Shown here: piece after piece, positions 1-64,000 of the stretch
Layout of the letters: every line of letters starts with the position of its first letter
Position numbering within the stretch: position 1 is the first letter of the stretch
Assembly: GCA_031431875.1 (NCBI GenBank)
Contig: JANPEF010000028.1
Location: forward strand, 8,793 to 72,792
Reading direction: 5' to 3'
DNA length: 64,000 bases
DNA from: Candidatus Eiseniibacteriota bacterium
GTDB taxonomy: Bacteria > Eisenbacteria > RBG-16-71-46 > DASYSL01
The notes under the pieces: model-generated
Seen by the model: the letters and a program-made list of their open reading frames with translations, nothing else
Database searches by the model: none
Told to the model about the DNA's origin: nothing
Translations under genes and position numbers: made by a program

Positions 1-2
1 GC

Positions 3-731
3 GCTGGAGCGCGGGCCGTTGCCCGCGCGCAGTCGAGGCTCGGGGCCGACGGCGGATGGATGCCACCGGACGACGTCGAGGCGTTGCTCGTCGCCTACGG
101 CCTGCGCACGCCGCCGTCGCAGGTGGCCACGGACGTGGCGGGTGCGGTCGCGGCGGCGCGCGCGATCGGCTACCCGGTGGCGCTCAAGCTGGTGAGCGAG
201 ACGCTGACGCACAAGTCGGATGTGGGAGGCGTGCGGCTCGGCCTCGCAGACGATGCGGCCGTCGCCGACGGGTGGGCGCGCCTGGTCGCCGCACTCGCGG
301 TCCATGGAGAGGTGGCGGCGATGCGCGGCGGGCTCGTCCAGCCGATGGTGACCGGGACGTTCGAGGCGGTGATCGGCATGACGCTCGACCCGCAGTTCGG
401 GCCGCTGCTCATGGCAGGACTGGGCGGGAAGTGGGTCGAGCTGCATCACGACGTCGCGTTCCGGCTCCATCCCCTGACCCTCGAGGACGCAACCGAAATG
501 GTCGACGCGCTCCGTGCGCGCGTGCTGTTCGCGGGCTACCGCGGAGCGCCGGCGGGTGATCGCGCCGCGTTCGAGGATGCGCTGCTGCGCGTGTCGCGAC
601 TGGTCGGGGATCGGCCGGAGATCGTCGAGCTCGACCTCAACCCGGTCGTCGTCGGCGAACCGGGATGCGGCGTCACCGCCGTCGACGCGCGGGTCAGGGT
701 GTCGGGCGCGGAACCAGCTCCCCGCGGGTAA
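3..731 (+). CDS. Acyl-CoA synthetase (NDP-forming) C-terminal ATP-grasp domain, 5' partial
   Basis: IGYPVALK...HKSDVGGVRL, DPQFGPLLMAGLGG and ELDLNPV motifs; frame is open to the window edge. Confidence 0.85.
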   Translation, partial: AGARAVARAQSRLGADGGWMPPDDVEALLVAYGLRTPPSQVATDVAGAVAAARAIGYPVALKLVSETLTHKSDVGGVRLGLADDAAVADGWARLVAALAVHGEVAAMRGGLVQPMVTGTFEAVIGMTLDPQFGPLLMAGLGGKWVELHHDVAFRLHPLTLEDATEMVDALRARVLFAGYRGAPAGDRAAFEDALLRVSRLVGDRPEIVELDLNPVVVGEPGCGVTAVDARVRVSGAEPAPRG

Positions 732-1356
732 ACGTGCCGCCGCGGAACTGCGCGACCTCGTTGCCGAAGCCCGACAGGTTTGCCAGCACGACCATCATGG
801 ACTTCGGCAGCCGCGCGATCGAGCCCGGCCCGGGCTTGCCGGCGCGCTTCGCCTCACCCGACAGCCAGCCCTCGACTTCCTCGATGTCCTCGGCGCTGAG
901 GGGCTTCACCTCGACCCGCGCGATCACGTAGTGCCGCGCGACCGGTTCCATCGTGGTGGCGGGCACCAGGCGCACGCGCATGGGACGCGCGAGCTGGTAA
1001 TCGACCTCCTCGAGGTCGGGGACGGTGATCCGCGGCCCGACATCGCGCTGCATCTGGTACTCGTCGGACCACGCGTCGCGGGCGATCCGGATCTCGGTCT
1101 GCTGGAGATGCACGCGCTGGTCGAACCAGCCCGGGCGCACGCGCCACAGCTCGACCGAGAGCTGCACGGTCGCCGGCATGCCGCGCTCGAGCGAGCTGCG
1201 CACGCGGGGCGACAGCGCCGCGGCCGTGCGCAGGGCGACGGTCACGTCCTGCTCGAGGAGCAGGACGCGGGCATCGCGGATCTCGACCGCCCGAGCCAGC
1301 GTCGGCACGACGCTGCATACTGCGATCATGAGGATGAGAACCAGCGGGCGGGACAC
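694..1356 (-). CDS. DUF4390-like exported protein
   Basis: 3' part of ORF 694..2562; signal peptide VSRPLVLILMIAVCSVVPTLARA; LERGMP..VELWRVRPGWFD pattern; sits in an NtrY/NtrX-like operon; start could be 1362. Confidence 0.65.
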   Translation of the reverse strand: MSRPLVLILMIAVCSVVPTLARAVEIRDARVLLLEQDVTVALRTAAALSPRVRSSLERGMPATVQLSVELWRVRPGWFDQRVHLQQTEIRIARDAWSDEYQMQRDVGPRITVPDLEEVDYQLARPMRVRLVPATTMEPVARHYVIARVEVKPLSAEDIEEVEGWLSGEAKRAGKPGPGSIARLPKSMMVVLANLSGFGNEVAQFRGGTFTRGELVPRPTP

Positions 1357-1370
1357 GTGCACGCGCCGGC

Positions 1371-2698
1371 TCAGTAGGTCTGCGCCACGCGAACGGTCCA
1401 GTGCACGGCCGCGTTGTCGCTGCGCAAGTCCTTGCCCGCGTACACGCGGAGGCGCTCGTCGGTCGTGCCGGCCCCCAGACCCACGTTCCAGGCGGGCCGC
1501 TGCTGCGCGAGGTCCCAGTGTGCGGCATGCCAGGCGATGCCCAGGTCCGAGAACGCGACCAGGGACAGGCCGGTCTTCACGGCGACGTTCTTGCTGGAGC
1601 GACGCAGCACCTCCCACGCCCAGTCGGCGTTCCACAGGAACAGGTGTTCGCCGCGGAGCTGCCGGAACGGGGTGGCGCGCAGCGTCCCCACGCCCCCGAT
1701 GGCGAACGAGCGCTGCAGTGGCAGCAGGTCCTCGTTGCCCGAGGTCCCCAGCATCAGGCGCGTCTTCAGGCGATGCGACGGCGACGGCGAGACGTAGGCG
1801 CGAAAGTCGCCCATCCAGCGGTGGAACGTGAAGTCGCCGTCGAACGAGCCACCCGCGGCCTCCATCTCCACGCGATGCCACATCCCGCTGCGCGGCACGT
1901 CCTTGCTCGAGCGCGAATCGTAGCCCGCACCCAGCGTGACCGACTGGACGCGTCCGTCGTCGATCGCGGGGTTCTCGCGCATCGGCTCGTGCTGGCGAAA
2001 CGCAGGGGAGATGCCGTCGGCCAGGCGCGTGATCGACGTGTAATCGTCCGCTTTCCAGTACGCGCTCGCGGACCAGCGCAGGCCCAGGTCGGCGTCGATC
2101 CCGGCCGAGAAGCCCGAGCGCTCGAACCAGTCCCGGTAATCCCAGCGGAGAGCCCAGGTGGCGACGGCGTTCTCGACCGCGCCGATCTGGCCGAATCCGT
2201 CGTCGTCGGTCCTCCGGTAGAGGGCAAGCCCCAGCCGCACGGCGCGCGATTCGACGAGCGGCTGGTCGAGGCTCATGGAGTAGAGCATGCGCCCGTCCCC
2301 GCTGTCGGTCTGGCGCTGGAAGGCGCGGGCGACGCGGATCTTCATGCCGGGCCGCATGCCGATCGTCGGCGCGTAGAGCATGTCGAGGCCCAGCGTCCAC
2401 TGGTCGACGCGGTTGTAGTCGACGTACGGGCGCAGCTGTCCGCCCTTTTCCTTCGGCGCGGCGTCCTCCTCGACGGGCAGGTCGGCGAACGGATCGTCGT
2501 CGCCGAAGTCGGTCGCGGCGGCGCCGGCTCCGGCCGCGGTGGCGCCACCGATCTCGACCCAACCCGTGTCGGCATCGGCGCTGCCCTCGCCGGCGGTGTC
2601 CTGCGCCGATGCCGGGAGCGCGACGAGCAGCAACGCGACGGCGGTCGCGCCGGCCACTCCGAGCCCGTGTCGCCTCGAACCTCTCCGCGTCCTCTGGT

Positions 2699-2702
<4 letters not shown>
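1371..2702 (-). CDS. Omp85/BamA-TamA family outer-membrane beta-barrel protein with no evident POTRA domains
   Basis: GTG overlaps the upstream stop; signal peptide ending PASA; YNRVD, FAIGGVGTLRA and FSDLGIAW motifs; C-terminal beta-signal VRVAQTY. Confidence 0.7.
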
Positions 2703-4146
<1,444 letters not shown>

Positions 4147-4150
<4 letters not shown>

Positions 4151-5700
4151 GCCGAAGCCTCCGCCAGTGCGGGAAGAACGACCGTGACGCGCGTGCCGCG
4201 CCCGGGCGCCGTTTCGATGTCGAGCGAGCCGCCATGTTGTTCGACCACCCGGCGGCTGACCGTGAGGCCCACGCCCGAGCCGCGACCCTTGGTCGAGAAC
4301 CCGGGCTCGAAGACGCGGGCGACGGTGGCCGGATCCATGCCCGGTCCTTCGTCGGCGACCTCGACCACGACCGTCTCGGGCGACCTTCCGCCGTGCGTCG
4401 CGATGGTGACACGTCCGCCGCCCGGCTGCGCCTCGCACGCGTTCTTCACCAGGTTGCGCAGCACGCGACGCAGCTGGCGCTCGTCGCCGCGGGCCATCGG
4501 CCGGGCCGGATCGAGCGCGACGGCGAGCTCGACGTGCGGCCACGGCTGCAGCGCGACGAGACTCTCGACCAGCGCGTTCAGGTCGACCCGACCGGGCCGG
4601 ATCTCGGGCAGCGAACCGAGGGCGTAGAACGAATCGGCGAGGTCGACCAGCGCATCGAACTCGCGGCGCAGCGCATCGACGCTCCTCTGCCCGCGCGCCC
4701 GCCCGGTCGGCTCGAGCGCCGCGAACTCGCGCCGCAGGTTCTCGAGCGCCAGGGTGATCGTGGTCAGCGGGTTGCGGATCTCGTGCGCGACCTGGCGGGC
4801 AACGCCCTGCCACGCCGCGGCCCGTTCGGCCGCGGCCAGCTCGGCGCGCGCGCGCGTCAGGCGCAGGGTCATGGCGTTGAACGACTCGGCGAGGCTCTTG
4901 ATCTCGGGGGCGCCGGTCGGCTCCACGTGCACCGGCACGTCGCCGTCGACGCGGGCGAGACTCGCGGACAGCGTCGCGATCGGCTGCGTCAGGTGGCGCG
5001 CGATGGCTCGCCCGGCGAGCACGGCGACGGCCGCGACGAGGAGCAGCACCGCGATCACGACGACGCGGAAGTACCACTTGTAGACCTCGGCGTAGACCGA
5101 GAGCCGGCGGAAGATGCCCATGCCCAGCTGGATGGCGGAGAGCTGCAGGAAGAAGTCCTCGGGCAGCGCATAGCCGACGGCCACGATCTCGGGCCCCGTG
5201 CGCAGCGAGTCCTGGGCGATCGAGTCGAGCAGCGCGAACGCGCCGGTGACCGATTGCGCCGGTTTCCGCCACGAGACGCGGCCGTCGTTGATCTCCGCGG
5301 AGAGGTCGTAGGCGCCGACGCTGGTGATACCGGTGGGGGCGAGATCGACGACGCGGTGCCAGCCGGAACTGTCGGGCCGATAGACCTGGTAGAGGTCGAG
5401 CCCGGCGTCCTTGAGGAAGCGCTCGACGAAGATGCGATCGGGCCGCTCCGGGGCGAGCTCGAGCGGGCGCTGGCGGGAGATGTCGAAGAGCGGCCCGGCG
5501 GAGAGACGGAGTCCCGACTCGAGGCGCTTGAGCGACGCCTTCGCCACCGCGACCGAGCTGGTGAGCGCGTCCTCGGCGCCAGCGCTGTCCCACCACTCGA
5601 CGGTGGAGACGAGCTGGCGCAGCACGAACAGCGACAGGAACAGACTCGGGACCAGCGCGAGGATCAGGAACCACAGCGTGAGCCGGGCGCGAAGGCTCAA
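4147..5700 (-). CDS. Sensor histidine kinase with HAMP domain (NtrY-like)
   Basis: Two TM segments, HAMP, AWQGVARQVAHEIRNPLT H-box, N/G1/F/G2 boxes. Confidence 0.9.
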
Positions 5701-5713
5701 GTGGGTTCCGCGG

Positions 5714-6820
5714 TCAGGCCTTCGCGCCCAGCTGCCCGCAGGCCGCGAAGATGTCGCCGCCCTGGCTCCAGCGCAGCGTCACCGCCGGGCAGCGCGGGAA
5801 CAGCCAGTCGGCGAAGCGCTGGATGGCCTCGTTGCTCGGACGCTCCCACTGGAGCTGGGGCACCGGGTTGTAGGGGATCAGGTTCACCTTGCACGGCAGC
5901 GAGTTCGCGATCTCGGCCAGGCGCTCGGCGTCACCCTTGTGGTCGTTGACGCCGGCGAGAAGGATGTACTCGAGCGTGATGCGCCGTCCGGTGGTGTTGG
6001 CGTAGTACTCGGCCGCGCGCAGCAGCTCGCGCAACGGATAGCGCTGGTTGATCGGCACGAGGCGATCGCGCAACGCGTCGGTCGTCGCGTGCAGCGAGAG
6101 GGCGAGCCCGATCTGCATGCCTTCCCGGGCGAGCTTGTGCATCTGCGGCACCAGGCCGCAGGTCGAGATCGTGACCCGACGCGAACCGACGTTCAGTCCG
6201 GATTCGGCGTTGAGGATGCGGATCGCCTTCACCGTCGGCGCGTAGTTGGCCAGCGGTTCGCCCATGCCCATGAACACGATGTTGAACCCCGGATCGTCCC
6301 AGCCCGTGGTCTCGAGCATGTGGACGACCTGGGCGACGATCTCGTCGGCCTTCAGGTTGCGCAGCAGGCCGAGCGTTCCCGTGGCGCAGAAGACGCATGC
6401 CATGCCGCATCCGGCCTGGCTCGAGACGCACAGCGTGACGCCGCGCTTCGACAGCATGGCGACCGACTCGACACGCGTCTTGTCGCGCAGTTCGAGCGCG
6501 TACTTGAAGGAGTCGCCGCGGGGCGAGCCGATCTGCTTGTGGATCCGGGGCAGGGACAGGTCGACGACCGAAGCCAGACTCTCGCGCTGGGATTTCCCGA
6601 GGTTGCTCATGGCGTGGGGATCGCGCACGCGCTTGCGGTAGACCCAGTCGAGAACCTGCTCGGAGCGATAGCCCTGCCAGCCGGCAGCGGTCAGATGGGT
6701 CCGCACCTCCTCGGGGGTGAGCCCGAAGAAGGGGAGGGGGCCCTCGGCCTCCCGGAGGGGGCGGGGCGAGTCGTCGAGTTCCGTCGACGGCAGGGGCACG
6801 AGCGGCGATTGCGGTTCCAT
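5714..6820 (-). CDS. rlmN: 23S rRNA/tRNA adenine C2-methyltransferase RlmN (radical SAM)
   Basis: CVSSQAGCGMACVFCATG, MGMGEP, SLHA, NLIPYN, DIFAACGQL. Confidence 0.95.
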   Translation of the reverse strand: MEPQSPLVPLPSTELDDSPRPLREAEGPLPFFGLTPEEVRTHLTAAGWQGYRSEQVLDWVYRKRVRDPHAMSNLGKSQRESLASVVDLSLPRIHKQIGSPRGDSFKYALELRDKTRVESVAMLSKRGVTLCVSSQAGCGMACVFCATGTLGLLRNLKADEIVAQVVHMLETTGWDDPGFNIVFMGMGEPLANYAPTVKAIRILNAESGLNVGSRRVTISTCGLVPQMHKLAREGMQIGLALSLHATTDALRDRLVPINQRYPLRELLRAAEYYANTTGRRITLEYILLAGVNDHKGDAERLAEIANSLPCKVNLIPYNPVPQLQWERPSNEAIQRFADWLFPRCPAVTLRWSQGGDIFAACGQLGAKA

Positions 6821-6828
6821 TGCTTCCT

Positions 6829-6857
6829 AGACTAAGTTTCCGCCGAGGGCGGGTCAA
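6829..6857 (-). promoter_or_regulatory. Sigma70-type promoter of rlmN (probably leaderless)
   Basis: TTGACC-17nt-TAGTCT, 8 nt before the ATG. Confidence 0.65.
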
Positions 6858-6913
6858 GGAACCCCGTGCCCGATCGTCGTTTCGCGGCCCCTCGAGGGCG
6901 GCGGGGAGGGAGC

Positions 6914-7387
6914 ATGGACGTGGACAATCAGAGCCTGGCTCCTCGCGGACGGGGTGGCCGCCGCAAGGGATCCGGCAAGCGGGCTGAGGCGGACGCTCCG
7001 TGGGAGCTCCGCGCCGTCCAGGCGCTGGCCGACCCTTCTCGATGGTCAATGGTTCGTTTGTTATCGATTCACGAGGACACGATTGGCGAAGTCGCCCGCC
7101 GGGTCGGCCTGTCAAACGCCTGCACCTCTCGACATATGTCGATACTTACCGAATCAGAGATTGTCGAGTCCCGACGTGCGGGACGAACGACCCGGTGCCG
7201 GCTTGCCTCGGCGTCCACCCGGGCAGGTCACTTGCTGCGCGCGCTCGGAATCGAAGTCCTGGACGGATTGACCACCGGCCAGGAGCACCCTGTTCAGGAC
7301 CCATCCGCCGCTGTCCCGGAGTTCGGGACAAGCCTTCCGACAATACGTCGTTATCAATCGAAGGATTTGGATGATTTCCTGCTCTAG
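6914..7387 (+). CDS. ArsR/SmtB-family winged-helix regulator
   Basis: ALADPSRWSMVRLL...TSRHMSILTESEIVESRRAG; GGGAGG RBS before ATG 6914. Confidence 0.8.
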   Translation: MDVDNQSLAPRGRGGRRKGSGKRAEADAPWELRAVQALADPSRWSMVRLLSIHEDTIGEVARRVGLSNACTSRHMSILTESEIVESRRAGRTTRCRLASASTRAGHLLRALGIEVLDGLTTGQEHPVQDPSAAVPEFGTSLPTIRRYQSKDLDDFLL

Positions 7388-7402
7388 CCACGGGAGCCCG
7401 GG

Positions 7403-8386
7403 ATGCCTCTGAACGGGGTTCGCCCACTCCGGGTTGCATCCATCGATATTGGAACAAACTCCATCCGACTCCTGGTCGCCGAGCGGGGGAGCCGCGGGGA
7501 CATTCGCCCCCTGGTGCGCCTCGGGGAATCCTGCCGCCTGGGAGAAGGTCTCGATGCGACCGGCCGGATCGGCGTCCGGGCCGAGGAGCGGACGCGCGAC
7601 ACCCTGGCAAGATTCGCCCATCGGGCCCGGGAGCTCGAGTGCTCGGCGGTGATCGTCGCGGCGACGAACGCCCTGCGCAGCGCCACCAATGGCGCCGAGG
7701 TGACGGGCCGCCTCGAAGCCGCGGCCGGGTATCCCATTCGCATCCTCTCCGGAGAGGAGGAGGCGCGCTTCGTCTACCAGGCCGTGATCGACGGGCTGCG
7801 CTGGGATCCGGCAGCGGGGGAGTACCTGATCGTCGACATCGGGGGCGGCTCGGTCGAGATCGTCCGCGGCGCCGGGCTCGAAGTGCGGCACTGGGCCAGC
7901 CTCGAGCTTGGCTGCGTGCGTCTCACCGAGCGTTTTCTCAAGTCCGATCCCCCGGCTCCGGGGGAACTCGCCGAGTTGCGGGCCTACCTGCGCGGGACCT
8001 GGGTCGAACACGACGTCCTCCTGCGCCCCACGCCGCAGGCTGCCGGGGGCGTGGGTGGCACGATCACCGCTCTGGCGGCGCTCAACCTGGGGCTCCGTCG
8101 CTATGACGCGTCGCGGGTCGAGGGGCACCTGCTCCCGACCGGCGACGTCCGCCGGCTCACCGAGTCGCTCTGCGGCCTGACCACCTCCGAGCGCCAGGCG
8201 CTGGCCACGGTCGGTCCTGGGCGCGCCGATATCCTGCCCGCGGGCTGCGTTCTCCTGGTCAGTCTTCTCGAGGCGGCCGGGCTGGCCTCGATCACGGCAT
8301 CGACCCAGGGCCTGCGGTACGCCCTGGCCCGCCTCGCGCTCCGCCAGGCGGAGTCGACGGGGGCCACCGGAGATTCATTGCTTTGA
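7403..8386 (+). CDS. ppx: Ppx/GppA family phosphatase
   Basis: IDIGTNSIRLLV, ILSGEEEA, DIGGGSVE, GRADIL. Confidence 0.9.
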   Translation: MPLNGVRPLRVASIDIGTNSIRLLVAERGSRGDIRPLVRLGESCRLGEGLDATGRIGVRAEERTRDTLARFAHRARELECSAVIVAATNALRSATNGAEVTGRLEAAAGYPIRILSGEEEARFVYQAVIDGLRWDPAAGEYLIVDIGGGSVEIVRGAGLEVRHWASLELGCVRLTERFLKSDPPAPGELAELRAYLRGTWVEHDVLLRPTPQAAGGVGGTITALAALNLGLRRYDASRVEGHLLPTGDVRRLTESLCGLTTSERQALATVGPGRADILPAGCVLLVSLLEAAGLASITASTQGLRYALARLALRQAESTGATGDSLL

Positions 8387-8400
8387 CACCTGTAAATAAG

Positions 8401-8429
8401 TTGACCGGGGCGGATCGGGGGCGTAGCGT
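8401..8429 (+). promoter_or_regulatory. Sigma70-type promoter upstream of the small secreted-protein gene
   Basis: TTGACC-17nt-TAGCGT preceded by an AT-rich tract (TGTAAATAAG). Confidence 0.6.
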
Positions 8430-8549
8430 TTTGCACGCGCTGGACCAAGGTCCCCTGCCTCAGGCAACTCCTTGTGTCGCCTGATTTCGGCCCACGCGCG
8501 CCGGAACCAGTTCCAGAGAGGTCTCGCGTAGAGGGAGTACTCAGCGCAC

Positions 8550-8867
8550 ATGGCCGCCAAGGCAACTCGCACATACATCCTGGTCCTTCTTCTCGTGCTC
8601 GGCGTCGTTGCGACGACGGCGACTGTCGGTGTATCGACGGTCTTCGCGTCGGCCGGGGCGGGTGGCGCGACAAACGGAGATCCGGATCGACCCAACGATT
8701 CGACGAAGCCCTCGGTTCAGCAGTCGGTGCCGGGTTCAACGATCATGCCGAGCAGCACCGGCATCGTGGGCGGCCCGGTTGCATCCGCCGGCGTCGAACG
8801 TGCAGAGAAGGGTTGGACCTGGGCGAAGTGGTACGTCGCTACCTTGCTCGGGCGGTTCGGTCGCTAA
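8550..8867 (+). CDS. Small secreted protein / candidate signalling pro-peptide (105 aa)
   Basis: GAGGGAG RBS; basic N-terminus and hydrophobic signal ending VFA; GATNGDPDRP core; low-complexity linker; C-terminal WTWAKWYVATLLGRFGR. Confidence 0.7.
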   Translation: MAAKATRTYILVLLLVLGVVATTATVGVSTVFASAGAGGATNGDPDRPNDSTKPSVQQSVPGSTIMPSSTGIVGGPVASAGVERAEKGWTWAKWYVATLLGRFGR

Positions 8868-8969
8868 TTCTTGATCGTGCGGGGCGACGCCGGCTCAGGC
8901 CGGCGTTCCCCGCTCGTGACCGACCGAGCCGGCGTTCAGTCTGTCCCCGGTAAGGCTGAGGAGCGAGCT

Positions 8970-12059
<3,090 letters not shown>

Positions 12060-12092
12060 CGCGCCCCTTCGTTCCACATTGCGATCGCACAC

Positions 12093-12121
12093 GGCTTGAG
12101 ACTTTGCTCTCAAGCCTTTTT
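12093..12121 (+). terminator. Inverted repeat plus T-run after the activator gene (intrinsic terminator and/or activator binding site)
   Basis: GGCTTGAGA-ctttgc-TCTCAAGCC-TTTTT. Confidence 0.6.
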
Positions 12122-12314
12122 AGTGTTTGGATCCTGTTGTGGGACAAGAACTTGCGATGAGCCCGCCCTCCCTGGCTATGAAGTCTCCTTCCAGCGGATC
12201 GCTTCCCGACGGAAACGGCGGCTCTCCTCGCGATCCGGTCAAGAACCTGTAAACCATTGCCGGTCATGTGGTTGTCGGAGTGGAACCATGTGCGCGCGCA
12301 GTGTCACCTCCGGG

Positions 12315-12330
12315 TGGCACGGGCAATGCA
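12315..12330 (+). promoter_or_regulatory. Sigma54 (-24/-12) promoter 1
   Basis: TGGCACGGGCAATGCA: GG-N10-GC spacing, intergenic, 255 nt after a GAFTGA activator. Confidence 0.85.
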
Positions 12331-12340
12331 CTACATCCCG

Positions 12341-12910
12341 CGGCGGAGGGGGGGACCTCCAGAGAGAAACAAGGCAGAGCATCAGGGCACGGACGCAACA
12401 CAGCAGAGACATTCCGGGGCTGCCCGTCTCGCGCAACCAGCCAGCGCATCTTTCGGTCGAGACGGCTCCCCCCGGGATGGTCCGGCAGGAACAGGCAGCA
12501 GCAGGGATGTTGCAGACGGACAACGAAGACGAAGCACCTGGGTTTCTGGGCTTGTCGGGGTTTGCTGGAGAGTGGTCGAGGGTATGAACCCGGTCGAAAG
12601 CGACGATCGAGTCACTCTTCGAGCACCCGACTAGCCCGGAGTTTGCAGCACCAAGGATTGAACCCCGCGACAGCCGCGGAGGCTTCTCGCGAAAAGGCAC
12701 CAGGGACAAGCTCCTGCGGGACGCAGGGAGCTCCCCGAGAGGAGTCGCGGGGTTTCGAAAACGGGCGCAGGTCCGGTTCGGCACTGGCCAGCACTGGGGG
12801 ATGTACAGGTCGTTGCCGTTCATGAAACCGGCGCCCGCTCTGTAAGAAGCAAAAGGAACAGTGAGACGGCCGGGGGAGCCCGCTTCGAGGGGCTCCCCCG
12901 GTCTTTGTCT
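12341..12910 (+). ncRNA. Candidate sigma54-dependent large structured non-coding RNA (~570 nt)
   Basis: Bounded by a -24/-12 promoter and a terminator; four nested stem domains separated by A/G-rich linkers; no credible long ORF. Confidence 0.65.
12868..12910 (+). terminator. Intrinsic terminator of the candidate ncRNA
   Basis: GGCCGGGGGAGCCC-gcttcgag-GGGCTCCCCCGGTC-TTTGTCT (14-bp stem with one G-U). Confidence 0.8.
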
Positions 12911-13115
12911 GTGGCATCCCGGCCGCACGCCCGACGCTGTTGCGGCACCGGTGCCCCGGCTGGCAGCCTCCGACGGTGCGGCAGGTGGGACCCGGCAGCA
13001 CGACGATCGAGCCGACTCGGCCCCGCCTTTCAGCCACGCGAACCTCCATGACCTCATGCACTTCGCCGGTTCTCCCTGCTTCAACTCCCGGGCCTTGGCC
13101 GCTCCGCGGCCGACA

Positions 13116-13131
13116 TGGCACGCCGATTGCG
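13116..13131 (+). promoter_or_regulatory. Sigma54 (-24/-12) promoter 2
   Basis: TGGCACGCCGATTGCG matches TGGCACG-N4-TTGC; ends ~50 nt before ATG 13183. Confidence 0.85.
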
Positions 13132-13182
13132 TAGGCAGACGGGAGGCGCAAGGCGCGCCACGCACCGGCCCTGGGGGATTCC

Positions 13183-14040
13183 ATGTCGACCCGCACGTTC
13201 CCGACCCGCATCCGGATCCTTCCCGCGCTCGGCTTCCTCACGGTCCTTGCGCTGTTTGCCGTCGGTTGCGATTCCGACGATGGCCCGGTGGTCGTGGTCG
13301 ACTCCATTCCGCCCGCGGCGCCGCAGGCGGTGAGCACCGTGACCGGTGATGGTCGCGTGACCATCTCCTGGGTGCCGAACACCGATGGGGACCTCGCCGG
13401 CTACCGCGTCTACCGCGGCGTCGACGGATACCTCGGCGAGATGTTTCCGCTGGCGACGACCCCGTCGACCACCTTCGTCGACGCCGCCGTGCTCAACGGA
13501 ACGACCTACTCCTACGCGGTCGCGGCCTACGACGTGGCCGGCAACGAGAGCGCACTGTCGGTCGAGAACACCCAGGATACGCCGCGTCCGGCGGGGGCGA
13601 ACCTGGTGCTCTACGACATTTCGTTCGAGCCGGGCGAGCTGGCGGGCTACGACTTCTCGGCGGGCGTGTTGCGCCTTGCCGGCGACGCGTCGACCGATCT
13701 CTACTACGAGGTCGCCGGCGGCACGCGGCTGATGGTGGCGCGCGACCTGTCGACCGACGTTCAGGACGCGGGCTATCGCGGGCTCGACGACCTCGACTGG
13801 GCACCGGACGAGGGCTGGTCGCCGACGGGGACGGTGGAACTCATCGTCGGCCACGCCTACTACGCATGGACCCGGACCGGGAACTTCGCGAAGTTCCGCG
13901 TCACCTCGATCACCGACAGCCAGGTGCGGATCGATTGGGCTTACCAACTCCAGGCCGACAACCCTGAGTTGATCCGGACGCCGCGGCGGGATCCGCTGCT
14001 GGCCGCGGTGGGCACGACGGCCGGCGCGACGGCGCGGTAG
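13183..14040 (+). CDS. Lipoprotein with fibronectin type III domain
   Basis: Lipobox LFAVG-C; FN3 signature VTISW..DLAGYRVYR..TYSYAVAAYDVAGNES. Confidence 0.8.
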   Translation: MSTRTFPTRIRILPALGFLTVLALFAVGCDSDDGPVVVVDSIPPAAPQAVSTVTGDGRVTISWVPNTDGDLAGYRVYRGVDGYLGEMFPLATTPSTTFVDAAVLNGTTYSYAVAAYDVAGNESALSVENTQDTPRPAGANLVLYDISFEPGELAGYDFSAGVLRLAGDASTDLYYEVAGGTRLMVARDLSTDVQDAGYRGLDDLDWAPDEGWSPTGTVELIVGHAYYAWTRTGNFAKFRVTSITDSQVRIDWAYQLQADNPELIRTPRRDPLLAAVGTTAGATAR

Positions 14041-14193
14041 GCTTCCCGGCCGTTCGCGGGAGAAACCGCGGAGTCGCGGGGTAAGAATCGTCGGACGGTC
14101 CCGAGGGGCGGTTGACCCTCGGGGCGACATCCCCCAGAGTGAAAGGCGGCCCGCACCCGTGGGGGTGCGGGCCGTTCCCTGTCCGGAGACCCG

Positions 14194-15144
14194 ATGCCCC
14201 TGCGCACCTCGCTCCCCTGGTGGACCCTGCCCCTCGGCGCCGTGCTCCTGGCGGTCGCCGCCCCGGCCCGCGCCGGCACCACCACCGGATTCGCCTTCCT
14301 CAACCTGCCCGCCGGCGCCCGCGCGGCCGCGCTGGGCGGCGCCTACACCGCAATCGCCGACGACCCGACCGCCGCCTTCTGGAATCCAGCCGGAATTGCC
14401 CCGGCCGTGGCCGTCGGACCTTCGGGGGAGATCGCCGTCACCGGGGTCCATCACGAGAGCATCCAGAACTTCCGCCAGGACCTGGTCGCCGCCACGTGGC
14501 GGAAGTCCGACGACGGCCTGTCGCTGGCGTTCAACTCGCACTACACGGGCGGGCTCGACGGCACCGACGCGATCGGCAACCCGCTGGGCACGTTCGGGGC
14601 GAGCGACTTCGCCGTCTCCGGTGGATACGCCGCGACCATCGCGGCCGGCGCGCGTCTGGGGGCCACGCTCGGCTGGGTCAGCGAATCGATCGCGGGCAAC
14701 TCGGCTTCGACCCTGACGTTCTCGCTGGGCGGGCTCTACGCGCCGGCGGGGCTCGCGGGGCTCACGCTCGGCGCCGCGGTGCGTCAGCTCGGGGGCAGCC
14801 CGAATTTTTCGACCGTGGATGGCGCGGCGGGCGAAGCGGTCGAACAGCCGCTGACCGTCGCCGGCGGGGCCTCGTACGCGGGAGGGAAGTCGTCGCTGCG
14901 CTGGCTCGTCAGCGGCGAGGTCAGCAAGCTCAAGGGCGACGACATCGAGGGCCGGGCCGGGCTCGAGGTGCGGCCGGCGACCGGGCTGGCGGTCCGCGCG
15001 GGCTGGATGTTCGGGCAGGACGCCGCGGACTTCACGGCGGGGGCCGGCGTGGGCGTCGGAAACGTGGCCTTCGACTACGCGTTCGTGCCCTACCACGACG
15101 ACCTGGGCAGCTCCCACCGCGCGGGGCTCACCGCCCGATTCTAG
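14194..15144 (+). CDS. PorV/PorQ family outer-membrane protein (T9SS-associated family)
   Basis: FAFLNLPAGARAAALGGAYTAIADDPTAAFWNPAG; C-terminal FDYAFVPY..LGSSHRAGLTARF. Confidence 0.8.
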   Translation: MPLRTSLPWWTLPLGAVLLAVAAPARAGTTTGFAFLNLPAGARAAALGGAYTAIADDPTAAFWNPAGIAPAVAVGPSGEIAVTGVHHESIQNFRQDLVAATWRKSDDGLSLAFNSHYTGGLDGTDAIGNPLGTFGASDFAVSGGYAATIAAGARLGATLGWVSESIAGNSASTLTFSLGGLYAPAGLAGLTLGAAVRQLGGSPNFSTVDGAAGEAVEQPLTVAGGASYAGGKSSLRWLVSGEVSKLKGDDIEGRAGLEVRPATGLAVRAGWMFGQDAADFTAGAGVGVGNVAFDYAFVPYHDDLGSSHRAGLTARF

Positions 15145-15935
15145 GTTCCGTCTGGAACCTGGCGCACGTCGATCCCCGGGTGCCCGGGTTCCAGCGGCAC
15201 GCCCTTCTCACCATCCCATCGCTCGAGTCCGAACTTGCCGTCGCGCAGGCTCGCGAACGTGAAGTTCGTCACCCAGTCGCCGAGAATGAGGAAGTCCTTC
15301 CCCTCGCGCCGGAAGTGCGTCGGGTGGTGATAGTGCCCGGTGAGCACGCCGTCCGCGCCGGTCGCGAAGCGGGGCAGGGCGAGCTGGCGATAGAGCCACT
15401 CACGATCCACCTTCGATTCGTCGCGACTGCCGCGCGACAGCCGCGACACGAGGTGGGCGAAAGGAATGCCGAGGTCGGGATGGATCCACCGGTAGGCGGC
15501 GATGGTCAGCGGATTGCGCAGGAGTCGCTTGAGCAGCTTGTAGCCCAGGTCGCCGCGCGCGAGCCCGTCGCCGTGCATGAGAGCGAGCCGGCGCCCGTCA
15601 AGTTCGACCGTTGTCGGGTCGTCGAACGTGGTGATCCCCAGCTCCTGGCGCAGGAAGGCCCCGGCCCACCAGTCGTGATTGCCACCCAGGTAGGTGAGCT
15701 CGACGCCGGCGTCGGCCAACGCGCCCAGGCGGCGCACCGTGGCCAGGTGCTCACGCGGGATGGCGTGGCGGTAGGTGAACCAGAAATCGAACAGGTCACC
15801 GAGGATGAACAGCCGGCGGGCGTGCGCGGCGCGGCGTTCAAGGAACGTGCCCAGGAGGTCCTCGCGGATCCGGTCGCGGTCGGAACGGGACGAGCCCAGG
15901 TGGACATCCGACAGGAACAGCGCTTCGTCGCTCAT
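15141..15935 (-). CDS. lpxH: UDP-2,3-diacylglucosamine diphosphatase
   Basis: FLSDVHLG, LGDLFDFW, GNHD, HGD, GHYH, LGDW. Confidence 0.85.
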   Translation of the reverse strand: MSDEALFLSDVHLGSSRSDRDRIREDLLGTFLERRAAHARRLFILGDLFDFWFTYRHAIPREHLATVRRLGALADAGVELTYLGGNHDWWAGAFLRQELGITTFDDPTTVELDGRRLALMHGDGLARGDLGYKLLKRLLRNPLTIAAYRWIHPDLGIPFAHLVSRLSRGSRDESKVDREWLYRQLALPRFATGADGVLTGHYHHPTHFRREGKDFLILGDWVTNFTFASLRDGKFGLERWDGEKGVPLEPGHPGIDVRQVPDGT

Positions 15936-16103
15936 GGCCGGAGAGTGCCGCAAAGCGCGGGGCGCGACAAGGCCGCCAAATCGCTGTGAAGCGCCGCGAT
16001 CCGGCGTTCGCCGCCTTGACCGCCGTCGCCCATGGCTCCTAGCATGATCGTGTTCGTCCGTAACGCATCCGGTCTCCGCCTGGCGGAGAGGAGGACTCGC
16101 CCC

Positions 16104-17672
16104 ATGTCGATCGATCGTTCCCCGTTGGGCCCGGCCCGCATCTGGGCAGGGGCCGCCGTCTTCGTGACCTGCGGACTGGTGCTCGGGCTCGCACTCGCCG
16201 GTACGCTCCATCTCTCTCCCGAGTCCGTCGCCCAGGGCGTGGTCGAGCCGGCGTACCAGAATGCCGCAACGATGGCGCCGTTGCCCGGAATGGAGAGCCC
16301 ATTCGTCGCCGTCGTCGAGCGCGCCGCGCCCGCCGTCGTGAGCATCGAGGCCCGCCGCAAGGTCGGGGCTGCGGGGAACTCGTCGGACATGGAAGAGATG
16401 TACCGCCGCTGGTTCGGCCAGCCGCCGGGCGGCAACGGCGGCGGCACCAACGAGCGTCGCCAGCAGCAGTACACCCCGTCCTCGGGCTCGGGCTTTCTCA
16501 TCGACCCCGACGGTCGCATCCTGACCAACAACCACGTGGTTCGCGATGCCTCCGAGATCACGGTCACGCTGTCCGACAAGCGCACGTTCAAGGCCCGGAT
16601 CATCGGCCAGGATCCGGCGACCGACGTCGCCGTGATCCAGATCAACGCTTCGGCCCCGCTGCCCGCGCTACCGCTGGGCAACTCGGACGGCATCAAGGTC
16701 GGCGAGTGGGTGCTGGCCATCGGCAATCCACTCGGTGAACTGCAGGGCTCGGTCACCGCGGGCATCGTCAGCGCGCGCGGTCGCTCGGCGCTCAACATCG
16801 CCGGTGGCGCGCCCGACTACCAGGACTTCATCCAGACCGACGCGTCGATCAACTTCGGCAACTCGGGCGGCCCGCTGGTCAATCTGCGCGGCGAGGCCAT
16901 CGGCATCAACACGGCGATCAACGCGCAGGGGCAGGGGATCGGCTTCGCCATCCCGATCAACCTGGCGCGGCACATCGCCGAGCAGCTGGTGGCCAACGGC
17001 AAGGTGGTCCGCGGGTTCCTCGGCGTCGTGCCGACCGAGCTCACGCCCGACCTCGCCGAGACCTACGGACTCAAGGCCGACGCGGGCGTGGTGGTCAACG
17101 AGGTCTCCGACGACTCGCCCGCGAGCCGCGCGGGCATCAAGCCCGGCGACATCATCACGTCGTTCGACCAGGCGCGGGTCCGGGACGTGACCGCGTTTCG
17201 CCTCAAGGTGGCCGACACGCCGGTCGAGAAGAAGGTCGGTGTGGCGCTGCTGCGCGACGGCAAGCCGCTGAACGTCAGCGTCACGCTCGCCAACCGCGAG
17301 GTCATGCTCGCCCAGGCGACCGGGCGATCCCGTCCGGTCCCGGGCGGCGCGCCCGAAGAAGTGGCCCCCGCGGATCTGGGCATGAGCGTGCGCGCGCTCA
17401 ACGACCAGGAACACGAGGTGCTCGCCGAGAACATCAACGGCGTGGTCGTGAGCGAGGTCGAGCCCGGTGGGGCGGCAGCGACGGCGGGCATCGAGGAGGG
17501 CGACCTGATCCTCGAGGCCGGCGGCAACGCGACCACCTCCCCGGCGGCGCTGGGCGCGGCGGTCAAGGCGGCGAGGGCGAGCGGGCGGCCGTTGCGCCTG
17601 CGGGTCGCCAGCGTCGACTGGAGCAGCGGCCGCATGGGCACCCGCTACGTCCCCCTGAAGCTCAAGGATTAG
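16104..17672 (+). CDS. degP: Do/DegP (HtrA) serine endoprotease with two PDZ domains
   Basis: GSGFLI..TNNHVV, DVAVI, QTDASINFGNSGGPL. Confidence 0.9.
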   Translation: MSIDRSPLGPARIWAGAAVFVTCGLVLGLALAGTLHLSPESVAQGVVEPAYQNAATMAPLPGMESPFVAVVERAAPAVVSIEARRKVGAAGNSSDMEEMYRRWFGQPPGGNGGGTNERRQQQYTPSSGSGFLIDPDGRILTNNHVVRDASEITVTLSDKRTFKARIIGQDPATDVAVIQINASAPLPALPLGNSDGIKVGEWVLAIGNPLGELQGSVTAGIVSARGRSALNIAGGAPDYQDFIQTDASINFGNSGGPLVNLRGEAIGINTAINAQGQGIGFAIPINLARHIAEQLVANGKVVRGFLGVVPTELTPDLAETYGLKADAGVVVNEVSDDSPASRAGIKPGDIITSFDQARVRDVTAFRLKVADTPVEKKVGVALLRDGKPLNVSVTLANREVMLAQATGRSRPVPGGAPEEVAPADLGMSVRALNDQEHEVLAENINGVVVSEVEPGGAAATAGIEEGDLILEAGGNATTSPAALGAAVKAARASGRPLRLRVASVDWSSGRMGTRYVPLKLKD

Positions 17673-17675
17673 CGG

Positions 17676-18932
17676 TTGCGCCCTTTCGATCGCACGCGAG
17701 CGTGGGCCCTCGGGTTCGCGCTCGCGTTCGTCGTCGCGGGAGGAGTGACCGCCGATGTGGTCGCCCCGCGCGACGCCGACGCGGCGACCCGGAAGAAGAA
17801 GTCGAGCAGCAAGAAGACACCGGCCAAGCCGGTCACGCCCGTCGCGCAGAGCATGCGCAGCTACGCTGGCCCCGACGCCACGCGCCTGGTGCTCGACCTG
17901 AGCGCCTCGGCCACCTACCGGCTCGTCACCAGCGACTCCGCGGCGTCGCGTTTCGATGTCGTGATCGACCGCGCCGTGCGGTCGCCCGCGCTCGAGATGC
18001 CCGCGCTGGGCCCCGGCGCCGTGCGCGCCGTGTCGGTCGAGGAGGATCCGGCCGGGCTGCGCCTGCGCGTCGAGCTGGAGGAGTGGGTGCGGCCGCGCAT
18101 CTTCGGCCTCGTGGGCGAGACGGGGACCGCGCCGCGCGTGGTCATCGACATCGATCGTCCCGGCCAGGCCGGGCGCGATGCGGCCGAGCGCGAGCGCGTG
18201 GCGAAGGTCACGGCCAGCGGGCAGCGCATCATCATCGTCGACCCGGGCCACGGCGGCGAGGCCGTGGGCGCGGTGGGGCCCAAGCGCACCTACGAGAAGA
18301 CGATCGCGCTCGCCATCGCCCGCATGGTCGAGGAAGAGCTGGAGAAGAACGCGGGGATCTCGGTCGTCCTCACCCGCACGGCCGACTACGACGTGCCGCT
18401 GCGCGATCGCTATCGCGTGGCCGAGCGCTACCAGGCGGACGCCTTCGTCTCGATCCACATGAACTCGGCTCGCGGGCGCAACGGCAACGGCATCGAGGTC
18501 TACTTCCTGTCGCTGGCCAGCGCCAGCGACGAGGCGTCGAAGAACCTGGCCGACCTCGAGAACGCCGCCGACAAGATCTCGGCGGGGCCCGCCGAGCGCG
18601 GGGACGACGACCTGGTCGGCATCCTCTTCGACCTCAAGCAGACCGAGGTCATCCAGCAGTCGTCGCTGCTCGCCGAATCCGTGCTCACGCAGATCGAGGA
18701 CGGGCGCAACACGACGTCGCGGGGGATCAAGCAGGCGCCCTTCGCGGTGCTCAAGTCGCCGGTCGTGCCGTCGATCCTGGTCGAGTGTGCATTCATCAAC
18801 AATCCGGCCGAGGAGCGCCTGCTGCGCGACCCCCAGTTCCAGCGCGACATGGCACGCATGATCGCCCGCGGCGTCACCACCTACCTGGCCAAGGCGCCGC
18901 CGGTCGTGCGCGGGCGGACTTCCGCCAACTAG
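17676..18932 (+). CDS. N-acetylmuramoyl-L-alanine amidase (AMIN-like + Amidase_3)
   Basis: VDPGHGG, EKTIAL, FVSIHMN, PSILVECAFINN. Confidence 0.9.
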   Translation: MRPFDRTRAWALGFALAFVVAGGVTADVVAPRDADAATRKKKSSSKKTPAKPVTPVAQSMRSYAGPDATRLVLDLSASATYRLVTSDSAASRFDVVIDRAVRSPALEMPALGPGAVRAVSVEEDPAGLRLRVELEEWVRPRIFGLVGETGTAPRVVIDIDRPGQAGRDAAERERVAKVTASGQRIIIVDPGHGGEAVGAVGPKRTYEKTIALAIARMVEEELEKNAGISVVLTRTADYDVPLRDRYRVAERYQADAFVSIHMNSARGRNGNGIEVYFLSLASASDEASKNLADLENAADKISAGPAERGDDDLVGILFDLKQTEVIQQSSLLAESVLTQIEDGRNTTSRGIKQAPFAVLKSPVVPSILVECAFINNPAEERLLRDPQFQRDMARMIARGVTTYLAKAPPVVRGRTSAN

Positions 18933-18998
18933 CAGGCTCCGTCCGAAAACTCCTCGTGGTACTCTCCGCCCGCCTGCGGCCGCGGGCGGGAGGACGCC

Positions 18999-19757
18999 TT
19001 GATCGAAGTCCGCAACCTGTTCAAGCACTATGGATCGTTCGTCGCCGTCGACGACCTGTCGTTTGCCGTCGCGCCTGGCGAGATCGTCGGCCTGGTCGGC
19101 CCCAACGGCGCGGGCAAGACCACGACGTTGCGCTGTCTCGTCGGCATCCTCCGGCCCACGTCGGGGGCGGTGCTGGTCGCCGGGCATGACCTGAGCAGGG
19201 ATCCGGTCGAGGCCAAGCGACGGCTCGCGTGGATGCCCGACGAGCCCCACCTGTTCGATTACCTGACCGTCCGCGAGCACCTGGAGTTGACGGCGCGCCT
19301 GTACAACGTCGAGGGTGCCGAGGGCCGGGGCCGCGCGCTGCTCGAGGAACTCGAGTTGGCGGACAAGGCGGGCGCGCTGCCGGGCGAGCTGTCGCGCGGC
19401 ATGAAGCAGAAGCTCGCCATCGCCTGTGGTCTGCTGCACGAACCGGAGGCGATGCTGTTCGACGAACCGCTGACCGGGCTCGATCCGTACGGCATCCGCC
19501 GCATGAAGCGAACGATCCTCGAGCGCAAGAGCCGCGGGGCCGCGATCGTGGTGTCGTCGCACCTGCTGCACCTGGTCGAGGAGATCGCCGACCGCGTTCT
19601 GATCCTGCAGAACGGGAAGCGCATCGCGCTCGGCTCGCTGGCCGAGATCCGCGCCGCCGCCCCGGGCCTGGCCCAGGATGCGACGCTCGAGGAGATCTTC
19701 CTCACCGTCACCGGCCGCGGTGGCGACGATCCGGACGGGGCGCCCTTCTCGCGATGA
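18999..19757 (+). CDS. ABC transporter ATP-binding protein
   Basis: GPNGAGKTT, LSRGMKQK, FDEPLTGLD. Confidence 0.92.
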   Translation: MIEVRNLFKHYGSFVAVDDLSFAVAPGEIVGLVGPNGAGKTTTLRCLVGILRPTSGAVLVAGHDLSRDPVEAKRRLAWMPDEPHLFDYLTVREHLELTARLYNVEGAEGRGRALLEELELADKAGALPGELSRGMKQKLAIACGLLHEPEAMLFDEPLTGLDPYGIRRMKRTILERKSRGAAIVVSSHLLHLVEEIADRVLILQNGKRIALGSLAEIRAAAPGLAQDATLEEIFLTVTGRGGDDPDGAPFSR

Positions 19758-21592
19758 GCGACGTCTTCGGCGTCTTCCGCTTCCTCACCATCCGTACGAC
19801 GAAGAACAAGGTCCTGCGGCAACTACGCCGCCTGCGCGAGCCGCGTTACCTCGTGCCCACCGCGGTGAGCCTGCTGTGGATCGGGTTCTGGATGTCGAAC
19901 GTGCTGCGCACGGGCATGCGCGGCCGCCCGAGCGGGCAGTGGAACAAGGTCCTGGGCCCCGAGGTGATCGACGGGTTCGCGCTGGCCGGCGGCGTCGTCC
20001 TGCTGGTGTGGACGGCCTTGTTGTGGCTTCTCCCATCGAAGGGAGCGGTGCTCGAGTTCACCCGCGCCGAGATCCACTACCTGTTTCCGGCGCCGGTGAC
20101 GCGGCGTCAGGTCGTCCACTACAAGCTGCTGAGCGCCCAACTCGGCATCCTGTTCGGCGCTTTCATCACGTCGTTCTTCTGGGGCCGCGGGCTCACCTCC
20201 GTCGCCGGCTGGGGTCGTCTGCTCGGCATCTGGCTGCTGTACGCGACGCTGCACCTGCACACCATGGGCGCCGGATTCGCGACCGCCGAGTTCATCGCGC
20301 AGGGTGTCTCGGGACTGCGGCGGCGGATCGTGCCGCTGCTCGCCTTCGCGGCGTTCGCGACCGCCGCGGTCCTCGGCGTGCTCGCGGGCTGGCCGGCGAT
20401 CGTGGCGGCGGCCCGCGGCCTCACCGGCGACGACGACAAGGTGACGCGCGAGGGAATCGCCGCGTTCGTCGCGGCGGTCGGCAAGGTGGGGACGACGGGC
20501 GTGCTGGGCGTGGCGCTGTGGCCGTTCACGGTGTTCCCGCGGCTCATCCTGGCGCAGAACGTGGGCGACTTCGTGCGCTGGTTGCCGCCCGCCTTCGCGA
20601 TCCTGCTTGCCAACTACCTGTGGGTGATCCGTTCCGACGCGGCGTTCGAGGAAGCGGCGGTCGACGCCGCCCAGAAGCGCGCCGAGCGCGTGTCCGCGCG
20701 GCAACAGGCGTCGCGCCGGGGCGGTGTCCTGCCCACGAAGGTGCGTTCGTTCCCGTGGCGCCTGTCGCCGCACGGCCGGCCGGGCATCGCGCTCCTGTGG
20801 AAGAACCTCGTCTCGCTGGCCCGCGTCACTCCCGTGCGCGCGTTGATCGGACTCGGAGCGTTCCTCTTCGGGATGGTGGGCCTGGTCGCGGGATTGAACG
20901 ACGCGGGAGCGCCGTTCGGCCTGATTGCGGCGTTTCTCGCCGCGCTGATCGCGGCATTCACCGCGATGTTCGGGCCGCTGTTCGTGCGCAACGACCTGCG
21001 CGAGGACCTGTTCCACATCGACGCGGTGAAGACGTTTCCGCTGTCGGGCCGGGCGATCGTGCGCGGCGAGCTGCTGGGGCCGTGGGTCGTGCTCACCGCG
21101 ATCGAGCTGGCGGCCCTGGGGGCCGCGGCGATCGCCCTCGCCTGGGTGGGTTCCGCCGCCGTCGGTGCGCTCGGACTGGAGCGCATCCCGTCGGTGTCCT
21201 GGTGGTTCGCGGCCCTGCTGGGCGCGGCCCTGCTGCTGCCCGCGCTGACCGGCATCCAGCTCACCCTGCAGAACGGGCTCGTCCTGCTGTTCCCGGCGTG
21301 GGTCTCGCTCGCTCACTCCCGGGCTCGCGGCTTCGAGGCGTCGGGGCAGCGCATGCTCACGCTGTTCGGTTCGGTGATCGTGCTCGCGCTCTGCGCGCTG
21401 CCCGCGGCGGTCTCGGGTGCGGTGGCGATGTGGTTGCTCGCCGGACCGATGGGCGCGCCGGCGATCGTCATCGGTGCGGCGATCGCGGCCGGCTGGCTGG
21501 TGATCGAGGTGTGGTGGGCGACGCAGTTCCTCGGCCGCCTTCTCGATCGCCTCGACCCGTCGACGGCCGGGATCGAGGCGCCGGAGGGCTGA
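19754..21592 (+). CDS. Putative ABC exporter membrane subunit
   Basis: ATGA overlap with the ATPase; many TM helices; FTRAEIHYLFPAPV motif. Confidence 0.75.
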   Translation: MSDVFGVFRFLTIRTTKNKVLRQLRRLREPRYLVPTAVSLLWIGFWMSNVLRTGMRGRPSGQWNKVLGPEVIDGFALAGGVVLLVWTALLWLLPSKGAVLEFTRAEIHYLFPAPVTRRQVVHYKLLSAQLGILFGAFITSFFWGRGLTSVAGWGRLLGIWLLYATLHLHTMGAGFATAEFIAQGVSGLRRRIVPLLAFAAFATAAVLGVLAGWPAIVAAARGLTGDDDKVTREGIAAFVAAVGKVGTTGVLGVALWPFTVFPRLILAQNVGDFVRWLPPAFAILLANYLWVIRSDAAFEEAAVDAAQKRAERVSARQQASRRGGVLPTKVRSFPWRLSPHGRPGIALLWKNLVSLARVTPVRALIGLGAFLFGMVGLVAGLNDAGAPFGLIAAFLAALIAAFTAMFGPLFVRNDLREDLFHIDAVKTFPLSGRAIVRGELLGPWVVLTAIELAALGAAAIALAWVGSAAVGALGLERIPSVSWWFAALLGAALLLPALTGIQLTLQNGLVLLFPAWVSLAHSRARGFEASGQRMLTLFGSVIVLALCALPAAVSGAVAMWLLAGPMGAPAIVIGAAIAAGWLVIEVWWATQFLGRLLDRLDPSTAGIEAPEG

Positions 21593-21595
21593 GGT

Positions 21596-24500
21596 TCAGC
21601 GGTTCGCGTCCGCTGCCGCCGAGGTCCCCAGGTTCTTGATCCGGCGCCCGCCGGTCGGGCTCAGGTGCTCGCCCCTCGCCGTGCGCTTCTCGAGGTCCTT
21701 CTCCATCGCTTCGCGCACCAGGATCCCGGTCACCGTGAGGCCCTTGCCCTCGGCGAACATGGTGAAGCCGTCGCCGCCCTGCGCCATGAAGTCGTTTGCA
21801 GCCACGGCGTACGTGGCGGCCGGATCGACGGCGATGCCGGCCGCGGTCTTCAGGTCGCGCACCCGTTCGCCGCGTGGCTTCGCGGGATCGAACGCGAACG
21901 TCAACCCCGAGACCTGGATGCACGTCGTCGGCGAGACGCCCGTCTCCAGCACCGACTTCACCTGCGCGCCCGTCAGCTGCACGGTGGCGATACGGTTGTC
22001 GAACGGCATGATGGCGTAGACCTCGCCGACCGTGACCGGCCCGGCGTCGAGCTCGGTGCGGATCCCGCCGGGGTTCTGGAATGCGAAGTCCGCGCCCGTC
22101 GCCTCGCGCATCGCGTCGGAGATCCAGTTGCCCAGCGCGGAGTCCTCGGCGCGGCTGCGTCCCATCGCCTGGTCGGCGGTGCCGAGGATGCGGCCGGTGA
22201 TCGGCGCAATCGCCGCGTTGGTCTGCTCGACGAACGCCAGCGTCGCCGGATCGGGGCGCACGTCGTCGGCGTACGTGGGGATCATGCGCGCGTGCGTCTC
22301 GGCGGGGACGACAGCGCCCTTGCCGTCTTCGGCGCGGCGATCGACGACCACGTCGAGCCGGCCCAGGTACTGCCCGCTGGAGCCCGCGATCATCGCGGGG
22401 ACCCCGCTCGCCTCGCCGAGGAGGCGGTTATGGCTGTGGCCGCCGAACACGGCCAGCTCGCCGGGCACGGCGCGCGCGACGTCGGCCAGCTCGCCGCTCA
22501 CCTTTCCCGTCGAATCCTGGCGCCCTGGAATGTGGCCGATCACGACGTACAGGGCCGCACCCGCCGCACGCACCGAGTCGACGAGCGAGGCTGCGGTCTT
22601 CCCGGCGTCCTTGAACTCGAAGTCCTTGACGTGCTGCGGCATCGTCGTCTGCGGCGTATCCTCGGTGCACAGGCCGAGAATGCCCACGGAGAGGCCGCGT
22701 CGCGTCTCGATCGTCCACGGCGCGATGCCGGCCATCCGCTTGCCGGTCGCGCGATCGAACCAGTTCGCGCCGAGCGGCGTGAAGTGTGCACCGGCCATGC
22801 GGGCGCGCAGCGTGTCGACGCTCCAGTCGAACTCGTGGTTGCCGATCGCGGCCGCGTCGACGCCGAGCCGGTTCATCAGGTCGATCACCGGGCGCCCGAA
22901 GCGCAGGTTCGAGATCGCCGTGCCCTGCATCCAGTCGCCGCCGTCGGTGAGGATCGTGCCCTGCGGGTTGAGCGCGCGCTCGCGCGCCACGTAGGCGGCC
23001 AACACGGCCGCGCCGCCCCACGGCTTCTGCGACGAGCGCTCGGTGGCGCCGGGCAGGAGCGCGCCGTGGAAGTCGGTCATGTGCAGGAAGGTCAGGCGCG
23101 GGAACACCGCGTCGGCGAGCACCGCGGCACCCTCGGCGACGGTGAGCGGACGATCGGCGGCGCGGCCATCGGCGAGCCCGAACGGATCGTCGGCGGCCGT
23201 GGCACGGCCGCGCTGGGTCGCGGGCAGCGCGTTCGCGCTCCACTCGATCGCGCGCGACAGCGGCACCGTCGCCGTCGGGTCGAGCTTCACCGGCGACAGC
23301 TTCTGCTTCTTGCGCGCGGACTCGCCGGCGGGACCCAGGGGCTCGGGCACGCCAAGCATGCGTACCCAGTCGGCGAGGCGACGGTGGGTGAGCGGCGCAT
23401 CGAGGCGATAGGTCAGCGCGCTGTCCGGCGGGATGACGCCGCGCCGCACCAGGCGCTCGATCGGCTCGCGCGCGGGCGAGCCGACCCACTCGGGGGCGAG
23501 GCGCCAGTTGCCGTCGGTGCGGCGCCGGATCGTGCCCTGCTCGCGCATGTAGGCGACAACGGCGCTGCGCGCGGGAACGCGCCGGGTGGAGACCTCGCGG
23601 CCGTTCTTCAGCATCGTGTAGCCGCCGCCGCCGTTCACCCGGTAGTTGTTCACGGCCACCTTGATCATGCGATCGGGCGCCAGCAGCGCCCCGTCGAGTC
23701 GCAGGTCGCGCACGCGTTCGCCGGCGGGGCGCGACAGGTCGAGCGTGTAGGTCAGTCCCTCGACCGTGTCGAAGTTGTAGCCCTGGATGTCCGGGTTCAC
23801 CGCCGGACCGGGCGTTCGCCCGAAGTCGTAGGGCATGTAATAGCGCGAGGAGTGCTCGAGCGCGGCCTTCATGTCCGCGCCCGAGAGCTCGATCGCGGCC
23901 AGAGTGTTCTCGTACGGGTAGATCGCGAACACGTCGCGGACGGTCACCGGCCCCGGCGTGATGCGCGCCCGCGGATTGAACATCGCCGACAGCGACACGT
24001 CGGCGCCGGTCGCTTTGAGCTGTGCGCGGTCGACGATCTCGTGCAGAGCGTTGTCGCGGATGCGTGCGTCGCCGCCGTCGAGCGTGTCGGCTGCCTGGGC
24101 GATGATCGTCGACAGGTACGCCTCGGTCGCGTCGTGGTACGGCTTCGCGATGGCCTCGATCGCGGGGTCGCTGGCGACCGTCTCGTCGACGTCGTAGACG
24201 CGACCCTTGCGGTCGGTGAGCTTGTAGCGCCCGTTCGGCTGGCGGTCGAACGTCAGGTCGAGGCGTCCCAGCCCGTCGGCCCAGCGCCCGGACTGGGTGA
24301 GCAGCACGCCATTCTCGATCCGCGACTCGATGCGCACGTGGGTGTGGCCCATGATGATCGCATCGACGCCCGGCACGCCGCGGGCGATGGCGAGCACGCG
24401 GTTCTCGTTCGGCATCTGGTTCGGCCTGGGCCGCCCGTTCGCGTCCTCCTCGAGTCCCATGTGGCAGACGACGATGATCGCATCACAGCGCTCGCGCTCG

Positions 24501-25234
24501 CGCATGATCGGCACCATGCGCTTGGCGGTCGCGAGCGGGTCCTCGAAGGTGAGGCCGGCCCAGTTCGGCGGATCGTCCCAGTGGGGCACGCCCGGCGTGG
24601 TGAGGCCCAGGATGCCCACGCGCACGCCGTCGATCACCTTCACCAGGTACGACTGGTACTCGGCGGCGCCGGGCGTGTCGGTCTTGAGCGTGTTCGCCGA
24701 GAGCCAGGGAAACTTCGCCTCGGAGTGCGCCTTGCGCAGCACCTCGAGGCCGAAGTTGTACTCGTGGTTGCCGACGGTGAACGCCTCGTAGCCCATCGCG
24801 TTCATGCACGACATCTGGGGATCGGGGCGGCCGCCGGTGCCGGGCACGCCGTCGTCGGCGCCGACCGCGTGCACGTAGGGCAGCGGCGTGCCCTGGATGC
24901 AGTCGCCCGCGTCGACCAGCATCGAGCGCGGGGTCTCGGCGCGCACCTGTTTCACCAGCGTCGCGATCTTCGACAGGCCGAGATCCGGATCCGCCTTCCC
25001 GGTGTCGTAATTCCACGGCAGGAGGTGGCCGTGCAGGTCGGTCGTGTGGAGGACCGCGATCTCGACCTTCGCCGGTCCCTTCGCCGCCGCGGCGGGCTTC
25101 GCCTTCGCGCGGGACTTCTTCTTCGCCGCGGCGTCGGCGTCGTCGGGCCCGGTCCCCAGCGTGGTGAGGAGGGTCAGCGCGACCAGGGCGATGCCGAACT
25201 GGGACCAGCGAAGCGGGCGCGGACGGGCCGTCAC
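21596..25234 (-). CDS. Tandem 2',3'-cyclic-nucleotide phosphodiesterase / 5'-nucleotidase (YfkN-like), exported
   Basis: Two metallophosphoesterase modules (HTTDLHG/DAGD/GNHE and HMTDFHG/DGGD/GNHE), each followed by a 5'-nucleotidase C-terminal domain. Confidence 0.88.
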   Translation of the reverse strand: MTARPRPLRWSQFGIALVALTLLTTLGTGPDDADAAAKKKSRAKAKPAAAAKGPAKVEIAVLHTTDLHGHLLPWNYDTGKADPDLGLSKIATLVKQVRAETPRSMLVDAGDCIQGTPLPYVHAVGADDGVPGTGGRPDPQMSCMNAMGYEAFTVGNHEYNFGLEVLRKAHSEAKFPWLSANTLKTDTPGAAEYQSYLVKVIDGVRVGILGLTTPGVPHWDDPPNWAGLTFEDPLATAKRMVPIMRERERCDAIIVVCHMGLEEDANGRPRPNQMPNENRVLAIARGVPGVDAIIMGHTHVRIESRIENGVLLTQSGRWADGLGRLDLTFDRQPNGRYKLTDRKGRVYDVDETVASDPAIEAIAKPYHDATEAYLSTIIAQAADTLDGGDARIRDNALHEIVDRAQLKATGADVSLSAMFNPRARITPGPVTVRDVFAIYPYENTLAAIELSGADMKAALEHSSRYYMPYDFGRTPGPAVNPDIQGYNFDTVEGLTYTLDLSRPAGERVRDLRLDGALLAPDRMIKVAVNNYRVNGGGGYTMLKNGREVSTRRVPARSAVVAYMREQGTIRRRTDGNWRLAPEWVGSPAREPIERLVRRGVIPPDSALTYRLDAPLTHRRLADWVRMLGVPEPLGPAGESARKKQKLSPVKLDPTATVPLSRAIEWSANALPATQRGRATAADDPFGLADGRAADRPLTVAEGAAVLADAVFPRLTFLHMTDFHGALLPGATERSSQKPWGGAAVLAAYVARERALNPQGTILTDGGDWMQGTAISNLRFGRPVIDLMNRLGVDAAAIGNHEFDWSVDTLRARMAGAHFTPLGANWFDRATGKRMAGIAPWTIETRRGLSVGILGLCTEDTPQTTMPQHVKDFEFKDAGKTAASLVDSVRAAGAALYVVIGHIPGRQDSTGKVSGELADVARAVPGELAVFGGHSHNRLLGEASGVPAMIAGSSGQYLGRLDVVVDRRAEDGKGAVVPAETHARMIPTYADDVRPDPATLAFVEQTNAAIAPITGRILGTADQAMGRSRAEDSALGNWISDAMREATGADFAFQNPGGIRTELDAGPVTVGEVYAIMPFDNRIATVQLTGAQVKSVLETGVSPTTCIQVSGLTFAFDPAKPRGERVRDLKTAAGIAVDPAATYAVAANDFMAQGGDGFTMFAEGKGLTVTGILVREAMEKDLEKRTARGEHLSPTGGRRIKNLGTSAAADANR

Positions 25235-25534
25235 GGGACCTCCGAATGGAGCGGGGGCGGGCAGGAAGGGTGGAAGGCTGGAGCGTAGGCGGCGCCGTGG
25301 GAGGCCGTCAAGTCTCGCCCCGGGTGTCGCTTGCGAGCGGCGGCAACGACCGGACGGGTCAAGCCCGCGTCAATCCTGCCGATGCCCTGGGGCAAGCGGT
25401 TGACCCCGGGGCACGACTCGCCCTACGCTCACCTCGCAGTTGGTCAGACCCGGCCTTCCCCCGCGGGACCACGCCACGAGGGAAGGCCCACCCAAAGGAC
25501 ACCCCGCGCCCATCGGCGCGGACGGAGGTGCGAC

Positions 25535-26119
25535 GTGATTTCGAACCGGATCAAGTTCCTCGCGGTCGGTATCGCCCTGGTCGGCGCCAGCTCGCTCGCC
25601 TACGCGTGCGACGGTGCCAAGGCCTCGACCAAGAGCACCTCGGCCTCGCAGGTCTCGAGCGAAGGTGCGGGCTGCGCCTCGAAGGCGAGCGCCAAGATGG
25701 CGAGCGCCGATGGATGCTGCGCCAAGGGTGCCAAGGCGTCGGCCACCATGGCCTCGGCGGCCGGCGACCACTGCGCCGCGGGCTCGAAGTCGGCGATGGC
25801 GCTGGCGTACGGCAAGAACACCGTCACGTCGGCCGGCACTTGCCCCGCGAAGAACGAAGCGGACTACTCGTTCTACGTCGCCGGCGCCGAGTGCAAGGGC
25901 ACCGGCTCGGCCGTGGCCCAGACCGTGAAGTCGGTCAAGGGCGTCGCGGCGGTCACCGTCGACTACGAGAACCACATGGTCTACGTCTGCGCCGACAGCA
26001 AGACGGCGAGCCAGAAGTCGATCGAGAAGTCGCTCAAGAGCGCCGGCTACGACGAGGTGAAGTTCGTCAACGCCTCGAAGAACAACTGCTCCAAGTCGCA
26101 CGGCAAGGTCGAAGTCTAG
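25535..26119 (+). CDS. Exported Cys-rich protein with C-terminal HMA-like domain
   Basis: GGAGGT RBS; signal ending AYA; FYVAGAECKGTGSAVAQTVKSVKGVAAVTVDY...LKSAGY. Confidence 0.7.
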   Translation: MISNRIKFLAVGIALVGASSLAYACDGAKASTKSTSASQVSSEGAGCASKASAKMASADGCCAKGAKASATMASAAGDHCAAGSKSAMALAYGKNTVTSAGTCPAKNEADYSFYVAGAECKGTGSAVAQTVKSVKGVAAVTVDYENHMVYVCADSKTASQKSIEKSLKSAGYDEVKFVNASKNNCSKSHGKVEV

Positions 26120-26144
26120 ACTCTCGGCTCGGCATCGGACACAC

Positions 26145-26177
26145 TGCGGGGCGGGGGGGCGACCTCCCGCCCCGCAG
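26145..26177 (+). terminator. GC-rich hairpin after the HMA-like gene
   Basis: CTGCGGGGCGGG(G)G...CCTCCCGCCCCGCAG inverted repeat; weak U-tract. Confidence 0.45.
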
Positions 26178-26205
26178 TCCGTTTCCGGTCGAGCCTGGAG
26201 GTGGC

Positions 26206-26988
26206 GTGAGCGAATCGTTGCTGTGTCCCGATTGTGGAGCGGCGAATCCGAGCAATTCCGAGTCGTGCTCGGAGTGCAGCCATCCGCTCGCCGCCGAGTT
26301 CCGGCCCCGCCGGCCGGCGATCGAGCGACCGGAGCGCCCACCGGCCTCGGTGGCGAGCTGGGGCTACCGCCCGTCCGGCGCCGCGGGAAGCGACGTCCCC
26401 GGCTGGTTGTGGGGTGCCGTCGGTGTCGCTGCCCTCGCCGCCGTGTTCATCGCCGCGATCCAGATCGCGAACGCGCCCAAGCCCATCGCCGTGCCCAATG
26501 CCAGCGCCGCGCAGTCGGCGAGCGCCGAGTCGCTGTCGGTGCTGTTGCGCGCCGACTCGTCGGCCGTTGGGGCAAACGTCGCGATGGGCAACCTGATGTA
26601 CGACACCGGAAACTTCCCGCTGGCGATCCCGTTCTACCTGCGCGCGCTGAAGAAGGATCCGTCGCTGGTCGACGTCGAGGTGGACCTCGCGGTCTCGTAC
26701 CACAACTCCGGCGACTTCGAGACCGCGCGCCGGTTGCTCGAAGGCGTCGTCGCGCAGCATCCCGGCCACGCGATCGCACTGTTCGACCTGGGCGTGGTCT
26801 ACCAGCAATTGGGTCGCGGCGACGACGCGAAGCGCGTGCTCACCCGCGCCCGCGAGGTGGCGGGGCCCGCCGAGATGGCGTCGGTGATCGACGCGATGAT
26901 CGCGCGTCTCGACGGCAAGGAGCCGGCCGGCGAGCTGCCGCCCGGGCACCCGCCGATGGACGCGCCGTCGCCCGGCTCCACTCCCTGA
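26206..26988 (+). CDS. Zinc-ribbon + TM + TPR membrane protein
   Basis: GGAGG RBS; CPDC..CSEC; one TM helix; TPRs; C-terminal LPPGHPP. Confidence 0.75.
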   Translation: MSESLLCPDCGAANPSNSESCSECSHPLAAEFRPRRPAIERPERPPASVASWGYRPSGAAGSDVPGWLWGAVGVAALAAVFIAAIQIANAPKPIAVPNASAAQSASAESLSVLLRADSSAVGANVAMGNLMYDTGNFPLAIPFYLRALKKDPSLVDVEVDLAVSYHNSGDFETARRLLEGVVAQHPGHAIALFDLGVVYQQLGRGDDAKRVLTRAREVAGPAEMASVIDAMIARLDGKEPAGELPPGHPPMDAPSPGSTP

Positions 26989-27009
26989 CGGACTGCGCGC
27001 ACCGGCCTC

Positions 27010-28083
27010 GTGATGCCCGATGACCTCGAAGCGTTGCGCGCCCGGATTCGCGCCCTCGACCTCGAGCTGATCGATCGCGTCGGCGAGCGCCAGGAGCTGG
27101 CGCGGCGTGTCGGCGAGCTCAAGCGCCGGGAGGGTCGCCCCACCGTCGACTTCGAGCAGGAGCGCGTCGTGCTCGACCGGGTGCGCGAGGCGGCCCGCGT
27201 GCGCGGCGTCGACGACGCGGTCGCGCAGGACCTGTTCGTCGCGCTGATCCGCGCCTCCGTCACCGTGCAGGACGAGGACAACCTGCGCGCCTCGGCGCTC
27301 GGTGCCGGGTCGCGCGCCGTGGTCGTCGGCGGCGCCGGGCGCATGGGCCGCTGGTTCGGGCGCTTCCTGGCCGCCCAGGGCTACGCGGTGAGCAGCCTCG
27401 ATCCGGCCGGCCCGCCGGCCGAGAGCGCCGCGGCCGAGGGCATCCTCGCCGCCGCGGACCTGGTCGTCTGCTCGACTCCGCCGGCCGCGACGGCGCGGCT
27501 GTACGAGGAGTGGGCGGCCCGCGTTCCCACCGGCGTGATCGTCGACATCGCCAGCATCAAGACCCCGCTGGTCGCGCCGATCCGTGCGCTGCGGGCAGCC
27601 GGCGGGCGCGTCGCTTCGATCCATCCGCTGTTCGGCCCGGCGACGCTGCTGCTGCGCGACGCCGACCTCGTGATCTGCGACACCGGCGATCCGGCCGCGG
27701 CCGCCGCGATCGAGGCGCTGTTCCTCCCGACCACCGCCCGCCTCGTGCACCTGTCGCTCGAGGATCACGACCGCATCATGGCCGACCTGCTGAGCCTTGC
27801 GCACGCGACTGCGATCGCGTTTGCCCTCGCGCTGCCCGCCGCCGATCACCCCGTGCGCAGCACGACGTTCCGCGCCCTCGAGGACCTGGCCGCGGCCGTC
27901 GTGCGCGAGAGTCCCGACGTCTACTTCGAGATCCAGGCGAGCAATCCGCACTCGGCGGGCGCGCTCGAGCGACTGCGCGGCGCGCTCGATCGCGTCGCGG
28001 CGGCCGTGACATCGGGTGATCCGGTCGCGTTCGCACGCCTGCTCGCGGCCGGGCGGGAGCGGACCGCGCCGCGCGAGCGTTAG
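27010..28083 (+). CDS. tyrA: Chorismate mutase / prephenate dehydrogenase
   Basis: N-terminal CM (LRARIRALD..VGELK); GGAGRMG, DIASIK, HPLFGP, HDRIMA. Confidence 0.88.
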   Translation: MMPDDLEALRARIRALDLELIDRVGERQELARRVGELKRREGRPTVDFEQERVVLDRVREAARVRGVDDAVAQDLFVALIRASVTVQDEDNLRASALGAGSRAVVVGGAGRMGRWFGRFLAAQGYAVSSLDPAGPPAESAAAEGILAAADLVVCSTPPAATARLYEEWAARVPTGVIVDIASIKTPLVAPIRALRAAGGRVASIHPLFGPATLLLRDADLVICDTGDPAAAAAIEALFLPTTARLVHLSLEDHDRIMADLLSLAHATAIAFALALPAADHPVRSTTFRALEDLAAAVVRESPDVYFEIQASNPHSAGALERLRGALDRVAAAVTSGDPVAFARLLAAGRERTAPRER

Positions 28084-28808
28084 CGGGTCGGGACTCCGAG
28101 TGCCCCTGCGGTGTGGCGCGGCAGGTCGGCGTCGCCGGCTCCGGCTCCGGCGCACAATCGTTCGCGCAGGGCCGTGAGGTCGGCGGGCTCGTCGACGTCC
28201 CACCAGGGTTCGAGAACCTCGACGCTCCACGGGGGAGTGGCCCCCTCGGCTCGCTCTCGCGTGCGCGCGCACGCGTCGCCGGTTCCCCACGACGACTCGT
28301 CCCGCAGCATCGCCCCGGGCGCGCGGTCACTGCCGATCAGCACGAAGCCGCCATCGGCCGCCGGTCCCAGGACCAGCCGCGGCACCGGGGACGCTCCGGC
28401 GAGCCGCTGCACGGCGTCGCGCAGGATGCGGGCCGGCAGGTCCGGGACGTCGGCGCCGACGAGGACCGCCGGCCCGGACACGGTGAGCGCCGCCAGCGCG
28501 GCGTCCATGCGCGCCCCCAGGTGGGGGCCGTCCTGGAGTGCGATCCGGATCCCGGGGTCGACCAGTTGTCGGGCTGCGGCCAGCGTCTCGACCGTCCCGC
28601 GGTCCGGCTCGGGCGCGACGTAGAACCACGCGCCCGAGGGGGCGACGCGGAGCGCCCGCTCCAGCCCGTCGAGGAGAAACGCCCGCGCCAACTCGGCGGC
28701 ACGCTCCGGACCGACCCCGCGGGCCAGCCGCGTCTTGCCCGTCCCGACGCGTGGAATCCGCCCGAAGACTGCAATTTGAGGGATCGCGGGTGCGGCGGGC
28801 GTCGCCAC
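28080..28808 (-). CDS. DUF2064 / TIGR04282-type nucleotidyl/glycosyltransferase-like protein
   Basis: GKTRLA, QDGPHLGARM, VGADVP, LGPAADGG, WDVDEPADL. Confidence 0.8.
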   Translation of the reverse strand: MATPAAPAIPQIAVFGRIPRVGTGKTRLARGVGPERAAELARAFLLDGLERALRVAPSGAWFYVAPEPDRGTVETLAAARQLVDPGIRIALQDGPHLGARMDAALAALTVSGPAVLVGADVPDLPARILRDAVQRLAGASPVPRLVLGPAADGGFVLIGSDRAPGAMLRDESSWGTGDACARTRERAEGATPPWSVEVLEPWWDVDEPADLTALRERLCAGAGAGDADLPRHTAGALGVPTR

Positions 28809-28938
28809 GGCTCTCCGGAATGGTTCGGGGTCAAGGGCCCGTCAACTCTGCCTGCGACGTGCAGAAATCGGGATCCGAACGGGACCTTCGAGCGTCTACA
28901 CATGCGAGGACGCAATCGACATCGGCGTCCGACACTAT

Positions 28939-29035
28939 GAAGTTCCCTGCGGCTCACGTGAGCAGGTTGTTCGGCCGATCCTCTTTTGCGGAGGGTTCGA
29001 TCCGGCGGCCCCACGGTCCACAGGCGGGGAACTTC
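28939..29035 (+). ncRNA. Candidate ~100-nt hairpin RNA (possibly short 6S-like)
   Basis: 12-bp closing stem GAAGTTCCCTGC/GCGGGGAACTTC with internal stems; intergenic. Confidence 0.35.
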
Positions 29036-29092
29036 TTCTTCGGGCCGGCGCTCTGCAGAGGGCGCCGGCCCTTCGTGCTACAGTACCGCGTC

Positions 29093-29590
29093 ATGCCCGA
29101 ACGCGCCCTCCGTAGCGAGGCTTTCCTCGAAGCCGCCCACGACCACTTCGGCCGGTTCCTCGCCGGCCGGAAGCTCCGCTATACCGCGGAGCGTCGGGCG
29201 GTCGTCGACGTCGTATTCGCCAAGCACCGTCACTTCGAGGCCGACGACCTGGTGATGTGGACCCGCGGGCAGGACGGCCGGGTCTCCCGGGCCACCATCT
29301 ACCGCACGCTCGAGTTGCTGGTGAAGTCCGGGCTCGTCCGCCAGATGACGTTCGGCGACAAGTCGGCCCAGCACTACGAGCAGGTCCTGGGCATTCCGCA
29401 CCACGATCACCTCATCTGCCTCGCCTGCGGCCGCGTCGAGGAGGTCTTCTCCGCCGACCTCGAGCGCGAACAGGACGCCCTGTGCGCCCGCCATGGTTTC
29501 GAGGTCCATCACCACAACCTGGAAGTCTTCGGCCTGTGCCGCAAGTGTCGCGCCACGGGCGCCACCGCGAAGCAGCGCGGACGCAACTGA
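29093..29590 (+). CDS. Fur-family transcriptional regulator
   Basis: HFEADDL, SRATIYRTL, HHDHLICLACG, CRKC. Confidence 0.92.
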   Translation: MPERALRSEAFLEAAHDHFGRFLAGRKLRYTAERRAVVDVVFAKHRHFEADDLVMWTRGQDGRVSRATIYRTLELLVKSGLVRQMTFGDKSAQHYEQVLGIPHHDHLICLACGRVEEVFSADLEREQDALCARHGFEVHHHNLEVFGLCRKCRATGATAKQRGRN

Positions 29591-29600
29591 CCCGACGCCC

Positions 29601-30992
29601 ATGCGCCGCTCGTTCACACTGACCGCGGTCTTCGCCCTGGCCGTGATCGTCGTGGTCACCGGCGCGTCGCTGTTCACCTACACACGCGTCCGCAATGCGC
29701 TCGAGAGCGAGTTCGCGCGGCGCGTCGAGTGGGTCGCCGCCGCCGGCGCCGCCGACGTCACGGGCCGCTCCGTGCGCACGCTGCGCGCCGAGGGCGCCTC
29801 CGCGTTCGCCCTCTCCGACTCGATCCTGCTCTCGCTCGGCGCCGTGCGGCGTTCGTCGCAGGCCGCGCGCGTGTTCCTGCTGCATGCCGACGGCACACGG
29901 TTGCTCGACACCGAGGCCGACCTGATCGTCGGCGAGCCCCCGCCGCTCGACCCCGCCGCGGCCGCGGCCGTACGGCGCGCGCTCGCCGGGCAGCCGGCGC
30001 ACGGCGGCCTCGTGGCGCGCCAGGGTCGGCGTTACCTCACGGCATTCGCGCCGGTGCGCGACGCGATGGCGTTGCCCGCGCCAGGTGCGGGCGCCCCGGG
30101 CCGCGACCTGACCCCGGTCGTCGGCGTGCTCGGGGTCGAGGCGAGCGCCGAGTTCCTGGCTGTGCTGCCCGAGATTGCCCGCCTGCTCGCCTCGACCGCG
30201 CTGGTGGGCGCGCTCGCCGTGCTCGCGCTGGCGGCGCTGTTCGTGCGCCTGCTCGCGGCGCAGCAGGGGCTCGAGCGCTCGCTGTCACGGGCCGAGAACC
30301 TGGCGTCGGTCGGCGAGCTGGCGGCGACGCTGGCGCACGAGGTGCGCAACCCGCTCGGTGTCATCGACGGCGCCGCGAAGCGCCTGCACCGGCACTACGC
30401 CGGGCCCGAGCCCGAACTGTTCGGCTACATCGAGGAGGAGGTGGCGCGGCTGTCGCGCACCGTGCACCGCTACCTCGCATTCGCGCGCCCGGCGCCCCCG
30501 GGCGAGGGCGCTGACGTGGCCGATGCGTTCGCCGTGACGCTGGGCCTGCTCGAGCGCGAGGCCGAGTTGCAGGCCGTGCGCGTCGTGCGCGAGCGGGATG
30601 CCGCGGTCGAGTCGGTGGAGTCCGCCGCACCCGGCCCGCACGTGGCCCTCGGCGGCGAGGAGCTGAAACAGGTGTTGTTCAACCTGGTGCGCAACGCGCT
30701 CGAGGCCCTGCCCGCCGGCGGGACGATTCGCGTAGGATGGGCCGCGGAGCCGCACCGCGTGTCGCTGTGGGTCACCGACGACGGCCCGGGCATGGATGCG
30801 ACGACGCTCGCCCGCGCTCGCCGCCCGTTCGTCACCACGCGCGCGCAGGGCACGGGGCTGGGGCTCGCCATCGTCGACCGGCTGGTGCGTGAGGCCGGCG
30901 GGCACTTCGAGCTGACGAGCGCGCCGGGGGCAGGGACGACGGCGCGCATCGAGTTGCCGCGCGTCGCGCGGCATGGGCAGGGAGGGGCATGA
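29601..30992 (+). CDS. Sensor histidine kinase
   Basis: Two TM segments; AHEVRNPL; NLVRNA; DDGPG; GTGLGL. Confidence 0.9.
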   Translation: MRRSFTLTAVFALAVIVVVTGASLFTYTRVRNALESEFARRVEWVAAAGAADVTGRSVRTLRAEGASAFALSDSILLSLGAVRRSSQAARVFLLHADGTRLLDTEADLIVGEPPPLDPAAAAAVRRALAGQPAHGGLVARQGRRYLTAFAPVRDAMALPAPGAGAPGRDLTPVVGVLGVEASAEFLAVLPEIARLLASTALVGALAVLALAALFVRLLAAQQGLERSLSRAENLASVGELAATLAHEVRNPLGVIDGAAKRLHRHYAGPEPELFGYIEEEVARLSRTVHRYLAFARPAPPGEGADVADAFAVTLGLLEREAELQAVRVVRERDAAVESVESAAPGPHVALGGEELKQVLFNLVRNALEALPAGGTIRVGWAAEPHRVSLWVTDDGPGMDATTLARARRPFVTTRAQGTGLGLAIVDRLVREAGGHFELTSAPGAGTTARIELPRVARHGQGGA

Positions 30993-32455
30993 GCCGGATC
31001 CTGGTGGTGGACGACGAGGCCCGTGGCGGCGACCTGTTGCGCCGCGAACTGGCCGATCGCGGGCACGACGTCGAGGCGCTGACCAGCTCCCGGGCCGCGC
31101 TCGCACGCCTGGCCGAGGCGTCGTTCGACCTCGTCATCACCGACCTGCGCATGCCGCCGCCCGACGGGCTCGCGCTGCTGGCCGAGATCAAGCAGCGCTG
31201 GCCGGCCACCGAGGTCATCCTCATGACCGCGCACGGCGACGAGACGACCGCCGTCCAGGCGATGCGCGCCGGCGCCTACGATTACCTGAAGAAGGATCCG
31301 CGCGTCGAGCCCGACGAGATCCAGCTGCGCCTCGAGCGGCTGATCGAGACCAGGGGCGGCCGCGCCGAGCGCGACCGCCTGAGCCGCGAGGTCGTGGCGC
31401 TGCGCGCGGGAACGCTGGCGGTGATCGGCCGGAGCGACGCGCTCGAGCGCGCCGGCGCACTGGCGCGCAAGGTGGCGGCGACTGACGCGACCGTGCTCCT
31501 GCGGGGTGAGTCGGGCACGGGCAAGGACCTGTTCGCGCGCGCGATCCACTTCGACTCGGCGCGCTCGGGCGGCCCGTGGGTGAAGGTGAACTGCGGTGCG
31601 ATCCCCGAGAACCTGCTCGAGAGCGAGCTGTTCGGCCACGAGAAGGGCGCTTTTACCGGCGCGATCACGCGCAAGCTGGGTCGCTTCGAGCAGGCCGATG
31701 GCGGCACGATCTTTCTCGACGAGATCGGCGAGCTCTCCCCGGCGCTCCAGGTCAAGCTGCTGCAGGTGATCGAGGAGAAGGCGTTCGTGCGGGTGGGCGG
31801 CAGCGAGACGCGTTCGGTCAGCGTGCGCATCGTCGCCGCAACCAACCGCGACCTCGAGGGCGAGGTCTCGGCCGGGCGGTTTCGCGAGGACCTGTTCTAT
31901 CGCCTCAACGTCTTCCCGATCGTCCTGCCGCCATTGCGCGCGCGGCCCGGCGATCTCGAGCCGCTGGTGCACCACTTCCTCGCCGCGGCCGGCTCGCCGC
32001 CGGACAAGATCACGCCTGCAGGTTACTGCGCGCTGGCGACGTACCCGTTCCCGGGCAACGTGCGCGAGCTGGCGCACGTCATCGAGCGGGCTCTCATCAT
32101 CGCCGGGCCCGACCCGATCACGCCCGACGAGCTGCTGTTCCAGCCGGCGCGGCGGGTGGCCCCGGCGGCCGGCGACGGCGCCGGGACCGGCGCGCGCGTC
32201 GCGGCGGCGGGCTTTCTCGAGGGCGGGTTCGCCATCCCCGAGATTCCCGACGGCGGCCTCTCGCTCGAGGCGCTGGAGAAGGCGCTGTTGCTGCAGGCGA
32301 TCGGAAAGGCGAAGGGCAACAAGAGCGCAGCCGCCCGCCTGCTGGGCCTGACCCGACGCACGTTGTACTCGCGATTGGAAAAGCACGGGCTGGGTCTCGC
32401 CGGCGACGCCGACGAGGGGAGTGAGGCGGCGGACGCCGCGGAGGAACGGCCGTGA
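30989..32455 (+). CDS. Sigma54-dependent response regulator (NtrC/AtoC family)
   Basis: REC domain, GESGTGKD, GAFTGA, FPGNVREL, HTH. Confidence 0.93.
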   Translation: MSRILVVDDEARGGDLLRRELADRGHDVEALTSSRAALARLAEASFDLVITDLRMPPPDGLALLAEIKQRWPATEVILMTAHGDETTAVQAMRAGAYDYLKKDPRVEPDEIQLRLERLIETRGGRAERDRLSREVVALRAGTLAVIGRSDALERAGALARKVAATDATVLLRGESGTGKDLFARAIHFDSARSGGPWVKVNCGAIPENLLESELFGHEKGAFTGAITRKLGRFEQADGGTIFLDEIGELSPALQVKLLQVIEEKAFVRVGGSETRSVSVRIVAATNRDLEGEVSAGRFREDLFYRLNVFPIVLPPLRARPGDLEPLVHHFLAAAGSPPDKITPAGYCALATYPFPGNVRELAHVIERALIIAGPDPITPDELLFQPARRVAPAAGDGAGTGARVAAAGFLEGGFAIPEIPDGGLSLEALEKALLLQAIGKAKGNKSAAARLLGLTRRTLYSRLEKHGLGLAGDADEGSEAADAAEERP

Positions 32456-33360
32456 AGTGGAGCGGATGGTTGTTCGACAACCTGGGGCTCAAGTTGTTCG
32501 CGCTGTTGCTGGCGCTGCTGCTGTACCTGCACGTGCTGACCGATCGCACAAGCGAGGAGACCGTCGACTTCCCCCTCGTGGTGAGCGGCCTCGTCGACTC
32601 GCTGGCCCTCGCGACGGCGCCGCCCGAGAGCGTCTCGGTCCGCCTGCGGGGCACGGGCAAGCAGATCCTGCGCCTGCGCTATCTTCGTCCAGCGGTCACG
32701 ATCGGGCTGGGCGAGGTGGGCCCGGGCACGTTTCAGCGCACGCTCGGCCCGGCCGACGTGCCGCTCGAGGGGACCACCGGCGTGACCGTGCTCTCGGTGC
32801 TCGCCCCGGAGGTCCTGTCGCTCGACGTCGAGCCGCGCGGCGAGCGTCGCGTGCCCGTCGTCGCCGCGTTCGACGGCGACCCGCAGCGAGGCTTTACCCT
32901 CGGCGAGCCGGTGATACGCCCCGCGCAGGTGCGCCTGAGCGGACCCGCGCGCTGGCTCGCCCTGCAGGACTCGGTGCTGACGCGGCCGATCGCCGTGGCC
33001 GGCCGGCGCGAGTCGCTCGAGGTCATGCAGTCGCTCGCCGGATTGCCGAAATTCGTGTCGGTCTGGCCCGGCTCGGTGCTCGTCGCGGTGCCGATCGAGC
33101 CCGAGGAGATGCGCACGATCCAGGTGCCGATCGAGGTCCGCGGTGTGCGCGGTGAGCTCCGAGCCGAGCCGCAACCCGCGTTCGGCACGGTGACCGTGCG
33201 CGGGCCGCGCTCGCGCGTCGAGGCCCTCGACGCCGACCTGTTCCGCGCCTCGGTCGATGCGGGCGGACGTGGGCGCGGGGAATGGAAGCTGCCGCTGGAG
33301 TGGAGTGGTGCGGGCGGCGGCGTGGTCGCGCCCGAGAGCGTGCGGGTAGTGCTGCACTAG
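32452..33360 (+). CDS. CdaR/YbbR-like domain protein
   Basis: DNLGLKLFALLLALLLYLHV anchor followed by three P..V.V.L.G repeats. Confidence 0.8.
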   Translation: MKWSGWLFDNLGLKLFALLLALLLYLHVLTDRTSEETVDFPLVVSGLVDSLALATAPPESVSVRLRGTGKQILRLRYLRPAVTIGLGEVGPGTFQRTLGPADVPLEGTTGVTVLSVLAPEVLSLDVEPRGERRVPVVAAFDGDPQRGFTLGEPVIRPAQVRLSGPARWLALQDSVLTRPIAVAGRRESLEVMQSLAGLPKFVSVWPGSVLVAVPIEPEEMRTIQVPIEVRGVRGELRAEPQPAFGTVTVRGPRSRVEALDADLFRASVDAGGRGRGEWKLPLEWSGAGGGVVAPESVRVVLH

Positions 33361-33395
33361 CCGCACGGTCGCGGCCTGTATCCGGCGCAACAGGA

Positions 33396-33429
33396 AGGGC
33401 CGCACCCGTTCGCACGGATGCGGCCCATT
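33396..33429. terminator. Hairpin between convergent cdaR-like and sulfatase genes
   Basis: GGGCCGCACCCG...CGGATGCGGCCC inverted repeat. Confidence 0.55.
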
Positions 33430-33446
33430 GTTCTCAACCGGCGCGG

Positions 33447-34934
33447 TTAGTTCGCGCCGCTGTGCGGACTGGTCACCGCCGCCATGACCCTCTCCAGGTT
33501 GAAGCTTCCCGGCTTCTGGCGCGGCGGGTACTCCCTGAAGCTCTGGATCCACTTCGCGACACCGGCGCTCGCCGGAGCGATCATGAACATGTGCTCGAGG
33601 AACCAGCGCGTGTAGTCCATGCCGATGTCCTGCGCGAGCTCGAACGGATCCGAGCGCAGGTTGGTCAGCATCGGCGCGCGCAACTCCTCGAACGGCTGGA
33701 CCCAGACGTGGAAACCGTGGGCCGGCTGCTTGAGGAAGGAGACCTTCCAGTTTCCGTAGCGCAACGCGGCGACGCTGCCGTCGTCCGTCCAGTACAGGAA
33801 CTCCTTGCGCGGCCACGCGGCCTCGCCCTTGAGCGCCGGCATCAGGTTGTAGCCGTCGAGGTGGACCTTGTAGTCGCGGCCCATGGCCTTGTGGCCCTTG
33901 AGCAGCTTCTCGGCGACATCCGGCTCGCCGGCGGCGGCCAGCAGCGTCGTGCACATGTCCTCGTGCGCGCCGATGTCGTTGACGACCGTGCCGGGCTTGA
34001 TCACCCCGGGCCAGCGCATGGCGCAGGGAACGCGGTATCCGCCTTCCCACGGCGTGTTCTTCTCGCCCTTGAACATCGTCGTGCCGCCATCGGGCCAGGT
34101 GAACACCTCGGCGCCGTTGTCGGTGGAGTACATGACGATCGTGTTCTCGTCGAGGCCGAGCTCCTTGAGCTTGTCCAGCATCTCGCCGACCTGGCGATCG
34201 TGCTCGACCATGCCGTCGGCGTAGATGCCGAGACCCGTCTTGCCCGCCACGCCTTCCTTGAGGTGGGTGAAGATGTGCATCTTGGTCGAGTTCCACCACA
34301 GGAAGAAGGGCTTGTCCTCCTGCTTGGCGCGCTCCATGAAGTCGATGGCCTTGGCGCTGACCTCCTCGTCGAAGGTCTCCATGCGCTTCCTGGTCAGCGG
34401 GCCGGTGTCCGTCTTGCGGCCATCGGCAAACGTGTGCATGACGCCACGCGGGCCGAAGTTCTTCTTGAAGTCCGGGAAGTCCTTCGCCTTCGGGTAGTCG
34501 GGATGCTCGGGCTCTTCCTCGGCGTTCAGGTGATAGAAGTTGCCGAAGAACTCGTCGAAGCCGTTGTTCGTCGGAAACATCTCGTCGCGATCGCCGAGGT
34601 GGTTCTTGCCGAACTGTCCCGTCATGTAGCCGTGGTTCTTGAGCAGGCCGGCGATCGTCGGGTCCTCGATCTTCATGCCCTCGGGGGCGCCGGGCAGGCC
34701 GACCTTCGTCAGGCCCGTGCGGATCGGCGACTGGCCGGTGATGAAGGCGGCGCGGCCGGCGGTGCAGCTCTGCTGTCCGTACCAGTCGGTGAACAGCGCG
34801 CCCTCGGCGGCGATGCGATCGATGTTCGGCGTCTTGTAGCCCATCATGCCGAGGTTGTAGGCGCTGATGTTGAACTGGCCGATGTCATCGCCCCAGAGAA
34901 TGAGGATGTTCGGCTTCTTGCCGGGTGTGGCCAT
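33447..34934 (-). CDS. Arylsulfatase (Cys-type, no signal peptide)
   Basis: PNILILWGDD, CTAGRAAFITG (CxxxR), GKNHLG, TDNG. Confidence 0.92.
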   Translation of the reverse strand: MATPGKKPNILILWGDDIGQFNISAYNLGMMGYKTPNIDRIAAEGALFTDWYGQQSCTAGRAAFITGQSPIRTGLTKVGLPGAPEGMKIEDPTIAGLLKNHGYMTGQFGKNHLGDRDEMFPTNNGFDEFFGNFYHLNAEEEPEHPDYPKAKDFPDFKKNFGPRGVMHTFADGRKTDTGPLTRKRMETFDEEVSAKAIDFMERAKQEDKPFFLWWNSTKMHIFTHLKEGVAGKTGLGIYADGMVEHDRQVGEMLDKLKELGLDENTIVMYSTDNGAEVFTWPDGGTTMFKGEKNTPWEGGYRVPCAMRWPGVIKPGTVVNDIGAHEDMCTTLLAAAGEPDVAEKLLKGHKAMGRDYKVHLDGYNLMPALKGEAAWPRKEFLYWTDDGSVAALRYGNWKVSFLKQPAHGFHVWVQPFEELRAPMLTNLRSDPFELAQDIGMDYTRWFLEHMFMIAPASAGVAKWIQSFREYPPRQKPGSFNLERVMAAVTSPHSGAN

Positions 34935-35060
34935 GTGAAACTCCAGACGTGGCTAGGGTCATCGGGTGCGGGAGACGAAACCGCGGTGGTGGTTCGCGCT
35001 GCAGACGGGGAATCTAGCAGTTTGTCGGATGAATTGCGTCATCGAGTCGACAATTCGGCC

Positions 35061-35408
35061 TCAGTCGCCCCGCGGGCGGAACTGCGCGTGGAGCCTGGGC
35101 GGCGCCTCCGCGAAGTACCGGAATAGCGCCGGGCACAGCCAGCCCTTCATTCCCAGCGCGGCGCAGGAGTACCAGTACCCGCCGAGGTCCTCTTCTCCAC
35201 GCTCGAGTTCGGCTGTCGCACCTGGAAACGGGTTGGCGGAGAAGAGGAGCGTGAATCCCGCGGCCGCATCGGGGATCGGTTCCGTGAGCCGTTCGATGAT
35301 CTGGTCGGCCCCGGCGACGAACGGTTCCCGGTGCAGGCCCGCACCAGGATCATCGAACATCCACAGGCCCTGCGACTTGTACGGATGGATCGCGAGGATC
35401 GCGTTCAT
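35061..35408 (-). CDS. Conserved hypothetical protein (DUF6717-like)
   Basis: IHPYK..W.FDD..L.REPFVAGAD; GWLCPALFRYF. Confidence 0.7.
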   Translation of the reverse strand: MNAILAIHPYKSQGLWMFDDPGAGLHREPFVAGADQIIERLTEPIPDAAAGFTLLFSANPFPGATAELERGEEDLGGYWYSCAALGMKGWLCPALFRYFAEAPPRLHAQFRPRGD

Positions 35409-35421
35409 GGCCGGTCGTCCC

Positions 35422-35886
35422 CTAGCCCACCAGTGGCCGGTTGAGTTCCGTGCGCCAGACCGACGGATCGGGGCCCGATTCTGGTCCCTGCACGTAACGC
35501 TCCCACAGATTCGGCGCGACGCTGTGGCCCTGCTCGTTGATCCACGCGTCGAACTCGCCCCACGCGGTGGCAAGCCCTTCGTAGCGACCACGATAGACCG
35601 TGCGGGCGACGCGGGCTGCCGGCAGCTCACCGGCGATGACGCGCCCGACCGGCGTCACCGGCGCCGAGACGGGAACCCCCACTTCGAAGTCGAAAGTTTC
35701 GGCGTCCATGCGCCGATGATGGGAGAAGACGACGTCCGTGGGCCCGATCCTCTGGGCGGCGACGGCGGTCATCACCTCGCCGATGGCGGCGCGCATGACG
35801 TTCTGGATCTCCGCGCGCGGGATCGTCAGGTGGATCACCGCGACGTGCTGTGCCTCGGTCTCGAGGATCTGGGGGGTCTCGATCAT
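35422..35886 (-). CDS. GyrI-like small-molecule-binding protein
   Basis: FEVGVPV, YRGRYEGL..AW, WERYVQGPE. Confidence 0.8.
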   Translation of the reverse strand: MIETPQILETEAQHVAVIHLTIPRAEIQNVMRAAIGEVMTAVAAQRIGPTDVVFSHHRRMDAETFDFEVGVPVSAPVTPVGRVIAGELPAARVARTVYRGRYEGLATAWGEFDAWINEQGHSVAPNLWERYVQGPESGPDPSVWRTELNRPLVG

Positions 35887-36088
35887 GGGCGGAACTCTCC
35901 GATTCGGGCGGAAAGACGGGAACGGACGCGAAAACGCCGATCGGGCCCATCCTAGCGCCCCGGTCGGTCTCGCGAAACGTCATGAATTCACCCGATGTGC
36001 CCCCGCAGGTTGACGCGGTCCCGGCCAGTCCCTAGCGTCAGGGTCTGGCTTGGACCGTCCGGGTGGGAATCACGGCAGGGGAGGTGCG

Positions 36089-36832
36089 ATGCGGGTTCGT
36101 TCCTGGATGGTCGGGCAGGTGCTTGGGGCGGTGTTGCTCGTGGTCGGGGCGGCCACTCCGGCCCGGTCCCTCGCTGCGCCGGCCGCACCCGCCGAGTCGG
36201 ACGCCCCGGTCGCCGTGCCCGCTTCGCCGAAGGACCCCCTCCGCGAACTCGCCGTCACCCTGCGACACCTCGCTCCCGGCCTTGATCCGCGTGCCATCGA
36301 GCGCGCGCTCGACGCGGCTCGGCTGGCGCGCGCCCAGGGCGTCGAGGTGCGCTCGAGCCTCCTCACCGTGATCGACTACACGCGTCCATCGTGGCAGCCT
36401 CGACTGTGGGTGTTCGACACGGCGATGCCCCGCCTGCTGTTCTGCGATCGCGTTGCGCACGGTGCGAACACGGGCGAGGCCTGGGCGCAGCACTTTTCGA
36501 ACCGCATCGGCAGTCGGCAGACGAGCCTGGGCCTGTTCCTCACGGGCGATCCCTACGTGGGGGACAACGGGTATTCGCTGCGCCTGCTCGGTCTCGATCG
36601 CGAGCTCAACTCGCACGCCTTCGAGCGCGCCGTCGTGATGCACGGCGCGCCGTACGTGAGCGACGCATTCGTGCGCGAGCACGGCCGCATCGGTCGCTCG
36701 TGGGGCTGCCCCGCGGTGTCGAAGGAATTGGCCAAGCCGCTCATCGACACGATCCGGGGCGGGAGCCTCGTGTACGCGTATTACGACGGGTCCCCATCGG
36801 GCGATCCCGAGAGGACACTCACCGCCAGGTAG
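36089..36832 (+). CDS. Murein L,D-transpeptidase catalytic domain protein (YkuD_2-like)
   Basis: IDYTRPS, VAHG, FSN..S.QTSLG, VMHGAPY, GRSWGCPAV. Confidence 0.85.
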   Translation: MRVRSWMVGQVLGAVLLVVGAATPARSLAAPAAPAESDAPVAVPASPKDPLRELAVTLRHLAPGLDPRAIERALDAARLARAQGVEVRSSLLTVIDYTRPSWQPRLWVFDTAMPRLLFCDRVAHGANTGEAWAQHFSNRIGSRQTSLGLFLTGDPYVGDNGYSLRLLGLDRELNSHAFERAVVMHGAPYVSDAFVREHGRIGRSWGCPAVSKELAKPLIDTIRGGSLVYAYYDGSPSGDPERTLTAR

Positions 36833-36981
36833 TGCTGCGTCCGCCTCGGGTCGGATCCCCACCCCGGATTCAGCGTCGTGCCCGCCTCCGCGCAGCTCAA
36901 TCCGCCATTGACTGACTCGGTCCATGACGTACTCGCGAAACTCGAGCGCACGGTCTACGAATCGAAAGTGAGGGACCTGTC

Positions 36982-37272
36982 ATGACGTCGATTCCTGAAC
37001 TCACGCGTGCCCGGCTCGCGCGAGCGATTCCCGCGCGCGTACGCCGGCGGCTCATGCTCGGTCAGTTCGACTCGGTCGAAGACGTCGCCGCACTCCGGCA
37101 CTTTGTCGGCCTGACCCAGATTCAGTTCGCCAAGGCCATGGGGATCAGCGTGCATACGCTCCGGAACTGGGAACAGGGCCGTCGGCGGCCCGAGGGTCCC
37201 GCCCTGGCACTCCTGCGCATCGCCGCACGGCACCCGCGAATCATTCGCCAGAACATCGAGTCCGCAGCATGA
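36982..37272 (+). CDS. XRE-type HTH protein / antitoxin
   Basis: [35 protein letters not shown]. Confidence 0.85.
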
Positions 37273-37667
37273 CCTCGCGCGCCACCGGCACGTTCACCGT
37301 CGCGATGAAGCCGCTCTCCGATCCGGACGAGACTCCGGGCACGAAACTCGGCCGGATGTCGCTCGCCAAGACGTTTGCGGGCGACCTGGTCGCCACGAGC
37401 GCGGGCGAGATGCTGACCGCGATGTCGGAAACGAAGGGCTCGGCCGGCTACGTTGCGATCGAGCGCGTGACCGGGACGCTCGCCGGGCGCGTCGGCAACT
37501 TCGTGTTCCAGCACTCCTCGGTGATGGATCGCGGCGTGCCCACGCAGTCGATCCGTGTCGTGCCCGATTCGGGCTCCGGAGCGCTGGTCGGGCTCGTGGG
37601 TTCGTTCGTCATCGAGATGGTGGAGAAGCAGCACCACTACGTGTTCGAGTACACGCTGCCGGACTGA
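37269..37667 (+). CDS. DUF3224-like protein
   Basis: [36 protein letters not shown]. Confidence 0.8.
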
Positions 37668-37739
37668 CGTCAGGTCAGACGTGCCCGATCCACTGCTCGA
37701 GGATCGACGCGAACGCGCCCTCCTGTGCCTCGATGGTCC

Positions 37740-38495
37740 TCACGCTTCGGCGTCGTCGACGACTTCGCACTCCCAGCCGTCGTAGGTCCCGCCGTGGCGG
37801 GCGGCGAGGTGGAACAGCGGGAGTGTCACGTCGTCGATCGTCTCGTAGCCGGGGACGTCGCTGCGCCACACCTGGGCGCCGTGGTCCGGGAGGTCGGCCT
37901 CGGGCTCGATCGCGACGCGGACGGCGTAGCCCAGCTCCGCGGCATCGGCGACGAACGAATCGCGCTGTGCAGCGTCGGCGAAGTAGGCCCAGTGATCGAT
38001 CTCGCGCGGCGCGGTGAGCGCGTCGCCGCCTTCCTCCAGCGACTCGCAGACGCGGCGATTCTCGATGCGCTGGCGGTCCTCGTCGCCGGGGGCGAGGTAC
38101 CCGAGATACGTCGACCAGTCGGCATCGAGGCGCGTGTCGGCGTCGTAATCGTAGGCGGGAAACGATTGCATCGCCTCGTCGACGCGCGACTTCCAGCCCT
38201 CGGCGGCGGCGGTGTAGAAGTAGAAGTCGCGGGCGCCGGCGGTGGTGCAGCGACCCACGTAGCCGGTGTGCGGGCCGACGAGCGTGTTGTCGAGCGAGTC
38301 CTCGATCATCGCCAGGGTCTTCGCTTCGCCGCCGCTCGAGAGCCCCTCGGGGGTGGCGTCGTTGAGGACCACGCGCACGTAGCCGAGGTAGGGCAGGCTC
38401 GCCGAGGGCGCGAACTCCTGTGCGCCCAGGTCGACGAACGTCGAAGCGGGTCGATCGTCGATACGGCAGAAGTAGAAATCCCAGTCGTCGGTCAT
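37740..38495 (-). CDS. DUF695 + RraB-like domain protein
   Basis: WDFYFC..D; GDALTAPREIDHWAYF; C-terminal YDGWEC. Confidence 0.75.
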   Translation of the reverse strand: MTDDWDFYFCRIDDRPASTFVDLGAQEFAPSASLPYLGYVRVVLNDATPEGLSSGGEAKTLAMIEDSLDNTLVGPHTGYVGRCTTAGARDFYFYTAAAEGWKSRVDEAMQSFPAYDYDADTRLDADWSTYLGYLAPGDEDRQRIENRRVCESLEEGGDALTAPREIDHWAYFADAAQRDSFVADAAELGYAVRVAIEPEADLPDHGAQVWRSDVPGYETIDDVTLPLFHLAARHGGTYDGWECEVVDDAEA

Positions 38496-38548
38496 CGGCG
38501 CCTCCCGGGCCATCCTAGTCCGGGTGGGGCGTTCGTTCCACCCCGGCT

Positions 38549-39271
38549 CTAGCCGATCGTGAACTCGGCCCCGACCGGGATCATGTGGAGGCGGTGGGCG
38601 AGGGCCATGGAGGCCCCGTTCGTCCACTCGGTGCTGTAGCAGGGGACCCGGCCCTCGCGCCAGGCCTGCTCCGCCCAGGCGGCCACGACTGCGGCGCCAT
38701 GGCCGCGCCCGCGGTGGGCCTCGAGCGTGTCGACGCCGGCCTCGAGCGCGAATCGCGAGCGGCGGACGGTTCGGCAGATCGACACGGCCTTGCCGTCGAC
38801 GAGCCGTGCGGCGCACGGGGCGAGGGCCGCGAGATGTCGCTGCGTATGCGGGAACGAGTCGGCGAGCGTGGCGCGTCGCGCGGCGTCGAGAAGCACGACG
38901 TCCGGATCCTGCGGCAGGCCACGCGGCACCCGGTAGATCGGGCCACTCTTGCGGGCGGCCCCGTCGCCCCACGTCGCGGCGAGCGCCTCGCCGGCATCGG
39001 CGAACTGTTCCGGAGATTCGAACAGCGCGTCCGACAGGGCCTCGAGCACGGCCGTCGCGTGCTCGACGCGCTCGGCGGAGACGTCGTGGCGAAATGCGTA
39101 GACGAGGAGGTCCGCGCCCAGGCACGCGTACAGGCTGGGCGCGTTCCGGTCGGCGGGATCCTCGGGCAGGTTCTCGCCCACGAGGCGCCCGTTCGCGTCG
39201 AGCCGGTAGCGCAGCTCGATCCGCTGGCGCAGCAGGATCTGGTCGATCGAGGCGGGGTCGACTGCGGTCAT
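38549..39271 (-). CDS. GNAT-family acetyltransferase
   Basis: EAGVDTLEAHRGRG, YSTEWTNGASMALA. Confidence 0.8.
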   Translation of the reverse strand: MTAVDPASIDQILLRQRIELRYRLDANGRLVGENLPEDPADRNAPSLYACLGADLLVYAFRHDVSAERVEHATAVLEALSDALFESPEQFADAGEALAATWGDGAARKSGPIYRVPRGLPQDPDVVLLDAARRATLADSFPHTQRHLAALAPCAARLVDGKAVSICRTVRRSRFALEAGVDTLEAHRGRGHGAAVVAAWAEQAWREGRVPCYSTEWTNGASMALAHRLHMIPVGAEFTIG

Positions 39272-39681
39272 GCGCGGGGCTTCGCCAGCTTCCACCCGAG
39301 CCAGCCCATCGGCAGGTATGCCCCGACCAGGTCGAGCGCGATGAACCACGTGGGCGCGGGCAGCATGAAGGCGGCGGCGATGCCCCCGCACAGGAACGCG
39401 ACGCCGATGCCGAGCGCGATCGGTAGCTTCGCCGAAGCCGCGAACCGAGCGGCGGCGAACGCCCCGGCGAGCGTGCCCAGGGCATGGGCGAGGAACGGGG
39501 GGAGGAAGTGCACCGGCTGGAACAGGTGCATGCCGGCCTTCAAGCTCTCCAGGTTCGACGTGTCGACCCCGGGCGGCGGGGGCACGAGGGATCCGCCGGC
39601 CATGACGATGCCCATGTTGACGAAGCTGCCGACGACGAGGCCGGCGAGCACCGCGAGGACGTTGCGCAGGATCGGGTTCAT
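39268..39681 (-). CDS. Hypothetical membrane protein
   Basis: Four hydrophobic segments; GGAG RBS. Confidence 0.75.
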   Translation of the reverse strand: MNPILRNVLAVLAGLVVGSFVNMGIVMAGGSLVPPPPGVDTSNLESLKAGMHLFQPVHFLPPFLAHALGTLAGAFAAARFAASAKLPIALGIGVAFLCGGIAAAFMLPAPTWFIALDLVGAYLPMGWLGWKLAKPRA

Positions 39682-39824
39682 GTCCGGTCTCCAGTCGGGA
39701 GTTCAGCTTCAGGGCGGTCAATCGAAGGACCGAACCATAGCACTCGTGGAACCCGGGGCCGAAGGTGCTAGTCTCGGGCGCAACCGTTCGTTCCGTACCG
39801 CACTCGAACCACAGGTGGTGCTCC

Positions 39825-39956
39825 ATGGGCGACAAGTCCCCGAAGTCGAAAGAACGCGAGAAGAAGCAGCAGGCAGCGCAGAAGAACCAGAAGCAGAGCG
39901 CGGCCAAGACCAAGTCGGCCCCGCCGGCGGGCAAGCCGGCCAAGGGCGGCAAGTAG
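39825..39956 (+). CDS. Small Lys/Gln-rich basic protein (43 aa)
   Basis: AGGTGG RBS; MGDKSPKSKEREKKQQAAQKNQK; host-like codons; TGnTAGTCT upstream. Confidence 0.6.
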   Translation: MGDKSPKSKEREKKQQAAQKNQKQSAAKTKSAPPAGKPAKGGK

Positions 39957-40020
39957 CTCGCGGGGCGAGTCGGGGGGAGTCCGCCCGGATTCCCCCGGAA
40001 CCCCCCTCCCCGCAAGGGGA

Positions 40021-40050
40021 TTGACAGCCGCGCCGGGGGACCGCTAGTTT
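40021..40050 (+). promoter_or_regulatory. Sigma70-type promoter of the rho operon
   Basis: TTGACA-18nt-TAGTTT. Confidence 0.65.
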
Positions 40051-40321
40051 CGTGTCTGACCGGTAGACGGCCGGTGCGACTCCGTAGTTTTCAGCCCCTC
40101 CGATCCCTTCTTTCCAGCACCCCGAACGGAGCAGGAATCGCTCGATTTCCGGGCGTTGTCGCGGAATACGGTCCCGCACCCCACCCGAAACAGGTCCACC
40201 GATCCACGGCTCGCCACCCGGCGAGCGTCCCGGGAAGACGGCCCGGACCCTCCCCGATTCACCTGCGCCCGCCCCGCGGGCCCCGGTGAACCGGCGGACC
40301 CCCAAAGGAGCAAGTCCGCAC

Positions 40322-41569
<1,248 letters not shown>

Positions 41570-41578
41570 GAGGACGCG

Positions 41579-41869
41579 ATGAAGGACATCCATCCGCAGT
41601 ACGAGTCGTGCACGATCCTGTGCACCGGTTGCAGCACGTCCTACGAGACGCGCTCGACCAACGTCAAGGGCTACCACGTGGAAATCTGCTCGGCCTGCCA
41701 CCCGTTCTTCACGGGCAAGCAGCGCCTGCTGGATACCGCGGGTCGCGTCGAGCGTTTCAATCGCAAGTACCGCAAGGGCGAGACCGTCGAGGCGCTGGCT
41801 GCGGCTGCGGCTGCGGCAGCGGCGGCGTCGGACGCGTCGGCTCCGTCGGCTCCGGCCGAGAACGCATAA
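41579..41869 (+). CDS. rpmE: 50S ribosomal protein L31 (Zn-binding type)
   Basis: [32 protein letters not shown]. Confidence 0.95.
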
Positions 41870-41884
41870 GAACGCCTCGCGCCC

Positions 41885-42970
41885 GTGTCGTTGCATGATG
41901 CGCTCACCCGGGTCGAGGCACGCTTCCAGGAGCTGACCGCCGCATTGTCGGACCCGGCGGTGCACGGCAATCCGTCCGAGCTCAAGCGCCTGGCCAAGGA
42001 ACGCTCGTCGCTCGAGGCGCTGATCGCCGCGGCGCGCGAGCTGCGCTCGGTCGAGCAGCAGATCGGGGACGACGAGGCGATCGTGCGCTCCGGGGACGCC
42101 GACCTGCTCGCCCTGGCCGAGGCCGAGCTGCCCGGGCTTTACACCCGCAAGGATGAGCTCGAGGCGCGCGTGCGCACGCTGCTCCTGCCGCGCGACCCGA
42201 ACGACGACAAGAGCGTCATCCTCGAGATTCGCGCCGGCACCGGCGGGGAAGAGGCGGCGCTGTTCGCCGGTGAGATCTTCCGCATGTACCAGCGCTACGC
42301 CGAGCGGATGGGCTGGAAGGTCGAGATTCTCTCGGCTTCGCCCGCCGAGATGGGCGGCATGCGGGAAGTCGTCGCCGCGATCGAGGGCGACGGCGCCTAC
42401 TCCAAGCTGAAGTGGGAATCCGGCGTGCACCGGGTCCAGCGCGTGCCCGCAACCGAGGCGCAGGGGCGCATCCACACGTCGGCCGCCACGGTCGCCGTCC
42501 TGCCCGAGGCCGAGGACATCGACATCGAGATCAAGGACGACGACATCGTGGTCGACGTCTACCGCTCGAGCGGCAAGGGCGGCCAGGGCGTGAACACCAC
42601 CGACTCGGCCGTGCGCATCCACCACCTGCCGTCGGGGCTGCTGGTGACCTGCCAGGACGAGCGTTCGCAGATCAAGAACAAGGCGCGGGCGATGAAGGTC
42701 CTCCGCTCGCGGCTGCTCGACCTCAAGATCCAGAAGGAAGCCGAGGCGCGCTCGCGCGCCCGCAACGCGCAGATCTCGACCGGCGATCGCTCGGCCAAGA
42801 TCCGCACGTACAACTTTCCGCAGGGCCGCGTCACCGATCATCGGATCGGGCTCACGCTCTACAAGATCGACGACGTGCTGCTGGGCAACATCGATGCGCT
42901 GATCGACGGGATGATCGCGGCCGACGCCGCCGAGCGGTTGCGCGAGGCGGGGGAGGACACGGCGGCGTGA
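41885..42970 (+). CDS. prfA: Peptide chain release factor 1
   Basis: RVPATE (PxT), GGQ, IRTYNFPQ. Confidence 0.96.
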   Translation: MSLHDALTRVEARFQELTAALSDPAVHGNPSELKRLAKERSSLEALIAAARELRSVEQQIGDDEAIVRSGDADLLALAEAELPGLYTRKDELEARVRTLLLPRDPNDDKSVILEIRAGTGGEEAALFAGEIFRMYQRYAERMGWKVEILSASPAEMGGMREVVAAIEGDGAYSKLKWESGVHRVQRVPATEAQGRIHTSAATVAVLPEAEDIDIEIKDDDIVVDVYRSSGKGGQGVNTTDSAVRIHHLPSGLLVTCQDERSQIKNKARAMKVLRSRLLDLKIQKEAEARSRARNAQISTGDRSAKIRTYNFPQGRVTDHRIGLTLYKIDDVLLGNIDALIDGMIAADAAERLREAGEDTAA

Positions 42971-43841
42971 CCGTCCGCCAGGCCCTCGACGGGGCCGCCC
43001 GGGGACTCGCGCGAGCGGGAGAGCACGACGGCCGGGGAGAAGCGGAAATCCTCCTCGGCCGCCTGCTTTTCGCCGGGAGGGCCGACCTGTACCTGCGCGG
43101 CGACGCCGAGTTCGACACCGGTGCGGCGCGCACGCTGGCACTCTGGATCCTGCGCCGGCAGGGTGGCGAACCCCTGCAGTACATCACCGGCGAGGCGCCG
43201 TACCGCGACCTTGTCCTCGCAGTCGGCCCCGGTGTGTTCATCCCGCGGCCCGAGACCGAGCTGCTGGTCGACGTGGCGCTGGCGTTCCTGCGCGGCCGGC
43301 CGGCCGCAGCCCCTCGCCCACGCGTGCTCGAGTGCTGCACCGGCAGCGGCGCGATCGCGCTGGCCGTCGCCACCGAGCGCCCCGACGCGCTGGTCGTGGC
43401 GACCGAACTGTCGCCGCGGGCGCTGGCGTTCGCGGCGCGGAACCGGGGACGGCTGACGCCCGCCGAGGCCGCGCGCGTCCACCTGGTGCAGGGCGACCTG
43501 GCGACCGCGCTGGTCGGGCCGTTCGACGTTCTGCTCGCCAACCCGCCCTACATCGCCGAGTCCGAGCGGCCCGACCTTCCCCCCGATGTCCTCGACCACG
43601 AGCCGCACCTGGCGCTGTTCGCCGCGCACGATGGGATGGCGATCGTCGAGCGGCTGATCGGCGAGGGAGCAGGCCTGGTCGGCCCCGGCGGGCTGCTGGC
43701 GCTTGAACTGGGTGCGACGCAGGGCGATACTGCGCTCACGCGTCTGGCCGCCGATCCGCGTTGGGTCGGCGGCGAGGTGCGCAAGGACCTCGCGGGCCGC
43801 TCGCGCATGCTGATCGCCCGCCGATCACCGGAAGGGACGCC

Positions 43842-43845
<4 letters not shown>
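42967..43845 (+). CDS. prmC: Release factor glutamine methyltransferase
   Basis: EPLQYITG, IPRPETE, CTGSGAIA, NPPY. Confidence 0.93.
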
Positions 43846-45155
<1,310 letters not shown>

Positions 45156-45186
45156 GTAACTGCCGGCCCGTTTCGGAGGCCTTGCG

Positions 45187-45783
45187 ATGACCGATTCGCA
45201 GGATGGCGACGGCGGTGACCCACTCGCTCCATCGCAGGCCATCGAGTTCTCCACGTTCGGATTGCACATCTCGCCCGCCCGCCTCGTCCTGATGACGCTC
45301 GCGACCATGAGCCTGTACCAGTTCTACTGGCAGTACCAGAGCTGGAGCGAGATCAAGCGCCGCCGTCACCTCTCCATACGGCCCCTGTGGCGCGCAATCT
45401 TCGGTTACTTCTGGATGTACCCGCTGTTGAAGAGCCTGAACCGGGATCGGCAGGCCCGCGCCATCATCCCGGGCACCTATGCCGCCGGGGGTCTCGCGGC
45501 CGGATGGATCCTCCTCAACCTGTGCAGCACGGTCGTCTCGCGCATCGATGACGTCGCCATGTCCTTCCTCGCCGTGGGGCTCAGTGTTGCGAGTGTCTGC
45601 TTCCTCCTTCCCGTTCAGACTTTCGTCAACGCTGTCCATGAGCAGGTCGCCCCGCGAGCCGCTCCTCTCGGATGGACCCGAGGGCAGTGGATCCTCTTGG
45701 CCGTGGGGCTTCTCCTCTGGGCACTCGCCCTTCTGGGGCTGAGTCTCGCGCCCCGGGAGACGGGCCCGATTGCGCGCTGGTGA
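45187..45783 (+). CDS. Hypothetical membrane protein
   Basis: Several TM segments; [11 protein letters not shown] pattern. Confidence 0.7.
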
Positions 45784-45787
45784 GCCG

Positions 45788-45900
45788 ATGAAGCTCCTCG
45801 CCGTCATCGGCACCGCCGGACACATCGATCACGGGAAGACCGCGCTCGTCCGCCGCATGACGGGCGTCGAGAGCGATCGCCTCAAGAGAGAGATCGGGTG
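45788..45900 (+). pseudogene. Duplicated 5' fragment of selB
   Basis: [33 protein letters not shown] then loss of similarity; 84/90 nt identical to 46811-46900. Confidence 0.85.
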
Positions 45901-45912
45901 CGGCCCGGCGGC

Positions 45913-46722
45913 TCACTCGTCCGGCTGGGGCTCCAGGTCCCAATCCAGCGAGAACCTGAAATCGGTGTCGGGCTCCCAGTCCGTGCGCTTCCATTCCAAT
46001 CCATCGAACGTCCAGCGTGCATCCGGCGGGACGATGCCCACGCGGACCGCGTAGTCGTCGCGATTGATCGCGCGGTCGCGCAGCAGACTCGTGACCATCG
46101 TCCCGAGGTGAATCCGGAACGTGGCGCGGCCGATCGTGCCGGCCCACAGTGCCGCGGGACGGGCAAAGTAGTCGAAGTGGCGGTTGTCGGCGGACCCTTC
46201 CGAGCCGCCCGACCACTCGATCACATACTCGATCTCGACGTGCGTGGTCTCCCCTCCGGGAATCGAGACGTTCCACACCGGGAGCGAATCGGGGTCGGCC
46301 ATCTCGAAGCGAGCCCATTGCGCGCTGTCGGCGCGTTCCATGCGCACGGGGACGTCCTGGCCGCGGACGCGCACGCGCATGCCGGAGGGGACTCCGGGCC
46401 GGGGCGCCCAGCTCGCCGCGCTCGCCCCGACGAACGACATGGCGAAGCTGCGGGTTCGGCCCGAGAGGTTCACGAGCCGGTAGAAGCACTCCGCCCGACC
46501 TGTCTCGTAGTCGTCCGTGAGCGGGAGATGCAGGTCGACCGATTCCGAGAGGAGGCGGACGTCCGGGTTGGCGAGCGGGACGATGCTCCCGCCGTTGAAT
46601 CCGATCGTGGGTCCGTTGGCGTGTCCGCTCGATGCCGGCAGGTGCACCAGCACGGCGACGAGGGCAAGACCGCACGCACGAGCGTGCAGGCGGACGTGGT
46701 GGGATCGGGGTAGGATGCGCAT
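45913..46722 (-). CDS. Exported hypothetical protein (DUF4424-like)
   Basis: Signal peptide ending GHA; N..GGSIVP...[23 protein letters not shown]. Confidence 0.6.
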
Positions 46723-46792
46723 GCGCTCTCCGGACGCTCCGCGGGCACGGCACGATGACGGAGCGCGAGGAAGCTACACCCGGGGACTCCTG

Positions 46793-48712
<1,920 letters not shown>

Positions 48713-48736
<24 letters not shown>

Positions 48737-48988
48737 GCCGGGCACTTCGCTTGCCGCCAGCAATCCCGCGATGCTCAGGTCCTCATCGACATCCGGCCAG
48801 TGGATCCCCTCGCCCTGACCCAGCAACGTCCAGCGATTGCGAGATTCGGGAGTTGCGTTGAGGAGACGAGGAAACCAGACAAGCGGGACGCTCAGCGAAC
48901 GTCCGTCCGCCAGCTCGACGGTCAATTCATCATCACTCACTCTGACCGCGCGCGCTCGCGCGCTAGGAGTCGGAATCGAAGTACTCAT
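48713..48988 (-). CDS. DUF2442-domain protein (putative antitoxin)
   Basis: VELADGR..SVPLVWFPRL..AT; GIHWPDVDEDLS. Confidence 0.85.
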
Positions 48989-49208
48989 GCCAGGCGTCCT
49001 CCAACCGCTGTGCCTCCGTCTCCACAACCCGCTGAATCCTGCGAAGCTCTCCCGCCCCGAACCCGCTCGACGACGCGAGCTCCACGGGGCTCAGCCAGAA
49101 CTTCGCCAGTGAATCATCACGCTCGACGTGGATGTGCGGGGGTTCTGTCCCCTCGTTGCTGAAGAAGAAGAGGCGGTAGGGGCCGATCCGCAGCACCGTC
49201 GGTGACAT
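48963..49208 (-). CDS. DUF4160-domain protein (putative toxin)
   Basis: PTVLRIGPYRLFFFSNE..EPPHIHV, AKFWL. Confidence 0.85.
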   Translation of the reverse strand: MSPTVLRIGPYRLFFFSNEGTEPPHIHVERDDSLAKFWLSPVELASSSGFGAGELRRIQRVVETEAQRLEDAWHEYFDSDS

Positions 49209-49252
49209 GCGAATGAGGATACCACGGCCGGCCATGCCTTGCGTTCGCCCCC

Positions 49253-49510
49253 TCAGGGAGTCCGGCGCATCTCCTCGCGGCCGAGCCGCCTCACCAGCCC
49301 GATCCCCGCGACCAGCGCCCACGTCCCCTCGAGCAGGACGAACGGCAGGAAGTGGATCATCCACGACGACCATCCGGCGAGGCACGCCCCGACGAAATTG
49401 AGCAGCAAGTAGGGGACGTCGTTGGCGGCCATGCGTCCGGCGAGGTTGAGCAGAAACGCGATGAGCATCAGGATCACGCCGACGAAGCCGACGATCGTGG
49501 GGAAATCCAT
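49253..49510 (-). CDS. Small membrane protein (CBU_0592-like)
   Basis: Three TM segments; YLLLNFVG..PFVLLEGTW. Confidence 0.7.
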   Translation of the reverse strand: MDFPTIVGFVGVILMLIAFLLNLAGRMAANDVPYLLLNFVGACLAGWSSWMIHFLPFVLLEGTWALVAGIGLVRRLGREEMRRTP

Positions 49511-49515
49511 GCCGC

Positions 49516-51225
49516 TCACGCTGCGTCCCCGTCGTTGATTCGCGCCGTATCGGGCGGCTCGGTCGGCCGGGCGAACACGGTCTTCGAACGCGTCACCTCG
49601 GCGAGTCCGGCGGGGGCCTTGCGCGGTTTGCGCACGAACTTCTTCTCGGTCACCGTCACCGGCACCGTCCCGGCGTTGCGCGCCTGCGAGTAGAACGCGG
49701 CCCATCCTGCAACTTCGGTGAGCGTCGCCTTGCTCGGCTCGTTCGGTCCCTTGCCGCGACGCAGGACGACGTGCGATCCCGGCGAGCCGTGCACGTGCAT
49801 CCACACGTCCTCGGGTCGCGCCAGGCGATGCGTCAGGTGGTCGTTCCCCAGGTTGCTCTTGCCGATCCACACTTCCCAGCCCTCGCTGGTCTTGTAGCGC
49901 CGCGGCTCCAGTGCGCTCGGGATCGCCGGGCGGCCCTTGCCCTGCGCGCGCTTCGGGGTGGCGGCGCCCGAGGTCGCGCGACGAGGCGCTGCCGCCGTTG
50001 GCGGCGAGATCTCGCCGCGCTCCACGGCCGCGACAACAGCACGGGCGGCGACCAGCTCCGCGCGCGCCGCGTCGATCAGCTCCGGCGCGCGCTCGGCCGC
50101 GCGTTCGAGCTTGCCGGCGCGGGTGAACAGGCGATCGGCGTTCTCGTGCGGGCGCAGCTTCGGGTCGAGCGCGATCTCGAACGTGCGCGACGGATCGGCC
50201 GGGTCGGGCAGCGTGACGCTCGCCGCGCCGCGCACGACCCGCGGCAGGAACGCGACCATGGCGCGGGCGCGGGCGCGCACGTCGGCGGCCTCGGCGGCAC
50301 CCGCGATGTCGTCCGTCAGCGCGGCGACCGTGCGCTCGAGCTTCTTGACCCGCGCCTTCGCCGCGGCCAGCGCGTCGGCGTCGACCGGATCGGGCAATGC
50401 ACGGCCGAGGGAGCGTGCCGCCTCGTTCCACGAGGGATGCGGCTCGTCGCACGGCTCGGTGGCGAACACGTGGGCGCCGATCGACGGTTCGCTCCACACC
50501 ATGCCCGCGATCGACTTCGAGGCGACGTCGTAGGAGCGGCCGGCCCACTCGCGCAGCGTCGCGGCCATCGTCTCGTCGGGCTCGCAGCGATCGTCGAGGA
50601 TCATCGCCGGGAGGCACCGGGCGAGCCCCTCGAGCGTTCCCTTCGGAAATCCGGCGCAGCGTCGCGCCAGCGCATGAAGGCGCTCGTCTGCCGGCACGCC
50701 GTGGAAGATCGATGCGAGAGTCGGCGCGTCGATCGTGGTGGGATCGACCAGCAGCGTGGACGGCGGTGGCGGATACGGCGCATCGGGTTCGATCGCCGTG
50801 CGCTTGGTCGAAGCCTTGCGCACACGCGCACACCACACGATGCGCCGCCCGGTCTCCTCGACGATCACGTTGCCCGGGGCCCACAGCTCGACATGCAGGC
50901 GGAGCAGGCGCCCACCGGGCGCCTCGGTGTCGAGGCTGAACCCTCGATCCAGTGGCAGCGCCGCGACATCTGTGACGCTCGCCCCCTCAGGCGGGCGGTA
51001 GACGAAGTCGCGACCGCCGTCGCGTCCGGCCTCCTCGAGCCAGGCCCACAGCGGCGCGGCCAGCCGCAGTCGCAGCGCAAACCGCCGGCCCGGCCGCACG
51101 CCGTCGGGGGCGCGGTCGAAGATCGCGGCGAAGCCGGCGCGGGTGGGAAACAGGCCGGCCCAGGCGGCGCCAAGGAGCTCGCTGCGCCAGCCGGGAACCA
51201 GTCGGGAGAGGACGAGGGGATCCAT
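49516..51225 (-). CDS. rqcH: NFACT/RqcH (FbpA-like) ribosome quality control protein
   Basis: IALDP..PHENA; IGKSNLGNDHLT, WMHVHGSPGSHVV, VRKPRKAPAG; N-terminal half divergent. Confidence 0.8.
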   Translation of the reverse strand: MDPLVLSRLVPGWRSELLGAAWAGLFPTRAGFAAIFDRAPDGVRPGRRFALRLRLAAPLWAWLEEAGRDGGRDFVYRPPEGASVTDVAALPLDRGFSLDTEAPGGRLLRLHVELWAPGNVIVEETGRRIVWCARVRKASTKRTAIEPDAPYPPPPSTLLVDPTTIDAPTLASIFHGVPADERLHALARRCAGFPKGTLEGLARCLPAMILDDRCEPDETMAATLREWAGRSYDVASKSIAGMVWSEPSIGAHVFATEPCDEPHPSWNEAARSLGRALPDPVDADALAAAKARVKKLERTVAALTDDIAGAAEAADVRARARAMVAFLPRVVRGAASVTLPDPADPSRTFEIALDPKLRPHENADRLFTRAGKLERAAERAPELIDAARAELVAARAVVAAVERGEISPPTAAAPRRATSGAATPKRAQGKGRPAIPSALEPRRYKTSEGWEVWIGKSNLGNDHLTHRLARPEDVWMHVHGSPGSHVVLRRGKGPNEPSKATLTEVAGWAAFYSQARNAGTVPVTVTEKKFVRKPRKAPAGLAEVTRSKTVFARPTEPPDTARINDGDAA

Positions 51226-51291
51226 GGGTTGTATTGTGGCGGACGGCCGCGTGCGTGGGAACCCCCCCGTCCCGGCCCGGAGGAAAGCTCG

Positions 51292-51609
51292 ATGGCGTGG
51301 TGTCAGAAGTGCAGCGAGGAGTTCCCGTACCGCTCGGGCGACGTGGTCGGGCGCACGCGGACGTGCGAGCAGTGCGACGCGGACCTGCACGCCTGTGTCC
51401 AGTGCGACCACCACGACTCGCGGGCGAACAACCAGTGCCGCGAGCCGAACTCCGATCGCGTCGAGAACCGGACGGCGTCGAACTTCTGCGACTTCTACCG
51501 CCCGAAAGCGCGGCCGCCGGTGGCGCGCGGCGCAGGCCAGGCGAAGGACGCGGACTCGCGCTCGAAGCTCGAGGGGTTGTTCCGCAAGAAGGGATCCGAG
51601 GGATCCTAG
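51292..51609 (+). CDS. Cys-rich conserved hypothetical protein
   Basis: GAGGA RBS; CQKC, CEQC, HACVQC, CRE, NFCDFY. Confidence 0.75.
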   Translation: MAWCQKCSEEFPYRSGDVVGRTRTCEQCDADLHACVQCDHHDSRANNQCREPNSDRVENRTASNFCDFYRPKARPPVARGAGQAKDADSRSKLEGLFRKKGSEGS

Positions 51610-51738
51610 CGGCGGGGAACCGCGCCCACGGCGACGATCGACCCCAGGTTGTCGAGCGGGACATAGGCGAGCGTGAGGGCGATCCCGTCGTGGCGCGCGA
51701 CGAGTGCCCCGAGTCGCCTCAGGCGCCCGGTCGGGTCG

Positions 51739-52929
51739 TCAGGCACGCGTCGCGATGCGCAGCTTCGACATCGCACCGGTCAGCGCGTCGATCAGGCGAT
51801 CGACGTCGGCCTCGGTCGTCGGGCGACCGAACGAGAAGCGCAGGCAGGCGCCCTCGCCGGTGCCCATCGCGCACAGCACGTGCGAGGGGCCACCGTCCTT
51901 CGAGTGACAGGCCGATCCCGCCGACACCGAGATACCCTCCGCCGACAGCGCGCCGTGCAGCGTCTCGGTCGGCGCGCCGCGGAAGCACACGTTGACGATG
52001 TATGGGGCGCGCTTCGCATAGGGTGCCGTCTCGTCGGCGACGCCGTTGAGGTGCGCGTCGGGAAAGCGCGCGCCGACGGTGGCGAGGAAGCGCGCCGCGA
52101 GTGCCGCGTAGTGCACCATGTCGGCCTCGCGCGTCTGCTCCAGCAGGCGCGCCGCCTCGGCGAGTCCCACGATCCCCGGCACGTTGTGGGTGCCCGAGCG
52201 CAGGCCGCTTTCCTGGCCGCCGCCGGTGATCACCGGCAGGAGCTTCGTGCCGGGGCGGACGAACAGCGCGCCGACGCCCTTGGGCCCGTAGATCTTGTGC
52301 GCGGCGACCGCGATGAGGTCGACGTCGGGCCACGCGTCGAACGAGACCTTGTAGCGCCCGAACGACTGCACGGCATCGACGTGAACCAGCGTGCGGGGAT
52401 TCCTGGCTTTGACCAGGCGGGAGAGTTCGACGATCGGCTGCACGGCGCCGGTTTCGTTGTTCACGTGCATGATCGAGACGATCACGGTGCCCTCATCGAC
52501 GAGCGCCGCCACGGCCGCCGGATCGACGCGCCCGTCGGGGCCGACGGGGGCGATCCGCGCCTCGCAACCCTCGTCCTCCATGCATCGCGCGGTCTCGAGC
52601 ACCGCGTGATGCTCGACCGCCGAGAGGACGACCGAGCGCTTCGCCGTTCCGTCCGGTGCGGCCTTCGCTGCATGGAGCGCTCCGCGCAGCGCGAGCACGT
52701 CGGCCTCGGTGCCACCGGCGGTGAAGATCACGCCGGTCGGCGGGATGCCGAGGATCGCGCCCAGCGTCCGCCGCGCCGCGCCCACGCCCTGGTTCGCCTC
52801 GAGCCCCGCCGCGTGGACCGACGACGGATTGGCGAACTTCTCGGTGAACCAGGGGAGCATGGCCGTGAGTACTTCGGGCCGGACCGGGGTGGTGGCGCTG
52901 TAGTCGAGATAGAGAGGGGGCTGGCTCAT
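51739..52929 (-). CDS. iscS: Cysteine desulfurase (IscS/NifS type)
   Basis: YLDYSATTP, NPSS, AHKIYGPKG, RSGT.N, SAGSACHS. Confidence 0.9.
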   Translation of the reverse strand: MSQPPLYLDYSATTPVRPEVLTAMLPWFTEKFANPSSVHAAGLEANQGVGAARRTLGAILGIPPTGVIFTAGGTEADVLALRGALHAAKAAPDGTAKRSVVLSAVEHHAVLETARCMEDEGCEARIAPVGPDGRVDPAAVAALVDEGTVIVSIMHVNNETGAVQPIVELSRLVKARNPRTLVHVDAVQSFGRYKVSFDAWPDVDLIAVAAHKIYGPKGVGALFVRPGTKLLPVITGGGQESGLRSGTHNVPGIVGLAEAARLLEQTREADMVHYAALAARFLATVGARFPDAHLNGVADETAPYAKRAPYIVNVCFRGAPTETLHGALSAEGISVSAGSACHSKDGGPSHVLCAMGTGEGACLRFSFGRPTTEADVDRLIDALTGAMSKLRIATRA

Positions 52930-52978
52930 GGGTGGAGAATAGCCCCGCCTCGGGGCGGCGGACAAGGTGGCCCGCCGC

Positions 52979-53305
52979 TCACGCCTGCTCGGCCGCGAGC
53001 AGGGCCGCGAAGTCGGCGAACTGCGTCGACCACGGGTCGCGCTGCTGCTCGATCCAGGTGGCCACGGCTGCGAGCGGCGCCCGATCGAGCGAGAGGAGGT
53101 GTTCCCGGCCCACCCTGCGCCGGCGGATGAGCCGTGCCCGCTCAAGGACCCGCAAGTGCTTCGATACCGCATTGAGGGACATGGGGAACGGGCGGGCGAG
53201 GTCGGTGACCCGGACCTCGGCGTCGCCCAGCCGCTCGAGGAGGGCGCGGCGGGTCTTGTCCCCGAGCGCAGCGAGGGTTCGGTCCAGGTCGGGTTCGGGC
53301 TCCAT
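52979..53305 (-). CDS. ArsR-family regulator
   Basis: AALGDKTRRALL, SLNAVSKHLRVLERA. Confidence 0.88.
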   Translation of the reverse strand: MEPEPDLDRTLAALGDKTRRALLERLGDAEVRVTDLARPFPMSLNAVSKHLRVLERARLIRRRRVGREHLLSLDRAPLAAVATWIEQQRDPWSTQFADFAALLAAEQA

Positions 53306-53310
53306 AAGTC

Positions 53311-53338
53311 CAATATTCAACCAAAAGGATGAATATTG
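53311..53338. promoter_or_regulatory. Palindromic operator overlapping the arsR promoter
   Basis: CAATATTCA-accaaaagga-TGAATATTG immediately upstream of the ATG. Confidence 0.7.
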
Positions 53339-53403
53339 CAACTGCATTCTTTGCTTCACCTTCCGAACGTGCCAACCGAGATGCCTGCCTCCGGCGAGCT
53401 AAG

Positions 53404-53432
53404 TTGACTTTGGCCCCTCAGTGACGTAGTTT
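53404..53432 (+). promoter_or_regulatory. Sigma70-type promoter of the yicC-gmk operon
   Basis: TTGACT-17nt-TAGTTT. Confidence 0.65.
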
Positions 53433-53454
53433 CCGGCCTCTCGGGAGGGGACAC

Positions 53455-54333
53455 ATGATTCGCAGCATGACCGGCTACGGCGCGGCGGAGCGGGCGACGG
53501 AGGCAGGACGCCTCAGTGCCGAAATCCGCAGCGTGAATCACCGCTATTGTGAAATCTCCCTTCGACTTCCGCGATCCATCGCCGGTCTCGAGGGGGCCGT
53601 CCGGGCCTACCTGACCGAGCGCCTCGCCCGGGGCAAGATCAACCTGACCGTTACCTGGGAAGGCTACGAAGAGGACGGCGGTCGCCTCAAGGTGAACCAC
53701 GCCGTGGCGCAGCAGGTCGTCGCCGCCCTCACCGAGCTCAAGACCAAGTACGATCTGGGAGGCGAGGTCGACGCGCGTTCGGTCGCGACGATGCCCGACG
53801 TCCTCACCTGGGAACGGCCGGCCGGCGACGACGAGAAGCGCTGGACCGAGCTCAAGGTCGTGCTCGAGGCCGTGGTCGAGAACATGGCGAGCATGAAGCA
53901 GCGCGAGGGCCAGTCGCTCGAGAACGAGTTCGAGACGCGCCTCAAGGCGATCGAACGGCTGCTCGCCCGTGCCGAGGAGCGCGCGCCCCTGCGCCCGAAG
54001 GAGGCGCAGGAGCGCATGCTCGCCCGGCTCAAGCCGCTGCTCGGCGACATCCCGGTCGATCCGGTGCGCGTTGCGCAGGAAATCGCGTTTCTCGCCGAGC
54101 GGCTCGACTGCACCGAGGAGTGCGTGCGCCTGCGCGCCCACCTGAGCCAGTTCCGGCGGCTGTTCACCGACGCCGAGCCCGCGGGACGGAAGCTCAACTT
54201 CCTCCTGCAGGAAATGAACCGCGAGGTGAACACGATCGGCTCCAAGGGCAACGACGCGATCATCGCCGAGGTCGTGATCGAGTTGAAGGATGAGGTCGAG
54301 AAGGTCCGCGAGCAGGTGCAGAATGTCGAGTGA
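53455..54333 (+). CDS. yicC: YicC/YloC family endoribonuclease
   Basis: MIRSMTGYG, SVNHRY, GRKLNFLLQEMNREVNTIGSK, REQVQNVE. Confidence 0.95.
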   Translation: MIRSMTGYGAAERATEAGRLSAEIRSVNHRYCEISLRLPRSIAGLEGAVRAYLTERLARGKINLTVTWEGYEEDGGRLKVNHAVAQQVVAALTELKTKYDLGGEVDARSVATMPDVLTWERPAGDDEKRWTELKVVLEAVVENMASMKQREGQSLENEFETRLKAIERLLARAEERAPLRPKEAQERMLARLKPLLGDIPVDPVRVAQEIAFLAERLDCTEECVRLRAHLSQFRRLFTDAEPAGRKLNFLLQEMNREVNTIGSKGNDAIIAEVVIELKDEVEKVREQVQNVE

Positions 54334-54970
54334 GCGGGCCGAGGCGCCGTCGCGCTTCTCGCGTCGCGGCTTCCTCGTCGTCGTCTCGGGCCCGTCGGGC
54401 GTGGGGAAGACCTCGTTCTGCACGCACCTGCTCGAGACGCGCCGGGACGCCATCCGCTCGGTCTCGGCGACGACGCGCGCACCGCGGCCCGGCGAGGTCG
54501 ACGGTCGCGACTACTTCTACCTCGCCGCCGACGGGTTCGCCGCCCGCGCGGCCGCCGGCGAGTTCCTCGAGCACGCCGACGTGCACGGGCATCGCTACGG
54601 CACGCCGCGCCGCTTCGTCGACGAGCAGGTCGGGGCGGGGCGCATCGTGCTGCTGAACATCGACGTGCAGGGCGGCGTGCAGGTGAAGGAGCGCTACCTC
54701 GACTCGGTCGCCATCTTCGTCTGGCCGCCGTCGGTCGATGCGCTCAAGGTCCGCCTGATGGCCCGCGCGCAGGACGACCCGGCCGAGATCGCGCGCCGCC
54801 TGGCCGATGCGCCCGGCGAACTCGCGCAGTATGGACGGTACGATTACATCGTGGTGAACGAGGACCTGCCCGCGGCGCTGTCCCGCGTGTCGGCGATCGT
54901 CGAAGCGGAACGGGCGCGCGTCTCGCGCCTGGTGCCCGCGGATTCCCTGACGCACACGGAGGAACGGTGA
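54323..54970 (+). CDS. gmk: Guanylate kinase
   Basis: SGPSGVGKT, TTRAPRPGEVDGRDY, YGTP, IDVQG. Confidence 0.95.
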   Translation: MSSERAEAPSRFSRRGFLVVVSGPSGVGKTSFCTHLLETRRDAIRSVSATTRAPRPGEVDGRDYFYLAADGFAARAAAGEFLEHADVHGHRYGTPRRFVDEQVGAGRIVLLNIDVQGGVQVKERYLDSVAIFVWPPSVDALKVRLMARAQDDPAEIARRLADAPGELAQYGRYDYIVVNEDLPAALSRVSAIVEAERARVSRLVPADSLTHTEER

Positions 54971-55224
54971 ACAATCGTGTCTCGCTGGTGATGAACATGC
55001 CCACGGGTGCCAACAAGTACGAAATCGCGATCGTCGCAGCGCGCGAGGCGCGTCGCCTCAACAACCACCTGCGGCTGCACGGCGAGACCGAGACGTCGAG
55101 CGCCAAGGTGACGACGATCGCGCTGGCCTCGACGCTGCAGGGCGAGGTGCCGTTCCAGTACGTCACCGGCCGCCCGTTGCCCGCCGAGTCGCAGCCGACG
55201 CCGCCGTCGGTCGACGCGGAGTAA
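54967..55224 (+). CDS. rpoZ: RNA polymerase omega subunit
   Basis: NKYEIAIVAAREARRL; lies between gmk and coaBC. Confidence 0.75.
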   Translation: MNNRVSLVMNMPTGANKYEIAIVAAREARRLNNHLRLHGETETSSAKVTTIALASTLQGEVPFQYVTGRPLPAESQPTPPSVDAE

Positions 55225-55227
55225 ACC

Positions 55228-56499
55228 GTGCTCGCCGGCAAGACGGTCGTCCTCGGCGTGACCGGGGGCATCGCGGCCTACAAGGCCGCCGAGATCGTCC
55301 GCTGGCTGCGCAAGGAAGACGCCGCCGTCGTCGTGGTGATGACCGCCGCGGCACGCCAGTTCATCACGCCGCTCACGCTCGCCACGCTGTCAGGCAACCC
55401 CGTGCTCGACGACCTGTGGGGGCCCGAGCAGGCGCTCACCTTCGGCCGGGCCCGCCCCGCCGATCGGGTGAGTCCGATCGAGCACATCGAGGTGGCCGAC
55501 GCGGCCGACCTGGTGCTCATCGCACCCGCCACCGCCGACCTGATCGCGCGCGCGGCGCACGGCCACGGCGATGACCTGCTGAGCACCATCCTGCTCGCCA
55601 CGCGCGCGCCCGTCGTCTTCGCCCCCGCGATGAACGTGCAGATGTGGGCCAACCCGATCGTGCAGGAAAACGTCGCGCGCTTGCGCGCCCACGGCAGCCG
55701 CTTCGTCGAACCCGAATCGGGCGAACTCGCCTGCGGCTGGGAGGGGCGCGGCCGCCTGGCGTCACTCGAGGCGATCGCCGCCACGGTGCGCGCCGCACTC
55801 GCGGTGCCGGGCCCGCTGACCGGTCGCCACGTCGTCGTCACCGCCGGGCCCACCGTCGAGCCGCTCGATCCCGTGCGCGCGTTGACCAACCACTCGAGCG
55901 GCAAGATGGGCTTCGCGCTCGCCGCCGCCGCCCGCGAAGCCGGCGCGCGCGTGACGCTCATCCACGGGCCGGTCGCGCTGGCGCCGCCCACGGGCGTCGA
56001 GGCCGTCGCCGTGACGACGGCGCGGTCGATGGACACCGCACTCCGGAAGGCCGCGCGCACTGCCGACGCCGTGCTCATGGCCGCCGCCGTCGCCGACTGG
56101 CGGCCCGCGACCGTCGCTGCGCAGAAGCTGAAGAAGGGCGCGGCGAAATCGCTGACGCTGACGCTCGTGCCCAACCCCGACCTGCTGGCCACGCTGCCGC
56201 GCCGTCCGGGCATGAAGGTCGTGGGCTTCGCCGTCGAGACCGAGCGCGAACTCGCCGGTGCGCGCGCCAAGCTCACGGCCAAGAAGTGCGACCTGCTGGT
56301 GCTCAACAACCCGACGAAGGCCGGCTCCGAGTTCGGAGGCGACACCAACGAGATCACCATCCTCGATGCGAAGGGCGGCGCCGAGCGCCTCCCGGTGATG
56401 GACAAGGCGCAGGCCGCCGCGCGCGTCGTCGCCCGGCTGGCCGCGCTGTTCGGCGGTACGAAGGTCGCCGGGAGGGGTGGGACGCGTGGCCGAGCGTGA
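55228..56499 (+). CDS. coaBC: Bifunctional phosphopantothenoylcysteine decarboxylase/ligase
   Basis: GGIAAYK, APAMN, LACG..G.GR, TAGPT.E.LDPVR, SSGKMG, GFAVET. Confidence 0.95.
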   Translation: MLAGKTVVLGVTGGIAAYKAAEIVRWLRKEDAAVVVVMTAAARQFITPLTLATLSGNPVLDDLWGPEQALTFGRARPADRVSPIEHIEVADAADLVLIAPATADLIARAAHGHGDDLLSTILLATRAPVVFAPAMNVQMWANPIVQENVARLRAHGSRFVEPESGELACGWEGRGRLASLEAIAATVRAALAVPGPLTGRHVVVTAGPTVEPLDPVRALTNHSSGKMGFALAAAAREAGARVTLIHGPVALAPPTGVEAVAVTTARSMDTALRKAARTADAVLMAAAVADWRPATVAAQKLKKGAAKSLTLTLVPNPDLLATLPRRPGMKVVGFAVETERELAGARAKLTAKKCDLLVLNNPTKAGSEFGGDTNEITILDAKGGAERLPVMDKAQAAARVVARLAALFGGTKVAGRGGTRGRA

Positions 56500-57289
56500 C
56501 GACGTCAGGAGCCTGGCCCGCGCGACACGGCAGGCCATCGAGCGCGAGGCCGAGCGCGGCCGCGGCGACCTGTGGGCGATCGCGGCGGGGGAGCCGGTGA
56601 TTCCGCGCGCAGCTCGCGCGGCCGGAAAGGCCGCGCAGGCTTCAACGGCGAAGCACCCGACCGCGGCAACCGGGATCGACACGCTCGAGCCGCCGCCCGT
56701 GTCCCCCCCCGGCGATACACTCGAGAGGATCGCCGCCGAGGTCCGGGCCTGCACCAGGTGCGGGCTGCACGAGACGCGAACACAAGCCGTGCCCGGTGTC
56801 GGTCGCGGGACCACGGGCATCGTCTTCGTCGGCGAAGCTCCGGGCGCCGAGGAGGATCGTCGCGGCGAACCGTTCGTCGGCCGCTCCGGCGACCTCCTGA
56901 CCAGGATCATCGCGGCGATGGACGAGAAGCAGCTCATCCCGGGAGTGACGGTGTCGCGCGAGGCGGCGTTCATCGGCAACGTGCTCAAGTGCCGACCGCC
57001 CGAGAATCGCAACCCGTTGCCGCACGAGATCGAGACCTGCAGCCCGTACCTGCGTCGCCAGCTCGCGCTGCTGCGCCCGCGCGTCATCGTCTGCCTGGGC
57101 AAGTTCGCCGCCGAGCTGCTGGTCGGCGCCAAGGGCACGATCGCCGGTATGCGCGGCACCGTGTACCGCTACGCAGATTCGAAATTGATCGTCACCTACC
57201 ACCCGGCCGCCTGCCTGCGGAACCCCGCGTACAAGCGCCCGGTCTGGGAGGACATGCAGCTCCTCGCCCGCGAGTATATGTCGGCGTAG
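56486..57289 (+). CDS. Uracil-DNA glycosylase family 4
   Basis: CTRCGL, GEAPG, KCRPPENR, TYHPA. Confidence 0.92.
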   Translation: MAERDDVRSLARATRQAIEREAERGRGDLWAIAAGEPVIPRAARAAGKAAQASTAKHPTAATGIDTLEPPPVSPPGDTLERIAAEVRACTRCGLHETRTQAVPGVGRGTTGIVFVGEAPGAEEDRRGEPFVGRSGDLLTRIIAAMDEKQLIPGVTVSREAAFIGNVLKCRPPENRNPLPHEIETCSPYLRRQLALLRPRVIVCLGKFAAELLVGAKGTIAGMRGTVYRYADSKLIVTYHPAACLRNPAYKRPVWEDMQLLAREYMSA

Positions 57290-57338
57290 CCAGGTTTTCG
57301 GTGAAGTACCCGGATGACGTGCCGAAGGGGGTGATCTC

Positions 57339-58226
57339 ATGAGCGGTTCACGAGTCTCCCAATTCGATCGCTTCATGCCACCACTGCTTGCCGTGCTTCA
57401 AGGGCTTGGTGGTTCGGCGCGAGCTGAAGAGGCCACGGAGCTAGTGGCGACAGCACTTTCTGTCCCCGATGAGGTGCTTGATGAGGTCACAGCGGGCGGC
57501 ATCAACCGGTTCTACAATCGCGTCGCATGGGCACGCTTCTACCTTGTGAAGAGCGGTTACATGGACGGGTCCAAGCGAGGTGTCTGGTCTCTCACGGACA
57601 AGGGCCTGTCGTCACCCCCGCTGACGGAGGCTGAGTCGGCGCGCCTCGTCAAGGAAGTCCGGACTGGATTTGGATCAGCTCCAGGCCTTCAGCGGGAAGA
57701 GTCGTCAACTGGCGAGGTTGCGACCGGTGATGAGACACCGGAAGCCGCAGAGGGACTCGCGGCAGCGAACTGGCGGGACAACCTGCTCGGACTCATTCGC
57801 GGCCTGCCACCCAGTGGCTTCGAGCGCCTTTGTCAGCGGCTGCTTCGGGAGTCCGGATTTGCACACGTCAGTGTCACCGGGAAGACCAATGATGGTGGCA
57901 TCGATGGGGTGGGCGTACTTCATGTGAATCCTTTCGTCAGTTTCAAGGTGCTCTTTCAGTGCAAGCGTTACACCGGATCCGTCTCATCCGCGCAAGTTCG
58001 CGACTTTCGCGGCTCCATGCAGGGCCGTGCGGACAAGGGAATCATCATGACGACGGGTACCTTCACATCCGAAGCCCGCAAGGAGTCGATCCGGGAGGGT
58101 GTGCCCCCGATTGAGCTCGTCGATCAGGAGAAGCTGCTGGAAATGTTCAAGTCTCTCGAACTTGGCTTGAGGCAGACAGTTGCCTATGAGCTTGATGCGG
58201 GCTTCTTCGAACAGTTCAGAAACTGA
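57339..58226 (+). CDS. mrr: Mrr-family (type IV) restriction endonuclease
   Basis: Mrr_N (NRVAWARFYL..G); FERLC..LL; DGGIDG, QCKRY, VRDFRG. Confidence 0.9.
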   Translation: MSGSRVSQFDRFMPPLLAVLQGLGGSARAEEATELVATALSVPDEVLDEVTAGGINRFYNRVAWARFYLVKSGYMDGSKRGVWSLTDKGLSSPPLTEAESARLVKEVRTGFGSAPGLQREESSTGEVATGDETPEAAEGLAAANWRDNLLGLIRGLPPSGFERLCQRLLRESGFAHVSVTGKTNDGGIDGVGVLHVNPFVSFKVLFQCKRYTGSVSSAQVRDFRGSMQGRADKGIIMTTGTFTSEARKESIREGVPPIELVDQEKLLEMFKSLELGLRQTVAYELDAGFFEQFRN

Positions 58227-58300
58227 GTCACCTGGTGTCCTGATGAGGTGGCAGCAATAGGGTGGCTGTCGCGTCACGTGAGAGTGTGCAGGAGAAGCAG

Positions 58301-59677
58301 ATGAACGACCTTGAAATCTCCCTTCCCACCGAGGGCACGGTCCCGCCGCAGGCGATCGAGGCCGAGCGCGCGGTGCTGTGCGCCATGCTGCTCGATCTCG
58401 AAGCCGTCGAAAAGGCACTGGAGAAACTCGGTGAAGAGCCGCACGCGTTCCACCGCGAAGGCCACCGTCGCATCTACGCCGCCATCGTCGGCATCACCGA
58501 TCGCAACGAGCGGCCCGACCTCGTCACGCTGACCGACGAGCTGTCGCGTCGCGGCGAGCTGGAGACCGCGGGCGGCGTCGCCTACCTGTCGTCGCTGTTC
58601 GAGTACTCGGCCTCGTCGGCGAACGTCGACCAGCACATCGCACTGGTGAAGGAGAAGGGCCTGCTGCGCCGCCTCATCACTGCGACGCGCCAGATCGCCG
58701 CCGACGCGTACTCGGGCCGCGACCGCGCCGAGGAGATCCTCGATCGTGCCGAGGCCCGTATCTTCGAGATCGGGCAGGAGCGCACGACGCAGGGCTTCGT
58801 CGCCGTGAAGGACATGGTCAACGACAGCATCCATCGCATCGAGGAGTTGGCCAAGCGTCAGGAGCACGTCACCGGTTGCCCCACCGGGTTCACCGACCTC
58901 GACGACAAGACCGCGGGGCTGCAGCCGTCGGATCTCATCGTCATCGCCGGTCGCCCGGGCATGGGCAAGACCTCGTTCGCCCTCAACATCGCCGAGAACG
59001 CCGCGCTGCTGGGCAAGAAGGTCGGCGTGTTCAGCCTCGAAATGTCGCGCGATCAGCTGGTGCAGCGCCTGCTCTGCTCGCTGGCCCGCGTCGACCTGTC
59101 GCGCCTGCGTCGTGGCTACCTGTCCGACCGCGACTGGCGCGGCCTGTCGATGGCCGCCGGGCGCTTGTACGATGCGCCGATCTTCATCGACGAGAGCGCC
59201 GGCGTGTCGGTGCTCGACATCCGCACGCGCGCCCGCCGGCTCAAGGCGGAGCACGGGCTCGACCTGCTGGTCATCGACTACCTGCAGCTCATGCACAGCG
59301 ATGCGAAGTCCGAGAACCGCGTGCAGGCCGTCTCGCAGATGACGCGTTCGCTCAAGGGCCTGGCCAAGGAACTCAACCTGCCGATCGTCGTGCTGTCGCA
59401 GCTGTCGCGTGCGCCCGAGAGCAACGAGCGGCGCAGCAAGATCCCGCAGCTGTCGGACCTGCGCGAGTCGGGCGCCATCGAGCAGGACGCCGACATCGTG
59501 CTCTTCATCTTCCGCGAGGAGCTGTACAAGCCCGAGGACGAGAGCCTGAAGAACAAGGCGCAGGTGGTGATCGCCAAGCACCGAAACGGCCCGACCGGCC
59601 TGGTCAACCTGACGTTCCTCAAGGAATCGACGCGCTTCGAGAACTTCTCGGGAATCCAGGAAGGGGACATCCGCTGA
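58301..59677 (+). CDS. dnaB: Replicative DNA helicase
   Basis: PPQAIEAE, GRPGMGKT, IDYLQL, LSQLSR, DLRESGAIEQDAD. Confidence 0.97.
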   Translation: MNDLEISLPTEGTVPPQAIEAERAVLCAMLLDLEAVEKALEKLGEEPHAFHREGHRRIYAAIVGITDRNERPDLVTLTDELSRRGELETAGGVAYLSSLFEYSASSANVDQHIALVKEKGLLRRLITATRQIAADAYSGRDRAEEILDRAEARIFEIGQERTTQGFVAVKDMVNDSIHRIEELAKRQEHVTGCPTGFTDLDDKTAGLQPSDLIVIAGRPGMGKTSFALNIAENAALLGKKVGVFSLEMSRDQLVQRLLCSLARVDLSRLRRGYLSDRDWRGLSMAAGRLYDAPIFIDESAGVSVLDIRTRARRLKAEHGLDLLVIDYLQLMHSDAKSENRVQAVSQMTRSLKGLAKELNLPIVVLSQLSRAPESNERRSKIPQLSDLRESGAIEQDADIVLFIFREELYKPEDESLKNKAQVVIAKHRNGPTGLVNLTFLKESTRFENFSGIQEGDIR

Positions 59678-60492
59678 TCGACCGCGACCGGCCCTGGCCG
59701 CGCGATCCCGCGCTCACGGGTCCGGCGCTCGTCGGCCGGCAGGTCCTGCGCTTTCTCGAGGACACCGGGCGGGTCAGCACGCTGCTCGGCAGTACGCTGG
59801 CCGGCCTGCCCACCGCGGGCCGCTACGCGGGCGAGATCGTCAAGCAGATGTCGCAGGTCGGCGTTGGCTCGCTGCCGCTGGTCATCCTCGTCGCCGTGTT
59901 CACCGGCGCGGTCACCGCCGTGCAGGCGGCCTACCAGCTCGAGGGTATGGTGCCGCTGCGCTACGTCGGCTCGGTGGTGCAGAAGTCGGTGCTCATCGAA
60001 CTGGGCCCCGTCCTCACCGCGCTCGTCTGCGGCGGCCGCGTCGGCGCCGCGATCGCCGCCGAGCTGGGCACCATGCGTGTGACCGAGCAGATCGACGCGC
60101 TCGAGACGATGGCGATCCCGCCGATCCGCTACCTGATCCTGCCGCGCTTCATCGCCACGACCGTCATGCTGCCGGTGATCACCGTGTTCGCCGACTTCGT
60201 CGCCGTCGCCGGCGGGTTCGTCGTCGCGTCGATGGTGTTCGATCAATCGGGCCACACGTACTTCGAGGCCGTGCGCAACACGTTCGAGCCCAGGGACCTG
60301 TTCTCGGGGCTCACCAAGTCCGCGGTGTTCGGCGCCGTGATCGGGCTCATGGGCTCGTTCTACGGATTCGGCACCGAGGGTGGGGCCGAGGGCGTGGGCA
60401 AGGCGACGACACAGGCTGTCGTCGCCTCGTGCGTGCTCGTGCTGGTGCTCGACTACGTGCTGGCGAACCTGCTGTTCCGGGTGGCGTATTGA
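59674..60492 (+). CDS. mlaE: MlaE family ABC permease (start codon uncertain)
   Basis: ELGPVLTAL..GRVGAAIAAELGTMRVTEQIDALETM; GGAEGVGKATT. Confidence 0.9.
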   Translation: MIDRDRPWPRDPALTGPALVGRQVLRFLEDTGRVSTLLGSTLAGLPTAGRYAGEIVKQMSQVGVGSLPLVILVAVFTGAVTAVQAAYQLEGMVPLRYVGSVVQKSVLIELGPVLTALVCGGRVGAAIAAELGTMRVTEQIDALETMAIPPIRYLILPRFIATTVMLPVITVFADFVAVAGGFVVASMVFDQSGHTYFEAVRNTFEPRDLFSGLTKSAVFGAVIGLMGSFYGFGTEGGAEGVGKATTQAVVASCVLVLVLDYVLANLLFRVAY

Positions 60493-61286
60493 GCGCGGTC
60501 GCACCGCCGGCTCGCGCCGTCGTCGTGCGCGCCCGCGGCCTGGTCAAGCGCTTCGGCGCGCGGGCCGTGCTCGATGGCGTCGACCTCGACGTCCATGCCG
60601 GCGAGACCGTCGTCCTGCTCGGGCGCTCGGGCACCGGCAAGAGCGTCTTCCTCAAGCACGCGATCGGGCTGCTCAAGGCCGACAGCGGCACGCTCGAGGT
60701 GCTGGGCACCGACGTGACCAGCGCCGACGCCGACACCTGGAACCGGGTGCGTCGCGACGTGGCGATGGTGTTCCAGGCCGGTGCGTTGTTCGATTCGATG
60801 ACGGTAGGGGAGAACATCGCGCTCGGCCTGCACCACCAGCGCCGCTTCACCGCCGGTGAGATCGCGGCGAAGGTCGAGCACGCGCTGGCGGTCGTCGGCC
60901 TGGCCGGCACGACGGCCCAGCGCCCGTCGTCGCTGTCGGGCGGCATGCGCAAGCGGGTGGGAATTGCGCGGGCGATCGCGCTGCAACCCCGGCTTCTCCT
61001 GTACGATGAGCCGACCAGCGGCCTGGATCCGGTCACCTCGGACGTGATCAACCGCCTGATCCGGCGCTTGCAGCGGGACCTGGGCGCCTCGGCTCTCGTG
61101 GTCTCCCACGACATGACGAGTGCGCGATTCGTGGGCGATCGGATCGCGATGCTGGACGAGGGGAAGATGATCTTCGACGGCACGGCCGGCGCGATCGACC
61201 ATGCCGTCGATCCAAGGGTTCGCCGCTTCGTCGAGGGACGCAGCGACGAGATGCTCGACGAAGCCGCCCCCGCGGGAGGTTCGTGA
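60489..61286 (+). CDS. mlaF: MlaF family ABC ATPase
   Basis: GRSGTGKS, FQAGALFDSMTV, LSGGMRKRV, YDEPTSGLDP. Confidence 0.9.
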   Translation: MSAVAPPARAVVVRARGLVKRFGARAVLDGVDLDVHAGETVVLLGRSGTGKSVFLKHAIGLLKADSGTLEVLGTDVTSADADTWNRVRRDVAMVFQAGALFDSMTVGENIALGLHHQRRFTAGEIAAKVEHALAVVGLAGTTAQRPSSLSGGMRKRVGIARAIALQPRLLLYDEPTSGLDPVTSDVINRLIRRLQRDLGASALVVSHDMTSARFVGDRIAMLDEGKMIFDGTAGAIDHAVDPRVRRFVEGRSDEMLDEAAPAGGS

Positions 61287-62185
61287 TGGCGACGCGCAAT
61301 ACCGAGATCCTGGTCGGCGTCACCGTGCTTGCCGCACTGGCCGGTGTCATCTGGAGCGTGACCGCGCTGCGCCAGGTCCGGCTTGCCGAGGCCACGCAGC
61401 GCTGGCTGGTGCGCTTCCCCGACGTCGGCGGACTGGCCGAGGACGACCCGGTCACCGTTCACGGCGTGAAGAAGGGCGCGGTGAAGGACATCCGCCTCGC
61501 TCCTGCCGGCGTGTACGTCACCTTCCTGCTGGAAAAGGACCTCACCCTCACCACGGGCAGCCGGGTCTACGTGCGCAACGTCGGGCTGATGGGCGAGAAG
61601 TTTCTCGCCATCGACGGCGTCGGACTGGGCTCGACGCTGGCCGCCGGCCGCGACACGATCGAGGGCGTCTACGAGTCGGGCATCCCCGAGGTGATCAGCC
61701 AGATGGGCGACGCGCTGGCTTCGCTCGAGAACCTGAGCGTCTCGGTCGATCGCGTGATCTCGCTCGCCGAGGAGAAGAACACGCTGCGCACCACGCTCGG
61801 CAACGTCGAGACCGCGAGCACCACGCTCAAGCAGGCGCTGGCCGAGAATCGCGACGACATGCGCCTGACCGTGACCAGCCTGCGCGCCGCCGCCGAGTCG
61901 GGCCGCCGCCTGGCCGAGGCCGCCGAGCCGCGCGTCAGCGGGGCGCTCGACGGCGTGCGCGGTTCGACCGCACGGATCGACTCCCTGACCGCGCGCCTGG
62001 ACTCGCTCGCCAGCGTGCTCACGCGCGTCGCCGCCAAGCTCGACACCGGCGGGGGCACCGCCGCGCAGCTGCTCAACGACCGCAAGCTCTACGACGAGTC
62101 GCGCGCCACCCTGCGCGAGCTGCAGGCGCTGGTGCGCGAGCTGCGCACGAATCCGGACAGGTTCTTCAAGGTCTCGGTGTTCTGA
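61283..62185 (+). CDS. mlaD: MlaD/MCE family protein
   Basis: TM anchor, FPDVGGL...V...GV..G.V, GLMGEKF, helical tail. Confidence 0.88.
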   Translation: MMATRNTEILVGVTVLAALAGVIWSVTALRQVRLAEATQRWLVRFPDVGGLAEDDPVTVHGVKKGAVKDIRLAPAGVYVTFLLEKDLTLTTGSRVYVRNVGLMGEKFLAIDGVGLGSTLAAGRDTIEGVYESGIPEVISQMGDALASLENLSVSVDRVISLAEEKNTLRTTLGNVETASTTLKQALAENRDDMRLTVTSLRAAAESGRRLAEAAEPRVSGALDGVRGSTARIDSLTARLDSLASVLTRVAAKLDTGGGTAAQLLNDRKLYDESRATLRELQALVRELRTNPDRFFKVSVF

Positions 62186-63699
62186 TGACGATCGGACGCA
62201 GCCCGCGCACCCCCGGCAAGAAGACTCCCGCGCGCCCGTACTTCTGCACGCAGTGTGGCAACGAGGAACTGCGCTGGTTCGGCCAGTGCCCGTCGTGCCA
62301 GGCATGGAACACCCTCGTCGAGGCGCCGGCCGAGGCGGCTTCCCACGCGGCCGGAACGGCGGGTGCCGCCCGCGGCCCGCGGGGCGCGACCGGCGGCGTT
62401 GGTCCCGCCGGCGCTGCCGGCGCTTCGCGCCGAAGTTGGGTGGAGGGCGACGGCGAGCGCGCGCCACGCCCGCTCGCGACCGTCGACCTGGCGGCGACGC
62501 CGCGCCGCTCGACCGGCATCGGCGAACTCGACCGCGTGCTCGGCGGCGGTGTGGTGCCAGGCTCCTTGCTGCTCGTCGGCGGCGACCCGGGCATCGGCAA
62601 GTCGACGCTGTTGCTGCAACTGTCGCGGGCCATGGCGCACGACGGCGCGCGTGTGCTCTACGTCGCGGGCGAGGAATCCGCGGCACAGGTGCGCCTGCGC
62701 GCCGAGCGCCTCGGCGACGTGCCGCCGTTGCTCTACCTGCTGTGCGAGACCGAGGTCGAGGAGGTGCTCGCCGCGGCCGCGCCGCTGGCGCCCGACGTCG
62801 TCATCGTCGACTCGATCCAGACCGCATTCTCGACCGCGAGCGCCGGTGCTCCGGGCTCGGTCACGCAGGTGCGCGAGTGTGCGCTGCGCTACCTCGACCT
62901 GGCGAAGGGCGGCGGTGTGCCGGTCTTTCTCGTCGGGCACGTGACGAAGGATGGCGCCGTCGCCGGCCCGCGCGTGCTCGAGCACATGGTCGACGCCGTG
63001 CTCTACCTCGAGGGCGAGCGCTACCACGACGTGCGCGTGTTGCGCGCGGCGAAGAACCGCTTCGGCTCGACCGACGAGATCGGCGTCTTCACCATGGAGG
63101 AGAACGGCCTGCGCGAGGTGGCCGACGCATCGCGCGCATTCCTCTCCGCGGGCCCGGCGCGTCCGGGCGCGATCGCCGCCGGCGTCGTCGAGGGCAGCCG
63201 CGCGCTGCTCGTCGAGGTGCAGGCCCTGGTCTCGCCGTCGAGCCTCGCCGCGCCGCAGCGCGTGACCAACGGCTTCGACGCGCGCCGCCTCGCCATGCTG
63301 CTCGCCGTGCTCGAGAAGCGCGTCGGCGTGCGCGTCGTCCACGGCGACGTGTTCGCCAACGTGGCCGGCGGGCTCACGCTCGATGAGCCGGGAGCCGACC
63401 TGGCGGTGCTGCTCGCGGTCGCCTCGGCGCGGCTCGACCGCCCGCCCATTGCGGGGCTCGTCGCCTGCGGCGAGATCGGTCTCGCCGGCGAGGTGCGCCG
63501 CGTGCGCCAGGCGGCGTCGCGGGTGCGCGAAGCGGCACGGCTGGGCTTCACCACCGCGCTGGTGCCTGCCGCGCAGGCGGCCGAGTGCGAGGGCTTCGGC
63601 GTGACCGTGATCGGTGTCCCCGACGTGAAGAGCGCGCTCGAAGCCGGCCTCGCCGCACGTGCCGCCGCCGCACCCGAGCCCGCCGGGGCGGACGCGTGA
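62185..63699 (+). CDS. radA: DNA repair protein RadA
   Basis: CTQC..CPSC, GDPGIGKST, KNRFG. Confidence 0.96.
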   Translation: MTIGRSPRTPGKKTPARPYFCTQCGNEELRWFGQCPSCQAWNTLVEAPAEAASHAAGTAGAARGPRGATGGVGPAGAAGASRRSWVEGDGERAPRPLATVDLAATPRRSTGIGELDRVLGGGVVPGSLLLVGGDPGIGKSTLLLQLSRAMAHDGARVLYVAGEESAAQVRLRAERLGDVPPLLYLLCETEVEEVLAAAAPLAPDVVIVDSIQTAFSTASAGAPGSVTQVRECALRYLDLAKGGGVPVFLVGHVTKDGAVAGPRVLEHMVDAVLYLEGERYHDVRVLRAAKNRFGSTDEIGVFTMEENGLREVADASRAFLSAGPARPGAIAAGVVEGSRALLVEVQALVSPSSLAAPQRVTNGFDARRLAMLLAVLEKRVGVRVVHGDVFANVAGGLTLDEPGADLAVLLAVASARLDRPPIAGLVACGEIGLAGEVRRVRQAASRVREAARLGFTTALVPAAQAAECEGFGVTVIGVPDVKSALEAGLAARAAAAPEPAGADA

Positions 63700-64000
63700 G
63701 CGAAGCCGCCATGACCGTCGCACTGGTGCTTGCCGCCGGTCGCGGCGAGCGCCTGGGCGAGGGCCCGAAGGCCGCCATCGACCTGGGCGGCCGCCCACTC
63801 ACCGCGTGGTGCCTGGCCACGCTCGGCGCTTGCAGTGCGGTCGATCGCGTGATCGTCGTCGGCGATGCCATCGCGCTCGCGCCGGCGCTGGCCACGCTTC
63901 CCGCCGCCGCGCGCGGCAAGATCAGCGCCGTCGTCGAGGGCGGCGCGAGCCGCGAGGAATCCGCCGAGCGTGGGCTCGCCGCCGCCGGCGACGATGTCGC
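63696..64000 (+). CDS. ispD: 2-C-methyl-D-erythritol 4-phosphate cytidylyltransferase, 3' partial
   Basis: LAAGRGERLG..PKA, VEGGASREES; follows radA. Confidence 0.8.
   Translation, partial: MSEAAMTVALVLAAGRGERLGEGPKAAIDLGGRPLTAWCLATLGACSAVDRVIVVGDAIALAPALATLPAAARGKISAVVEGGASREESAERGLAAAGDDV

Follow-up and report, generated by a model that had tools for sequence, protein, structure and literature searches.

The closest described system in regulatory logic is LuxO-Qrr of Vibrio, in which small RNAs under a sigma-54 activator pair with the activator mRNA in negative feedback and need Hfq, according to the accessible part of PMC3262071. The locus described here lies in a 64,000-nt stretch of DNA that was analysed whole (the window), and it shares with Qrr a promoter beside the activator gene and complementarity to the activator mRNA but not the dependence on Hfq, which was found in 0/61 genomes by a search whose control was positive in 5/14. 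The activator combines TPR and GAF domains where LuxO has a phosphorylated receiver, and the RNA is larger and modular and has no likeness to Qrr in sequence or in Rfam. In the CbrB-CrcZ system of Pseudomonas, CrcZ is likewise a long RNA encoded beside a sigma-54 activator. CrcZ antagonises Hfq and Crc, as far as the portion of the literature at hand goes, and no Hfq was found in the 61 genomes here.

To our knowledge, the agr system has neither sigma-54 nor a TPR receptor. Its RNAIII in Staphylococcus aureus nevertheless resembles the RNA here in being large, multi-hairpin and Hfq-free, with several open loops that contact two widely separated sites in a single mRNA, and its locus is tied to an exported peptide as this one is, peptide signalling here being a candidate; RNAIII places C-rich loops on G-rich ribosome-binding sites, whereas the predicted polarity here is reversed (PMC2837412, excerpts). 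In Myxococcus, the sections drawn on describe an RNA gene, pxr, that lies ~260 nt past the sigma-54 activator PxrR (Nla19), with a central first stem-loop and a host without hfq, much as here; unlike the RNA here, Pxr is 108 nt long and depends on a two-component pair for its expression; those sections mention no feedback target for it, and the RNA here has no Rfam match to Pxr (PMC5568312, PMC5684412, PMC10217877). RepG of Helicobacter pylori, also an Hfq-free host, reads a homopolymer run in the tlpB leader, but that run is a variable G-run, whereas here a G-run would read fixed C-runs in the operon of its own activator (PMC8322730, partial text).

In the RRNPP systems of Bacillota, a gene for a small secreted protein adjoins that of a TPR regulator, as here. 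Two of five RRNPP characteristics, TPR repeats and adjacent genes, are clearly present; the receptor, with N-terminal TPRs fused to a sigma-54 ATPase, has ~1029 aa as against 250-500 aa, the conserved motif is central rather than C-terminal, and the small protein has 105 aa (~90-125 aa in most relatives) where the RRNPP propeptide has 10-100 aa (PMC10075063, as far as its accessible part describes them). Since a PorV-family gene is present, the host apparently has an outer membrane, unlike RRNPP hosts. The RNA resembles LuxO-Qrr in logic, Pxr in layout and RNAIII or RepG in Hfq-free loop pairing, and is a member of none of these; no description was found in Rfam 15 or in the open full-text literature, a scope outside which most subscription papers and supplements fall. 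We read it as a trans-acting, Hfq-independent base-pairing regulator that exerts negative feedback on its own activator, with a probability of roughly 0.65.

The RNA gene, its fold and its distribution

The initial annotation had proposed a ~570-nt multi-domain structured RNA, outside Rfam, between a sigma-54 promoter and a terminator. Its parts are as follows.

12315..12329, + strand: sigma-54 -24/-12 promoter of the RNA (sequence; phylum-wide pattern)
12341..12908, + strand: non-coding RNA gene, ends placed from promoter and terminator
12345..12360, + strand: 5' hairpin with G-rich loop, predicted seed (loop unpaired with p at least 0.99; seed and target co-change)
12410..12479, + strand: domain 1, genus-specific (conservation, fold)
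12544..12641, + strand: domain 2, long stem capped by two hairpins, fold conserved (z -5.65; covariation)
12661..12754, + strand: domain 3 (z -2.99; covariation)
12762..12837, + strand: domain 4, tip near-invariant around 12792-12809 (cross-family comparison)
12868..12910, + strand: intrinsic terminator, T-run after 12903 (z -4.94)

All arms that had been given coordinates start exactly where annotated (12345, 12410/12470, 12424/12458, 12661/12744 and 12762/12831), and the domain-2 arms are located at 12546/12633. The predicted fold contains the terminator and all four domains, domain 2 with both of its capping hairpins. Its energy on the + strand is -262.7 kcal/mol (z -4.0), with 0/100 shuffles as good, and the RNA without its terminator retains a z of -3.3. 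Taken alone, domain 2, the terminator and domain 3 are significant by the scores listed above, whereas significance is lacking for domain 1 (z -1.60), domain 4 (z -1.54) and the 5' hairpin (z -1.32), which therefore rest on conservation. The argument that G-U pairs reveal the orientation proved weak, as the minus strand reaches a similar score (z -3.75); the + orientation itself stands, because with both strands folding similarly the strand is set by the sigma-54 box (12315-12329) and by the T-run that follows 12903. The -24/-12 geometry presumably places the RNA start near 12341. Linkers are A/G-rich as described, with 84 A and 53 G among 181 unpaired bases. A cmscan-type search of the entire window gave 0 Rfam matches at the gathering score, and with Rfam 15 and E up to 10 there were three sub-threshold chance matches. 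That the element is RNase P RNA, tmRNA or 6S RNA in disguise was rejected: RNase P and tmRNA score above cut-off elsewhere in the genome, and 6S lies elsewhere below cut-off.

Searched as an exact pattern, the promoter with its 5' hairpin is present in 163/206 genomes of the uncultured phylum Candidatus Eisenbacteria, in single copy except for one genome with two, and the reversed-pattern control gave 0 matches in the 206 genomes. In the families that the pattern missed, the same activator is followed by a promoter or hairpin of variant form. The spacer between promoter and hairpin is 13-15 nt in 131/132 loci. A DNA search matched 19/41 genomes, some weakly, and in a named genome collection, among the 80 matches listed, 56 carry the label Candidatus Eisenbacteria, 17 are unlabelled and 7 have other names. 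An unpublished genome (G007) is counted in the DNA search, in the phylum-wide pattern tallies, in those of Hfq, csrA and the htrA leaders, in the enhancer count and in the upper value of the lengths given below, and no conclusion depends on it alone. An uncultured phylum thereby gains a near-universal regulatory RNA with a specific predicted target.

Covariation had been proposed as a check of the fold. In 34 sequences of the largest sister family (f3; f1 is the own family, and other numbers denote further families of the phylum), 20/51 pairs change on both sides, which 0/500 shuffles reach, in a structure derived from the same alignment; 95.5% of the cells of that alignment pair, as against 31-45% in slid controls. 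Seven sequences of the own family gave 12/65 pairs that change on both sides. Three indels (1, 4 and 1 nt) separate the region from its counterpart in a 92%-identical relative, and substitutions fall 10/7/8 across the three codon positions, so that the codon-pattern conservation expected of an mRNA was not found; among 11 homologues there is no common reading frame with a ribosome-binding site. In four metatranscriptome studies, contigs of relatives match stretches within 12365-12863, one of them with 1 difference in 206 nt, and the contigs of the four runs gave no cover at 12129-12290 or 12939-13100. This cover is compatible with transcription without proving it, since contigs give no ends, strand or level.

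Conservation, covariation and the lack of a kept frame bear out the annotation of a non-coding multi-domain RNA with a sigma-54 promoter and a terminator, outside Rfam, and we regard it as almost certainly a real folded non-coding RNA. The length of ~570 nt holds for this genome, yet it lies at the long end of the family range: the last conserved domain ends at ~130 nt in f18, 190 nt in f7, 340 nt in f3 and 500 nt in the own family. Conservation of domain 1 is confined to the genus. In f15, another conserved hairpin ~200 nt past the RNA 5' end replaces domain 4.

Predicted pairing with the activator operon mRNA

Upstream of the RNA lies an operon for a small protein and the activator, and downstream a probable lipoprotein gene.

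8401..8429, + strand: putative sigma-70-like promoter of the operon, TTGACC-17 nt-TAGCGT (sequence; layout common to 36 f1/f3 loci)
8448..8455, + strand: predicted target site 1, AGGTCCCC, near the operon mRNA 5' end, 8-nt complement of RNA 12351-12358
8550..8867, + strand: 105-aa small protein with hydrophobic N-terminus, G-D-P-D and a Trp-containing C-terminal segment (comparison)
8970..12059, + strand: TPR-GAF-AAA+-Fis HTH sigma-54 activator, ~1029 aa, GTG start (Pfam; start by comparison)
8983..8989, + strand: predicted target site 2, a C7 stretch at codons 5-7 of the activator that complements RNA 12348-12354 (G7)
12093..12121, + strand: hairpin resembling a terminator, downstream of the activator; it overlaps an enhancer-like AAR-N4-YTT at 12112-12121 (sequence, motif count)
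13116..13130, + strand: second sigma-54 promoter (sequence; in 43/47 sister-family loci)
13183..14040, + strand: fibronectin-III-domain probable lipoprotein, the usual downstream neighbour (ORF, Pfam, neighbourhood comparison)

The activator stop and the RNA hairpin are 226-366 nt apart in all 65 parsed loci, and AAR-N4-YTT occurs in 97/131 upstream regions (17 in shuffled sequence), usually 220-260 nt upstream of the hairpin. Of 81 loci, 65 were kept for the starts and 76 for the leaders, the others having no parsed start or small ORF, and the loci of four f4 genomes with a weak best activator match (E 1e-90 to 1e-107) were left out of inspection.

GGTCCCC, the complement of the hairpin loop and 3' arm, is present in 41/76 operon leaders versus 0.3% of coding windows. 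The leader site lies ~100 nt ahead of the small-protein start and, in 28/36 loci, 16-19 nt past the -10 box. Complements of at least 7 nt to the hairpin of the same locus were found in the leaders of 5/5 f1, 32/33 f3 and 6/7 f13 loci, with controls of 11/1280 coding windows and 4/65 intergenic regions (6%), and at the activator start in 5/5 f1, 28/30 f3 and 3/3 f2 loci, with a control of 2/645. For f1 and f3 combined this amounts to 37/38 leaders and 33/35 activator starts, counts that overstate the evidence because the genomes are related. Sites of at least 7 nt are rare in f18 (1/12 leaders, 1/12 starts) and in f7 (3/9 leaders, 0/5 starts). Codons 5-7 read ATC CCC CCC in most f1/f3 activators and ACC CCC CCG here; CCC is used for Pro6 in 34/35 and for Pro7 in 28/35 activators, compared with 37% CCC overall, while two other four-fold columns equal the fixation of Pro6 and two other Pro columns are 86-87% CCC.

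The strongest evidence for the predicted pairing is the co-change of loop and site in four lineages, compared with one G-U pair allowed per duplex. The f11 seed forms 13 bp with its own activator start where the usual seed would form 8-9, one f10 seed 11 bp with its own leader instead of 6, the f8 seed 11 bp instead of 9 in two loci, and, at the ribosome-binding site, the seed of f15 forms 8 bp instead of 4-5 in 5/5 loci. In f5, which retains the usual seed, the sites reach 11 and 10 bp. At the third f8 leader the usual seed pairs as well (12 bp versus 11 for its own), and f12, the f9 leaders, one f10 locus and two of the three f4 loci lack a convincing site. The co-changed lineages form separate clades on a quick activator tree with an unresolved backbone. 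Natural compensatory changes across deep lineages are a rare kind of support for a small RNA known from genomes only. In this genome the duplexes are short (8 and 7 bp), target 2 is open (opening cost 0.3 kcal/mol) and opening the whole seed costs 8.3 kcal/mol; as Hfq was not found, pairing would start loop-first, in the manner that the accessible part of PMC2837412 describes for RNAIII. We take the 5' hairpin for a probable base-pairing seed directed against the upstream operon, and on these sequence comparisons we consider it likely that the RNA pairs with the mRNA of its own operon.

Judging from the layout, the TPR-GAF activator would act from an enhancer ~230 nt upstream to open the sigma-54 promoter, and comparison among the families shows that the product is a non-coding RNA of separate folded modules. 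Its open G-rich 5' loop would then nucleate on C-rich sites of the small-protein/activator mRNA, as the conserved, co-changing complementarity suggests, one site lying ~10 nt from the mRNA 5' end and the other at the activator start, within codons 5-7 here and over the ribosome-binding region in other families. Repression is expected because pairing at this second site would fall on the first codons or the ribosome-binding site; it would block initiation and lower the activator, closing a negative feedback loop. The remaining domains probably hold further seeds or protein-binding sites for other outputs. Such seeding would be of reversed polarity, a G-rich loop on C-runs, and would proceed without Hfq. 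That pairing at the leader site frees the ribosome-binding site of the small protein was not supported, the leader site pairing there in 18/45 folds and with a probability of 0.01 here. In f3, CCGGGT stands ~30 nt before the activator start in 18/28 loci versus 1% background and matches the domain-3 loop, ACCCGG, which may be a second seed in that family; loop and CCGGGT co-occur with p 0.063, and this genome has neither motif.

The exported small protein is the likely input of the activator. G[DE]xD occurs in 74/76 picked small ORFs, a few picks being wrong ORFs, and G43 and D46 are invariant among 41 aligned sequences. By a simple score the N-terminus is basic and then hydrophobic. The protein has no Pfam or NCBIfam match, and the predicted complex of the TPR domain with small-protein residues 32-72 scored 0.27, the mark being 0.32. 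A protein atlas held unnamed clusters only, all under 0.9, and viral contigs no relative of the activator. More speculatively, the locus could be a peptide-sensing, quorum-type circuit in an outer-membrane host, in which an exported G-[D/E]-x-D protein acts on a TPR sigma-54 activator that drives an RNAIII-sized modular RNA, the 5' loop tuning the circuit and the invariant 3' tip binding a conserved partner; we put this forward tentatively. If the exported protein were the signal, TPR peptide sensing would reach beyond Bacillota and into sigma-54 control. Some of the small proteins carry the acidic motif twice, like the tandem pheromone copies of some propeptides. This genome also has two paralogous TPR sigma-54 activators (on C35 and C149), each preceded by a gene for a small exported protein that contains GDPD, and a sigma-54 box lies 234 nt downstream of the C35 paralogue, followed by a long untranslated-looking stretch.

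Alternative readings

The conserved sites could instead be a DNA operator, one protein binding the motif behind both promoters while RNA domains 2-4 form a scaffold for a protein or ligand. This would account for the fixed distance of the leader site from the -10 box (28/36 loci) and for a domain-4 tip that is near-invariant across nine families, with a variable stem and including families without the codon 5-7 site, and for which no target was found. It sits poorly with an inverted-repeat spacer that varies between 5 and 7 nt, which fits a loop better than a dimer site, with a second site that falls within coding sequence or at the ribosome-binding site, with a leader site that shifts position in f8, f10 and f13, and with matches that include G-U pairs, and we judge it unlikely.

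A sponge of the CsrB/RsmY type, which would titrate CsrA through GGA loops, seems to us rather improbable. This genome has two csrA genes, csrA occurs in 179/206 genomes, both conserved loops contain GGA, and the RNA holds 18 GGA and 7 ANGGA versus 3.4 expected (p 0.055). The domain-4 tip also resembles what we take to be the CsrA selection consensus. However, f13 has the 5' hairpin (8/8) and the domain-4 tip yet csrA in 0/8 genomes, so that CsrA is disfavoured as the domain-4 partner, and a sponge does not predict the co-change with the target. The many conserved loop GGA of Csr/Rsm RNAs were not found either, since the ANGGA copies lie in genus-specific linkers and are mostly paired, with just 2/7 mostly unpaired. 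One of the csrA genes adjoins fliW, a protein antagonist. In the accessible part of a survey, few active CsrA proteins are predicted in this phylum by the survey's own assay (PMC13443453). One csrA precedes a short protein that is FlgM-like by eye and has no NCBIfam match; the other stands after fliW, beside the RNase P RNA gene.

Very little favours a cis-acting leader, an attenuator or riboswitch of the downstream lipoprotein operon, beyond the terminator after the folded region and the arrangement in f13/f14, where the 5' modules lead an AAA-ATPase gene. The lipoprotein gene needs no RNA leader because it has its own sigma-54 promoter, here and in 43/47 sister-family loci; the downstream neighbour also changes in some lineages, and the fold contains no antiterminator. 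In f13/f14 the AAA-ATPase gene (~480-490 aa, with a winged-helix domain) lies between the 5' modules, which form its leader, and the 3' domain with the terminator, the two parts being 1.7-2.0 kb apart in 6/7 loci and also split in three metagenome loci, and the 3' tip is retained. The RNA is thus modular, with domains spanning ~130 to ~500 nt, and can be split by a protein gene. In f3, an element of the form GTGT/GC...ACACCTGAG...CACAC recurs between the RNA and the second sigma-54 promoter and may serve the lipoprotein operon as an enhancer or protein site. That the region is simply an mRNA for one of its open frames of 125-185 aa (e.g. 12268-12825) can be dismissed, as these frames have no Pfam match and the comparison with homologues gave frame-breaking indels, even substitutions and no common frame with a ribosome-binding site.

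Other candidate targets

None of the following searches yielded a target beyond the activator operon. A promoter-anchored search for the complement of domain 4 gave scattered matches in 10/206 genomes, and 28 orthologue leaders of htrA, compared by eye, showed no complement in common. An 11-nt complement of the domain-4 tip at 14127 was rejected and treated as chance: it falls in the spacer of a sigma-70-like promoter (14112-14144) and, in a set of 17 loci of which several end before that point, is found in this genome and its closest relative only. The gene after this promoter belongs to the PorV/PorQ family. For the 5' seed, a phylum-wide pattern count did not separate targets from ordinary ribosome-binding sites. 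In this genome, GGAGG followed by TCC occurs at 27 genes versus 19.4 expected with a crude gene caller. By a crude score, 15 of these 27 look exported, compared with 198/638 others (p 0.011, post hoc), and they are possible envelope targets of the RNA.
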